40,292 nt of DNA, taken from the NCBI GenBank assembly GCA_029940715.1, contig JAPYTU010000003.1, positions 1-40,292 on the forward strand, read 5' to 3'. Below are positions 1 to 40,292 of this stretch, one piece after another. The position numbers were made by a program, and so were the translations under genes. Position 1 is the first letter of the stretch. The number at the start of each line of letters is the position of its first letter. Source of the stretch: Cytophagales bacterium (GTDB lineage Bacteria > Bacteroidota > Bacteroidia > Cytophagales > MED-G16). The notes below the pieces were generated by a model that saw only the letters and a list, made by a program, of their open reading frames with translations, did no database searches and was not told the DNA's origin.

Positions 1-15
1 GGAAATTAATTTATC

Positions 16-23
16 TATTTTTG
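16..23 (+). promoter_or_regulatory. Bacteroidota sigma-A -7 promoter element (TATTTTTG)
   Basis: Exact match to TAnnTTTG, 21 nt upstream of the ATG at 45. Confidence 0.6.
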
Positions 24-44
24 CAAGCCTAAAAATAGGTTTTT

Positions 45-178
45 ATGCTATCAGTTTCCAATTTATCCATACAATTTGGTAAGAGAGTTCTTTTTGACGA
101 TGTTAGAGTACTACAATTAACAATGACAACTGCTATGGTATTAGCGGAGCAAATGGTTCCGGAAATATTTCATTTTAA
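45..178 (+). pseudogene. Frameshifted, truncated 5' fragment of an ABC-F family ATPase
   Basis: ATG at 45 gives MLSVSNLSIQFGKRVLFDDV. After a frameshift near 105-107 the sequence reads STTINNDNCYGISGANGSGNISF*, which resembles the Bacteroidota ABC-F start (..NCYGIIGANGAGKSTFLK) with a damaged Walker A. Not in the ORF track. Confidence 0.7.
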
Positions 179-179
179 A

Positions 180-263
180 TTACTTCTTGACACAATCTTC
201 ATCCTTACGAGAAACTAATAACAAAAAAGAAAATAAGAATAAAAAGGTGAATAATCTATTCAT
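180..263 (-). pseudogene. 27-aa ORF resembling a truncated lipoprotein N-terminus (MNRLFTFLFLFSFLLLVSRKDEDCVKK*)
   Basis: ATG overlaps the end of the DUF3089 gene. Hydrophobic signal-like stretch, then VS-R-KDED, where CGT is one base from the lipobox Cys TGT. Ends at the junction with the ABC-F fragment. Confidence 0.4.
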
Positions 264-1434
264 TAAAATAATTAGAAAGTCTATAATTCAAATTTTCTCT
301 AATATTCAACCAGAAAAAATTATAATCAGCGGAATGAAAACTTTCTTTTTCAAAAATTTTGATCCATGGAATAGCAATTTTTTTAATCTGTAGAGATCCT
401 TCTTCCGATTCAACCACTATAGAATTTTCTTTTTTAATTTTTAAATTATTTATAGGCAATTTAAAAACATTATATTTAAAAAATTGAAAAAAACTAGGCA
501 TCAAAATACCTTTATGTTCTGTAATTAAATTAGGTTTATCATCTGAAGAAAAAGTAACAGGATTAGTTGCTATAACATCATCATATAATTCATTATTATA
601 TGGATTAAAATTGTTACCAAATGTATTCCATGACATAAAACAATTCATATCATCAGGGTTTTTACATGGAAAATAATCTTTAAAATTATTTTCAACGGGC
701 ATTCCAACTAAATATGAAAGTATTAGTTTTTCTCTCAGTTCTTTATTTGGTAATATAACTTCTTTAAGTAATCTAATAGCATGAAGTGTTCCCTGACTAT
801 GTGCAGCTAAGATAATTTTTTTATCCTGATTTTCTAATTCAACATATTTTAAAAATGCCCTTTTTAGATCACTATAGGCTAAATTATAAGATTCTTTTGC
901 AAAAGCACGTAGTTTATTATTTTCATAACTAAACAATTTTAAAGAATTATAAAGTGATGAATAAAGCTCATCTTTATATGAATTAAAATTGTTTTTTAAT
1001 TTAGGATCAAAAGCAATTTTATTTAATAATTCATTAGAATTATGATACACTAAACCATCATAAAATAACTGTCTATATAATGGAGCATATACATTAGCTA
1101 TACCAGAAAATACACTCGCTTGATTTTTTATAGCGAGTGTATTAACTCTTTTTATATGATCTAAATCTTCAGTATCTGAATTCCATAAATTACCATTATA
1201 ACCTGAATAATATACTGTCGGATATATGTAAAATACATCTACCTTAGATTTAAAATCTGATGACGAATTAATATAATTCTTGGGAAGGGGCACTTCTTTT
1301 TTAGAAGATGATGCCCAATTATTTTTGTATTTATAATCAGGAGATTTTGGATAACCACTATATGATACTAAATACTTCGTTGACGAACAACTAGAAATAA
1401 TAAATATCGTTAGTAAAAAATAAAAATTTTTCAT
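256..1434 (-). CDS. DUF3089 family alpha/beta-hydrolase lipoprotein
   Basis: Lipobox ISSC, motifs VDVFYIYPT, APLYRQ, nucleophile elbow AHSQG and C-terminal FHSADYNFFW. Confidence 0.85.
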   Translation of the reverse strand: MKNFYFLLTIFIISSCSSTKYLVSYSGYPKSPDYKYKNNWASSSKKEVPLPKNYINSSSDFKSKVDVFYIYPTVYYSGYNGNLWNSDTEDLDHIKRVNTLAIKNQASVFSGIANVYAPLYRQLFYDGLVYHNSNELLNKIAFDPKLKNNFNSYKDELYSSLYNSLKLFSYENNKLRAFAKESYNLAYSDLKRAFLKYVELENQDKKIILAAHSQGTLHAIRLLKEVILPNKELREKLILSYLVGMPVENNFKDYFPCKNPDDMNCFMSWNTFGNNFNPYNNELYDDVIATNPVTFSSDDKPNLITEHKGILMPSFFQFFKYNVFKLPINNLKIKKENSIVVESEEGSLQIKKIAIPWIKIFEKESFHSADYNFFWLNIRENLNYRLSNYFNE

Positions 1435-1472
1435 TGTAAATGATTAAATTGATTCAATATTTTATCTTAAAA

Positions 1473-2639
1473 ATGAACACATTAAAAATAACATTTATAA
1501 CATTATTTTTTGTACTTTTTAGTGGAAATATTATTTCAAATGATAAATCCAATAAACCAAGAAAACTTTTCTTTCCAAATATTGATGGATACCAAACACT
1601 TATTTCAGATTTACACCAACACACAATTTTTTCTGATGGTTTAGTATGGCCAACTATTCGTGTGGATGAAGCAATATACGATGGAGTAGATGTAATATCA
1701 ATGACAGAGCATTTAGAGTATCAACCCCATAGAGAAGATATTCCAAATAAAGACAGAAATAGAGCATACCACTTAACAAAAAGCTATGCTGATAATTTAA
1801 ATAAAAGAAAAAAAGACGATAAAGAACTAATAGTTATAAATGGTCAAGAAATTACAAAAAGCATGCCTCCAGGACATATAAATGCTGTTTTTATAAATGA
1901 AGCAAATAATTTATTACATAAAGATTCACTTACTGGAATCTTAGAAGCAAATAAACAAGGTGCATTTCTATTTTGGAATCATCCAGCATGGCCAGCTCAA
2001 AGAAGTGATGGAATTGCAAGATTAGATGACTATCATAAATACTTAATATCAAACAAATATTTACATGGAATTGAAGTGGTTAATGAGCTAGATTACTCAG
2101 AAGAAGCTTTTCAAATTGCCATTGATAATAATTTAACAATAATGGGAACTTCTGACATTCACGGACTGATAGATTGGATGTTCAAAATTCCTAAGTATGG
2201 TCACAGGCCTGTAACTTTAATATTTTCAAAATCCAAAAAATTAGAAGATATAAAAAATGCTCTTTTCAATGGAAGAACGGTTATTTATTACAATGATTTA
2301 CTCATTGGTAAAAGTATAAATCTAAAACCACTCATTGAAAAAAGTCTAGAAATATCCATAAAAGGGGAAGTAAATCAAGGTTACTCTGAAGATGGAGAAA
2401 GCTCAATTGTTAATATTGAAATTAAAAATCATTCGAGTGCAGATATTATTTTAGAAAATAATTCTGATTATACATTTGAAAATAATGCTGATATATTTAC
2501 AATAAAAGGGTTAAACTCTATAATTCTTAAAACTAAAGTAGGTAAAAGAAAAATTGAAGATCATTTAAATTTTAAAGTTTTAAATGGAATAATAGCACCA
2601 AAAGAATATCTTAAGATAAAACTAGCAACAGGTACTTAA
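1473..2639 (+). CDS. Secreted PHP-domain phosphoesterase (Sb-PDE-like)
   Basis: DLHQHTIFSDG, TEH, WNHP and SDIH metal-binding motifs. The signal peptide fits a start at M12 (1473) better than 1440. Confidence 0.85.
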   Translation: MNTLKITFITLFFVLFSGNIISNDKSNKPRKLFFPNIDGYQTLISDLHQHTIFSDGLVWPTIRVDEAIYDGVDVISMTEHLEYQPHREDIPNKDRNRAYHLTKSYADNLNKRKKDDKELIVINGQEITKSMPPGHINAVFINEANNLLHKDSLTGILEANKQGAFLFWNHPAWPAQRSDGIARLDDYHKYLISNKYLHGIEVVNELDYSEEAFQIAIDNNLTIMGTSDIHGLIDWMFKIPKYGHRPVTLIFSKSKKLEDIKNALFNGRTVIYYNDLLIGKSINLKPLIEKSLEISIKGEVNQGYSEDGESSIVNIEIKNHSSADIILENNSDYTFENNADIFTIKGLNSIILKTKVGKRKIEDHLNFKVLNGIIAPKEYLKIKLATGT

Positions 2640-2642
2640 ATA

Positions 2643-3557
2643 ATGAATCTTAATGTAAAAAATGAAACAGATACATTGGTATCTGTTGTATTAGGAATAG
2701 CAGAGAATTTAGGCCCCAAACCAACAATAGAAAATTGTATTGATCCAAAAACAAAATTTCATATATTAAACAATACATACCCAAAAGAAGATGACTGCAT
2801 AAAAGAAATTGAAAATTTTAAAAACGTATTAAAAAAACATAATATTAACGTTTTAAGGCCTAAGAATAACATCCAAGCTCTAAATCAAATTTTTACAAGA
2901 GACATATCTTTTGTTGTTGAAAATAAATTATTTATACCTGAAATAATTAAAGAAAGAAATAATGAAAAAAATGGAATAAATTCAATAATTGATAATCTTA
3001 GAAATGATCAAAAAATAATTATACCAAAACATATCAAAATTGAAGGAGGAGACATAATACTTAATGATGAATTCATTTTTATTGGATATACTGAAAATAA
3101 TAAATATGTTAATTTAAAAGTATCTAGAACGAATAAAGAATCCCTTGACTACATACAAGAGCAATTTCCAGATAAAACAATAATTGGTATTAAATTGATA
3201 AAAAATGATAAAGACCCTAAAAATAATATATTACATCTTGACTGTACAATGCAACCAATTGGTAATAAAAAAATAATCATATATGAAAATGGCATTTATG
3301 ATAAAAAAGATAGAGATACAATATATGAGATCTATGGAGAAAAGAATTTAGTAAAAATAAATCAAGAAGAAATGTATGAGGGGTGTTCAAATATTTTTTC
3401 AATCAATAAAAAAACTATCGTTTCTGATACAACATTTACTAGACTAAATGAGGAGCTTGAAAGACTAAATTTTTTAATTGAAAAAGTAAATTATAGAGAA
3501 ATATCAAAATTTGGAGGATTATTTAGATGTAGTACTTTACCATTAGAAAGAAAGTAA
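2643..3557 (+). CDS. Arginine deiminase / dimethylargininase (amidinotransferase superfamily) protein
   Basis: FTRD, EGGD, LHLDC and GGLFRC catalytic motifs all intact. Confidence 0.9.
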   Translation: MNLNVKNETDTLVSVVLGIAENLGPKPTIENCIDPKTKFHILNNTYPKEDDCIKEIENFKNVLKKHNINVLRPKNNIQALNQIFTRDISFVVENKLFIPEIIKERNNEKNGINSIIDNLRNDQKIIIPKHIKIEGGDIILNDEFIFIGYTENNKYVNLKVSRTNKESLDYIQEQFPDKTIIGIKLIKNDKDPKNNILHLDCTMQPIGNKKIIIYENGIYDKKDRDTIYEIYGEKNLVKINQEEMYEGCSNIFSINKKTIVSDTTFTRLNEELERLNFLIEKVNYREISKFGGLFRCSTLPLERK

Positions 3558-3603
3558 TAAATCTACCTAAAATATCATTAAATTAATATAATTTAATATA
3601 TTG

Positions 3604-3627
3604 CAGGATACATTATAGGATACATAA
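3604..3627 (+). repeat. Left copy of a 24-bp direct repeat, CAGGATACATTATAGGATACATAA (tandem AGGATACAT, period 12)
   Basis: 23/24 identical to 4786-4809. Ends immediately before the integrase ATG. Confidence 0.95.
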
Positions 3628-4797
3628 ATGAAAATTCAAATTTGGAGAAGAAAAAATAAAGAAAAAGAAAAATATAATTTATACATCAGATACAGACTAA
3701 GTCAGATAAAAGCAAAAGTTGAAAGCTTAAAATTATGGGAGTGGATTTCACCTAACAATATTAGCCAAAAAGAACATAATTTAAATGTCAAAAGAGCATA
3801 TGAGGAAATTCTTAGGAGAAAAAAAGACGATCTTGAAAATAATAGAAGTAAAATAGATTTTAACAGCAAACAGTCAGATGAATTTGAATTTATTTTTAAA
3901 AAATATTCAAAAATTAAAAATTATAATGCTGTATTTAATTTTCTAAAAAAAATTGACTATAACATAGAAAAGAAAAAAATAAATTCAATCAACAAAACTT
4001 ATTTGAATCAATTAAAATATAAAATAGAAAATAAAATCAAAAATAATAATATAAAAGGAACTACATCTGCAAAATATTGGAATAATTTTAAAAGTGTACT
4101 AATACATTTAAATGATAACGGTATTTGTGACTACCCAAGAGTTGGAGGAATTACTTATAAAAAAGAAAACTCTAAAATTTATACCTTTAATAGTGAAGAA
4201 ATAAAAAAACTTAGAAAATCTACTCCAGAAAAATGGAAAGACTTAAAAAAAGCATTTTTCTTTTCATATAACACGGGACTAAAAATAGGTAAGATTGTAA
4301 AATTAAAATGGAAAAATTTATATAAAACAAATAATGATAAAAAAACAATACATTATTTTAAAATCAATAATAATAATGAGACATTAACAAACTCATTACC
4401 AAAAAATATTAGAAAAATGATTGGAAAAAGAAAATCTAATAATGAATTGGTATTCACATTACCAGAAAAACAATCAAATAGATCAAAAATATTTAGAGAG
4501 TGGTTGAATAAATTAAATATCAATGAAAAGAAAAAATTTAATGATGGAGTAAATAATTATGCAAAAAATTTATATGATAAAACAAAAAATATTTACAAAG
4601 TAGCTTCAGCATTAGGACACAATTCTATCAACAAAACAAAAGAAATTTATAACTATATGGAAAATTATGATTTTCTAGAAAATGAAAATATTATAATAGA
4701 AAATTTAGAAGAAAATATAAATCAAACTAAAAGTAAATCTCTATTTAAAAAAGGTAATCTATTAAGTTATAGAATAAAAAAAAATCAGGATACATGA
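3628..4797 (+). CDS. Tyrosine recombinase/integrase-like protein, catalytic residues degenerate
   Basis: Bacteroidota-type arm-binding-like N-terminus (NLYIRY..ESLKLW) and SAM-like middle region. Box I reads FFFSYNTGLK (R to K), box II reads FNDGVNNYA (HxxR lost), while LGH...T..IY is retained. Confidence 0.85.
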   Translation: MKIQIWRRKNKEKEKYNLYIRYRLSQIKAKVESLKLWEWISPNNISQKEHNLNVKRAYEEILRRKKDDLENNRSKIDFNSKQSDEFEFIFKKYSKIKNYNAVFNFLKKIDYNIEKKKINSINKTYLNQLKYKIENKIKNNNIKGTTSAKYWNNFKSVLIHLNDNGICDYPRVGGITYKKENSKIYTFNSEEIKKLRKSTPEKWKDLKKAFFFSYNTGLKIGKIVKLKWKNLYKTNNDKKTIHYFKINNNNETLTNSLPKNIRKMIGKRKSNNELVFTLPEKQSNRSKIFREWLNKLNINEKKKFNDGVNNYAKNLYDKTKNIYKVASALGHNSINKTKEIYNYMENYDFLENENIIIENLEENINQTKSKSLFKKGNLLSYRIKKNQDT

Positions 4798-4809
4798 TAG
4801 GATACATAA
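4786..4809 (+). repeat. Right copy of the 24-bp direct repeat, CAGGATACATGATAGGATACATAA
   Basis: The single mismatch to the left copy (T to G at 4796) creates the integrase TGA stop at 4795-4797. Confidence 0.95.
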
Positions 4810-4869
4810 TAAGAAAATATAGATTAAATTGATAATAAAGTAATAAATAATAATAGAAAAATAATAAAA

Positions 4870-5811
4870 ATGAACTTTTCACAAATCACATCAAGTTTAA
4901 TAATGGTTAAACCTAAACACTTTAACTATAACAAAGAGACAGCAAATAATAACCATTTTCAAAAAGAAGAAAAAATCTTAAATAAAAATGAGATTCAACT
5001 AAAAGCAATTGAAGAATTTGAAAAAATGGTTGAAATAATTAGAAAAGAAAAAATTGAAATTCATGTTTTTAATGATAGAGATAATATAAAGACAACAGAT
5101 AGTATTTTTCCAAATAATTGGATAACTCTACATGAAGATGGAACGGTCATAATATATCCGATGTTCTCAAAAAATAGAAGAAAGGAAAAAAGAAAAGATT
5201 TAACAGAAAAATTGAAAAATAAAGGATATAATATTAACAAAATTATTGACTTATCAAGTTATGAAAAGAAAAAACAATATCTTGAAGGTACTGGAAGCAT
5301 GATACTTGATAGAAAAAACAAAATATGTTATGCCGCATTATCTAAAAGAACAAATGAAATTGTCTTAAATCAACTCTGTAAACTTATAAATTACAAACTT
5401 TTAAAATTTAAAGCATACCAATCTTATAAAAATAAAAGAAAATTAATATATCACACAAATGTTATGATGTGTTTAGCTGATGAATATGCAATAATATGCT
5501 TAGAAAGTATTGATGATGAAAGTGAAAAAAAATTACTAATTAAAAGTCTAAATAATACCAAAAAACAAATAATTGAAATTTCCGAAGGGCAATGCAAAAA
5601 TTTTGTGGGAAATATGCTTCAAGTAAAAAATAAAAAAAATAACAAATACTTAATTATGAGTGAAACAGCTAATAAAAGTCTCAATTTATCTCAAAAAAAA
5701 TCACTTGAAAAATACAATAAATTATTATACAGTAACATAAAATTAATAGAAAAAATAGGAGGGGGTGGGGCAAGATGCATGATTGCAGAAAACTTTTTAC
5801 AAAAAGAATAA
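4870..5811 (+). CDS. ctlX: Citrulline utilization hydrolase CtlX (amidinotransferase family)
   Basis: MVKP..F.YN.ETA.NN.FQ, DSIFPNNW, LEGTGS, YHTNV and GGGARCM motifs. Confidence 0.85.
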   Translation: MNFSQITSSLIMVKPKHFNYNKETANNNHFQKEEKILNKNEIQLKAIEEFEKMVEIIRKEKIEIHVFNDRDNIKTTDSIFPNNWITLHEDGTVIIYPMFSKNRRKEKRKDLTEKLKNKGYNINKIIDLSSYEKKKQYLEGTGSMILDRKNKICYAALSKRTNEIVLNQLCKLINYKLLKFKAYQSYKNKRKLIYHTNVMMCLADEYAIICLESIDDESEKKLLIKSLNNTKKQIIEISEGQCKNFVGNMLQVKNKKNNKYLIMSETANKSLNLSQKKSLEKYNKLLYSNIKLIEKIGGGGARCMIAENFLQKE

Positions 5812-5836
5812 AAGATGTAAATTGTAAAAAAAATAA

Positions 5837-6223
5837 ATGAGAAAAAAAGCAATTCTAACAAAAAAAGCTCCTTTACCAATTGGGCCATACAATCAAGCAA
5901 TACAATTTGATAGTTTACTATTTATTTCAGGTCAAATACCACTTAATCCAAAAAACGGAAAATTAATTTCATCAGGAATAAAAGAAGAAACAAATAAAGT
6001 CATGACTAATATCCAATATATTCTCGAAGAAGCAAAAATGAATTTTAATAATGTTGTAAAGACTACAATCTTCCTAAAAGACATGAATGACTTTGTTGAA
6101 GTTAATACTGAATATGCAAAGTTTTTTGAAAATTGTATTCCACCAGCTAGAGAAACTGTACAAGTATCACAATTACCAAAAAATGTAAATATTGAAATTT
6201 CTTGTATAGCAATTAAAGACTAA
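5837..6223 (+). CDS. ridA: RidA family reactive intermediate/imine deaminase
   Basis: APLPIGPYNQA, SGQIP and PPARETVQVSQLP..VNIEI. Confidence 0.9.
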   Translation: MRKKAILTKKAPLPIGPYNQAIQFDSLLFISGQIPLNPKNGKLISSGIKEETNKVMTNIQYILEEAKMNFNNVVKTTIFLKDMNDFVEVNTEYAKFFENCIPPARETVQVSQLPKNVNIEISCIAIKD

Positions 6224-7747
6224 ATGTCAGATAATATTAGATTAAGGTTTGCACCAAGCCCAACAGGACCTCTACATATAGGAGGTCTAAGAACCGCATT
6301 ATATAATTACTTGATCTCAAAAAAATCAAAAGGAAAATTTATACTTAGAATTGAAGATACAGACCTAAAAAGGTATAATAAAAAGGCAGAAAAACACATT
6401 TTAGATTCGCTTAAATGGTGCGGAATATCACCTGATGAAAGTCCAGAAAAACCTGGAAATTATGGCCCATACAGACAATCTGAAAGAAAAAACATATACA
6501 AAAAATTTATTGCCATACTCATAAAATCAGGAAACGCTTATTTTGCTTTTGATAAAAAAGAAAAATTAGAAGAAAAGAGAAAAAAGTGTGAAAAAAATGG
6601 AGAAACATTTATTTATAATTGGCACAATAGATTAAAATTTAACAATTCTTTATCTATCAGAAATGAAAAAACTAAAAAACTAACTCAGAATAATAATTAT
6701 GTTGTCAGATTTAAAACAGTTCATTCTGGTAAGAGTAAAAATATGATAACAGTTAATGATGAAATAAGAGGAAAAATACAAGTTGATCTAAATAATTTAG
6801 ATGACAAAATAATATGTAAAAGTGATGGAATGCCAACGTATCATCTAGCTAATGTAGTAGATGATTACCTAATGAAAATTACTCACGTAATAAGAGGTGA
6901 AGAATGGTTGCCTTCATTAGCATTACACTGTCAACTATATAATGCTTTTGGATGGGAAAAACCAAAATTTGCTCATCTCCCATTAATACTCAAACCTACA
7001 GGAACTGGAAAATTAAGTAAGAGAGATGGAGAAAAATACGGATTTCCAGTTTACCCTATAAAATGGAAAGATGAATCAAAAAAATCTGAAATTAAAGGAT
7101 TTAAAGAATTAGGATATGAATCAAAAGCATTAATAAATTTTATATGTTTTATAGGTTGGAATCCAGGAAATGAAAATGAAATTTTATCTCTAAATGAATT
7201 AATAGAAAATTTTTCAATAAATAGAATAATTAAATCTGGCGCTAAATATGATATAGAAAAAGCAAAATGGTTTAACCAATCATATGTAAGAAAATTACCT
7301 AATAAAACTTTTAAAATTATTCTAGAAAATAAAATTAATATTTCCCAGCTAAACAGCGAAAGAATTAATAAAATAATTGAACTTTTGAAAGAAAGATTAA
7401 CCTTTAAAAACGATATATTAATTGAATCAAATAATATTTTAGAAGAACCCAAAAATTTAGATAAAAATTTTATTAATAAAGAATGGTCAAAAGATTTAAA
7501 TAATGTAATAATAGAATTAAATAGATATATTAAAGAAAATCATCTTATAAAACCTGAAAAAATAAAAGATTATTATTTAAATCAGTTAAAAAATAATAAT
7601 ATAAAAATTGGAATAGGTATGCAAGCATTAAGATTATGCATAATAGGAAAAATTAGTGGTCCAGATCTATTTATAATAATTGAAATATTAGGAAATTCTA
7701 AAATAAATAAAAGAATATCAAAAACACTAAACAAGATCAATGATTAA
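6224..7747 (+). CDS. gltX: Glutamate--tRNA ligase
   Basis: RFAPSPTGPLHIGG, RIEDTD and KLSKR. Confidence 0.97.
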   Translation: MSDNIRLRFAPSPTGPLHIGGLRTALYNYLISKKSKGKFILRIEDTDLKRYNKKAEKHILDSLKWCGISPDESPEKPGNYGPYRQSERKNIYKKFIAILIKSGNAYFAFDKKEKLEEKRKKCEKNGETFIYNWHNRLKFNNSLSIRNEKTKKLTQNNNYVVRFKTVHSGKSKNMITVNDEIRGKIQVDLNNLDDKIICKSDGMPTYHLANVVDDYLMKITHVIRGEEWLPSLALHCQLYNAFGWEKPKFAHLPLILKPTGTGKLSKRDGEKYGFPVYPIKWKDESKKSEIKGFKELGYESKALINFICFIGWNPGNENEILSLNELIENFSINRIIKSGAKYDIEKAKWFNQSYVRKLPNKTFKIILENKINISQLNSERINKIIELLKERLTFKNDILIESNNILEEPKNLDKNFINKEWSKDLNNVIIELNRYIKENHLIKPEKIKDYYLNQLKNNNIKIGIGMQALRLCIIGKISGPDLFIIIEILGNSKINKRISKTLNKIND

Positions 7748-8936
7748 AATTGGTATAATTAAAGAAAATAAAATTCCAACTGATAATAGGGCTCCTCTAA
7801 CTCCAAAACAGGCCAAAAAAATTCAAAATAATGGAATAGACATAGTTTGTCAAACTAGCGATATAAGATGCTTTTCTGATATAGAATACAAAAAATATAA
7901 TATCAAAATTGTTGATAATCTAGATGATCGCGATATCATTTTTGGAATTAAAGAAGTTCCAATAAAAAATTTGATAAAAAATAAAACTTATTTTTTCTTT
8001 TCACACACTATTAAAAAACAACCTCAAAATGAGAAATTGCTTAAAGAAGGCATTAAAAAAAAGATAAAACTTATAGATTATGAATGTTTAATAGAAAACA
8101 ATTTACGAATTATTGCTTTTGGAAAATATGCTGGTATCGTTGGATCATATAATTCATTACTTGCATATGGAATAAAAACAAAAAAATTTTATTTAAAAAG
8201 TCTATCTAAATTCAAAGACTATAAAAATTTAAAAAATAAAATTAAAAATATTAAAATAAATGAAGCTTTTAAAATTTTAATTATAGGTAATGGTAAAGTA
8301 GCAAATGGAGCAACAGAACTGCTCGATTTATTAAAAATAAAAAAAATAAATACATCAAATTATATTAATAAGGAATATTCATACCCTGTATATTGTCAAC
8401 TTGAAGTCACTGATTATATGAAAAACCCCGATGACACTAGCTTTGTTGAGAACGAATATTTTAATAATCCAAAACTATTTAAGTCAAATTTTTATAAATA
8501 TAGTAAAGCAACAGATATTTTAATTAATGCAGCCTACTGGGATCCTAAATCACCAAAATTATTTGAAGAAGACTTTATAATGAATAAAAATTTTAAAACT
8601 AGAGTTATTGGAGATATAAGTTGTGATATAAATGGAGCCATACCATGCACAAAAAAGGCTTCTACAATAAAAGACCCATTTTATGATTACAATTCAAAAA
8701 CAAAAAATATAGAAAAAGCTTTTAACAACAAAAGTAATATCACTATTATGGCTGTTGATAACTTGCCATCCGAACTCCCAAAAGATTCTTCCAAATTTTT
8801 TGGAGAAATTATTATCAAAAAAATAATTCCTCTAATTGCATCTGCAAAAAGATCAAGTATTATTGAAAATGCTACAATAATAAAAAATGGTCAGTTAACC
8901 CCTAAATATGATTATTTAACGGACTATATTAAATGA
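7740..8936 (+). CDS. Saccharopine dehydrogenase / lysine-ketoglutarate reductase-like NAD(P)-dependent oxidoreductase (AlaDh/PNT fold)
   Basis: GIIKE..P.D.RAPLTP, GIKEVP, FFSHTIKKQ, DISCD and MAVDNLPSELP. Confidence 0.85.
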   Translation: MIKIGIIKENKIPTDNRAPLTPKQAKKIQNNGIDIVCQTSDIRCFSDIEYKKYNIKIVDNLDDRDIIFGIKEVPIKNLIKNKTYFFFSHTIKKQPQNEKLLKEGIKKKIKLIDYECLIENNLRIIAFGKYAGIVGSYNSLLAYGIKTKKFYLKSLSKFKDYKNLKNKIKNIKINEAFKILIIGNGKVANGATELLDLLKIKKINTSNYINKEYSYPVYCQLEVTDYMKNPDDTSFVENEYFNNPKLFKSNFYKYSKATDILINAAYWDPKSPKLFEEDFIMNKNFKTRVIGDISCDINGAIPCTKKASTIKDPFYDYNSKTKNIEKAFNNKSNITIMAVDNLPSELPKDSSKFFGEIIIKKIIPLIASAKRSSIIENATIIKNGQLTPKYDYLTDYIK

Positions 8937-9599
8937 TTATTTAATTCCCGAATTTAATAATTTATAAAATTCATTCCTTTTATTATAAACATTAAAATCA
9001 CCACCATACATTTCAGTAATTGTAGAACAAGAATCATCTTTTATTCCTCTAGAAGTAACACATAAATGCTTTGCATCAATTACCACCATCACATTTTCAG
9101 TATCTAAAACAGTAATGAGTTCATTATAAATTTGAGTAGTTAATCTCTCTTGAACTTGAGGCCTATCAGAATAATATTTTACTATTCTGTTTAATTTTGA
9201 CAACCCAATTACTTTTCCACTTGAAATATAAGCTATATGAGCTTTTCCAATAATAGGTAAAAAATGGTGTTCACAAGTTGTATTAAGATTAATATTTTTT
9301 TCGATAAGCATCTTATTATAATTATACTTATTTTCAAACAATGAAATTTTAGGTTTATTCCTTGGATCTAAACCACCAAATATTTCATTAACATACATTT
9401 TTGCAACTCTATATGCTGTTCCTTTTAAACTATCATCATTTAAATCCAACCCTAACTCATCCAAAATAATCCTAAAATGATTTTCTATTGTTTTTATTTT
9501 TTCAAAATTAGATTTATTAAAAGCATTCTCTTTTAATGGTGTTTCAATTGAAAAATGTTCATGATTATCTCCTATCAATTCAATTTGTTTTGTTTCCAT
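8937..9599 (-). CDS. folE: GTP cyclohydrolase I
   Basis: CEHHF, IGLSKLNR, QVQERLT and HLCV.SRG. Confidence 0.97.
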   Translation of the reverse strand: METKQIELIGDNHEHFSIETPLKENAFNKSNFEKIKTIENHFRIILDELGLDLNDDSLKGTAYRVAKMYVNEIFGGLDPRNKPKISLFENKYNYNKMLIEKNINLNTTCEHHFLPIIGKAHIAYISSGKVIGLSKLNRIVKYYSDRPQVQERLTTQIYNELITVLDTENVMVVIDAKHLCVTSRGIKDDSCSTITEMYGGDFNVYNKRNEFYKLLNSGIK

Positions 9600-9625
9600 A
9601 GTTATAAGATTAGATTTAATTCAAT

Positions 9626-9642
9626 TATACTTATTAAGTATA
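9626..9642. promoter_or_regulatory. Perfect palindrome TATACTTA-T-TAAGTATA, candidate operator upstream of folE
   Basis: 8-bp inverted repeat with a 1-nt spacer, 26 nt upstream of the folE start. Confidence 0.5.
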
Positions 9643-9668
9643 TAAAAGTTTCATTAATAGAACAATAA

Positions 9669-11369
9669 TTAATTATTATTTTTCGATGTATCTCTTAAAG
9701 TAGTCGTTCTATTAAAAACCATATTATTATTATCACAATTATCTAGTTTAAAATATCCTTTTCTTTGAAATTGAAAATAATCATCATTTGAAGCTTTTTT
9801 TATAGATGGCTCAGCATAAACATTATCTAAAATTAATAATGACTGAGGATTAATATGAGACTTAAAATCGACTGATTGATCTCCATCTGGTGATTCTTTT
9901 TTAAAAAGTCTATCATAAACTCTAACATTTATATTAACTGCTTTACTTTTAGAAACCCAATGGATTGTTCCTTTTATTTTTCTTTTACTTTCAGGACTAC
10001 CAGATCCACTCCTAGATAAGGGGTCATAAGTACAATAAATTCTTTTTATTTGACCAAAACTATCTTTTTCTACTGAATTAGCTTTAATAATATAAGCATT
10101 TTTTAATCTTACTTCTTTTCCTATTGAAAGTCTAAAATATTTTCTATTTTCTTCTTCTTTAAAATCATCCCTTTCTATATAAAGATATTTAGAAAAAGGA
10201 ACATTTCTAAAACCATAACTGTCATCTTCAGGATTATTTTCAGCTTCTAAAATTTCTTCATTCCCATCAGGATAATTATCAATAATTAACTCAACAGGAT
10301 CTAAAACTACCATAACTCTTTTTGATATTTTATTTAATGTTTCCCTTGCGCAATAATCAAGCAAAGCATAATCAATTATATTTTCTCTTTTAGCCACACC
10401 TATTTTATCACAAAAATTAATAATTGATATAGGAGGAATACCTCTTCGTCTTAATCCAGATATTGTTGGCATTCTTGGATCATCCCATCCAGAAACAAGA
10501 TTTAACTCTACTAATTCAGCTAATTTTCTTTTACTCATTACTGTATAAGAAAGGTTTAATCGAGCAAATTCTCTTTGTTTAGGAATAATAGAATTATCGT
10601 CATTAGGTATTTTATTTAAAAACCAATCATATAATTCGCGATGTACTTCAAATTCTAAAGTACAAAAAGAATGAGATATTGATTCAATAAAATCAGACTG
10701 ACCATGAGCCCAATCATAAGTAGGATAAATTTTCCACTTATTTCCAGTTCTATGATGAGATGCATTAATAATTCTATACATCACAGGATCTCTCATATGC
10801 ATATTATGAGAACTCATATTAATTTTTGCTCTTAATACACAATCTCCAGACTTAAAATCTCCTCTTTTCATTTTCTCAAAAAGACTCAAATTTTCATCAA
10901 CACTTCTATTTCTAAATGGACTTTCCTTACCTGAGGAAGTAGGAGAACCCCTTTGAAGGGAAATTTTTTCTTGACTTTGATCATCTACGTACGCATCATT
11001 ATTTTTTATTAAAACAATAGCCCACTCATATAATTGATTGAAATAATCTGATGCATAACACTCCGAGGTATAATTGAAACCTAACCATTTAATATCTTGT
11101 TTAATTGATTCAATAAATTCAATGTCTTCTTTTTGAGGATTAGTATCATCAAATCTTAAATTAACTGAAGCACCAAATTTAATACCCAACCCAAAATTTA
11201 TACTAATTGATTTTGCATGACCTATATGTAAAAATCCATTAGGTTCAGGAGGAAATCTGAATTTTAAACTTTCTTTTTTTAAATTATTATCTAGATCAGA
11301 TCTAATAAGATCACTTAAAAAATTATCTTTCTGATTTAAAAATGTAGATTTTATAATTGAATCATTCAT
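9669..11369 (-). CDS. glnS: Glutamine--tRNA ligase
   Basis: RFPPEPNGFLHIGH, CTLEF and VMSKRKL. Confidence 0.97.
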   Translation of the reverse strand: MNDSIIKSTFLNQKDNFLSDLIRSDLDNNLKKESLKFRFPPEPNGFLHIGHAKSISINFGLGIKFGASVNLRFDDTNPQKEDIEFIESIKQDIKWLGFNYTSECYASDYFNQLYEWAIVLIKNNDAYVDDQSQEKISLQRGSPTSSGKESPFRNRSVDENLSLFEKMKRGDFKSGDCVLRAKINMSSHNMHMRDPVMYRIINASHHRTGNKWKIYPTYDWAHGQSDFIESISHSFCTLEFEVHRELYDWFLNKIPNDDNSIIPKQREFARLNLSYTVMSKRKLAELVELNLVSGWDDPRMPTISGLRRRGIPPISIINFCDKIGVAKRENIIDYALLDYCARETLNKISKRVMVVLDPVELIIDNYPDGNEEILEAENNPEDDSYGFRNVPFSKYLYIERDDFKEEENRKYFRLSIGKEVRLKNAYIIKANSVEKDSFGQIKRIYCTYDPLSRSGSGSPESKRKIKGTIHWVSKSKAVNINVRVYDRLFKKESPDGDQSVDFKSHINPQSLLILDNVYAEPSIKKASNDDYFQFQRKGYFKLDNCDNNNMVFNRTTTLRDTSKNNN

Positions 11370-11379
11370 TAATAATCAA

Positions 11380-11859
11380 TTATAAACTTGCATTATCTTT
11401 TTCAACCTTTTGAGCTAAATCTGTTTTAAATTTTTTAACAGCATTTGAAATTTCTTGATTTGAAATTCCAATCATCTGAGCAGCCAATATTCCTGCATTT
11501 TTTGCTCCATTTATAGCGACTGTTGCAACAGGAATTCCACTAGGCATTTGAACAGTAGACAATAAAGAATCCCAACCATCAATAGAATTTGAACTTTTAA
11601 TAGGAACTCCTATTACCGGTAAAGTTGTTAAAGATGCCATTACACCAGCTAGATGAGCAGCTCCTCCAGCTCCTGCAATAATTACCTTAGTACCATTATC
11701 AATTGCAGATTCTGAAAATTCAGCAGCTCTTTTTGGTGTTCTATGAGCAGACATAATTGAAACATCATTTTTAATACCGAAATAATCTAATATTTTAGAT
11801 GCTTCTCGCATAACTGGTAAATCTGATTTGCTTCCCATTACTATTGATACTTTTTCCAT
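11380..11859 (-). CDS. purE: N5-CAIR mutase
   Basis: MGSKSD, SAHRTP and GAGGAAHL. Confidence 0.97.
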   Translation of the reverse strand: MEKVSIVMGSKSDLPVMREASKILDYFGIKNDVSIMSAHRTPKRAAEFSESAIDNGTKVIIAGAGGAAHLAGVMASLTTLPVIGVPIKSSNSIDGWDSLLSTVQMPSGIPVATVAINGAKNAGILAAQMIGISNQEISNAVKKFKTDLAQKVEKDNASL

Positions 11860-11905
11860 AAAATTTATTTTGAAATTATTAAAAAGGTAAAACTAAACAA
11901 TAAGT

Positions 11906-12628
11906 TTAATTTTTTATATAATTCTTTACATCATCAAAGGAAATATTTCCTTCATAAAAAGCCTTTCCAAAAATTGCATTTTGAATTCCTAACTCTTTTA
12001 ATTTATATAAATCATTTAAACTTCTTATTCCTCCTCCAACTGTTAAAATAAGATTAGGAAATTTTTTAATAATTTTTTTGTACATCCTGATAGGAGGACC
12101 CTTTAATGAACCATCTCTAGTAACGTCAGTAACTTTAACATTTAGAAGTCCTTTTGATTGAAAATAATTTATATGATCAAAAACATTAATTTTAGTTTTC
12201 TGCTTCCAGCCATTAATCTTTAGACAATCATTAATTGTATCAGCTGCAAGAACAATTTTTTTATTTCCCCAAGACATTAGACAATTTACAAATTTATGTT
12301 TATCATATACAGGAAGTGTACCAAGCGTTACCTTACTTGCACCAGCAACAAAAGCCCCCCCTATTTGCTCCATAGTTCTTAATCCACCTGAATAATTTAT
12401 TTTCAATTTTGAAAATTGACTCAATATTTCTAACAATATAAAATTATTCTTTTCTAAAAATTTTGCTGAACCTAAATCAACAAGATAAACTTCTTTAATA
12501 CCAACATCTTCAAATTTTTTTAACAAATCTATTGGACTAACATCATAAACTTTTAAGGTTCTCAAATCACCAGATTTAACCCTAACAGTTTTGTTGTTCT
12601 TTATATATATCGATGCAATTATATTCAT
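11906..12628 (-). CDS. HisA/HisF-family TIM-barrel protein (HisA paralog, catalytic Asp8 replaced by Tyr)
   Basis: LVDL, GGLR, GW, TDVTRDG, GGGIRS and GKAFYEG are retained, but the N-terminus reads IIASIY instead of IIPAID. Confidence 0.85.
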   Translation of the reverse strand: MNIIASIYIKNNKTVRVKSGDLRTLKVYDVSPIDLLKKFEDVGIKEVYLVDLGSAKFLEKNNFILLEILSQFSKLKINYSGGLRTMEQIGGAFVAGASKVTLGTLPVYDKHKFVNCLMSWGNKKIVLAADTINDCLKINGWKQKTKINVFDHINYFQSKGLLNVKVTDVTRDGSLKGPPIRMYKKIIKKFPNLILTVGGGIRSLNDLYKLKELGIQNAIFGKAFYEGNISFDDVKNYIKN

Positions 12629-12671
12629 ATACTCTAGTAGGTAATTAAAATAAAAATGTAAAACAAATAAA

Positions 12672-13370
12672 TTAGTCTAAAACCATCAACTTAAATCCAT
12701 GACCATGAATTGTTTTTATTTGAACTTTGTCATTATGACTAAGATATTTTCTCAATTTAGCAATGTAGACATCCATACTTCTTGCATTATAATAAGAATC
12801 ATCACCCCAAATTTTTATTAAAGCATGATTTCTATCTACTTTTTCATTCAAATTAATACAAAATAATTTTAATAATTCATTCTCCTTAGTTGTTAAATTA
12901 ATTTTGGTGGTTCCAACAATTAACAAATTTTGCTTATGGAAAAAAGTAAAACTAGCAAACTTAAATTCGTCCTCTAATTCTATAACTTTTTTCTTTGGTA
13001 ATCTTTTTTGAATAGCCTTAATTCTAACTAAAAGTTCGTCAATGCTAAATGGTTTGGTTAAATAATCATCAGCTCCAATTTTAAATGCTTTTAAAACATT
13101 TTCTTTTTTAGATTTTGCTGTTAAAAATATTATAGGAATTTTATCATCTATTTTTCTTATATCTTGAGCAAGAGAAAATCCATCTTTTTTAGGCATCATA
13201 ATATCTAGGACAACAAAATCATATTGTTGATTTAAAAATTTTTTTAAACCAATCTCACCATTTTCAGCAATATCTGTATCAAACCCCTTCATTGATAAAT
13301 ATTCTAACAATACTTTACCAAGATTTGGATCATCTTCAACTATTAGTATTTTATTATTTTCCATTATCAA
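12672..13370 (-). CDS. OmpR-family response regulator (RprY-like)
   Basis: VEDD, LDIMMP, GADDYLTKPF and a winged helix with RSMDVYIAKLRK. The start may be the second Met. Confidence 0.92.
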   Translation of the reverse strand: MIMENNKILIVEDDPNLGKVLLEYLSMKGFDTDIAENGEIGLKKFLNQQYDFVVLDIMMPKKDGFSLAQDIRKIDDKIPIIFLTAKSKKENVLKAFKIGADDYLTKPFSIDELLVRIKAIQKRLPKKKVIELEDEFKFASFTFFHKQNLLIVGTTKINLTTKENELLKLFCINLNEKVDRNHALIKIWGDDSYYNARSMDVYIAKLRKYLSHNDKVQIKTIHGHGFKLMVLD

Positions 13371-14913
13371 TTTTAAATTTAATTAAAAATACAGAACCTT
13401 TGTTCTTATTGCTAGTTACCTGAATTGATGCGTCATGTTTTTCAAGCATATTTTTAACATAAGATAATCCTAAACCAAAACCCTTTACGTTATGAACATT
13501 GCCCTGTGGTTCTCTAAAAAATTTTTCAAAAATCTTATTAAAATTTCCTTTTTTTATACCAATTCCTTTATCAGCAATTTCAACAAATAAACTATCATTT
13601 TTATTATATGTTTTTACTAATATATCTGGATTTTCAACACTATACTTATTTGAATTATCTAATAAATTATTAATAATATTTAAAAGATGGACTCTGTTGC
13701 CATTTATAAATGAATTTCTAGCTTCTAGCTTCTGAGTTATAATTCCCTTTCTTTTTTCTATTTTAAATTTTATAATATCAACAGCTTTAGATAATATTAA
13801 ATGAATATCAAGTCTTTTAAAATCCAATTGTAAATTACCTTTCTCTAAAGTTGCAATTTGTAAAACCCTTTCAACTTGACTACTCAATCTTTTATTTTCA
13901 TCATCAATAATTCCTATGTATTTATCTTTAATTTTAGATGATCTATTTAAGTCGGCATCCATAAGAGCTTCGCAAGCAAGAGATATAGTTGAAATTGGAG
14001 TTTTAAGTTCATGTGTCATATTATCTATAAACTCATTTTTAATATCCGATAATTTTTTTTGTTCAAAGACCTTCAGGACAACATAATAAAAACAAATGAT
14101 AACTATAATTATAAATATTAAAGAGAAAAATAAATTCATCTGAGATCCCTTCATCAAAAAAGTGTTTTTATTAGGGAAATAAAGTCTAAGCTCTAAATCT
14201 GACTCTATTAAATCATTTTCAAACAAATTAATTTTATATATAGAATTAAATATTTTAATGTTTTCAGAATTTGACAATACTATTTCTTTTGATGTAGTAT
14301 TGATAACTATAAACCCGAAATCTATATTTATATTTCTTGTTGATAGAGCTTTAGATATCATATTTTGTATGACAGAAACATCAAGATCTAATGATATAGA
14401 CTTATCATTACTTAATAATTTATTTAATACAATTTGAATCATTTCAGACTTATCTAAGACCTTATCTATCTCTTTCTGTAAACTAGAATCGATTTTAAAA
14501 TCATCCAGATTCTCAACTAAAACAGAAGCATTAATATCTGAAGTACGATTATCATTATCGAAATTACTACCAGATTCAATATCAAATTGCAAAGAATTAG
14601 ATTTAAGCCCTTTATCAAGGTTATTTTCATCAATAGTTTTTTTACTAAACGTGTTTTCAATTAACTCAATCTGACCACTTTCAGTACTTCTATTTATTTT
14701 AAACTGTGCCTGCAAATTATCTTTAGTAAGATTTATTATTTCTTTTTCTTCAAGTCTTCTATTAACGTAAAAGAGAGCATCTTGAACATTTTTATTAAAC
14801 CTATCCTCATTCAATTCATTAATATCTAAAATCCAATTAAACTGGAAATAAAGAATAGCTAGTAATGAGGTTACTAGCAAAACAATGATTGAAATAAATT
14901 TACCTTTTGACAT
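13354..14913 (-). CDS. Sensor histidine kinase (RprX-like)
   Basis: Two TM segments, H-box NMTHELKTP, N-box NLLDNSNKY, DKGIG and GFGLGL. Confidence 0.93.
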   Translation of the reverse strand: MSKGKFISIIVLLVTSLLAILYFQFNWILDINELNEDRFNKNVQDALFYVNRRLEEKEIINLTKDNLQAQFKINRSTESGQIELIENTFSKKTIDENNLDKGLKSNSLQFDIESGSNFDNDNRTSDINASVLVENLDDFKIDSSLQKEIDKVLDKSEMIQIVLNKLLSNDKSISLDLDVSVIQNMISKALSTRNINIDFGFIVINTTSKEIVLSNSENIKIFNSIYKINLFENDLIESDLELRLYFPNKNTFLMKGSQMNLFFSLIFIIIVIICFYYVVLKVFEQKKLSDIKNEFIDNMTHELKTPISTISLACEALMDADLNRSSKIKDKYIGIIDDENKRLSSQVERVLQIATLEKGNLQLDFKRLDIHLILSKAVDIIKFKIEKRKGIITQKLEARNSFINGNRVHLLNIINNLLDNSNKYSVENPDILVKTYNKNDSLFVEIADKGIGIKKGNFNKIFEKFFREPQGNVHNVKGFGLGLSYVKNMLEKHDASIQVTSNKNKGSVFLIKFKIDNGK

Positions 14914-14920
14914 TATAACA

Positions 14921-14928
14921 CAAATTTA
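14921..14928 (-). promoter_or_regulatory. -7 promoter element TAAATTTG for the kinase/regulator operon
   Basis: Exact TAnnTTTG, only 7 nt before the ATG. Confidence 0.6.
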
Positions 14929-14996
14929 AAGAAAGTATCTATTTCAATAGAATTTAACGTCTATTAGTAATTTTTATTTAATTAATTTTAACTCAA

Positions 14997-15071
14997 GGGT
15001 TATTAGCTCAGTTGGTTCAGAGCACTGCCTTGACAGGGCAGGGGTCACTGGTTCGAATCCAGTATAACCCA
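14997..15071 (+). tRNA. tRNA-Val(GAC)
   Basis: Acceptor GGGTTAT/ATAACCC, D-stem GCTC/GAGC, anticodon arm CTGCC-TTGACAG-GGCAG and T-arm ACTGG-TTCGAAT-CCAGT. CCA is not encoded. Confidence 0.97.
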
Positions 15072-15160
15072 CTAATTATAATTCATTCTTAACATATTTA
15101 TTATTACTAGTTATGTAATAAAAATAATTTTTTATCTTCATCTAACAAAAATAAAATGAT

Positions 15161-15652
15161 ATGAAAAAAATAATTATGATTGCGTTAGTTTGTATTCTAA
15201 CGTCTTGTGCCCAAAACCAACAAAACCCAAACTTTGAAAAAAATGTTGAATTAGCTAAAAATTGGTTTAACACATTCACGGCTGAGGATTTAGAAGGTTG
15301 TGCTAAATTAATGAGCGATGATGTTGAATGGAGAAGTTGTCTTTATGGTGATCCACTTATGGATAAAGAAGCTACAATTACGTATATGAAGGGTTGGCAA
15401 GATGCTATGGAAAATATAACGTATACACCTGAAAATTACCTTCCTGGAGTTGATCCTGAAACAGGACAATTAAATGGTAGTGTGAGAACTTATGGAACTT
15501 GGACAGGAACAAACACAGAATCTGGAAAAAGTTTTGAGATATACATGTATCACTATTTTACGTTCAATGACGAAGGTAAAATTATTAATTCTGGTGATTT
15601 TGGAGATGCAACAGGAATGCTTCTAGCAGTTGCACCTGATGAAGTAGAATAA
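15161..15652 (+). CDS. NTF2/SnoaL-like lipoprotein
   Basis: Lipobox LTSC and SnoaL-like pattern (SDDVEW..., VRTYGTWTGT, YHYFTFNDEGKI..GDFGD). Visibly more GC-rich than its neighbours. Confidence 0.8.
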   Translation: MKKIIMIALVCILTSCAQNQQNPNFEKNVELAKNWFNTFTAEDLEGCAKLMSDDVEWRSCLYGDPLMDKEATITYMKGWQDAMENITYTPENYLPGVDPETGQLNGSVRTYGTWTGTNTESGKSFEIYMYHYFTFNDEGKIINSGDFGDATGMLLAVAPDEVE

Positions 15653-15664
15653 ATTAAAATATAA

Positions 15665-15688
15665 GTTCGATCCCAGCATAACCCACTA
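15665..15688 (+). repeat. Diverged duplicate of the tRNA-Val 3' end (attR-like)
   Basis: GTTCGATCCCAGCATAACCCACTA versus 15051-15074 GTTCGAATCCAGTATAACCCACTA, 21/24 identical. Confidence 0.85.
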
Positions 15689-15706
15689 TTTTTAAATTTA
15701 AAAATT

Positions 15707-16582
15707 ATGGAAGATATATTGCTAGTTAGAACCTTTACAATTATTGGTGGGATGTTAGTTATAACAACCATCTTTTCTAAAATAAATAAAGCATACGAAA
15801 CTTCTGCTGAAGCGTGGATTACAATAATTGGAGCATTTCTATTTTTTTTTCTTACTTATAATTATGCTAACCAGTATCCAATTAATCTTATTTATGCGGG
15901 CATATTTTCAGCCTTTATAGGCTGGGATTTAGGGCCTGGAATCGCATTTATGGGAGAAAAGATTAAGTTTAGAGAGTATCTAAAAAAAATAGAAGTCAAC
16001 AGTAAATTTATATATGAAAAAAGCACAAAAAAAACGCATGAATCCATAGCTGATAAATATTTTCGAAAACACGAAGATCTTACCAAAAAACTGGTCTTTT
16101 ATTATGAAAAAGATAGTTCAATAACATTTGGTGAAGATTCAAAGGAAATGCTTGAAATCCACAAACAGTTTAAAGAGAAGGTCACTCAAAAAGACATTGA
16201 CTCGTACAGTGAGAAATGGCAAAACATTGTATTTCAGGCACTGATAGCTACTACTCTCTCAGTTTTTTTAACGTTATTAGTAGTCTACATCACCGATTAC
16301 GATTTTGGCTTTCTTGGAATATTTTTATTTATATCGTTATTGGCACTAATAATTGTTCAACTATTAAATTATTTTATATTTAAATCAACTTGGTTCAGGA
16401 AAATAACTTCCTATGTTGGAATTCTAACTTTTACTCTTTATTTGGTATATGATTTTAACAGACTAGAAAAAGCAGTAGCTCAAGGAGATGAATCCTAGGA
16501 AACAGCTGTAAAAATAGCTGTGAAGCTCTATTTAGATATAATAAATTTATTTATGTATATTTTAGAACTTTTAGGTGGTTAA
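15707..16582 (+). pseudogene. Bax inhibitor-1/YccA (TMBIM) family membrane protein with an in-frame TAG at 16496-16498
   Basis: TM pattern with DFGFLG..LF..L and LVYDF. After the TAG the frame continues ETAVKIAVKLYLDIINLFMYILELLGG* (stop 16580-16582), the canonical family C-terminus. Confidence 0.85.
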
Positions 16583-16587
16583 AAAAT

Positions 16588-17397
16588 TTATAAATCCTTA
16601 CTATAAAGCACGGGATTAATTGGAGATGCTATTATTTCCCCTATTTTCACATTTGGACACCAGGTATTCCAATCATTTTTTTGACCATCATTTTCTGGAG
16701 ATTTTAATCTCATTTCATGATCAATAAAAATTACTGTCATTACCTTTCTCATCTTATTCGTTTTATTTGGACCAGCCCTATGAAAAACCCATCCTGAATG
16801 AAAACTAACTTCTCCTATATCAAAAGGCTCTATAACATGATCAAAATCTTTAATTCTCAATTTTTTATCCATAATTTCTTCACTATCATCACTTATAGAG
16901 AGATTTCTTCCCCTCTTAATTATATGACTTCTCGAACTGAATTCAAGAGGCCCCATTGATAGTGGAGTCTTTTGCAGAGGAATCCATACGGTTATGGTTT
17001 TATTAGATTCTACAGGCCAATAATATTGGTCAGCATGCCAAGGTGTTATACCGCCACCGGCTTCCTTAAAAAGAGCTTGATCATGGTATAACCTTACGCC
17101 TGTTACCCCCATCAAATCTGAAGCTATTTTAGCAAGTCTTTTACTGAACACAAAATCTCTTACGTCTTTATTATGTTGCCACAAATTAAATAATTGCAAA
17201 AACGCCTTCCCATACGTGTCTCTATTTTCCAACGGGACTTTAGTGGTTTCTATCGATTCTACGGTTTTAGAAATGGCTTCATTATAATGATCAATTGTTG
17301 CTTTATCAAACACATTTTTTAGTTTAATAAAGTTGTTTTTTCTAAAGAATTTTATTTGTTTTTCAGAAAGCAAATATGGATCATCTAACCTAACCAT
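16588..17397 (-). CDS. Phytanoyl-CoA dioxygenase (PhyH) family Fe(II)/2-OG oxygenase
   Basis: TPWHADQ (HxD), VWIPL, FHRAGPN and R.VMTV. Confidence 0.9.
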   Translation of the reverse strand: MVRLDDPYLLSEKQIKFFRKNNFIKLKNVFDKATIDHYNEAISKTVESIETTKVPLENRDTYGKAFLQLFNLWQHNKDVRDFVFSKRLAKIASDLMGVTGVRLYHDQALFKEAGGGITPWHADQYYWPVESNKTITVWIPLQKTPLSMGPLEFSSRSHIIKRGRNLSISDDSEEIMDKKLRIKDFDHVIEPFDIGEVSFHSGWVFHRAGPNKTNKMRKVMTVIFIDHEMRLKSPENDGQKNDWNTWCPNVKIGEIIASPINPVLYSKDL

Positions 17398-17406
17398 TTG
17401 AATTAA

Positions 17407-17628
17407 TTATCCATTACATTCTCCATTAGTAAAGCTTGTAACTCCAGCACTCTGAGCATAACAAGAGTTAGGGTAAGTTTTATCATCACAACCACAAACC
17501 GGATCATATATTTCAATACAGACTGCATTCAAATCAATTTTTGATTCATCAATACAGCTATCAACATTATCATCATCGCTGTTACAGCCAAAGGATAAAA
17601 AAAGTACTATTACATAAATAACTTTCAT
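17407..17628 (-). CDS. Kazal-type domain lipoprotein
   Basis: Lipobox SFGC and the pattern C.EIYDPVCGCDDKTYPNSC.A...G......GEC. Confidence 0.85.
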   Translation of the reverse strand: MKVIYVIVLFLSFGCNSDDDNVDSCIDESKIDLNAVCIEIYDPVCGCDDKTYPNSCYAQSAGVTSFTNGECNG

Positions 17629-17634
17629 TCTACT

Positions 17635-19158
17635 TTAATTTAATAAACTTTTTCCTGTCATTTCAACAGGTTTTTCAATATTCATCAACTCTAAAACTGT
17701 TGGAGCTATATCTCCTAACTTACCATCTTTCAAACCATTTTTAATATTGTTCGATATCAAAATTAGGGGTACTAGGTTGGTTGTATGATAGGTATGAAGG
17801 CTTCCATCTTCATTAATCATTACCTCAGCATTACCATGATCTGCTGTAACTAATATTTGATAATTATTTTTTAATGCTTTTAAAACTATTTTTTTTAATT
17901 CCATATCTACTTTTTCACAAGCTTGTACAGTAGCTTTAAAATCTCCAGTATGACCAACCATATCAGGATTGGCAAAATTTAGACAAGCAAAATCAAAAGA
18001 TTTATTATTTATTTCTGAAATAAATTTATCACTTAAATCTTCTGCGCTCATTTGAGGTTTTAAATCATAAGTAGGAACACTAGGAGAATTACACAAAATT
18101 CTAGATTCATTCTTAAAAAGAATTTCTCTTCCACCAGAAAAGAAAAAAGTTACGTGAGCATATTTTTCTGTTTCAGCAATTCTAAGTTGTGACTTATTAT
18201 ACTTTTCAAGGACTTCACCTAAAGTATTTTTTAGATTATCCTTACGAAATAACACCTTAGCATTTTCAAGTTTATCATCATAATTTGTCATAGTTAAATA
18301 ATCAATAGTTTTTTTCTCCATTGAATAATCCAAGAAATCATCTTGACTCAAAACATATGAAAGTTGTCTCATCCTATCTGATCTATAGTTAAAAGCAAAT
18401 ACCATATCACCATTTTCAATTTTTCCTAGACAATTATTATTTTCGTCAACACAAACAACAGGCTTTATAAATTCATCTGTAATAGAATTATCATAAGATT
18501 TTTTTATAGAATCAATCAAATTTGTTGAAGATTCTCCCATTCCATTAACTACAGCATCATAAGCTAACTTTATTCTTTCCCACCTATTATCTCTGTCCAT
18601 AGAATAATACCTCCCTGAAACAGTCGCTATTTTAGTATTTGTATTTTTTATATAACCCTGTAATTTTTGAATTTCACTTACCCCCTTATTAGGACTCGCA
18701 TCCCTACCATCTGTAAAAACATGAAGAAATATATTTTTTAATTTTTTATCTTTCAAATAATCTAATATATAATACAAGTGTTTTGAATGAGAATGAACAC
18801 CACCATCTGACAAAAGACCTATCAAATGAAAATTATTACCTTTTTGAATTGCAGAATCAACAGCTTTTACAAATGTTTTATTATTTTTTATGCCCTTATC
18901 TTTTAAAGACTTATTTAATTTTATTAAATCCTGATTAACAATTCTACCCGCTCCTATGTTCATATGCCCTACTTCTGAATTACCCATTTGATTTTTAGGA
19001 AGACCTACCTCAATACCTGATGCTATTAAAGTAGAATTGGGGTATTTTTTAATCATATCATCATAGAATGGTGTATTTGCTGAATGAATAGCTGAGACAC
19101 TAGGGTTGTTACCTAATCCCCAACCATCCATTATTAATAATATAACTTTATCATTCAT
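17635..19158 (-). CDS. gpmI: 2,3-bisphosphoglycerate-independent phosphoglycerate mutase
   Basis: DGWG, MGNSEVGH, DMVGHTG and TADHGN. Confidence 0.97.
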   Translation of the reverse strand: MNDKVILLIMDGWGLGNNPSVSAIHSANTPFYDDMIKKYPNSTLIASGIEVGLPKNQMGNSEVGHMNIGAGRIVNQDLIKLNKSLKDKGIKNNKTFVKAVDSAIQKGNNFHLIGLLSDGGVHSHSKHLYYILDYLKDKKLKNIFLHVFTDGRDASPNKGVSEIQKLQGYIKNTNTKIATVSGRYYSMDRDNRWERIKLAYDAVVNGMGESSTNLIDSIKKSYDNSITDEFIKPVVCVDENNNCLGKIENGDMVFAFNYRSDRMRQLSYVLSQDDFLDYSMEKKTIDYLTMTNYDDKLENAKVLFRKDNLKNTLGEVLEKYNKSQLRIAETEKYAHVTFFFSGGREILFKNESRILCNSPSVPTYDLKPQMSAEDLSDKFISEINNKSFDFACLNFANPDMVGHTGDFKATVQACEKVDMELKKIVLKALKNNYQILVTADHGNAEVMINEDGSLHTYHTTNLVPLILISNNIKNGLKDGKLGDIAPTVLELMNIEKPVEMTGKSLLN

Positions 19159-19163
19159 TTGGG

Positions 19164-19171
19164 CAAAAATA
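19164..19171 (-). promoter_or_regulatory. -7 promoter element TATTTTTG for gpmI
   Basis: Exact TAnnTTTG, 5 nt before the ATG. Confidence 0.6.
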
Positions 19172-19219
19172 ATTATAGAGAACTAGGTTTTTATATTATT
19201 TATTAAAAGATTTAAATAT

Positions 19220-19597
19220 ATGATTAAACTGGCTTACCTATTGACTTCTTTTTTATTTATAATAAGCACCACTTCTTTAGAGGATATAATTAATGCATTG
19301 TCCATTCAAAATGCAGAAGAAATAATAAATCAACTTGATAAAAATAGCGATATAATAATAAACGATAAAAAAATTTCAGGAAGTAAATCTGAAGTAATTA
19401 GAAGTTTGAATCAATTTTTTGACAAAAATAATTTTAACGAATTAAAAATTATTCATTCTGGCAATTCAGAAAATAATATAATTTACTTACTTGGTGAGTA
19501 CATTTCTAATGACGACCTTTACAAGGTTTTAGCATTAATTAAAAAAAATAGTAATAATCATACAATTCAAAAATTAACTATTAGTAAAAAAGAATGA
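19220..19597 (+). CDS. DUF4783 domain-containing protein
   Basis: Signal-like N-terminus, L..FF..N....F/L.IIHSG pattern and size. Divergent from gpmI. Confidence 0.6.
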   Translation: MIKLAYLLTSFLFIISTTSLEDIINALSIQNAEEIINQLDKNSDIIINDKKISGSKSEVIRSLNQFFDKNNFNELKIIHSGNSENNIIYLLGEYISNDDLYKVLALIKKNSNNHTIQKLTISKKE

Positions 19598-20073
19598 TTG
19601 TAAGGACAAAAAAATTTCAAGTAAATAAAGGTGCATATATAAAAAAAGGGTTCTTAAATCTTTTAATAGAGCAATGGTGGATTAGTTTAATTTATCTAGC
19701 AATCTGTTCGATACATTATCTTTGGATTCCTTCAATTTGGTGGATAATAGGTGCTTCAATAGCACTTGTTTTGTATCTATTATTTTGGCTAATTCAATTT
19801 ATTGGCCTGACGCAATTAGAACAAGGGAAATACATGTTTGAAAGATTATCATATGAAATTTCAAGCAATCAGATATTAATGAAAATTAATACAAAACAAG
19901 GTATGCCTATAAAATGGAATACAGTTAAAAAAGTTAAAATTCAAAAAGATGGATTTCTTTTTAAATTAAACAAAGTTCAATTAATACTTTTTCCTTTTAA
20001 AGTATTTAATTCTGACAACGAAATCAGATTTGTCAAAAGCATACTGAATAGAAAAGGATATGTCTCCTACTAA
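19594..20073 (+). CDS. YcxB-family membrane protein
   Basis: Two TM helices, then a soluble domain with GMPIKW..V.KV and LILFPFKVF. Confidence 0.7.
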   Translation: MIVRTKKFQVNKGAYIKKGFLNLLIEQWWISLIYLAICSIHYLWIPSIWWIIGASIALVLYLLFWLIQFIGLTQLEQGKYMFERLSYEISSNQILMKINTKQGMPIKWNTVKKVKIQKDGFLFKLNKVQLILFPFKVFNSDNEIRFVKSILNRKGYVSY

Positions 20074-20521
20074 AGATAATTTTCAAAAATCAGCTCTAAA
20101 TAAAATAATAAATTATTGTAATTATAGAGATCGTTCCATTAAAGAAATAAAAATAAAATTAGTGGATTTAAGTTATTCAATTGAAATAATTGATTCTGCA
20201 ATATCACAAGCTATAAAATTAGGAATCGTTGATAATTTTAGATTTTCAAAGTCTTTTTCAAGAGGAAAAAATCAAAAAAATCGTTGGGGAAAAATAAAAA
20301 TAGCATATGAACTAAAAAATAAAGGATTAAACAACAAAGAAATCACATTTGGCATTGAAAGTATAGAAGAAAAAACATACTATAAAGTCTTAATGAAATC
20401 TATTGAAGTCTATAAAAGAAAATCTAAAAATTTTGAAAAAAACAAACTGATAACCCACCTAATTAATAAAGGGTATGAAACATCACTTGTTATTAATACA
20501 ATAAAAAAATTAAATTTCTAA
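20060..20521 (+). CDS. recX: Regulatory protein RecX
   Basis: YCNYRDRS..EI..KL, RWGK.KI..EL..KG and KL..HL..KGYE. Confidence 0.88.
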   Translation: MSPTKDNFQKSALNKIINYCNYRDRSIKEIKIKLVDLSYSIEIIDSAISQAIKLGIVDNFRFSKSFSRGKNQKNRWGKIKIAYELKNKGLNNKEITFGIESIEEKTYYKVLMKSIEVYKRKSKNFEKNKLITHLINKGYETSLVINTIKKLNF

Positions 20522-21694
20522 CTATTTAGACTTCAAATTTTTAATAAAAAGAGCAAAAGATCTGATTATTAAAATTAATATTATAATTATCAGAGAATTA
20601 TTAAATTCTTGTGGCAAGAGATCCCATAATATTAATAAAACAATTAATGATGAAGAATAATATAGCATATAATAATGTAGGGCCTTTTTAAATCTTTTAG
20701 AATGTAGAATAAATGGAATTATAAAATTTAAGGGTGATGCCCAAATAATATTATAGTTATTTGAAGAAAGATGATCTGTAAAAAACCATAAATAAATAAT
20801 TAAAAATCCTACTAATCCCGAAATAGTAAAGAGTAATAAATCAAAGTATTTATACCTTAACTCATATTTAAATTCTCTAAACGTAATAATTAATGTAATG
20901 ATTAATAAAAATAAAAAAACATTTAATGGAGAAAATAAATTTCTTGCACTCTGTGCATTACTATTATCTATTTCAATTGTATTTACAACCAATTCACTTC
21001 CATCAGAAAGTTTTGCATCAGAAAATGAATTAAATAAAAAATCGGGTAAAAACATTGATGAATAATAATCAGATTTAATATCAATTTCTGAACCTAAACA
21101 TATGTCTATACCCAAATCTCCCCACATTTGTTCATCTAAATATAGATCCATCAAATTTCTAATAGATAAAACTGAAGAGTCTTTTTGATAAATTATGTTT
21201 TGTTCCAAAATATTTTCTAAAATATCTCGAATTTTAGTAGCACAATTATTATACACATAATTGTACAAATAATATTTATTTTCATTTTTTATATTATTTT
21301 CTAAATAATAATACAGTTCATTTTTTTGAGAATTTGAAAGATTTAAAACCTGTTCTTTAATGAATCTATTTTCAATTATATAATGTCTTTCTACGGAACC
21401 ATAATCAAACTTACCAACCATGTATAACAATTTTCCATTTAAAAAATTTGTATAAAAATTTGGTTGATCAAAATCAAATAAACCATAATTATAAAAACTA
21501 TTAACCCCTAAACTATCATCTTTATGTCTTATTCCACTATGTCCAAATGCACTATATAATTCTTTTTGCATGGGTCCAATTGTAATAACAGAAAATTGAG
21601 AATTGGATGATACATTTTTTTGAGAATAAGCAAAACATACCTCTTGACATAAAATGCATAAAAAAATAAAACATAAAATAACCTTATTTCCCAT
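20522..21694 (-). CDS. DUF4105 membrane protein (Lnb-type lipoprotein N-acyltransferase family)
   Basis: FGHSGIR, YNYGLFDF, NNCATKIRD and MFLP motifs, with C-terminal TM helices. Confidence 0.8.
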   Translation of the reverse strand: MGNKVILCFIFLCILCQEVCFAYSQKNVSSNSQFSVITIGPMQKELYSAFGHSGIRHKDDSLGVNSFYNYGLFDFDQPNFYTNFLNGKLLYMVGKFDYGSVERHYIIENRFIKEQVLNLSNSQKNELYYYLENNIKNENKYYLYNYVYNNCATKIRDILENILEQNIIYQKDSSVLSIRNLMDLYLDEQMWGDLGIDICLGSEIDIKSDYYSSMFLPDFLFNSFSDAKLSDGSELVVNTIEIDNSNAQSARNLFSPLNVFLFLLIITLIITFREFKYELRYKYFDLLLFTISGLVGFLIIYLWFFTDHLSSNNYNIIWASPLNFIIPFILHSKRFKKALHYYMLYYSSSLIVLLILWDLLPQEFNNSLIIIILILIIRSFALFIKNLKSK

Positions 21695-22361
21695 CTATTA
21701 TTAAAACAATTTCTCCTTTAATGATTCTGGTTTCAAAACTAATAAACAATTCCTCAAGAGTTCCCCTTTTATTTTCTTGATATATTTTTGTTAATTCTCG
21801 AGACACTGATGCCTTTCTGTCTTTACCAAAAAATATAATTAATTCTTTTAACGTCTTTAGAATTCTTTTTGGTGATTCATAAATAATAATGGTTCTCTTT
21901 TCATTACTTAATAATTCTAATCTTTTTTTTCTTCCTTTTTTGGTCGGTAAAAATCCTTCAAAAATAAATCTATCCGAAGAAATTCCTGAATTTACAAGAG
22001 CAGGAACAAAAGCAGTTGCCCCAGGGAGACAATCAATTTCTATATTATTTTTTATAGCTTCTCTAATAATTAAAAATCCAGGATCTGATATTGATGGAGT
22101 ACCTGCATCTGATATTAAAGATATGATTTTTCCAGATAAAACTTCATCAATATATTTTTTTACAACTTTATGTTCATTAAAAGAATGATAAGAAAACAAA
22201 GACTTTTTTATATTATACCTATCCAATAATTTTCTAGATACCCTTGTATCTTCACATAATATATAATCAGAATTTTTTAATGTTTTAATCGATCTGTAAG
22301 TAATATCTTCTAAATTTCCTATCGGAGTTGGAACAACAAATAACACAAACTTATCTTTCAT
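21684..22361 (-). CDS. rsmI: 16S rRNA (cytidine1402-2'-O)-methyltransferase
   Basis: VPTPIGNLEDIT, EDTR, SDAGTPSISDPG and RELTK. Confidence 0.96.
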   Translation of the reverse strand: MKDKFVLFVVPTPIGNLEDITYRSIKTLKNSDYILCEDTRVSRKLLDRYNIKKSLFSYHSFNEHKVVKKYIDEVLSGKIISLISDAGTPSISDPGFLIIREAIKNNIEIDCLPGATAFVPALVNSGISSDRFIFEGFLPTKKGRKKRLELLSNEKRTIIIYESPKRILKTLKELIIFFGKDRKASVSRELTKIYQENKRGTLEELFISFETRIIKGEIVLIIDGK

Positions 22362-22588
22362 AGTAACTCATCAATGGCCTTTGCTAAATCATAATCTTTT
22401 TTAGACACCTTATTCCCAATATCATGAGTTGATAATTTAATTGTTACCTTATTATAAACATTAATAATTTCAGGGTGATGATCTAATTTTTCAGAAATTA
22501 AAGCAACCTTAGATAAAAATGAAAAAGCAGAAATAAAATCTTTAAAAGAGAAATGTTTAACTAATTTATTGTTTTCTTCTATCCACAT
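22358..22588 (-). CDS. Pterin-4a-carbinolamine dehydratase
   Basis: F.FKDF..AF.F, DHHP and LSTHD. Confidence 0.9.
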   Translation of the reverse strand: MWIEENNKLVKHFSFKDFISAFSFLSKVALISEKLDHHPEIINVYNKVTIKLSTHDIGNKVSKKDYDLAKAIDELL

Positions 22589-22589
22589 A

Positions 22590-22847
22590 TTATAAAGAAA
22601 TTATGCTATTAATTTTAGCTGCCTCATCATAAATATAAACTATTTCATCAGCACTCTTCATAATTGAGGATAAGGTAATAGAGACATATTTGCCTTTTTT
22701 AGAAATTTTAATATTTTTTTTTGCTTCAGGAAGAAGACTAATCACATCTTCTTTAGAATCATTTGTAACTATAAATTTAAATGAATATTCACAAGGAAAA
22801 TTATACTCTTGATCAAGAGTCTTTTTAAAACTTTCAATGTTATTCAT
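22590..22847 (-). CDS. DUF493 (YbeD-like) protein
   Basis: FP..Y.FKFIV, SKKGKYVSIT and C-terminal IISL. Confidence 0.85.
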   Translation of the reverse strand: MNNIESFKKTLDQEYNFPCEYSFKFIVTNDSKEDVISLLPEAKKNIKISKKGKYVSITLSSIMKSADEIVYIYDEAAKINSIISL

Positions 22848-22852
22848 TTTTT

Positions 22853-24940
22853 TTAAAAGAATTTATATCTATAATCTTCAATAGAAGAAAATTCTTTTAT
22901 AGCATTATCAATTCGAAAGGGAGTTGATAATTGATTAGCTTGTAGTAGAGAACTAGAATAGTCTGAATAATTTTCAATAGAATCCGCAACAATAAAACCA
23001 TTTAAACCCATTACAATAATCCCCTCATCATTCATAAATGGTCTAGTTAATTCTCCCACTTCCATTGAAAATGCTATTCCTATAGCTTCAGGAGAATACC
23101 CAACATTAGATAAAGAATTCGTTGTAAAATCTAAAGTATTCATATTATAAATTTTTCCTTTATTGTTTAATTGTGTCAAATCAAATAAAGATTTATAATC
23201 TGATAATTTATTTGAAACGTACTCAAATTTCTTATTATTTAATATTTTTTTGGTTATAGAATTTTTAACATCATCTAAATTCTTAGTTCCTTTTTCTTTA
23301 ATATCAGATACAATTGCAATAGCATAACCATCATCCATTTCTATAACATCTGAAATTGAATGCAATGAAGCATTATCACTATATACCCAAATAATTATGG
23401 ACCTTGAATTATTTAAATCTGCTATTTTTTTATCATTTTTATTTAAATTATTAGAAGAAAGCATTTTATAATTACTCTCTTTAACATTCTTTATAAATGA
23501 TTCTTTATTGTCCACCTGTGATCTAAATAATTCTGATTCTCTATAAACAAAGTTTTTAGTATAATCACTAGGAACAAGCACTTTTACAATCGTAGAAACA
23601 TAATAAGACAGATTAGTTTTTGTATTACTCACATAAATTAAATGATAGCCAAATTCTGACTCTATAATTCTAGGAATTAGACCTGTTTTGGACCTTGAAA
23701 AAACCGCGTTTTGAAATGGGAGAACCATAGTTCCTTCAGTAAACCAACCTAAATCTCCACCATTAGAAGCAGAGCCATCCTGGCTATACATTCTTGCTGT
23801 TTCTTCAAAATTACTTCCATTTTTTAATAAATTTAAAACTCTTTGAGCTTCTTCTCTAACTTCTAACTTAGGAGTCACATCAAATTTAAAAAGTATATGT
23901 TTAGCTCTAGCACTATATTTATTTTCTTCAACTATTTCAGATAATTTATTAACAATAAAATTTCCATTTTGAAATTTAACATCAGAAACATATCCCACTT
24001 CTTTATTTTGCAATTCAACAGGAAGCTCATCTATTTTATAATTAACATACGCATTTAATTCATCTGAATTAACCACTGAAAAAGTAGAATCATCTAATAC
24101 CTCGGATAAAAAACTATTTTTAATTCTTTCCATTTCATTAAAAATATATATTGAATCATCTTTTGAAGGAGTTAATGGAAAAAAAATGTAATCAATCGAT
24201 CTAGATTCGCTTTGAATGTAATCTTCTTTATTTTTTTTCAAATAATTTTTCAGCTCAACAGTAGAAATCTCAAATAAAGAATCTTCAACTTCATAAAAAG
24301 GTATAAAAAAATATGATAAATCAATTTTATTATTTGAATTGTAGTATTCCTTTTTTGATTCTAAAACATTAACATTAACAGTTAAAGACATTAAGTTTTC
24401 ATACTTAGACCTCATGCGCATTGGTTTAAGATTTTTTTCAAATGCATACCATGCTTCTTGTTGATTCAAAGGCTGAGAACTAAGAGATTGGAGATAAGAA
24501 ATAACATTTTGAGGACTAAATACATTTGTATTGGGATCAGTAAAGGCTTGCCTTACCATAGGATGAATATTACTTCCTTGAACCATATCAACAACCTCAT
24601 TAGTTGAAACATCTATTCCAAGTTTAAAATATTCTTCTCTATAACTAATATCATCAATTAACCTTTGCCAAACCTGATCTCTAATTGATTCTATCTCAAA
24701 AGCTTCGGGTGATCTTCCATTATTTAGAGAAAAATTATAAGATAGCTCCTCAAACAATGATTGATACAACAGATAATTAACATCTTCTCCATTAATTTCA
24801 GCAATTATATTATTTTGACCATTAAATGCTTGATTATTTGGACCAAGTATATCGCCCAAAACAAAGGCAGCAATTGAAAAACCAACTACAAAGACAAGAA
24901 ATTTGCCCATTTTATTTCTAAGTGTACTTATTATTGCCAT
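22853..24940 (-). CDS. Membrane-anchored SurA-N/parvulin peptidyl-prolyl isomerase (PpiD-like)
   Basis: N-terminal anchor (AFVLGD) and parvulin motifs ARAKHIL, GGDLGWF..G.MV..F and ESEFGYH. Confidence 0.9.
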   Translation of the reverse strand: MAIISTLRNKMGKFLVFVVGFSIAAFVLGDILGPNNQAFNGQNNIIAEINGEDVNYLLYQSLFEELSYNFSLNNGRSPEAFEIESIRDQVWQRLIDDISYREEYFKLGIDVSTNEVVDMVQGSNIHPMVRQAFTDPNTNVFSPQNVISYLQSLSSQPLNQQEAWYAFEKNLKPMRMRSKYENLMSLTVNVNVLESKKEYYNSNNKIDLSYFFIPFYEVEDSLFEISTVELKNYLKKNKEDYIQSESRSIDYIFFPLTPSKDDSIYIFNEMERIKNSFLSEVLDDSTFSVVNSDELNAYVNYKIDELPVELQNKEVGYVSDVKFQNGNFIVNKLSEIVEENKYSARAKHILFKFDVTPKLEVREEAQRVLNLLKNGSNFEETARMYSQDGSASNGGDLGWFTEGTMVLPFQNAVFSRSKTGLIPRIIESEFGYHLIYVSNTKTNLSYYVSTIVKVLVPSDYTKNFVYRESELFRSQVDNKESFIKNVKESNYKMLSSNNLNKNDKKIADLNNSRSIIIWVYSDNASLHSISDVIEMDDGYAIAIVSDIKEKGTKNLDDVKNSITKKILNNKKFEYVSNKLSDYKSLFDLTQLNNKGKIYNMNTLDFTTNSLSNVGYSPEAIGIAFSMEVGELTRPFMNDEGIIVMGLNGFIVADSIENYSDYSSSLLQANQLSTPFRIDNAIKEFSSIEDYRYKFF

Positions 24941-24958
24941 AAAATAAATTTAGGAAGC

Positions 24959-24966
24959 CAAAATTA
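24959..24966 (-). promoter_or_regulatory. -7 promoter element TAATTTTG for the PpiD-like gene
   Basis: Exact TAnnTTTG, 18 nt before the ATG. Confidence 0.55.
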
Positions 24967-24984
24967 AATTTTTATATCTAATTA

Positions 24985-26244
24985 TTATACATTCTCTTTA
25001 AAAAAAACACTATCTATTCTATTATCATTCATAGATAGTATTTTGATTAAATAATTATCAAATTTTATTATTTCACCTTTCTTAGGAAGATTTTTATTAA
25101 AATCAAGAATAAATCCACCTAATGTGTCATATTCTCCAACAGGTATTTTAAAATTATATTTTGAATTTAAATATTTGATTTCTAATCTAGCACTAAAATT
25201 ATAATCATTGTTATTTACTTTATTTTCTAATAATACATCATCATCAAATTCATCTATAATTTCTCCGAAAATCTCTTCTATTATATCTTCTAAAGTTAAA
25301 ATGCCAGAAGTTCCACCATATTCATCTATTACTACTGCTATGTTAATTTGTTCAGACATAAATTTAAAAAGAATTTCACTCGCCAAATTAGTTTCATTAA
25401 TAAATGTTATTGGTCTTATAATTTCTTTAATTGTTTTTGGATTATCAAATAGTGATAAACAATGACAATACCCTATAATGTGATCTATTGAAGATTTATA
25501 AATTATAATTTTTGAAAATCCCGATTCATCAATTATATTTTTCAATTCTAAAATTGAAGCTTTCTCATCTACAGAAATACTATCAGTTCTTGGAATCATA
25601 CAATCTCTAACTTTTACAGTTTTAAGAGCCAAGGCATTATTAAAAAATTCTGTAACATTTTTAGATTGAATTTCTTTATCATTAACTACTACTCTTTTTA
25701 TATAATCATTTAAATCCGTTAACTTAAATACTACTTTTTTATCTGAATAATCTTGATTTAAAATTTTAATTATAAACCATTTAGAAAAGATCATTACAAC
25801 TTTAACCACTGGATATAGAATTAAATAAATAATCAACAAAGGGATCGAAAATGTTATTAATAATTTATCAGGATTTATTAAAAAGATACTTTTTGGAATA
25901 TATTCTGCAGTAATTAAAACAATTACTGTAGAAACTAATGTCTGAATAATTAATATTAAAATATCATTATGAATAAAACTCAACATTGGCTCTAGAAGTT
26001 GAGCCATTACCAAACCATACATAACAAGAGATAAATTATTTCCTATTAACATAGTTGCAATCAATTCAGAATTATTTCTCTTGAAAAGAGAAAATATTTT
26101 ACCAAAAACATTTTTCGATTTAGATTTAATTTCAAAATTTAATTTATTTCTAGATATATAAGCTATCTCTAAACCAGAAAAAAATGCAGAAAATAACAAA
26201 CATACAACAATGAGAACAACCTGTATTTCTATGGTATTTATCAT
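24985..26244 (-). CDS. CNNM/HlyC-CorC family transporter (DUF21-CBS-CorC)
   Basis: SAFFSGLEIA, AEYIPK, MIPR, VIDEYGGTSG..TLEDIIEEIFGEI.DE and TLGG. Confidence 0.93.
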   Translation of the reverse strand: MINTIEIQVVLIVVCLLFSAFFSGLEIAYISRNKLNFEIKSKSKNVFGKIFSLFKRNNSELIATMLIGNNLSLVMYGLVMAQLLEPMLSFIHNDILILIIQTLVSTVIVLITAEYIPKSIFLINPDKLLITFSIPLLIIYLILYPVVKVVMIFSKWFIIKILNQDYSDKKVVFKLTDLNDYIKRVVVNDKEIQSKNVTEFFNNALALKTVKVRDCMIPRTDSISVDEKASILELKNIIDESGFSKIIIYKSSIDHIIGYCHCLSLFDNPKTIKEIIRPITFINETNLASEILFKFMSEQINIAVVIDEYGGTSGILTLEDIIEEIFGEIIDEFDDDVLLENKVNNNDYNFSARLEIKYLNSKYNFKIPVGEYDTLGGFILDFNKNLPKKGEIIKFDNYLIKILSMNDNRIDSVFFKENV

Positions 26245-26390
26245 CTATTAATTAATTTAGAGAGAAACAAAAACAGAAAAGAAATCATGAAAAATTCATA
26301 AGAATTTAAAAAATCAAATTTAATAAAAACATAAACTCCAACTAAAAAAAAGATTGTACCAACTATGAATAAAAAATATTTAATTTTCAT
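26241..26390 (-). CDS. Small 49-aa two-TM membrane protein (not in ORF track)
   Basis: MKIKYFLFIVGTIFFLVGVYVFIKFDFLNSYEFFMISFLFLFLSKLINR*. Its start overlaps the lptC end and its TGA overlaps the next ATG (ATGA), so it fills the gap exactly. Confidence 0.7.
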   Translation of the reverse strand: MKIKYFLFIVGTIFFLVGVYVFIKFDFLNSYEFFMISFLFLFLSKLINR

Positions 26391-26904
26391 CAATTTCAAT
26401 TGTTCCAGTAGGTATCAAAATTTTATAATTAGAAAAATCTTGATTTGATTCCATTCCTTCTCCACTATGGATTTCATTATTAGTTTTTATGGTAACAAAT
26501 TTCTGTGTTTCAAATTTTTCATCATTTGGATACCAAAATAATTCTTCAGTTCTTAATTCATCATTCGACTCTAGATTAAATAATATAACATTTCCTGATG
26601 CTATATAATAATTATCATCACTATACTTTATAACATGATTAGCTTTAAAATTTGCAATCAAAATATCAGATGATTTTGAATATATTTCCATGAATAAACC
26701 ATTGGGATAAATCTCGTCTCCATTATCTAATACTTGATAAAGATCTGAAATAAGCTTCAATCTAATTTTTGCCGAATCACTTAAAAAAGTATTGAGATTT
26801 TCAATTTCTAATATAGGACCCTCGTAATCTTCCTGAATATTTTGAAGAGACTGGGTATTACAAGCAACAAAAAAATAAAAAAAAAATATCAAATATCTTA
26901 TCAT
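26380..26904 (-). CDS. lptC: LPS export periplasmic protein LptC (lipoprotein)
   Basis: Lipobox FVAC, SDSA, YP.G, GNV, L.TEELFW and G.G.ESNQDF, in typical context. Confidence 0.85.
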   Translation of the reverse strand: MIRYLIFFFYFFVACNTQSLQNIQEDYEGPILEIENLNTFLSDSAKIRLKLISDLYQVLDNGDEIYPNGLFMEIYSKSSDILIANFKANHVIKYSDDNYYIASGNVILFNLESNDELRTEELFWYPNDEKFETQKFVTIKTNNEIHSGEGMESNQDFSNYKILIPTGTIEIDEN

Positions 26905-26919
26905 TAATAAATAAGAAAA

Positions 26920-28212
26920 TTAATTATTTTGAGAATCATTTTTCTCTAATATTTCTCTTAAATCTTTCATTATTACTTTCATTTCTTTTTGATCTTTCAT
27001 TAATTCAACAATATAGTATTTAAGTTCAGCAATACCAGACAAATTATCACTCATTACGTTTTCACTTAATCTCTCTAATTCGCTTTTAGATGAATTATTA
27101 TCAAGTTTTGTAATTAAAGTTTCATACGTTTTGGTTATTTCATCAAGATATTCTTTATCAACATTATTCGTTGAATTATTTTTAACAACATTTGACAAAT
27201 CTCTGAACTCTTTCAATAAAGAATTATCAAAATTAGGAGAATTAGGAGAAGATTGTATAATCTCTCTTTCTTTTTCAATTAATTGCCTTGTAAGTTCTTT
27301 AATTTCACTTATTTCCTGCCTAGTAAAATCTTTCAATTCATCAAGATTTTTTGTTACTCCATCTTTGAATTGATTAAACTTATCTGTATTATCTTCTATT
27401 GTTGTATTAGCTAATAATTGGATTGAAAAATTTTTTAAATCAACCACATCCTCTTTCAATTCATCAATATAAAAGACAATACTATCTTGATTTGCAAAAG
27501 TAGGTTTATTTTCTTGTTCCTGAATTTTTATATTTGTAAACGTGACTTGTTTTAATAATTCTGTTGCAATTTCTAAATCTTTTTTTAATTTATTTATTTC
27601 ATTAGTTTTTTCATCAACCAATTCATCGTCTTGATTTAAATTATCAACAAGAAGGGTATTGGTTATTTCTTTTTCATCAATTAAAGAAGAAATTTTATTT
27701 AAAAAATCCTCACTACTTAAACTACCTTCACTTAACAATTGTGAAGAAATTTGAGCAGATAAATTGCTTAAATCACTTTGAAGTTTAGAAATATCCCTTC
27801 CAATAGAAGCCATGTCTTCCTTATAAACATTTGTATCATCCTGTAAATCAGCAATAAATTTAACATTAGAACCCAAAATGCCTCTATCTGTATTTGATGA
27901 GAAAGCTTTAGAGACAGAGCTTAGTGAAACAATTACAACAGAAAGAATAACAAAAAGAACAGTTAATTGGAATGAAAAATGAGAAAAACTTTTATATTGT
28001 ATTTTCTTATTAAAATTCCAATAAATCAAAGAGATTGTTGCAAAAAAAAGTAACCCAATTATAATAGGGAAAATATAACTTGCATAAAGGGGTATTAAAA
28101 AATCTTGAATTATAAAGGCAAGTCCACCACTAAGAGCTAAGTTTTTTGCAAATAATCTCAGAACTGGAACTTGTTCAATAAAATCAACTATATCTATGCC
28201 TCCTATCTTCAT
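26920..28212 (-). CDS. Hypothetical protein with N-terminal TM helices and a long acidic coiled-coil
   Basis: About 3 hydrophobic segments in the first 100 aa, followed by a heptad-like E/D/K/L-rich region. No family recognised. Confidence 0.75.
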   Translation of the reverse strand: MKIGGIDIVDFIEQVPVLRLFAKNLALSGGLAFIIQDFLIPLYASYIFPIIIGLLFFATISLIYWNFNKKIQYKSFSHFSFQLTVLFVILSVVIVSLSSVSKAFSSNTDRGILGSNVKFIADLQDDTNVYKEDMASIGRDISKLQSDLSNLSAQISSQLLSEGSLSSEDFLNKISSLIDEKEITNTLLVDNLNQDDELVDEKTNEINKLKKDLEIATELLKQVTFTNIKIQEQENKPTFANQDSIVFYIDELKEDVVDLKNFSIQLLANTTIEDNTDKFNQFKDGVTKNLDELKDFTRQEISEIKELTRQLIEKEREIIQSSPNSPNFDNSLLKEFRDLSNVVKNNSTNNVDKEYLDEITKTYETLITKLDNNSSKSELERLSENVMSDNLSGIAELKYYIVELMKDQKEMKVIMKDLREILEKNDSQNN

Positions 28213-29591
28213 TAGTTATTTCTTTTATTTAAAACTACATTTTCTTTAATCCAACATCCAACGTTCATGATTTGACCTATTTCTAAATTTTCATTAAATA
28301 ATTCTTCCATAGATGGAAATTGTTCTCTAGCTTGATTTGCCTGAGAAATAAGGCCTCCTTTTTTAAACATATTATAAGCTGCAATAAATACAAGTCTATC
28401 TTCAACTCTACTTTTAGATTCTTTACAGTCTTCATAAGATGTCATATATAAATTTCCTATTAATTTATAAGCATTAGGATTATTAGGTTTTAAAATAATA
28501 GATAATTTAGCACTTTTTCTTGATTTTTCTTTATTACCAATAAACGTATATAGTTTTGCTTTATTAAAATAAATCTCTGCTTTCTGATGATTATCTTGAG
28601 TTATTTCTATTGCTTTATCATAAAAATTTAAAGAAACATCATAATTTTTATTTGCTTGCTCTCTGCCTGCAATAAATTTTGCTATAGCAAAATCAGGCTC
28701 TGAAGATAGCATAATTTTAGCAGCTTCAAGAGCAATATCAGAAGATGTACATTTACCAGTAATACTTAGTTGAAATATTTTTTTTGCTAAATTAACGGCC
28801 TCTGGAGAATATACGCTTAATGGTACTGGAGCAGTATCGTCATAATTCGTTTCTACAATTTCATCATTTAACATCGGAATCGCAATAAGTTTTGGGCCTA
28901 AAGTATTTTCAACAAAATTACAATCAACTGTAATTGTTGCTGTTAATAATTTATCAATATTATCCTGATATTTCTTAAATCTATCTGTATTTTTAGACTC
29001 ATTTGATATTTTATAACTAATTATTTTAGAAATCATATCATAGTTTTTTAAAACTTCATCATCAGAAATAGTTTTAGAAGTTAATTTATGTTTTCTAATT
29101 ATATCCATAAAAGCAACAAGATTACCATTTCCTATATCATTCCCATTTAACTCATATGCTTTTAAAAAAAAATTATACAATGACTCATACATAGATTTTT
29201 CTGTCCTATAATTAGAGTATGCAAATGCTGTCTTTCTATTTAAAACGTAAGCCTCCCTCCCGAAAAATTCAATTCTAGAATCAAAAATTTCTAAAGCTTT
29301 TAAAATATATTCTTCTTTTTTAACTGAATCAGTTTCACTTTTTATTAAACACTTATAAATTTTAATTCCATTTTGATAAATTGAAACATGAAGATTTGGA
29401 ACATTATTTAATAACCAAGAGTGATGCTCTAGGGAAGATAAACAATCTCCTTGCTTAAGATAGTCAGTATAAAGAACATTTTTTTCTTCAGCTAAAGATT
29501 TATTTTCTGGCCAATTCCACCCTGGCTGAGAAAATAATAATTTATTAGATACAATAAATAAAAATATTAATATTAATCTTTTCATAAACAT
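28212..29591 (-). CDS. Secreted tetratricopeptide-repeat protein
   Basis: Signal peptide, TPR-like helices (AYKLIGNLY) and C-terminal VGCWI.E.V. Confidence 0.8.
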   Translation of the reverse strand: MFMKRLILIFLFIVSNKLLFSQPGWNWPENKSLAEEKNVLYTDYLKQGDCLSSLEHHSWLLNNVPNLHVSIYQNGIKIYKCLIKSETDSVKKEEYILKALEIFDSRIEFFGREAYVLNRKTAFAYSNYRTEKSMYESLYNFFLKAYELNGNDIGNGNLVAFMDIIRKHKLTSKTISDDEVLKNYDMISKIISYKISNESKNTDRFKKYQDNIDKLLTATITVDCNFVENTLGPKLIAIPMLNDEIVETNYDDTAPVPLSVYSPEAVNLAKKIFQLSITGKCTSSDIALEAAKIMLSSEPDFAIAKFIAGREQANKNYDVSLNFYDKAIEITQDNHQKAEIYFNKAKLYTFIGNKEKSRKSAKLSIILKPNNPNAYKLIGNLYMTSYEDCKESKSRVEDRLVFIAAYNMFKKGGLISQANQAREQFPSMEELFNENLEIGQIMNVGCWIKENVVLNKRNN

Positions 29592-29596
29592 TAAAA

Positions 29597-30865
29597 TTAA
29601 TCAAATTTTCTTTTAATAAACCAGATATTATTTATAGAACTACCAACTATAAATTTCAAATACCTTTCTTTAATTAATGTTTTGCTAAGATTTCCCCTTC
29701 TTCCTAATTCAAATGCTAAATTAATTCTTGATATAGAGCCCACTGGTAATGAAAAACCGAAAGTTAATCCAATACTATTAATACTTCCACCATTAACTAA
29801 GTATGGAAAACTTTTATAAACTATTCCAGACCTATATGTAACTCTTTTAAAATAGCTATTAACATTTTCTGCTTCAGGTATAATTTCTATACCTGATGAC
29901 AACTGAAAAGAATTTTTATAATGAATGGATGAATTATCATTAAAACCACTTTTATCATTCCATGGTTGTACTTTAAACTCAAAACCAAAAGATAATTTAT
30001 CAATAATTTCATAAGAAATACCTATACCATAACTTCTAGGGATATTAAAAGTAGATATTTCATTATCTATTAATGTATCTAAAACAACAGGGGATGTTGA
30101 ACCAGGTATTCTTCTTTCCAATTGTGTAAATCGGTTAGCATTCAAAGAAGATTTTAAATCATATATCATACCTATTTTAAGAAATTTACTTTCTACTAAT
30201 TCCTTTTTATAAAATATTCCAATATTAAGTGAATAATCATTGTATACAGATTCTTCAAAATAAGTTGAATTGAATTGAGTTTCATTTGAAACAAATGCCG
30301 ATGTTGTATTTGTTATTTTGCCAAATATATATGAACCTTTTACACCTAAAGACAATTCATTCCCCAATCTAAATCCATTAGCCCAATAAGCTTCCGTTAA
30401 ACCACCAGTGCCAGAATACTCATAAAATGCAAGAGCCGAACTTTGATCTATACGTTTTTGATCAATTAAATTATAACTAACAGTACTATAGGGATTAAAA
30501 CCTATTGATGTAATCCATTTTCCTCCTTTAATCAACGGGACTCCAAATCCAATATAATTGATATTTCCATTCCCATTAATATCTTTTGATGTTTCATTTA
30601 TTATCTGTCTAACATCGGATGAAATACCCATTTCAAAAATGGTAAAACGATTAGAGGTTAAAGCAGCTGGATTTTGATTATTAAGGTGCCAATAAGATCC
30701 GTTGCTAATTCCTAAACCACCCATGGCAAGATTATGTGCAAATGAGTTATCATTTAATTCTCCTATTGAATTTAAAGAACTAAATGGTGTTGTTAGTTGT
30801 GAGAAAGTAACATTACTAACAAAAAAAAGAAAAATCATAAAAACATAAAAAATTATTTTATGCAT
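29597..30865 (-). CDS. Outer-membrane beta-barrel protein (FadL/OmpP1-like)
   Basis: Signal peptide, AMGGLG, NPAAL, alternating beta strands and C-terminal WF.KRKFD. Confidence 0.8.
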   Translation of the reverse strand: MHKIIFYVFMIFLFFVSNVTFSQLTTPFSSLNSIGELNDNSFAHNLAMGGLGISNGSYWHLNNQNPAALTSNRFTIFEMGISSDVRQIINETSKDINGNGNINYIGFGVPLIKGGKWITSIGFNPYSTVSYNLIDQKRIDQSSALAFYEYSGTGGLTEAYWANGFRLGNELSLGVKGSYIFGKITNTTSAFVSNETQFNSTYFEESVYNDYSLNIGIFYKKELVESKFLKIGMIYDLKSSLNANRFTQLERRIPGSTSPVVLDTLIDNEISTFNIPRSYGIGISYEIIDKLSFGFEFKVQPWNDKSGFNDNSSIHYKNSFQLSSGIEIIPEAENVNSYFKRVTYRSGIVYKSFPYLVNGGSINSIGLTFGFSLPVGSISRINLAFELGRRGNLSKTLIKERYLKFIVGSSINNIWFIKRKFD

Positions 30866-30945
30866 ATTACTGGTAACATTACGTGTAAAAAGTTGAAATG
30901 CAAAGATGCATTCTTTAATTCAGAAATAAAAAGAAAAATTTATTC

Positions 30946-32016
30946 ATGAATATTAAAAAATATAAGGTTTTAGGAATCATGTCAGGAACGTCCTGTGATG
31001 GTCTAGATATTGCATATTGTGAGTATTGGGAAAAAAACAATAAATGGAATTATAAATTATTAAATTTCACAACGATCAATTACAACATAAAATGGAAAAA
31101 AAAATTATTAAACTGTTATAAAATAAACGCATATGAATTAAAAAAATTGGATGTTAATTTCGGAAATTTTATATGTCAATCAATTAAAAAATTTATAATA
31201 AAACATAAAATAAAACCTGATCTAATAGCTTCTCATGGTCATACAGTATTTCATAATCCTATAGAAAAAATTTCTCTCCAAATAGGAAATCCATTAGCTA
31301 TATTTTCAAAAATTAAAATTCCAATAATATATAATTTCAGAGAACTAGATGTAATAATAGGAGGACAAGGAGCACCATTGGTTCCTTATGGTGAAAAACA
31401 TTTATTTAGTAAATATGATTATTGTATAAATATAGGTGGCATTTTAAATATAACAGATTTAAATGAGAGTAAGTTTTTAGCTTTTGACGTATGTCCGGCA
31501 AATTTAGTACTCAACTTTTTAGCAAGAAAATTAAATATGAAATTTGACAAAAATGGTGAAACTGCTTCAAAAGGAAAAATGATAGATAATTTATATAACA
31601 AATTAAATAATTTAAAATATTACAATTCCTCAAAACCCAAAAGTTTAGATATAAATTATATTGAAAAAAAAATAATACCTCAACTAGAAAAGTATAAAAC
31701 AAAAGATACATTGCACACATTTGTTGAACATATTGCATTTCAAGTAAACAAGCACTTAAATAAAAAAAATGCTTCTGTTCTTTTAACTGGAGGGGGAACA
31801 TTTAATAAATATCTAGTTAAAAGAATAAAAATTAACAATAAGGTAAAATCGATATTTGTTGTACCTGAAAAAAAATTAATTAATTTTAAAGAAGCGTTGA
31901 TATTTGGTTTTTTAGGACTAATGAGACTATTAGATAAAAAAAACGTTCTTAAATCTGTTACAGGATCAAAAAAATCAACATCATCTGGGATTATTATTAA
32001 CAATAAAATTTTTTAG
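30946..32016 (+). CDS. anmK: Anhydro-N-acetylmuramic acid kinase
   Basis: GIMSGTSCDGLD, SHGHTVFH, GGQGAPLVP, NIGGI.N and TGGG..N. Confidence 0.95.
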   Translation: MNIKKYKVLGIMSGTSCDGLDIAYCEYWEKNNKWNYKLLNFTTINYNIKWKKKLLNCYKINAYELKKLDVNFGNFICQSIKKFIIKHKIKPDLIASHGHTVFHNPIEKISLQIGNPLAIFSKIKIPIIYNFRELDVIIGGQGAPLVPYGEKHLFSKYDYCINIGGILNITDLNESKFLAFDVCPANLVLNFLARKLNMKFDKNGETASKGKMIDNLYNKLNNLKYYNSSKPKSLDINYIEKKIIPQLEKYKTKDTLHTFVEHIAFQVNKHLNKKNASVLLTGGGTFNKYLVKRIKINNKVKSIFVVPEKKLINFKEALIFGFLGLMRLLDKKNVLKSVTGSKKSTSSGIIINNKIF

Positions 32017-32019
32017 TTC

Positions 32020-33441
32020 ATGTATGAATTAATGATTATAGTTTTTGTAATAGGTTATATCTGTATAACCATTGAGCACAAAATAAAAATTGACAAGGCT
32101 GCAATTGCACTTATAACTGGGATTTTATGCTGGACTATTTATGTCACTGGAAAAAATGATATTGTAAGTCTTGAGACCATACAGATATATGCAGAAAAAG
32201 AATTTAAAAATACCTTTCAAGATGAAATAATAGAAACATCTAGTTCAACTGATAAAAACACGTTTGATATTGTTGAACACTACGTAACAGAAGTTCAATT
32301 GTTTGAAATTTTAGGTGAAATATCAAGCATATTATTTTTTTTAATGGGTGCCATGACAATAGTCGAATTAATAGACTTGCATGGAGGATTTCGTGTTGTA
32401 ACATCAATAATTAAAACTACAAGCAAATTTAAATTATTATGGATTTTTGGATTTATTGCATTTTTCTTTTCTGCTATTCTTGATAATCTAACTACATCCA
32501 TAATTATGGTTTCTCTTACAAGAAAATTTATATTAAATAAAAAAGAAAGATGGCTTTTTTTAGGACTTATTATAATTGCAGCTAATGCAGGAGGAGCTTG
32601 GTCGCCAATTGGTGATGTTACAACAACCATGTTATGGATAGGTGAACACGTAACAAGTTCAAAAATTATTGTTGAGCTATTTATCCCAAGTTTAGTTTGT
32701 TTTCTTATACCAGCTACTATTTTATCATTTAATATTAAGGGACATATTAATATACCTGATAAAAAATTTATGATAACCTCGCATCATACCACTGAGTTTG
32801 AAAGAAGACTAGTATTTTTTGCAGGAATTGGAGGATTAATATTTGTTCCTATCTTTAAATCACTTACTCATTTGCCTCCTTTTATGGGCATGATGTTAAG
32901 TCTTGGATTTTTATGGTTACTCACTGATATAATTCATAAAAATGATAGGAAAGAAAATAGAAGATACTTTTCAGTATTTCATGCCTTAGAAAAAATGGAT
33001 GTCCCGACAATATTATTCTTTTTAGGAATTTTGTTAGCAGTTGGGAGCCTACAAAGTGCAGGTCAACTAAATGAAGTTGCAATATTTTTAGATAATAAAA
33101 TAGGGACAAATACTTCTAATGGAGTTTATATTATTGGAGTCATTATTGGATTTTTATCAGCTATAATAGATAATGTTCCGTTGGTTGCCGCTGCAATTGG
33201 AATGTACCCTCTAGAAGCAACTGGATACTTTATGCAAGATGGTACATTCTGGAAATTTTTAGCCTATTGTGCTGGAACTGGTGGAAGTTGTTTAATTATA
33301 GGTTCAGCAGCAGGAGTTGCAATCATGGGACTAGAAAACATTCCTTTTTTTTGGTATGTAAAAAGGATATCACTACTTGCAATTATAGGGTATGTATGTG
33401 GCGCAATAACATACATTATCCAAAATATTTTATTGAGCTAA
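32020..33441 (+). CDS. nhaD: NhaD-type Na+/H+ antiporter
   Basis: MTIVELID.H.GF, LDNLTT, ANAGGAWSPIGDVTT, IDNVPL and GGS.LIIGSAAG. Confidence 0.93.
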   Translation: MYELMIIVFVIGYICITIEHKIKIDKAAIALITGILCWTIYVTGKNDIVSLETIQIYAEKEFKNTFQDEIIETSSSTDKNTFDIVEHYVTEVQLFEILGEISSILFFLMGAMTIVELIDLHGGFRVVTSIIKTTSKFKLLWIFGFIAFFFSAILDNLTTSIIMVSLTRKFILNKKERWLFLGLIIIAANAGGAWSPIGDVTTTMLWIGEHVTSSKIIVELFIPSLVCFLIPATILSFNIKGHINIPDKKFMITSHHTTEFERRLVFFAGIGGLIFVPIFKSLTHLPPFMGMMLSLGFLWLLTDIIHKNDRKENRRYFSVFHALEKMDVPTILFFLGILLAVGSLQSAGQLNEVAIFLDNKIGTNTSNGVYIIGVIIGFLSAIIDNVPLVAAAIGMYPLEATGYFMQDGTFWKFLAYCAGTGGSCLIIGSAAGVAIMGLENIPFFWYVKRISLLAIIGYVCGAITYIIQNILLS

Positions 33442-33923
33442 TTATCTAAATTACTTTGATATTCAATCATTTTCAAAAAAGTATGAGCAGCATCTTCCCC
33501 CTTATTTCCACATTTTCCCCCTGCTCTTTCAACAGCTTGTTTTTTTGAATTAGTTGTTAAAACACCAAAAATTACTGGCAGATTATACTTTAAAGAAACA
33601 TCTAGAAGACCTTTACAGACCGATTGAGAAATATATTTATCATGATTTGTTTCTCCTTGAATTATACATCCAAGAGCTATAACACCATCAATTTTTTTCT
33701 TGTTTAATAAAATGTCAGAAGCCAAAACTAATTCCATGCTTCCAGGAACATAATAATTGTTTATATTATTTTTCTCTAAACCAGCATTAATTAAAAAATT
33801 ATTACATGAGTTTTTAAGTAATAATGTTATATCATTATTCCACTGAGAGATAATTATACCAACTTTAATATCTTTTATCTTATCCAAGACATAATTATGA
33901 GAAAGACTAGTATTAATGCTCAT
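33438..33923 (-). CDS. ribH: 6,7-dimethyl-8-ribityllumazine synthase
   Basis: SQWN, VPGSMEL, GCIIQGET.H, FGVLT and NKG. Confidence 0.95.
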   Translation of the reverse strand: MSINTSLSHNYVLDKIKDIKVGIIISQWNNDITLLLKNSCNNFLINAGLEKNNINNYYVPGSMELVLASDILLNKKKIDGVIALGCIIQGETNHDKYISQSVCKGLLDVSLKYNLPVIFGVLTTNSKKQAVERAGGKCGNKGEDAAHTFLKMIEYQSNLDN

Positions 33924-34627
33924 TATATTTTTCCTTCTAATCTTGCTTTGTTTTTTAATGAAATTTGATATTCTACTGATTCTTTATAATTATCAACAAT
34001 ATCTATATAACAATCCAATGCTAAATTTATATCATTTAATTCTTCATATACAAGAGCTAGTTTCAACAAATAATGAGAAGTAAAAAATTGATTTGGTTGA
34101 TAATTAATAGCTTTTTTAAAATAAATAATTGCATCATCATATTCTCCTAACTCAACATAAGCATCACCAATTAATGAATACGATCTAGCTTGTATTAAAT
34201 AATCGCTAGAACTAAAATCTTTAAAATAACGAATTGCGTTATTATAATCACCCAATTTAAGGTATGAAGAACCAGCATAAAAATTTGCAAGATTAGCTGC
34301 TTCAGAAAGATTAAATTCATCAATTATTTCTAAAAAACCATAATTATTTCCATCACCATTTAATGCTTTAACCAAACTATCAGATTCAAAATAGTAAATA
34401 GCCTGAAACATTTCTTCTTGAGCTATAGAGTTCTGATTTGTTTTAAAATAATTAAAGAAAGAAAATAATAAAAAAGAAACTACAAGAAAACTAAGAATTC
34501 CAAATAAAATATTTTTATTCTTATTAATAAAAACTTCAGATTTACTAAGTGTTTCAGAAATTATTTCTGAATTTTCTATCGAAAATACTTCCTTTTTTTG
34601 ACCTTTATATTTTTTTATTTTAACCAT
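33923..34627 (-). CDS. Membrane-anchored TPR protein (YfgM-like)
   Basis: Single TM, ALNGDG..GF and TPR helices. Lies next to ribH. Confidence 0.8.
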   Translation of the reverse strand: MVKIKKYKGQKKEVFSIENSEIISETLSKSEVFINKNKNILFGILSFLVVSFLLFSFFNYFKTNQNSIAQEEMFQAIYYFESDSLVKALNGDGNNYGFLEIIDEFNLSEAANLANFYAGSSYLKLGDYNNAIRYFKDFSSSDYLIQARSYSLIGDAYVELGEYDDAIIYFKKAINYQPNQFFTSHYLLKLALVYEELNDINLALDCYIDIVDNYKESVEYQISLKNKARLEGKI

Positions 34628-34639
34628 AATAACTTCTTT

Positions 34640-35671
34640 TTATTCTTTAATAAATGGATAATCTTTTTGAACATAAATATCTGAGAAAACTTCTTCTTTA
34701 TTAGGATATGGTGATTTTTCAGCAAAATCTACAGATTTTTTTATTTGTTCTTTTATATTTTTATCCACTAATTCTATCTCGTTAATAGATAATATATTTT
34801 TACTTAATAAAAGATTTTTTATTTGTTCAATAGGATCTTTTTGTTTGTAATTTTCCAATTCTTTTTTTGATCTATATTGTGCTGGATCTGACATAGAATG
34901 TCCTTTATATCGATATGTTCTAAATTCAAGTAATGATGGCCCTTTTCCATTTCTTGCTCTATTAGCAGCTTTAGAAACAGCATGATGAACATTTATAACA
35001 TTCATTGCATCTACAGGTTTTGAAGGAATGTCATAACCTAATCCTAATTTAAATAATTCAGTTACATTAGATGATCTTTTCACAGAAGTTCCCATTGCAT
35101 AACCATTATTCTCTATTATAAAAATAACAGGTAATTTTAAAAACATTGAAATATTTAATGCTTCATGAAAAGCACCTATTCTAACAGCGCCATCTCCTAA
35201 AAAAGTTATACATACATTATCTGTTTTTTTATACTTCTCAGAAAATGCAATACCTGCTCCGATAGGAATTTGATTACCAACTATTCCATGGCCTCCAAAA
35301 AAATTCTTTTTTTTATCAAACATATGCATAGAACCTCCTTTACCTTTAGATATTCCTGTAGACTTACCGAATAATTCCGCCATTATGTAATCAGGGTTTG
35401 TCCCTAAAGCAATTGGATGAGCATGATCTCGATAAGAAGTAATATATTTATCACCTTCTTTCAGTGCTGAAACAGAACCAGCCACACATGCTTCTTGTCC
35501 TATATATAAATGGCAAAATCCTGCAATTTTCTGCTCTCCATATAATCTACCAGCCATCTCCTCAAACCTTCTCATCAAAACCATAGATTTTAACCAATAT
35601 AAGTATGTAGAAGAATCAAATTCTTTAGATTCATTAATGACTTTAACTTTTTTATCTTTTAAGACTGGCAT
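34640..35671 (-). CDS. pdhA: Pyruvate dehydrogenase E1 alpha subunit
   Basis: GFCHLYIGQEA, GGSMH, GDGA..ENN and RYKGHSMSDP. Confidence 0.96.
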   Translation of the reverse strand: MPVLKDKKVKVINESKEFDSSTYLYWLKSMVLMRRFEEMAGRLYGEQKIAGFCHLYIGQEACVAGSVSALKEGDKYITSYRDHAHPIALGTNPDYIMAELFGKSTGISKGKGGSMHMFDKKKNFFGGHGIVGNQIPIGAGIAFSEKYKKTDNVCITFLGDGAVRIGAFHEALNISMFLKLPVIFIIENNGYAMGTSVKRSSNVTELFKLGLGYDIPSKPVDAMNVINVHHAVSKAANRARNGKGPSLLEFRTYRYKGHSMSDPAQYRSKKELENYKQKDPIEQIKNLLLSKNILSINEIELVDKNIKEQIKKSVDFAEKSPYPNKEEVFSDIYVQKDYPFIKE

Positions 35672-35756
35672 AATAAATTAATATAATAAACTTAATTGTT
35701 CAAAAATTTCTTTATTTACAGAAACAATATAACATTTAATTTTTGCACAAATATAT

Positions 35757-36851
35757 ATGCATCTAAACAAAATAAAGATTAATAATTTCAAAAATTATAA
35801 TTCTATAATGATAAATTTTTCTCCAGAAGTAAATTTTATTTTTGGAAAAAATGGAGCTGGAAAAACTAATTTATTAGATGCAATTTATTATTTATCATAT
35901 ACAAAAAGTGCATTAAATACTACCGACTATGAAAACATTAAAAAAGGAAAAAATTTTTTTAAAATAGAAGGATCTTTTAATAAAAGGGAAATAAAATACA
36001 CATGTTTATTAAATGAAAAATATTTGAAAAAAATATTTGAAAATAATACTCCATATAAAAAAATAAAGGATCATATTGGAAAAATTCCATGCGTTTTTAT
36101 CACACCCTATGATATAAACTTAATTAGAGGATATAGTAAACAAAGAAGAAAATTTATTGATATGTTAATATGCCAAATAAATAAAAATTATTTGGATGAC
36201 CTTATAACTTATAACAAACTACTAAAACAAAGAAACACATATCTTAAAAATACATTAACAATTGAATATATTGATATAAATCAATTAAATACATATAACG
36301 AAAGATTATTTATACTAAATAATTCAATTAAAACAATTCGAAAAGAACACATAAATTTAATTACCCATAGATTTAATAAAATTTTCAAAACGCTATCCCA
36401 ATCTAACATTAAGGCTTCAATTGAATACATATCGAATTTTGAAAATAAAAAAGGAATAAAACAGTATGAAAATGATTTTAAAAATGATTTCTATTCTAAT
36501 AAAACATCATTTGGCATACACAATGATGATTATATATTTAAAATGGACAACGAATTAATAAAAAAGTATGGATCACAAGGACAACAAAAATTATTTATTA
36601 TATCATTAAAAATAGCAGAATTTTTTATATTAAAATTTTTTTCTAAAAAAAATCCTATTATACTACTTGACGATGTTTTTGATAAATTAGATGATAAAAG
36701 AATTAATTTGTTACTAAAATATTTTGATAGTAATAAATTTTCACAAATTTTTATCACTGATTCTTTAGAGAGTAGAATTGAAAAAATTAAAAATATAAAC
36801 AAAAAAATTAAAATAATTAACATCAAAAATGGAAAAATAAATGAGCAATAA
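35757..36851 (+). CDS. recF: DNA replication/repair protein RecF
   Basis: NFKNY, Walker A GKNGAGKTN, SQGQQK and LLDD..DKLD. Confidence 0.95.
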   Translation: MHLNKIKINNFKNYNSIMINFSPEVNFIFGKNGAGKTNLLDAIYYLSYTKSALNTTDYENIKKGKNFFKIEGSFNKREIKYTCLLNEKYLKKIFENNTPYKKIKDHIGKIPCVFITPYDINLIRGYSKQRRKFIDMLICQINKNYLDDLITYNKLLKQRNTYLKNTLTIEYIDINQLNTYNERLFILNNSIKTIRKEHINLITHRFNKIFKTLSQSNIKASIEYISNFENKKGIKQYENDFKNDFYSNKTSFGIHNDDYIFKMDNELIKKYGSQGQQKLFIISLKIAEFFILKFFSKKNPIILLDDVFDKLDDKRINLLLKYFDSNKFSQIFITDSLESRIEKIKNINKKIKIINIKNGKINEQ

Positions 36852-37134
36852 AAGAACATCAAAACCTTTAAAAATTAATGAATTAACTTCTCAACTTTTT
36901 AAACAAACAAGAATTAAAAACAATATTCTGCAAGCGCAAGTACAAAATACATGGGAAAAATTAATGGGAAATAATGTAATTAAAAGAACGAATAAAATTT
37001 TTATAAAAGAAAATAAACTAATTATAAAACTAACATCAGCACCACTTAAAAATGAATTAAACAATTCAAAAAAAAGAATTATTAAACAAATAAATGAAAT
37101 CCATTCTGAAATTCAAGAATTAATATTCATTTGA
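36841..37134 (+). CDS. DUF721 / DciA-family protein
   Basis: W..LMG..V..RT and L.I.L.SAPLKNEL, directly downstream of recF. Confidence 0.8.
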   Translation: MSNKRTSKPLKINELTSQLFKQTRIKNNILQAQVQNTWEKLMGNNVIKRTNKIFIKENKLIIKLTSAPLKNELNNSKKRIIKQINEIHSEIQELIFI

Positions 37135-37698
37135 ATTAAAAAATGTTTTTTGAAAAATAATTAAAATAAAAACACCTATAAATATCAGAGAATCTGCTAC
37201 ATTAAAAACTGGCCACAAAGAAATAAAAGTATCACCTAAAAATGGTATATAGGATGGCAAATACCCTTCCCAAATATCTATAAAAAACATATCTATAACT
37301 TGTCCATTAAACAATTCGAAAGGAGCATTTTTAGGTGAATTATTCAATAAAATACCATAAAAAACACTATCAATTACATTACCAACAGCTCCAGAAAAAA
37401 TCATCGTAGTTGATAAAATCAAAGTTTTATTAAAATTTTTTACAATAATATATTTTAAATATACCCCAATAACCACGGAAGCAAATAAACGAAATAATGT
37501 TAATATTAATTTAGTGTATTTAAAATCAAAATTAATACCAAATGCCATTCCGGGATTTTCAATATGATGTAGTTTAATAAAATTTCCAATTAAAGATATT
37601 TCACTATAAAGAGGCATATTATAATGAACTAATAACTTAATAAATTGATCAAGAAATATGAAGAAAAATGCTAAATAAAAAAATTGATACTTTTTCAT
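37120..37698 (-). CDS. lspA: Lipoprotein signal peptidase II
   Basis: DQ..K, ENPGMAFG, GNVIDS and FNVADS. Confidence 0.95.
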   Translation of the reverse strand: MKKYQFFYLAFFFIFLDQFIKLLVHYNMPLYSEISLIGNFIKLHHIENPGMAFGINFDFKYTKLILTLFRLFASVVIGVYLKYIIVKNFNKTLILSTTMIFSGAVGNVIDSVFYGILLNNSPKNAPFELFNGQVIDMFFIDIWEGYLPSYIPFLGDTFISLWPVFNVADSLIFIGVFILIIFQKTFFNSNEY

Positions 37699-40292
37699 TT
37701 ATTTTTTTTTAATAAAAAATGAATTGAATTATTTTCAAATTCAAAAATATGTTTGGTAATAAAATTATCTTTAATTGTTATAGTTGTAGCCTGAATTTCA
37801 TTACAAACATAATTGTTAAATGATTTTATAGCTTTTATTATAATTGATTGATTGTCTATTATATCAATAGAAATTTTATCAATAACATTCAACCCTAATT
37901 CTTTTCTTAAATTTTGAATTCTATTAATAAATTCTCGAGAAATTCCTTCTAATTTTAATTCTTCAGAAATATGTAAGTCTAATGCTATAGTAAATAAATC
38001 ATTATTGGCTATTGACCAACCTGAAATATCACCGTACTTTACAACAACCTGATCTAAATCAATCGAATAATTTTTATTATCTATTTTTACTTTAATAAAA
38101 CCCCTTTTTTCTAAATCAATAATGTTCTTATTATTAAATCCTTTAATTAAATGCACTACTTTATTAGTTAAAGAACCATACATTTTTCCTATAATTTTAT
38201 AATTTGGAGATGCCTTTTTAACTAGTATCTCGGAAGAATCATCAATAAATTCTAATTTTTTAATATTGACTTCATTTAAAATAATCCTTGAAACAGATAT
38301 TATATTTTGTTTTTCAGAATCTGATTTAATTGGAATAAGCAATTTCCCTAATGGTTGTCTTACTTTGATTTTTTCCTTTTTTCTAATAGAATGAACAAGT
38401 GAAGAAATATTTTGAGCATATTTCATTTTAATTTCCAAATTTTTGTTAATTAAATTATTATGAACCTGAGGAAAATCTGAAAAATGAACTGATTCTAAAT
38501 CACTATTTTTTGAGAATGCATTCAAATCTCTAAATAAATACTCTGAATAAAATGGAATAAACGGTGAAGATAGTATTGCAATTTTCTCTAAACATTCAAA
38601 TAACGTTTGATATGCCATTTTTTTATCATCTGAATAATCACCTTTCCAAAATCTTTTTCTATTTAACCGTACATACCAATTACTCAAGTCATTTATTAAA
38701 AATGCATTAAGACACCTTGCTGCTTTAGTAGGATCAAAATTCTCAAGATAATTATCAATAGATTTGATTGTTGAATTAAGTTTACTTATTATCCACCTAT
38801 CATCAAATGACCTTTTAGAGTAATCAATAATTTTTTCATCATTTATGAAATGATCTATATTAGCATATAAAGCAAAAAAATTATAAGTATTAGATAAAGT
38901 ACCAAAAAATTTTCTTAATACTTCTTTGATGCCTTTTTCATCAAATTTTAAATTATCCCAAGGATTAGAATTAGATATCATATACCACCTTGTAGCATCT
39001 GGACCATAATTTTTTATAATTTCAAAAGGATCTACAGCATTTCCTAATCTTTTAGACATTTTGTTTCCATCTCTATCCAATACTAATCCATTAGAAATAA
39101 CATTCTCAAAACTTTTTTTACCAAATAACATAATAGAAATAACGTGAAGAGTAAAAAACCAACCACGAGTTTGATCAACACCTTCAGCAATAAATTTTGC
39201 TGGAAACATCTCTTTAAAAAAATTAGAATTTTCAAAAGGGTAATGATATTGAGCAAAAGGAACAGATCCCGAATCATACCAAACATCAATGATATCTAAC
39301 TCTCTATACATTGGATTTCCAGAATTAGATACTAAGACAATATCATCAACATATGGTCTGTGCATATCAAAAGTATCATCCAATAAACTATCCATGAATC
39401 CTTTGTTATAAGATTTATTTACTTCGTTTTTTAATTCTTGAAAACTCCCAATACATATTTCTTCATTTCCATCTTTAGTTCTCCAAATTGGCAAAGGAGT
39501 TCCCCAAAATCTTGATCTACTAAGATTCCAATCAACCAAATTTTCTAACCAATCACCAAATCTTCCAGAACCAGTAGATTTTGGCTGCCAATTAATTTCT
39601 TTATTTTGCTTAATAAATTGTTTTTTTAATTTAGTTGTTTTAATAAACCAAGAATCCATAGGATAATAAAGAATTGGTTTATCAGTTCTCCAACAATGAG
39701 GATATGAGTGTTTGTGTTTTTTTACATCAAATGCTTTATTTTCTATTTTAAGTTTTATTGAAATTTTAGCATCTGTTGATAACTCATCTTTATCAGAATT
39801 TTTATTAAACTCTTTTACATACATACCAGAAAAATCCTTAATTTCTTTTACAAACTTTCCTGATTTATCAACTATAGGAACATCCTCACCCTTATTATTT
39901 TTTACAAATATTCCGGGTAATTTATTTTTTATCGAAATTGTATAATCATCTGAACCAAAAGTTTTTGAAATATGAACAATTCCAGTACCTTCATTTGTTG
40001 AAACAAAATCAGCATCAACCACAGTAAAAGCAGGTTTTTCAGCTTTAACATATGGGAGCAGTTGTTCATAATCCAATCCAATAAAATCAGATCCTTTAAA
40101 GGTTGTTAAAATCTTATATTTTAATTTTTTTTCATCGTAATCATCAATATTATTATGAATCTCATTTTTAGAATCAAAAAAATATGGTAAACAGTCTTGA
40201 GCCAAAATAACTTTTATCTTATTTTTAGTGTACTTATTATATGTTTCTACTAGAGAATACACTATTTTTTTCCCAACAGCAAGACCATTATT
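37695..40292 (-). CDS. ileS: Isoleucine--tRNA ligase (type 2), 5' part outside the window
   Basis: GTGIVH, HSYPHCWR, DWNLSRSRFWGTPLP, EGVDQTRGWF and KMSKR. The frame stays open from 40262 to the window end (NNGLAVGKKIV...). Confidence 0.97.
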   Translation of the reverse strand, partial: NNGLAVGKKIVYSLVETYNKYTKNKIKVILAQDCLPYFFDSKNEIHNNIDDYDEKKLKYKILTTFKGSDFIGLDYEQLLPYVKAEKPAFTVVDADFVSTNEGTGIVHISKTFGSDDYTISIKNKLPGIFVKNNKGEDVPIVDKSGKFVKEIKDFSGMYVKEFNKNSDKDELSTDAKISIKLKIENKAFDVKKHKHSYPHCWRTDKPILYYPMDSWFIKTTKLKKQFIKQNKEINWQPKSTGSGRFGDWLENLVDWNLSRSRFWGTPLPIWRTKDGNEEICIGSFQELKNEVNKSYNKGFMDSLLDDTFDMHRPYVDDIVLVSNSGNPMYRELDIIDVWYDSGSVPFAQYHYPFENSNFFKEMFPAKFIAEGVDQTRGWFFTLHVISIMLFGKKSFENVISNGLVLDRDGNKMSKRLGNAVDPFEIIKNYGPDATRWYMISNSNPWDNLKFDEKGIKEVLRKFFGTLSNTYNFFALYANIDHFINDEKIIDYSKRSFDDRWIISKLNSTIKSIDNYLENFDPTKAARCLNAFLINDLSNWYVRLNRKRFWKGDYSDDKKMAYQTLFECLEKIAILSSPFIPFYSEYLFRDLNAFSKNSDLESVHFSDFPQVHNNLINKNLEIKMKYAQNISSLVHSIRKKEKIKVRQPLGKLLIPIKSDSEKQNIISVSRIILNEVNIKKLEFIDDSSEILVKKASPNYKIIGKMYGSLTNKVVHLIKGFNNKNIIDLEKRGFIKVKIDNKNYSIDLDQVVVKYGDISGWSIANNDLFTIALDLHISEELKLEGISREFINRIQNLRKELGLNVIDKISIDIIDNQSIIIKAIKSFNNYVCNEIQATTITIKDNFITKHIFEFENNSIHFLLKKNK

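Follow-up and report, generated by a model that had tools for sequence, protein, structure and literature searches.

The window, by which we mean the whole stretch of 40,292 nucleotides that was analysed, carries the gene order amidinotransferase-like gene, int-like gene, ctlX, ridA and gltX, and a pair of short direct repeats lies at each end of the int-like gene. The features of this locus are the following.

2643..3557, + strand: amidinotransferase / arginine-deiminase-like gene, the upstream neighbour (weak NCBIfam matches, below cut-off)
3589..3604, + strand: candidate promoter −7 region, weak in this genome (anchored alignment of loci)
3604..3627, + strand: 5′ pair of candidate arm-type direct repeats, CAGGATACATTATAGGATACATAA
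3628..4797, + strand: int-like open reading frame of 389 aa, encoding a three-domain tyrosine-recombinase homologue with a degenerate active site (PF00589, AF2 model, Foldseek)
3628..3846, + strand: N-terminal domain, aa 1–73, the presumed arm-site binder (three β-strands and a long helix in the model)
3883..4116, + strand: core-binding (SAM-like) helical domain, about aa 86–163 (model helices, hhalign to P0078)
4192..4662, + strand: catalytic-fold domain, about aa 189–345 (HMM alignment to XerA 5hxy, per-locus residue table)
4741..4770, + strand: C-terminal tail motif LFKKGNLLSY, conserved, following a variable, disordered linker
4786..4809, + strand: 3′ pair of candidate arm-type direct repeats, CAGGATACATGATAGGATACATAA
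4870..5811, + strand: ctlX, citrulline utilization hydrolase (NCBIfam NF046062, E=7.9e-121, above cut-off)

To judge from its matches, the upstream gene may encode a guanidino-group-modifying enzyme, and it is the left border of the ancient insertion site. On the other side, ctlX is the first gene of a ctlX-ridA-gltX run that lies downstream of the 3′ pair.

The original prediction that the bracketed gene encodes an integrase is borne out by both its Pfam and its Foldseek matches. The protein matches PF00589 (E=5e-11, 43.1 bits against a cut-off of 27.1), and its full-length AF2 model (pLDDT 82) consists of a β3-α domain, a core-binding domain and a catalytic domain. Foldseek aligns it with probability 1.00 to XerH, XerA, Tn1549 Int, lambda Int (full-length chains) and Cre. 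In a PDB profile search, XerA (5hxy) was found at E=1.4e-4, and XerA and HP1 integrase were the only matches at E<=1. By catalytic-domain sequence and fold, the int-like protein belongs to the tyrosine recombinase superfamily. Its nearest sequence relatives are site-specific integrases of Bacteroidetes/Flavobacteriia that carry PF17293, PF13102 and PF00589. When alignment A1 was compared by hhalign with a Polaribacter integrase (P0078, carrying PF13102 and PF00589), 261 columns (87–355) aligned with a probability of 99.1% and E=4e-19, and the aligned region comprises the core-binding and catalytic domains. Profile comparison thus indicates that the core-binding (Phage_int_SAM_5) and catalytic domains are homologous to those of Bacteroidetes integrases.

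The N-terminal domain is predicted with good confidence (pLDDT 89) and is the most conserved part of the protein, since 23 of the 47 columns that are invariant in alignment A1 lie within residues 1–73. Substitution rates point the same way. The dN/dS ratio of the whole protein is 0.11–0.28 in eight pairs, and that of the N-terminal domain is 0.03–0.24 in seven pairs and undefined in the eighth, where dS is saturated. These values indicate purifying selection on the whole protein, and the N-terminal domain of three strands and a helix is its most constrained part. The int-like protein gave no match at E<=1 to PF17293, the Bacteroidetes arm-binding model, and PF00589 is its only Pfam assignment; a Foldseek search with the N-domain model returned nothing at E<=0.001. 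VIA-align superimposes the domain on the arm-binding domain of HPI integrase (3jtz) over 55 residues with a Z of 4.1 and an rmsd of 2.9, a weak likeness that ranks only 20th in the list and is tied with unrelated folds. At the other end of the protein, the tail motif LFKKGNLLSY shows synonymous codon changes between loci and has a pLDDT below 50 in the monomer model. A homodimer prediction with two copies of alignment A1 scored 0.12 against a mark of 0.42, which speaks neither for nor against oligomerisation. Lysine and arginine together make up 22% of the residues of the protein.

The catalytic residues have decayed to different degrees in the family. In the protein of the window, which was originally described as having lost its catalytic residues, K219 stands at the Arg-I position and N-x-x-V-N replaces the H-x-x-R-H box; the GH motif and Tyr341 are kept. 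Among 23 family sequences, Arg-I is arginine in 0, Arg-II is arginine in 3, His-II is histidine in 3 and the tyrosine is present in 21; the other 20 sequences have V or I in place of Arg-II and lack the histidine of His-II. Genus g3 (3/23 sequences) keeps the Lys, HxxRH, GH and Tyr residues, with Ser at Arg-I. The corresponding residue of the CTnDOT integrase (IntDOT) is presumably also Ser. In the IntCTnDOT subgroup, the first catalytic Arg is described as often absent from active enzymes, with another Arg able to substitute for it, and it is absent from the CTnDOT integrase itself (PMC8138268). Therefore, it is the further loss of the HxxR box that carries the case for inactivity. To judge from these residues, the active site is broken in the genus of the window and in the largest genus (g1 and g2), and catalysis may survive in g3, since that genus retains most of the catalytic residues.

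The two repeat pairs are built alike. The 5′ pair contains AGGATACAT units at 3605-3613 and 3617-3625, the 3′ pair contains them at 4787-4795 and 4799-4807, and the period is 12 bp in both. A repeat search of the window lists them as a 24-nt repeat family with two copies, 96% identical and 1182 nt apart from start to start. The ATG at 3628 abuts the 5′ pair (0 nt between), the TGA stop codon (4795-4797) falls inside the 3′ pair, and the ctlX ATG (4870) lies 60 nt downstream of the end of the 3′ pair. Coordinates, four units and 12-bp period all agree with the tandem repeats that were first proposed to bracket the integrase gene. AGGATACAT alone is unremarkable, and the paired arrangement is the special feature. 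The single 9-mer with at most one mismatch is seen 12 times in the window, against 12.3 expected, and 20 exact copies occur in the 1.62-Mb genome, where ~18 are expected from composition; a search for a wider regulon found the 9-mer and the 8-mer in the genome only at background frequency. A scan of the genome for other pairs, which had been suggested as a check, gives three matches to AGGATACAT-N3-AGGATACAT with at most two mismatches. Two of them are the gene-end sites, and the third, on contig C25 with 2 mismatches, lies within a 486-aa open reading frame. Elsewhere in the family genomes, one-mismatch pairs number 10 against 5 for a reversed-pattern control, which is the same order.

Across the family, the pairs are conserved almost base for base. 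We counted site conservation in 20 loci and protein residues in 23 sequences, and searched 25 family genomes for pairs. GGATACA-N5-GGATACA is kept at both gene ends in 20/20 orthologous loci, with 76 of 80 heptamers perfect and the 12-bp spacing present in 40/40 pairs. The 5′ pair lies 1–3 nt upstream of the start codon and the 3′ pair at or around the stop codon, each in 20/20 loci, and all 40 heptamers of the 3′ pair are perfect. This conservation spans loci whose proteins are only 41–54% identical. A chance origin of the pairs is unlikely because the same arrangement recurs in all 20 orthologous loci, and this comparative evidence is decisive. The stop codon stands before, between or after the 3′ repeats in different loci; the 3′ repeats are therefore conserved as DNA and not as codons. 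In the 25 family genomes, all 40 zero-mismatch matches to GGATACA-N5-GGATACA are ends of the int-like gene, so that perfect pairs are unique to this gene within each genome. The homologues had been expected to carry flanking tandem repeats, as they do, and the repeats had also been expected to co-vary with the protein, which they do not: the sites are the same across loci, and the co-variation test is therefore inapplicable.

Pairwise identity over the 20 loci is 0.97–1.0 in the 28 motif columns and 0.44–0.47 in the adjoining 30 nt, which, with the count of perfect heptamers, upholds the earlier proposal that the repeats are under selection. Since the pairs bracket an inserted gene exactly, as junction repeats would, they could be neutral scars that have no function today, either a target-site duplication or the remains of attL/attR. 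We assign this reading next to no probability. It is contradicted by the conservation of the sites, the uniqueness of the pairs and the scrambled flanks, for the adjacent neutral intergenic DNA has decayed and the motif positions have not. In addition, GGATACA is absent at the empty site of the outgroup.

Signals for transcription around the pairs are asymmetric. Most relatives carry a (G)TATTTTT(G/A) box 1–15 nt upstream of the first 5′ repeat, and we take it to resemble the Bacteroidetes −7 consensus, TAnnTTTG. The window has only degenerate, two-mismatch versions of this box. The 30–67 nt that separate the 3′ pair from the ctlX ATG contain no −7-like box. A sigma-70 promoter scan (15 found, 15.1 expected) was uninformative, as was a terminator scan of the locus, which found none. 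A contig from an RNA library (run X17) covers 4676-4825; DNA carry-over is possible in it, and it gives no transcript starts or ends. With that proviso, the repeats are probably transcribed, and the proximal 5′ unit places AGGA 7 nt upstream of the ATG. The repeats might then act in RNA, as 5′/3′ UTR elements or with AGGA as a Shine-Dalgarno-like element, for translation or stability. A role in RNA seems very improbable to us, since a Shine-Dalgarno element needs neither both members of a pair nor an exact 12-bp period, both of which are invariant, the distance from the 3′ motif to the next start codon is too long for ribosome binding, and direct repeats cannot pair with each other.

The int-like gene is not a mobile one-gene element but a fixed, vertically inherited gene. 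It is present in single copy in the genome of the window, and 22 of the 24 other family genomes have one ortholog-level match each (E from 1e-52 to 1e-224). Outside the family, 36 genomes from 21 families yielded nothing better than weak generic integrase matches, found in 4 of them. The syntenic position is identical in all 23 family genomes with an assembled locus, with protein identity down to 41%. The upstream neighbour is shared in 20/20 loci and the downstream ctlX in 19/20, the 20th stopping at a contig end. In the two family genomes without a match the locus is unassembled: one (G019) has neither flanking gene, and in the other (G009) the contig stops just past the upstream gene and carries a one-mismatch pair where it stops. 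In three genomes of an outgroup family (f2), the site is empty, and the upstream gene directly adjoins ctlX with a spacer of ~45 bp. The GC3 of the int-like gene is 0.146, compared with 0.13–0.17 in its neighbours, and the pairwise identity of its protein tracks that of the neighbours (rho 0.62 and 0.69). The original description as a one-gene element holds in that the gene is exactly bracketed by repeats; as a mobile unit it fails on single copy, constant site, GC3 and divergence. The same four observations, with the syntenic site found in every assembled locus, argue against the two alternatives offered with it, a target-site duplication and a cassette mobilised in trans.

The junctions were also inspected for recombination sites. 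In 5 of the 23 loci and in the window, neither core-type inverted repeats nor a shared junction sequence beyond the heptamer pairs was seen, although a degenerate core site could have been missed by this inspection. No tRNA lies near the locus. Logan contigs from an independent DNA run span both junctions of the integrated form, and none of the joints listed in them links the two pairs. This is a weak test of the excised circle or empty site that was originally suggested as a check, because contigs cannot exclude rare forms. A single joint, from 3850 to 4035 (one contig, side 21), is listed in A-rich coding DNA.

It is conceivable that the locus still works as a recombination module, at least in g3, either as a minimal excisable or mobile element or by a programmed excision that joins the upstream gene to ctlX. 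Direct repeats that bracket the gene exactly and the residues retained in g3 would suit such a module, the joined order is viable in the outgroup, and the Ser at Arg-I could be compensated by a substitute Arg, as is possible in the IntCTnDOT subgroup (PMC8138268). We nevertheless regard it as highly unlikely. The gene occupies one site, in single copy, in all 23 assembled loci; Arg-II and His-II are gone from 20 of the 23 sequences, that of the window included; the five loci and the window showed neither inverted repeats of core type nor any longer sequence shared by the junctions; and the contigs show the integrated form at both junctions with no listed pair-to-pair joint, rare forms being possible. 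Moreover, a gene excised between direct repeats would disappear, and this one is retained everywhere.

Our best explanation, which we hold with slightly more confidence than doubt, is that a domesticated IntCTnDOT-type integrase binds the arm-type sites through its N-terminal domain, represses its own gene, and gates transcription or loops DNA into ctlX-ridA-gltX. In other words, a recombinase that lost its cut-and-paste ability now probably works as a DNA-binding switch. A three-domain IntCTnDOT-type recombinase would have inserted between the amidinotransferase-like gene and ctlX in the ancestor of the family, a family of marine Flavobacteriales with AT-rich genomes of 1.0–1.8 Mb, and would have been inherited vertically since. 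The N-terminal domain may recognise the heptamers as former arm-type sites, with two protomers per pair. The 5′ pair appears to lie at or just past the transcription start, and its occupancy would therefore repress synthesis of the protein itself. The 3′ pair seems to leave too little room for a separate ctlX promoter; protein bound there could form a roadblock, or recombinase-type oligomerisation could make the pair the second anchor of a ~1.15-kb loop, and either would set the transcription that passes into ctlX-ridA-gltX. We see autoregulation by the left pair, with the right pair acting on ctlX-ridA-gltX or looping, as originally put forward, as the likeliest mechanism. A point against this explanation is that perfect sites are found only at the gene's own ends, and a streamlined genome would have no reason to keep such a regulator unless the downstream effect is real. 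In addition, the lack of core-type repeats at the inspected junctions agrees with a protein that no longer recombines, but what its core-binding and catalytic domains do is then left without an explanation.

Direct repeats of seven bases that recur every 11–12 bp are also typical of OmpR/PhoB-type regulators. A different host protein with a preference for such tandem repeats, a winged-helix response regulator for instance, might accordingly bind these sites, with the int-like protein unrelated to them; the link between protein and sites is indirect, and the N-terminal domain has no significant match to solved arm-binding domains. We consider such a factor improbable, since perfect pairs in 25 genomes are confined to the two ends of the int-like gene and the most conserved part of the adjacent protein is a domain of arm-binding topology. 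A separate regulator with just two targets that happen to bracket a former integrase would be a coincidence.

Within the domesticated-integrase explanation, a more specific arrangement is possible, though we think it rather unlikely. The dead integrase, as a dimer of dimers, would clamp both pairs in a fossil intasome and hold a ~1.15-kb loop around its own gene, amid an operon-like array, as a self-limiting gate or insulator for the citrulline/arginine-related genes and the essential gltX, with g3 as a living intermediate. If such a loop is real, it would be the first host-domesticated tyrosine recombinase with an arm-binding domain.

There are precedents for such a switch. IntS of the E. coli KplE1 prophage is reported to repress its own promoter, and an arm-type P′1 site overlapping the −10 element is implicated, its mutation having also killed the promoter (PMC2951348). 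IntS thus has binding sites for its own arm domain on the integrase promoter at attL and represses itself, which resembles the present arrangement, where the sites are candidates. However, IntS is described as an active prophage recombinase that has core sites and a directionality factor and lies beside a tRNA gene (PMC2951348), whereas here most of the family appears to have an inactive protein, a prophage, a nearby tRNA and cargo are all absent, and a second pair is present at the 3′ end of the gene. Recombinase folds that lack catalysis are known as repressors from MrpR (PMC10516654) and SroF (bioRxiv 10.1101/2025.11.27.690993). MrpR (YopR) and SroF, master repressors of SPbeta-like Bacillus phages, share the recombinase fold with the catalytic residues lost; they are phage-borne, are described as having core-binding and catalytic domains only, and use these two domains to bind a 26-bp box as monomers. 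In contrast, the int-like gene is chromosomal and vertically inherited, and its protein has an extra N-terminal domain and candidate 7-bp arm-type direct repeats. MrpR (8A0A) is not among the PDB profile matches at E<=1, and by this sequence comparison the likeness to MrpR and SroF is one of function and not of descent.

The IntDOT/IntCTnDOT subgroup has the same three-domain layout, and Arg-I is missing in some of its members (PMC8138268, PMC2817482). As described there, these enzymes are active, belong to conjugative or mobilizable elements and use five arm sites in an asymmetric arrangement about a core site; here, 20/23 sequences have lost Arg-II and His-II as well, no core site was found, and the gene is immobile and brings no other genes with it. 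Lambda Int is likewise heterobivalent, and its small N-terminal domain binds high-affinity arm sites, some of which are adjacent direct repeats (P′1, P′2) (PMC4880445). Its tetramer bridges distant DNA segments, with arm sites on both arms, and it catalyses exchange with core sites, IHF, Xis and Fis as requirements (PMC4880445). The present locus has arm-like sites and the protein alone, and any bridge may be a static loop around the protein's own gene.

Integrase self-repression via arm sites and the decay of recombinase folds into phage repressors are therefore already known. What this locus adds is an integrase with a presumed arm-binding domain that has settled as a core gene in a bacterial family whose genomes are very small; open-access papers and bioRxiv preprints that we searched gave no account of a host-fixed enzyme of this type. 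According to a tyrosine recombinase survey, arm-binding domains are a mark of mobile-element enzymes and not of housekeeping enzymes (PMC8138268). In such small genomes useless DNA is quickly lost; nonetheless, the four candidate cognate sites persist while the catalytic chemistry has decayed in two of the three genera. The N-terminal domain (~75 residues) and the 7-bp site, repeated every 12 bp, form a compact candidate protein-site pair whose specificity is directly testable. The family and its outgroup also offer a natural series from mobile-element enzyme to host DNA-binding protein: an outgroup with an empty site, one genus that keeps the catalytic residues and two that have lost them. 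For P0129 and P0132, the closest relatives whose catalytic residues are intact, no locus was found in genome, viral or metagenome contigs or in 401 genomes of the order; these relatives score 135 and 124 bits, compared with 518–574 bits for three full-length ortholog representatives.

The int-like gene, which encodes a tyrosine-recombinase homologue, is framed in the window by two pairs of the heptamer GGATACA (GGATACA-N5-GGATACA, 12-bp period), which are candidate arm-type sites:

3604-3627: 5' repeat pair CAGGATACATTATAGGATACATAA, directly abutting the ATG at 3628
3628-4797, + strand: int-like ORF, 389 aa
4786-4809: 3' repeat pair CAGGATACATGATAGGATACATAA, including the TGA of the int-like ORF (4795-4797)

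A repeat search of the window returned CAGGATACATTATAGGATACATAA and CAGGATACATGATAGGATACATAA as a 24-nt repeat family with 96% identity, 1182 nt apart. The single 9-mer is not enriched, with 12 matches (≤1 mismatch) in the window against 12.3 expected and 20 exact copies genome-wide against ~18 expected (1.62 Mb, 27.5% GC). The paired form is nearly unique in the genome. At ≤2 mismatches it occurs three times, and the scan for further pairs that the original prediction proposed added to the two int-like sites a single match, with two mismatches, within a 486-aa ORF on a different contig.

The same arrangement recurs across the family, a group of small-genome Flavobacteriales that includes the window's genome. 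Pairs flank the homologues at both ends in 20/20 loci: the 5' pair ends 1-3 nt before the int-like start codon (ATG in 9/20 loci, TTG in 11/20), and a second pair lies at the gene end. All 40 pairs keep the 12-bp spacing, and the distance between the two pairs is 1132 to 1174 bp. Perfect heptamers make up 76 of the 80 units, the other four deviating solely at the last base. Pairwise identity of the motif columns reaches 0.97 (5' pair) and 1.0 (3' pair), whereas it is 0.58-0.67 in the spacers and 0.44-0.47 in the 30 nt outside the pairs, against a compositional expectation of ~0.30. Depending on the locus, the stop codon precedes the 3' repeats, falls between them or follows them; therefore, coding constraint does not account for these repeats. 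Zero-mismatch pair matches number 40 across 25 family genomes, every one of them at an int-like gene end, and the 17 one-mismatch matches divide into 7 at the locus and 10 elsewhere (reversed-pattern control, 5). By this comparison the repeats are conserved as DNA. The motif conservation against decayed flanks and the placement of every exact match strongly support the earlier claim that the sites are under selection. The co-variation between repeats and protein that had also been predicted is absent, because the repeats do not vary. The TTG-start loci are listed as L006-L014 and L016 (11/20), with the TTG always 3-4 nt past the second 5' repeat. One locus, L011 (genome G017), has a third unit at its 3' end, AGATACA-N5-GGATACA-N5-GGATACA, with the same 12-bp period.

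The int-like protein has one copy in its own genome. We searched for homologues in 61 genomes, comprising the window's genome and 60 relatives (24 from the same family and 36 from 21 other families). One high-scoring homologue each was present in 22 of the 24 other family genomes (E 1e-52 to 1e-224, 41-90% identity), and weak generic integrase matches were found in 4 of the 36 genomes from other families (best E 8e-13). The two family genomes with no match are not evidence of gene loss: in G019 (84% complete) both flanking genes are absent too, and in G009 (61% complete) the contig runs out 123 nt past the upstream neighbour, its tip carrying a repeat pair with one mismatch. All 20 fetched loci contain the amidinotransferase-like gene upstream, and 19/20 contain ctlX, ridA and the beginning of gltX downstream, the remaining locus being at a contig end. 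GC3 of the int-like gene (0.146) matches its neighbours (0.13-0.17), and its pairwise identities rise and fall with those of its two neighbours, ctlX and the amidinotransferase-like gene (rho 0.62 and 0.69; 120 non-independent pairs of 16 loci, omitting three N-rich loci and the contig-end L010, which lacks ctlX). No tRNA gene was found near the locus. Single copy, fixed synteny, matching GC3 and tracked divergence, with no tRNA nearby, therefore identify an ancient, single, vertically inherited insertion. The one-gene element of the original prediction, as a mobile unit, does not hold, since place and copy number are invariant across the family genomes. We also compared contigs from two vent DNA runs (X5, X6) and two RNA runs. 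Contigs from an independent DNA run bridge both junctions in the integrated form, contig data being blind to rare excised forms. RNA-library contigs cover the int-like gene, such data giving no transcript starts or ends.

An empty site is seen in 3 of 25 ctlX loci from other families, all in the neighbouring family f2, where the upstream gene directly adjoins ctlX; in the other 22, no amidinotransferase-like neighbour lies within 1.5 kb. In the f2 loci (L029-L031), ~45 bp separate the amidinotransferase-like gene from ctlX, with no GGATACA between. Before the insertion, these two guanidino-group enzyme genes probably belonged to a single transcription unit. Neither the window nor five loci inspected showed conserved inverted repeats or junction repeats extending beyond the pairs. 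Judging from sequence, the locus is most likely left over from a minimal element that integrated here, its integrase gene lying between arm-type sites placed just within the junctions, and the core sites and chemistry of the original element have most likely gone.

Pfam recognises the integrase catalytic domain alone in the int-like protein (E=5e-11) and does not detect the arm-binding domain PF17293. An AF2 model (pLDDT 82) has four parts:

N-terminal domain, residues 2-70: three-stranded sheet and long helix
core-binding domain: helical
catalytic domain
C-terminal tail, residues 348-389: disordered

Foldseek matches include XerH, XerA, Tn1549 Int, Cre and full-length lambda Int chains. Modelled in isolation (pLDDT 89), the N-domain has no clear structural match in fold searches, and the arm-binding domain of HPI integrase comes up only at rank 20 (Z 4.1). 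Outside the family, the int-like protein is closest in sequence to site-specific integrases of Bacteroidetes/Flavobacteriia that have a PF17293 + PF13102 + PF00589 layout. A profile run against 1.84 billion representatives shows scores falling from 518-574 bits, for the three ortholog representatives of full length, to 135 bits. dN/dS is 0.11-0.28 for the whole protein (eight pairs) and 0.03-0.24 for the N-domain in seven pairs, dS being saturated in the eighth; the N-domain also contains 23 of the 47 invariant alignment columns. These values indicate purifying selection across the whole protein, strongest in the N-domain. In the tail, disordered in the monomer model, the motif LFKKGNLLSY (window 4741-4770) is conserved via synonymous changes and might be a peptide by which a partner or an adjacent protomer docks.

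Active-site residues were called by alignment to XerA and intact relatives. The catalytic pentad is incomplete in the window protein: K occupies Arg-I, and N, V and N replace the H-x-x-R-H box, while GH and Tyr341 are kept. Among 23 family sequences, Arg-I is never Arg (K 18, S 3, N 1, unknown 1). R at Arg-II and H at His-II are each retained in 3 sequences, with V or I at Arg-II in the remaining 20, and 21 have the Tyr. The IntCTnDOT subgroup is described as often lacking Arg-I and using another arginine further downstream (PMC8138268), and therefore Arg-I loss alone is no proof of inactivity. Loss of Arg-II and His-II in genera g1 and g2, which between them are the window's genus and the largest genus, is a stronger sign, suggesting that DNA cutting is no longer performed. 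All three orthologues of genus g3 keep Lys, HxxRH, GH and Tyr, with Ser at Arg-I. Their loci (L022, L054 and L055, from G005, G003 and G007) have the same syntenic site and repeat pairs, and these proteins may represent a catalytically competent intermediate. Arg-I is also missing, with G or A instead, in three distant Flavobacteriia integrase-like proteins (P0078, P0079, P0080) whose arm-binding and core-binding domains Pfam recognises; P0078 and P0079 have Y in place of His-II.

The window carries an operon-like array of seven same-strand genes at 1440-8936, in the order PHP-type metallohydrolase, amidinotransferase-like gene, int-like gene, ctlX (NF046062, E=7.9e-121), ridA, gltX and a 398-aa ORF. 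Its gaps are -8 to 25 nt except for the 70 and 72 nt flanking the int-like gene, which are the two containing the repeat pairs. Upstream of the first 5' repeat, at a distance of 1-15 nt, most loci have a (G)TATTTTT(G/A) box resembling the Bacteroidetes -7 promoter element; the window's genome has a degenerate version. This position would place the 5' pair at or just past the transcription start, suited to self-repression by a protein whose N-domain would bind all four heptamers. The 3' pair lies 30-67 nt from the ctlX start codon across loci (60 nt in the window), with no -7-like box in that interval and no terminator found there by scan. Given this short gap in a same-strand array, transcription into ctlX-ridA-gltX probably crosses the 3' pair, and protein bound there could act as a roadblock. 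Alternatively, recombinase-type oligomerisation may produce a loop with the 3' pair as its second anchor. With perfect sites flanking solely its own gene, a regulator needs a downstream effect to make biological sense.

Parts of this proposed working have known likenesses. IntS, an active integrase, is reported to repress its own promoter, with evidence pointing to the arm-type P'1 site that overlaps the -10, though mutating P'1 also killed the promoter (PMC2951348). The likeness is that of an autoregulated integrase gene. Catalysis-dead recombinase folds are described as repressors in SPbeta-like phages (PMC10516654; bioRxiv 10.1101/2025.11.27.690993), and the int-like protein in its proposed working is like these dead-recombinase repressors, MrpR and SroF. 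A profile search of PDB (E≤1) gave MrpR no sequence relation to it. The proposed loop resembles in general terms the way lambda Int joins arm and core sites that lie far apart (PMC4880445). By descent, the int-like protein groups with IntCTnDOT-type integrases. In open-access papers and preprints we found no published account of such a host-fixed case. What is new is the combination of a host-fixed, family-wide homologue of arm-binding-domain integrases with near-unchanged arm-site pairs at both gene ends, and a graded series is within reach, from an empty-site outgroup through one genus with catalytic residues to two genera without them.

Of the words sampled from window positions 3000-5400, 84-100% occur in eight DNA runs labelled hydrothermal vent metagenome, from five studies, and ~42-46% in several runs labelled marine metagenome; three of the eight vent runs may be the source of the window DNA.

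Follow-up and report, generated by a model that had tools for sequence, protein, structure and literature searches.

Tyrosine integrases of the IntDOT/IntN1 type belong to conjugative and mobilizable elements of Bacteroidota and are built of three domains. [quoted passage not shown] In the IntCTnDOT subgroup, the first catalytic Arg (Arg-I) is described as weakly conserved, its absence at the aligned position as not diagnostic by itself, and the residue as being supplied from another position (PMC8138268). Lambda Int joins, in its intasome, an N-terminal domain for arm-type direct repeats to an oligomerising recombinase body and bridges arm and core sites to recombine them, and Xer resolvases have two domains and an intact active site. 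Excisable-element switches, according to PMC8987985, have their recombinase gene in a direct-repeat-bounded segment that interrupts a functional neighbourhood, and some are derived from immobilised elements; these elements, among them defective prophages, encode active recombinases and do excise, whereby genes are restored or joined.

Beside these active enzymes, the account of Tn6022-like Tn7 transposons in PMC10293859 presents TnsF as an inactivated tyrosine-recombinase derivative that acts as DNA target selector. TnsF retains the recombinase fold, has no catalysis, and serves to recognise specific DNA sequences; it has N-terminal zinc fingers, is carried by a transposon together with Tns genes, and has comM as its target, and its active relative in Tsy shows the ancestral state. 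Animal genomes contain Crypton-derived genes, i.e., tyrosine-recombinase genes of mobile elements turned host genes (PMC3212892).

In this study, we analysed a 40,292-nucleotide stretch of a Cytophagales contig (JAPYTU010000003.1), hereafter the window, in which an integrase-derived gene lies between an ADI-like gene and ctlX, both co-oriented with it. We propose, with a probability of about one half, that this gene encodes a domesticated integrase that would bind its own arm-type-like repeats, probably bridge them, and in this way regulate itself and gate transcription into ctlX.

RESULTS

A three-domain integrase fold with a family-specific tail

The gene (positions 3628 to 4797, plus strand) is a 389-codon open reading frame without interruption that ends with TGA at 4795 to 4797 (Table 1). 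The PF00589 profile matched residues 189 to 342 with 43.1 bits (Pfam cut-off, 27.1) and was found in all 29 family members searched; in none of the 29 did the arm-binding and SAM-like domains give a direct Pfam match, PF00589 being the sole domain found. In profile-profile alignment (hhalign), the family matched 21 IntCTnDOT-type integrases, taken as carriers of PF17293, PF13102, and PF00589, over residues 1 to 346 (probability 100, E value 1.9e-45), and the window protein could be aligned with these three-domain integrases over its whole length. The N-domain alone matched their Arm-DNA-bind_5 region (probability 95.3, E value 2.3e-8).

The AF2 model of the window protein (pLDDT 85.5) led to the same superfamily. 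Among the Foldseek matches listed against the PDB at E values of 1e-3 or lower, all 38 were tyrosine recombinases, the best being XerH, XerA, IntI4, lambda Int, and Tn1549 Int (1.8e-6 to 1e-3), and the match to full-length lambda Int (1z1b_B) extended over 369 columns. The N-domain was modelled with a pLDDT of 89.4 as three strands and a helix, a beta-sheet domain without Cys/His clusters; searched alone against the PDB, this model gave no Foldseek match at E values up to 1e-3 and retrieved neither the lambda nor any other arm-binding domain. A single-protein sequence search of the PDB returned chance coiled-coil matches only, and the window protein matched no family in NCBIfam. The window protein has the tyrosine recombinase fold and the three-domain layout of IntCTnDOT-type integrases; the arm-binding-like, SAM-like, and catalytic-fold regions that an earlier note had read from the sequence of this full-length frame are those recovered by PF00589, hhalign, and AF2/Foldseek.

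TABLE 1 Features of the integrase-derived gene and of its surroundings, in window positions
Feature	Position	Strand	Evidence and remarks
ADI/amidinotransferase-superfamily gene (ADI-like), upstream neighbour	2643..3557	+	PF02274, 35.3 bits; NCBIfam matches all below cut-off; syntenic
Possible sigma-A-type -7 box variant TATATTGC (fits TAnnTTGY)	3597..3604	+	Weak, inferred
5' tandem pair AGGATACA-TTAT-AGGATACA, 12-bp period	3605..3624	+	Ends 3 nt before ATG; in 27/27 loci
Residues 1-75, arm-binding-like N-terminal domain	3628..3852	+	AF2 strands 2-9, 15-23, 29-39, helix 45-70; hhalign
Residues 76-185, core-binding (SAM-like) helical domain	3853..4182	+	hhalign, AF2 helices; mean identity 0.45
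Residues 186-345, catalytic-fold domain with K219, N305-D-G-V308, N309, H331, Y341	4183..4662	+	PF00589, hhalign, Foldseek
Residues 346-368, last helix (346-362) and variable linker	4663..4731	+	AF2; mean identity 0.28
Residues 369-382, family-specific conserved tail LFKKGNLLSY(R/K)K	4732..4773	+	Alignments; mean identity 0.70
3' tandem pair AGGATACA-TGAT-AGGATACA	4787..4806	+	Stop codon in spacer; in 28/28 loci
ctlX, citrulline utilization hydrolase, downstream, possible regulatory target	4870..5811	+	NF046062, 402.8 bits (cut-off 334); syntenic

The C-terminal tail is missing from canonical integrases and its motif is unique within the genome. F373, K374, and L378 are invariant in the family alignment, and the codons of the tail vary synonymously (including TCA versus AGC/AGT for Ser), which argues for selection at the protein level. 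The tail is disordered in the monomer model (pLDDT below 50 for residues 366 to 389), and an ESM Atlas search with residues 346 to 389 returned unnamed small clusters only. The predicted complex of two full-length copies scored 0.12 against a mark of 0.42, a result with no bearing either way on self-association.

Replacement of catalytic residues in the window's clade

In the hhalign and MAFFT alignments, K219 stands opposite Arg-I (TGLK versus TGLR), N305-D-G-V308 opposite the H-x-x-R motif, and N309 opposite the His that follows; the counterpart of the beta-hairpin Lys is N251, whose column is variable within the family. H331 stands opposite the LGH motif and Y341 lies at most one residue from the nucleophile Tyr; P0095 and P0097, the closest of the intact relatives, likewise have their Tyr at His+10. 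This is the pattern of losses proposed earlier, with Lys at Arg-I, N-D-G-V for HxxR, no conserved hairpin Lys, and H331 and Y341 left.

The replacements are shared by the 91 distinct family sequences in the following proportions: at position 219, K 72, R 16, N 1, S 1, and X 1; at position 305, N 67, S 8, R 5, D 3, K 3, A 2, V 1, G 1, and H 1; at position 308, V 50, I 40, and R 1; at position 331, H 84, Y 4, and D 3; and at position 341, Y 89 and F 2. Of the catalytic pentad R-K-H-R-H plus Tyr, Arg-I is present in 16 of the 91 sequences, and Arg-II and the HxxR His in one sequence each. R268, the only near-invariant Arg of the catalytic domain, is not a replacement, because intact outgroups conserve the same position. 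P0079 and P0081, outgroups of intact look, are likewise without Arg-I. An intact canonical catalytic set is excluded for the window's clade.

The loss of HxxR is confined to this clade. A sister clade of the same gene, with the synteny, repeats, and tail of the window's clade, keeps H-D-x-R-H; with Ser/Thr at Arg-I followed by H-x-x-R-H, His, and Tyr, it has the catalytic set of IntDOT-type enzymes. A shared loss of HxxR, which the earlier note had named among its checks, holds for the window's clade and does not extend to the sister clade. Since a sister clade with the same locus keeps most of the catalytic residues, catalysis was lost after fixation. Some of the family may have depended, or may still depend, on catalysis, and the selected function would not need to be identical in both clades.

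A fixed gene under purifying selection

The gene is single-copy and has orthologs in 22 of the 24 other family genomes. The two family genomes without an ortholog (61% and 84% complete) are also without ctlX, indicating an unassembled locus, and 16 genomes from 16 other families yielded no ortholog. Open reading frames were intact in 20 of 20 loci, in three further family genomes (one being cut at a contig end), and in five metagenome loci, the identity of these orthologs ranging from about 40 to 97%. The gene order PHP/ADI-like/integrase/ctlX/ridA was constant in the 20 loci and in every assembled family locus. The same neighbours in all loci differ from a mobile-element setting, with its variable location, cargo, and inverted core sites. 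In three genomes of another family, the ADI-like gene adjoins ctlX with a spacer of about 46 bp that contains neither an integrase gene nor the repeat motif described below, which supports an insertion at this place.

The dN/dS ratio of the gene was 0.18, 0.145, 0.149, 0.28, and 0.07 in unsaturated pairs, similar to the 0.09 to 0.35 of its neighbours, and its GC3 was 0.146 versus 0.13 to 0.17 in neighbour genes. Vertical retention of the gene under purifying selection is family-wide, in genomes of only 1.0 to 1.8 Mb. The constraint is strongest on the arm-binding-like N-domain and the C-terminal tail: residues 1 to 75 have a mean pairwise identity of 0.65 and an omega of 0.03 to 0.08 in six of seven pairs, and contain half (23) of the 46 columns that are invariant in the family alignment. 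For the catalytic domain, the dead clade has an omega only slightly raised, at 0.16 to 0.39 compared with 0.13 to 0.23, and the domain is still constrained. Thus, the co-orientation with the ADI-family gene and ctlX, the shared composition, the synteny of the orthologs with ctlX, and the dN/dS below 1, all put forward earlier as claims or checks, agree with what the family comparison returned.

A functionless remnant of an integrated element in decay would be in line with the mobile-element origin of the integrase and with its missing catalytic residues. Intact frames across about 40 to 97% identity, dN/dS ratios well below 1 (0.07 to 0.28), and fixed synteny exclude simple decay for this clade, and the flanking sites are conserved as well, all of this in 1.0- to 1.8-Mb genomes; we hold this reading to be hardly credible. 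With decay and an intact canonical set both excluded for the clade, a selected non-catalytic role, as suggested in the earlier note, is the best reading of the sequences, and in the window's clade it is very probable.

Two conserved repeat pairs bracket the gene

The two repeat pairs have in common the motif GGATACA with a 12-bp period. Exact AGGATACA occurs four times in the window, twice at each end of the gene. Across 25 family genomes, GGATAC-N6-GGATACA gave 44 matches, each located at one end of this gene or the other and on the same strand as the gene, with none elsewhere and none for the reversed control. The GGATACA positions are at least 90% conserved versus 50 to 60% in the flanks, the 5' pair having been scored in the 27 loci with an available 5' end. 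The 8-mer taken singly is about as frequent in the genome as other words of the same composition (47 copies versus a mean of 45.9). The stop codon lies from -4 to +33 relative to the first GATAC (mode +9, in 18 of 28 loci); as it drifts around a fixed repeat, it is the DNA motif that is kept and not a "KDT" peptide. A C-terminal "KDT(L)" was considered as a peptide motif and discarded, being the translated DNA repeat and falling outside the open reading frame in several loci. Direct repeats around an integrase gene also resemble an attL/attR scar.

The exact tandem pair was found in at least 118 metagenome loci; among the matches listed, five were family loci, three had an integrase-like match nearby (two of these being one unrelated integrase type), and the remainder had none. 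In so large a metagenome collection, single tandem pairs are expected by chance. Related mobile elements were also searched for. Apart from this gene, the PF00589 matches of the genome are two canonical Xer-like genes (contigs C58 and C33). A family-alignment search of viral contigs yielded no relatives, and a search with P0095 and P0097 gave one weak match in genome contigs and none in metagenome contigs.

These searches bear on the idea that the dead integrase and its retained arm-type sites serve as a decoy or guard that titrates or poisons the integrases of related elements or phages, either by dominant-negative subunit mixing or by occupying the arm sites of invaders, thereby shielding a small genome. 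The genomes are indeed small, the PF00589 matches of the host are restricted to this gene and the Xer-like pair, and the subunit-contacting recombinase fold is still under selection after catalytic loss (omega 0.16 to 0.39). However, the viral contigs contained no related active integrase and no element with the motif pair, the nearest intact relatives were not recovered from genome or metagenome contigs, integrases accompany the exact pair at the five family loci and with one unrelated integrase type among the at least 118 metagenome loci, and the idea leaves unexplained why the sites should bracket the gene. We regard such a guard as very unlikely.

The repeats are tandem direct 8-mers, and no inverted core sites around an overlap region were seen. 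A working recombinase could nevertheless be imagined that, by itself or helped by a partner, recombines the two repeat pairs, thereby releasing its own gene in circular form, and fuses the ADI-like gene and ctlX into an operon in the style of the nifD and sigK elements. The direct repeats bracket the gene exactly, the sister-clade residues are those of IntDOT-type enzymes, Arg-I may be supplied from another position as described for the IntCTnDOT subgroup (PMC8138268), excisable switches from immobilised elements have been described (PMC8987985), and the two Xer-like recombinases of the genome could act in trans. Against it, Arg-II is Val or Ile in 90 of the 91 sequences of the window's clade and the HxxR His is absent in 90, the repeats are not of the inverted core type, the gene is in place in all 23 assembled family loci, and a single-pair scar or empty site was found in 0 of 25 genomes. 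We consider excision improbable. The joint 3605/4787 was not seen in assembled contigs, which came from three RNA runs and a DNA run; as rare forms are invisible in contigs and several bins were uncovered, this has no bearing on excision or on relative expression.

Possible transcription signals at the repeats

If TATATTGC is a -7 box, transcription would start near 3609, inside the first 5' repeat, an assignment that is weak; the TAnnTTGY consensus and its position from -12 to -5 follow PMC9723704. Of 27 loci, only 9 have a strict box in the 32 nucleotides before the first repeat; shuffled sequences gave a mean of 3.5 (SD 1.8, maximum 10). A sigma-70 promoter scan gave a count no higher than shuffles, and a terminator scan found no plus-strand terminator between the genes. 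In RNA library X18, where DNA carry-over is possible, whole contigs of 97 to 98% identity lie on 3944 to 4165, 4507 to 4657, and 4676 to 4825, the last covering the stop codon and the 3' repeats.

The repeats could also serve something else, such as the operator of another regulator or an RNA signal in the 5' and 3' untranslated regions, the protein having an unrelated non-catalytic job. Contact between protein and repeats is presumed, and the second 5' repeat has AGGA 7 nucleotides before the ATG, possibly as part of a ribosome-binding-like element. Yet the 3' pair precedes no start codon, no Rfam match was obtained on 3300 to 5100 at E values up to 1, and direct repeats cannot pair together in RNA. 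Moreover, the pairs occur with this gene only, being absent from the ADI-ctlX spacer of genomes without the gene and from elsewhere in the 25 genomes, and the arm-binding-like domain is the most constrained part of the protein. This separation of protein and repeats is, in our view, unlikely. Linked by their co-occurrence and conservation, the repeats are rather the probable binding sites of the window protein.

DISCUSSION

We propose a model in which the ancestor of this marine, small-genome family acquired an integrative element between the ADI-like gene and ctlX, of which there remain only the integrase gene and, at either end of it, one pair of short direct repeats. The window's clade would subsequently have lost the HxxR His and Arg, the beta-hairpin Lys, and usually Arg-I, and with them DNA cutting. 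What selection keeps would most likely be a protein-DNA module: the recombinase-fold body and the added C-terminal tail would hold protomers together, and the pair at the gene start could then be brought together with the pair at the stop codon, closing a loop of about 1.2 kb. Protein bound to the 5' pair, which coincides with the likely transcription start or closely follows it, would repress its own gene, and occupation of the 3' pair would gate read-on transcription into ctlX-ridA. Control of its own and ctlX transcription by the protein is a tentative part of this model, somewhat less well founded than binding to the repeats. Among the roles suggested in the earlier note, that of a looping or regulatory factor acting locally agrees best with candidate sites that lie nowhere but at the start and the end of the gene; since the site pair is confined to this locus, a nucleoid protein or a regulator acting genome-wide was rejected.

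A more speculative form of the model, which we think possible though doubtful, is that of a fossil intasome turned gene switch, in which the integrase and the arm-type sites of the inserted element have been kept as a unit. The loop would set the level of the protein and decide on passage from the ADI-like gene to ctlX-ridA. The insertion would have separated two arginine/citrulline breakdown genes, and the sister clade, whose H-x-x-R-H, His, and Tyr are intact, may still cut.

With IntDOT/IntN1-type integrases, the window protein has in common the three-domain layout over residues 1 to 346, a weakly conserved first Arg as described for the IntCTnDOT subgroup (PMC8138268), and short repeated sites near its gene, as at attDOT (PMC2817482). 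Unlike them, it is encoded by a single-copy gene that has no element around it, is fixed, and passes on by vertical inheritance; it has an added conserved C-terminal tail; the HxxR His and Arg and the hairpin Lys are lost in the window's clade; and no inverted core-type sites were seen, whereas two tandem pairs of one 7- to 8-bp motif bracket the gene. The likeness to the lambda Int intasome would lie in an N-terminal domain, putative here, for arm-type direct repeats on a recombinase body that may oligomerise, and the difference lies in lost catalysis, the lack of evident core sites to be bridged with arm sites, and an N-domain model that by itself retrieved no arm-binding domain from the PDB. 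Excisable-element switches resemble the locus in the direct-repeat-bounded recombinase gene (PMC8987985), but here catalytic residues have been replaced, and no assembled locus was without the gene. Xer resolvases have neither the extra N-domain nor the dead active site.

TnsF is like the window protein in keeping a recombinase fold without catalysis, and the part played by its active relative in Tsy is played here by the sister clade (PMC10293859). In place of zinc fingers, Tns genes, and comM, the window protein has an arm-binding-type N-domain, metabolic neighbours (PHP, ADI-like, ctlX, and ridA), a host-fixed gene, and candidate sites flanking that gene. The Crypton-derived genes are eukaryotic and of a lineage unrelated to the window gene, and we know of no bracketing cognate sites for them. 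Full-text literature searches turned up no description of such a case, TnsF being the nearest precedent in print (PMC10293859). New in this analysis are the bracketing pairs, the constraint on the N-domain and tail, and the sister clade with H-x-x-R-H, His, and Tyr.

Dead recombinase relatives are usually dismissed as decaying prophage remnants, and this one is selectively kept across a small-genome family. A retained protein and conserved sites absent elsewhere in the genomes form a compact, directly testable candidate protein-DNA pair. The sister clade allows the order of events to be read, fixation and then catalytic loss, and the two forms to be compared biochemically. If the integrase and arm-type sites were kept as a fossil intasome, the two clades would offer a natural before-and-after pair for the passage from a recombinase to a pure DNA-binding regulator. 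If binding and looping hold true, a chromosomal integrase and its arm sites would have been re-used together as a local regulator, and annotators would have reason for caution before labelling such genes as mobile-element markers.

Results

The integrase gene (INT) is host-fixed, selected, and catalytically disabled, and the only DNA elements conserved with it are two repeat pairs, one at each end of the gene. Alignments bore out the residue losses read in the earlier note: K219 stands opposite Arg-I and N305-D-G-V308-N309 opposite H-x-x-R-H, leaving H331 opposite the second His and Y341 at the nucleophile position. The beta-hairpin Lys is not conserved, the canonical Lys aligning to a column variable within the family (the orthologs in small-genome bacteria of the window's own family). 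Tyr at His+10 is also found in the nearest intact relatives. Over 91 distinct family sequences, Arg-II was present in one (V in 50 and I in 40), the HxxR His in one, and Arg-I in 16 (K in 72); H331 was kept in 84 and Y341 in 89, and D306, nearly invariant (90/91), is a family signature. The absence of Arg-I alone is not telling, since Arg-I is weakly conserved in the IntCTnDOT subgroup, with another Arg taking its place in IntDOT (PMC8138268), and is also missing from two intact-looking outgroups in our alignment. Judged from the sequences, the decisive mark of catalytic loss is that both HxxR residues are gone. R268, the only near-invariant Arg of the family catalytic domain, was considered as a substitute catalytic Arg and rejected, the same position being conserved in intact outgroups. 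The same genome also encodes a canonical Xer-like recombinase on each of contigs C33 (locus L004, 1180-2216) and C58 (locus L001), both with intact motifs; the break in the C33 gene is a run of N (scaffold gap) and not a mutation.

Features of the INT locus and of the window (window coordinates)
Feature	Position	Strand	Remark
PHP/CehA-McbA-type metallohydrolase-like gene	1440-2639	+	C-terminal Ig-like DUF5001 domain; directly upstream of the ADI-like gene in 16/20 loci
ADI/amidinotransferase-superfamily (ADI-like) gene	2643-3557	+	upstream neighbor of INT
TATATTGC	3597-3604		candidate variant promoter box
5' repeat pair	3605-3624	+	ends 3 nt before ATG
INT ORF	3628-4797	+	389 aa, uninterrupted
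3' repeat pair	4787-4806	+	TGA stop within spacer
TTAAATTGAT	4820-4833		between 3' repeats and ctlX start
ctlX	4870-5811	+	NF046062, 402.8 bits vs cut-off 334; downstream neighbor of INT
tRNA-Val (GAC)	14997-15072	+	sole RNA gene in the window by Rfam or ARAGORN

The arm-binding-like, SAM-like, and catalytic-fold regions proposed earlier were recovered by profile comparison, the family profile aligning over residues 1-346 (probability 100, E 1.9e-45) with that of 21 integrases carrying Arm-DNA-bind_5, Phage_int_SAM_5, and Phage_integrase; residues 1-80 alone aligned with the arm-binding region (probability 95.3, E 2.3e-8). Pfam saw only the Phage_integrase catalytic domain (residues 189-342, 43.1 bits vs cut-off 27.1) and detected the two N-terminal domains in 0 of 29 family members, and searches with the INT protein gave no NCBIfam family and chance matches only among PDB sequences. 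In the AF2 model (pLDDT 85.5), residues 2-70 form three strands and a long helix, followed by a middle domain of helices, a recombinase fold, and a disordered tail (residues 366-389, pLDDT < 50). The Foldseek matches of this model listed at E <= 1e-3 were all tyrosine recombinases (XerH, XerA, IntI4, lambda Int, and Tn1549 Int), the lambda Int match spanning 369 columns. Because the N-domain modeled alone (pLDDT 89.4) had no significant Foldseek match in the PDB, its assignment is one of profile homology and not of fold search. One PDB chain of 401 residues labeled "Ribosome-associated translation inhibitor RaiA" (9i5v_14) matched the integrase profile over ~260 residues (E 4.2e-18); either the label is wrong or a recombinase-like protein is present in the entry.

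A word-indexed search returned 80 proteins, of which 76 fall into a single tight family, sharing 41-97% identity and almost all 375-399 aa long, and four are canonical Bacteroidota integrases (26-29% identity). An exhaustive representative search (1106 proteins at E <= 0.001) contained only three full-length family clusters, P0019, P0051, and P0082, below which the score falls from 271 to 82 bits at P0095 (33% identity), one of the nearest intact relatives. Among 41 related genomes searched, a single-copy ortholog (E 1e-52 to 1e-224) was found in 22 of 24 further genomes from the window's own family and in 0/16 genomes from 16 other families of the order, three of which gave weak integrase-level matches only. 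The two family genomes without INT are 61% and 84% complete and also miss ctlX, so the locus is simply unassembled there.

Each of the 20 orthologs retrieved has an intact reading frame (374-392 aa), and the order PHP/ADI-like/INT/ctlX/ridA is identical in the 20 loci (one cut by a contig end) and recurs in 3 further family genomes and 5 metagenome loci. INT dN/dS (Nei-Gojobori, unsaturated pairs) was 0.18, 0.145, 0.149, 0.28, and 0.07, against 0.09-0.35 for three neighbors in the same pairs. Synteny with ctlX and dN/dS below 1, the checks suggested in the earlier note, were thus both found, and decay of an integrated remnant is refuted by the intact orthologs, the fixed gene order, and these ratios. 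The open frame, the co-orientation with both neighbors, and the host-like composition remarked on earlier also held: ridA and then gltX follow ctlX on the same strand, and GC3 is 0.146 for INT and equal at 0.13-0.17 for its neighbors, in an assembly of 1.62 Mb (128 contigs, 92.7% complete, GC 0.276) in which the window is contig C99. The INT protein is very basic (pI 9.9). The start codon is TTG in 11 of the 20 orthologs (L007-L017), aligned with the window's ATG, and ATG in the other nine; in all 20, the second 5' repeat stops 2-5 nt short of it.

In three genomes of another family (L029-L031; ctlX 52-53% identical), the ADI-like gene adjoins ctlX, co-oriented and ~46 bp apart, and neither an integrase gene nor the GGATACA motif lies at this junction; an ADI-like gene lay within 1.5 kb of ctlX in none of another 23 loci drawn from additional families of the order. 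The simplest history suggested by these sequences would be the insertion of an integrative element between the two genes in the family ancestor and its reduction to the integrase gene and flanking sites. A quick IQ-TREE search rooted with five outgroups separated clade A, comprising the window's genus and the large genus g2 (SH-aLRT 99), from clade B, comprising genus g3 and three metagenome loci (SH-aLRT 98). The shared loss of the catalytic residues anticipated in the earlier note stands for clade A and fails for clade B, whose five distinct sequences all keep T-F-H-D-x-R-H-T, LGH, and Tyr and carry Ser or Thr in the Arg-I position, an IntDOT-like catalytic set. Since clade B has an intact HxxR and shares with clade A the gene order, the tail, and the repeat pairs at both ends, fixation, repeats, and tail came first and HxxR loss later, on the clade-A stem. 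An excision switch, one rival explanation of INT, might apply mainly to clade B. Clade-B pairs had a catalytic-domain omega of 0.13-0.23 and clade-A pairs one of 0.16-0.39, apart from a nearly identical pair at 0.47, suggesting at most mild relaxation of the clade-A domain.

A 25-nt direct repeat, CAGGATACAT[T/G]ATAGGATACATAA, brackets the INT ORF, each of its copies containing AGGATACA twice at a 12-bp period. Exact AGGATACA occurs four times in the 40-kb window (1.2 expected), always in the two pairs, and the whole genome holds no other tandem pair with <= 1 mismatch, the single 8-mer not being enriched (47 copies vs a mean of 45.9 for same-composition words). The genome's only other near match, with 2 mismatches (C25:6069-6088, minus strand), is probably chance, the reversed control also giving one. 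Two GATAC 12 nt apart were present in 27/27 available 5' regions and 28/28 3' regions of the family, and across 26 distinct sequences the GGATACA positions are conserved at >= 90% and the flanks at 50-60%. In 25 family genomes, exact GGATAC-N6-GGATACA occurred 44 times, every time at an INT end and on the INT strand (21 genomes had two occurrences; two had one, owing to a variant base in one and a contig end in the other; the two with an unassembled locus had none), and 0 times elsewhere, as for the reversed control. This confinement has to be set against the rival explanation that the repeats serve another factor. The C-terminal "KDT(L)" of many orthologs was rejected as a peptide feature: since the stop codon drifts from -4 to +33 around the first 3' GATAC (mode +9, 18/28 loci), it is just the translated repeat, and the DNA is what is conserved. 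Two metagenome loci (L159 and L160), related to each other and thus one occurrence, carry a 361-aa integrase of an unrelated type, complete in its catalytic residues, with an exact AGGATACA-N4-AGGATACA pair just past its 3' end in opposite orientation; this pair may have arisen by chance or may belong to the attachment region of that element.

Upstream of the 3' repeat, the tail LFKKGNLLSY(R/K)K, found nowhere else in the genome, is conserved as protein, with synonymous codon changes including TCA vs AGC/AGT for Ser. Mean pairwise identity is 0.70 in the tail, 0.65 in the arm-binding-like domain, 0.45 in both the core-binding and catalytic domains, and 0.28 in the linker. The arm-binding-like domain, with 23 of the 46 invariant alignment columns and omega of 0.03-0.08 in 6/7 pairs, is by these measures the most constrained within the family.

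Hints of expression and of a promoter are weak. In one metatranscriptome library, where DNA carry-over is possible, whole contigs matched 3944-4165, 4507-4657, 4676-4825 (crossing the INT stop and 3' repeats), and ctlX at 97-98% identity. In flavobacteria, sigma-A promoters carry TAnnTTTG at -12 to -5, and the variant TAnnTTGY is also known (PMC9723704); TATATTGC would set the start near 3609, within the first repeat, and the strict box was found in only 9/27 loci (shuffles: mean 3.5, sd 1.8, max 10). TTAAATTGAT, which the window's genus shares with a single g2 genome (L006, L007) and not with most others, may be part of a ctlX promoter.

Discussion

The selected non-catalytic role proposed in the earlier note is supported and sharpened by the residue losses, the retention, the dN/dS, and the repeat pairs. 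In IntDOT, an arm-binding N-domain goes together with five arm-type sites (PMC2817482), and by analogy the repeat pairs are candidate arm-type sites, a fit based on their tandem direct layout, their 12-bp phasing, and the constraint dominant in the arm-binding-like domain. These features together therefore favor a protein-DNA module formed by INT and the repeats, with a mechanism that we infer; a further rival is that INT acts as a guard against related elements.

TnsF of Tn6022-like transposons is an inactivated tyrosine-recombinase derivative used for DNA recognition; it has an active relative, found in Tsy (PMC10293859). Recombinases appear as active enzymes only (Xer, excisable switches) in the relevant part of a review of exapted mobile-element genes (PMC8987985). 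Our full-text literature search found no description of a dead IntDOT-type integrase kept on the chromosome throughout a family together with its flanking sites. An inactivated recombinase as DNA recognizer is already in print for TnsF, and the conserved flanking repeat pairs of INT are new. In the favored protein-DNA module, two INT protomers would sit on each repeat pair, joined through the recombinase body and the tail, and would bridge the two ends of the gene. INT would repress its own promoter and gate transcription into ctlX.
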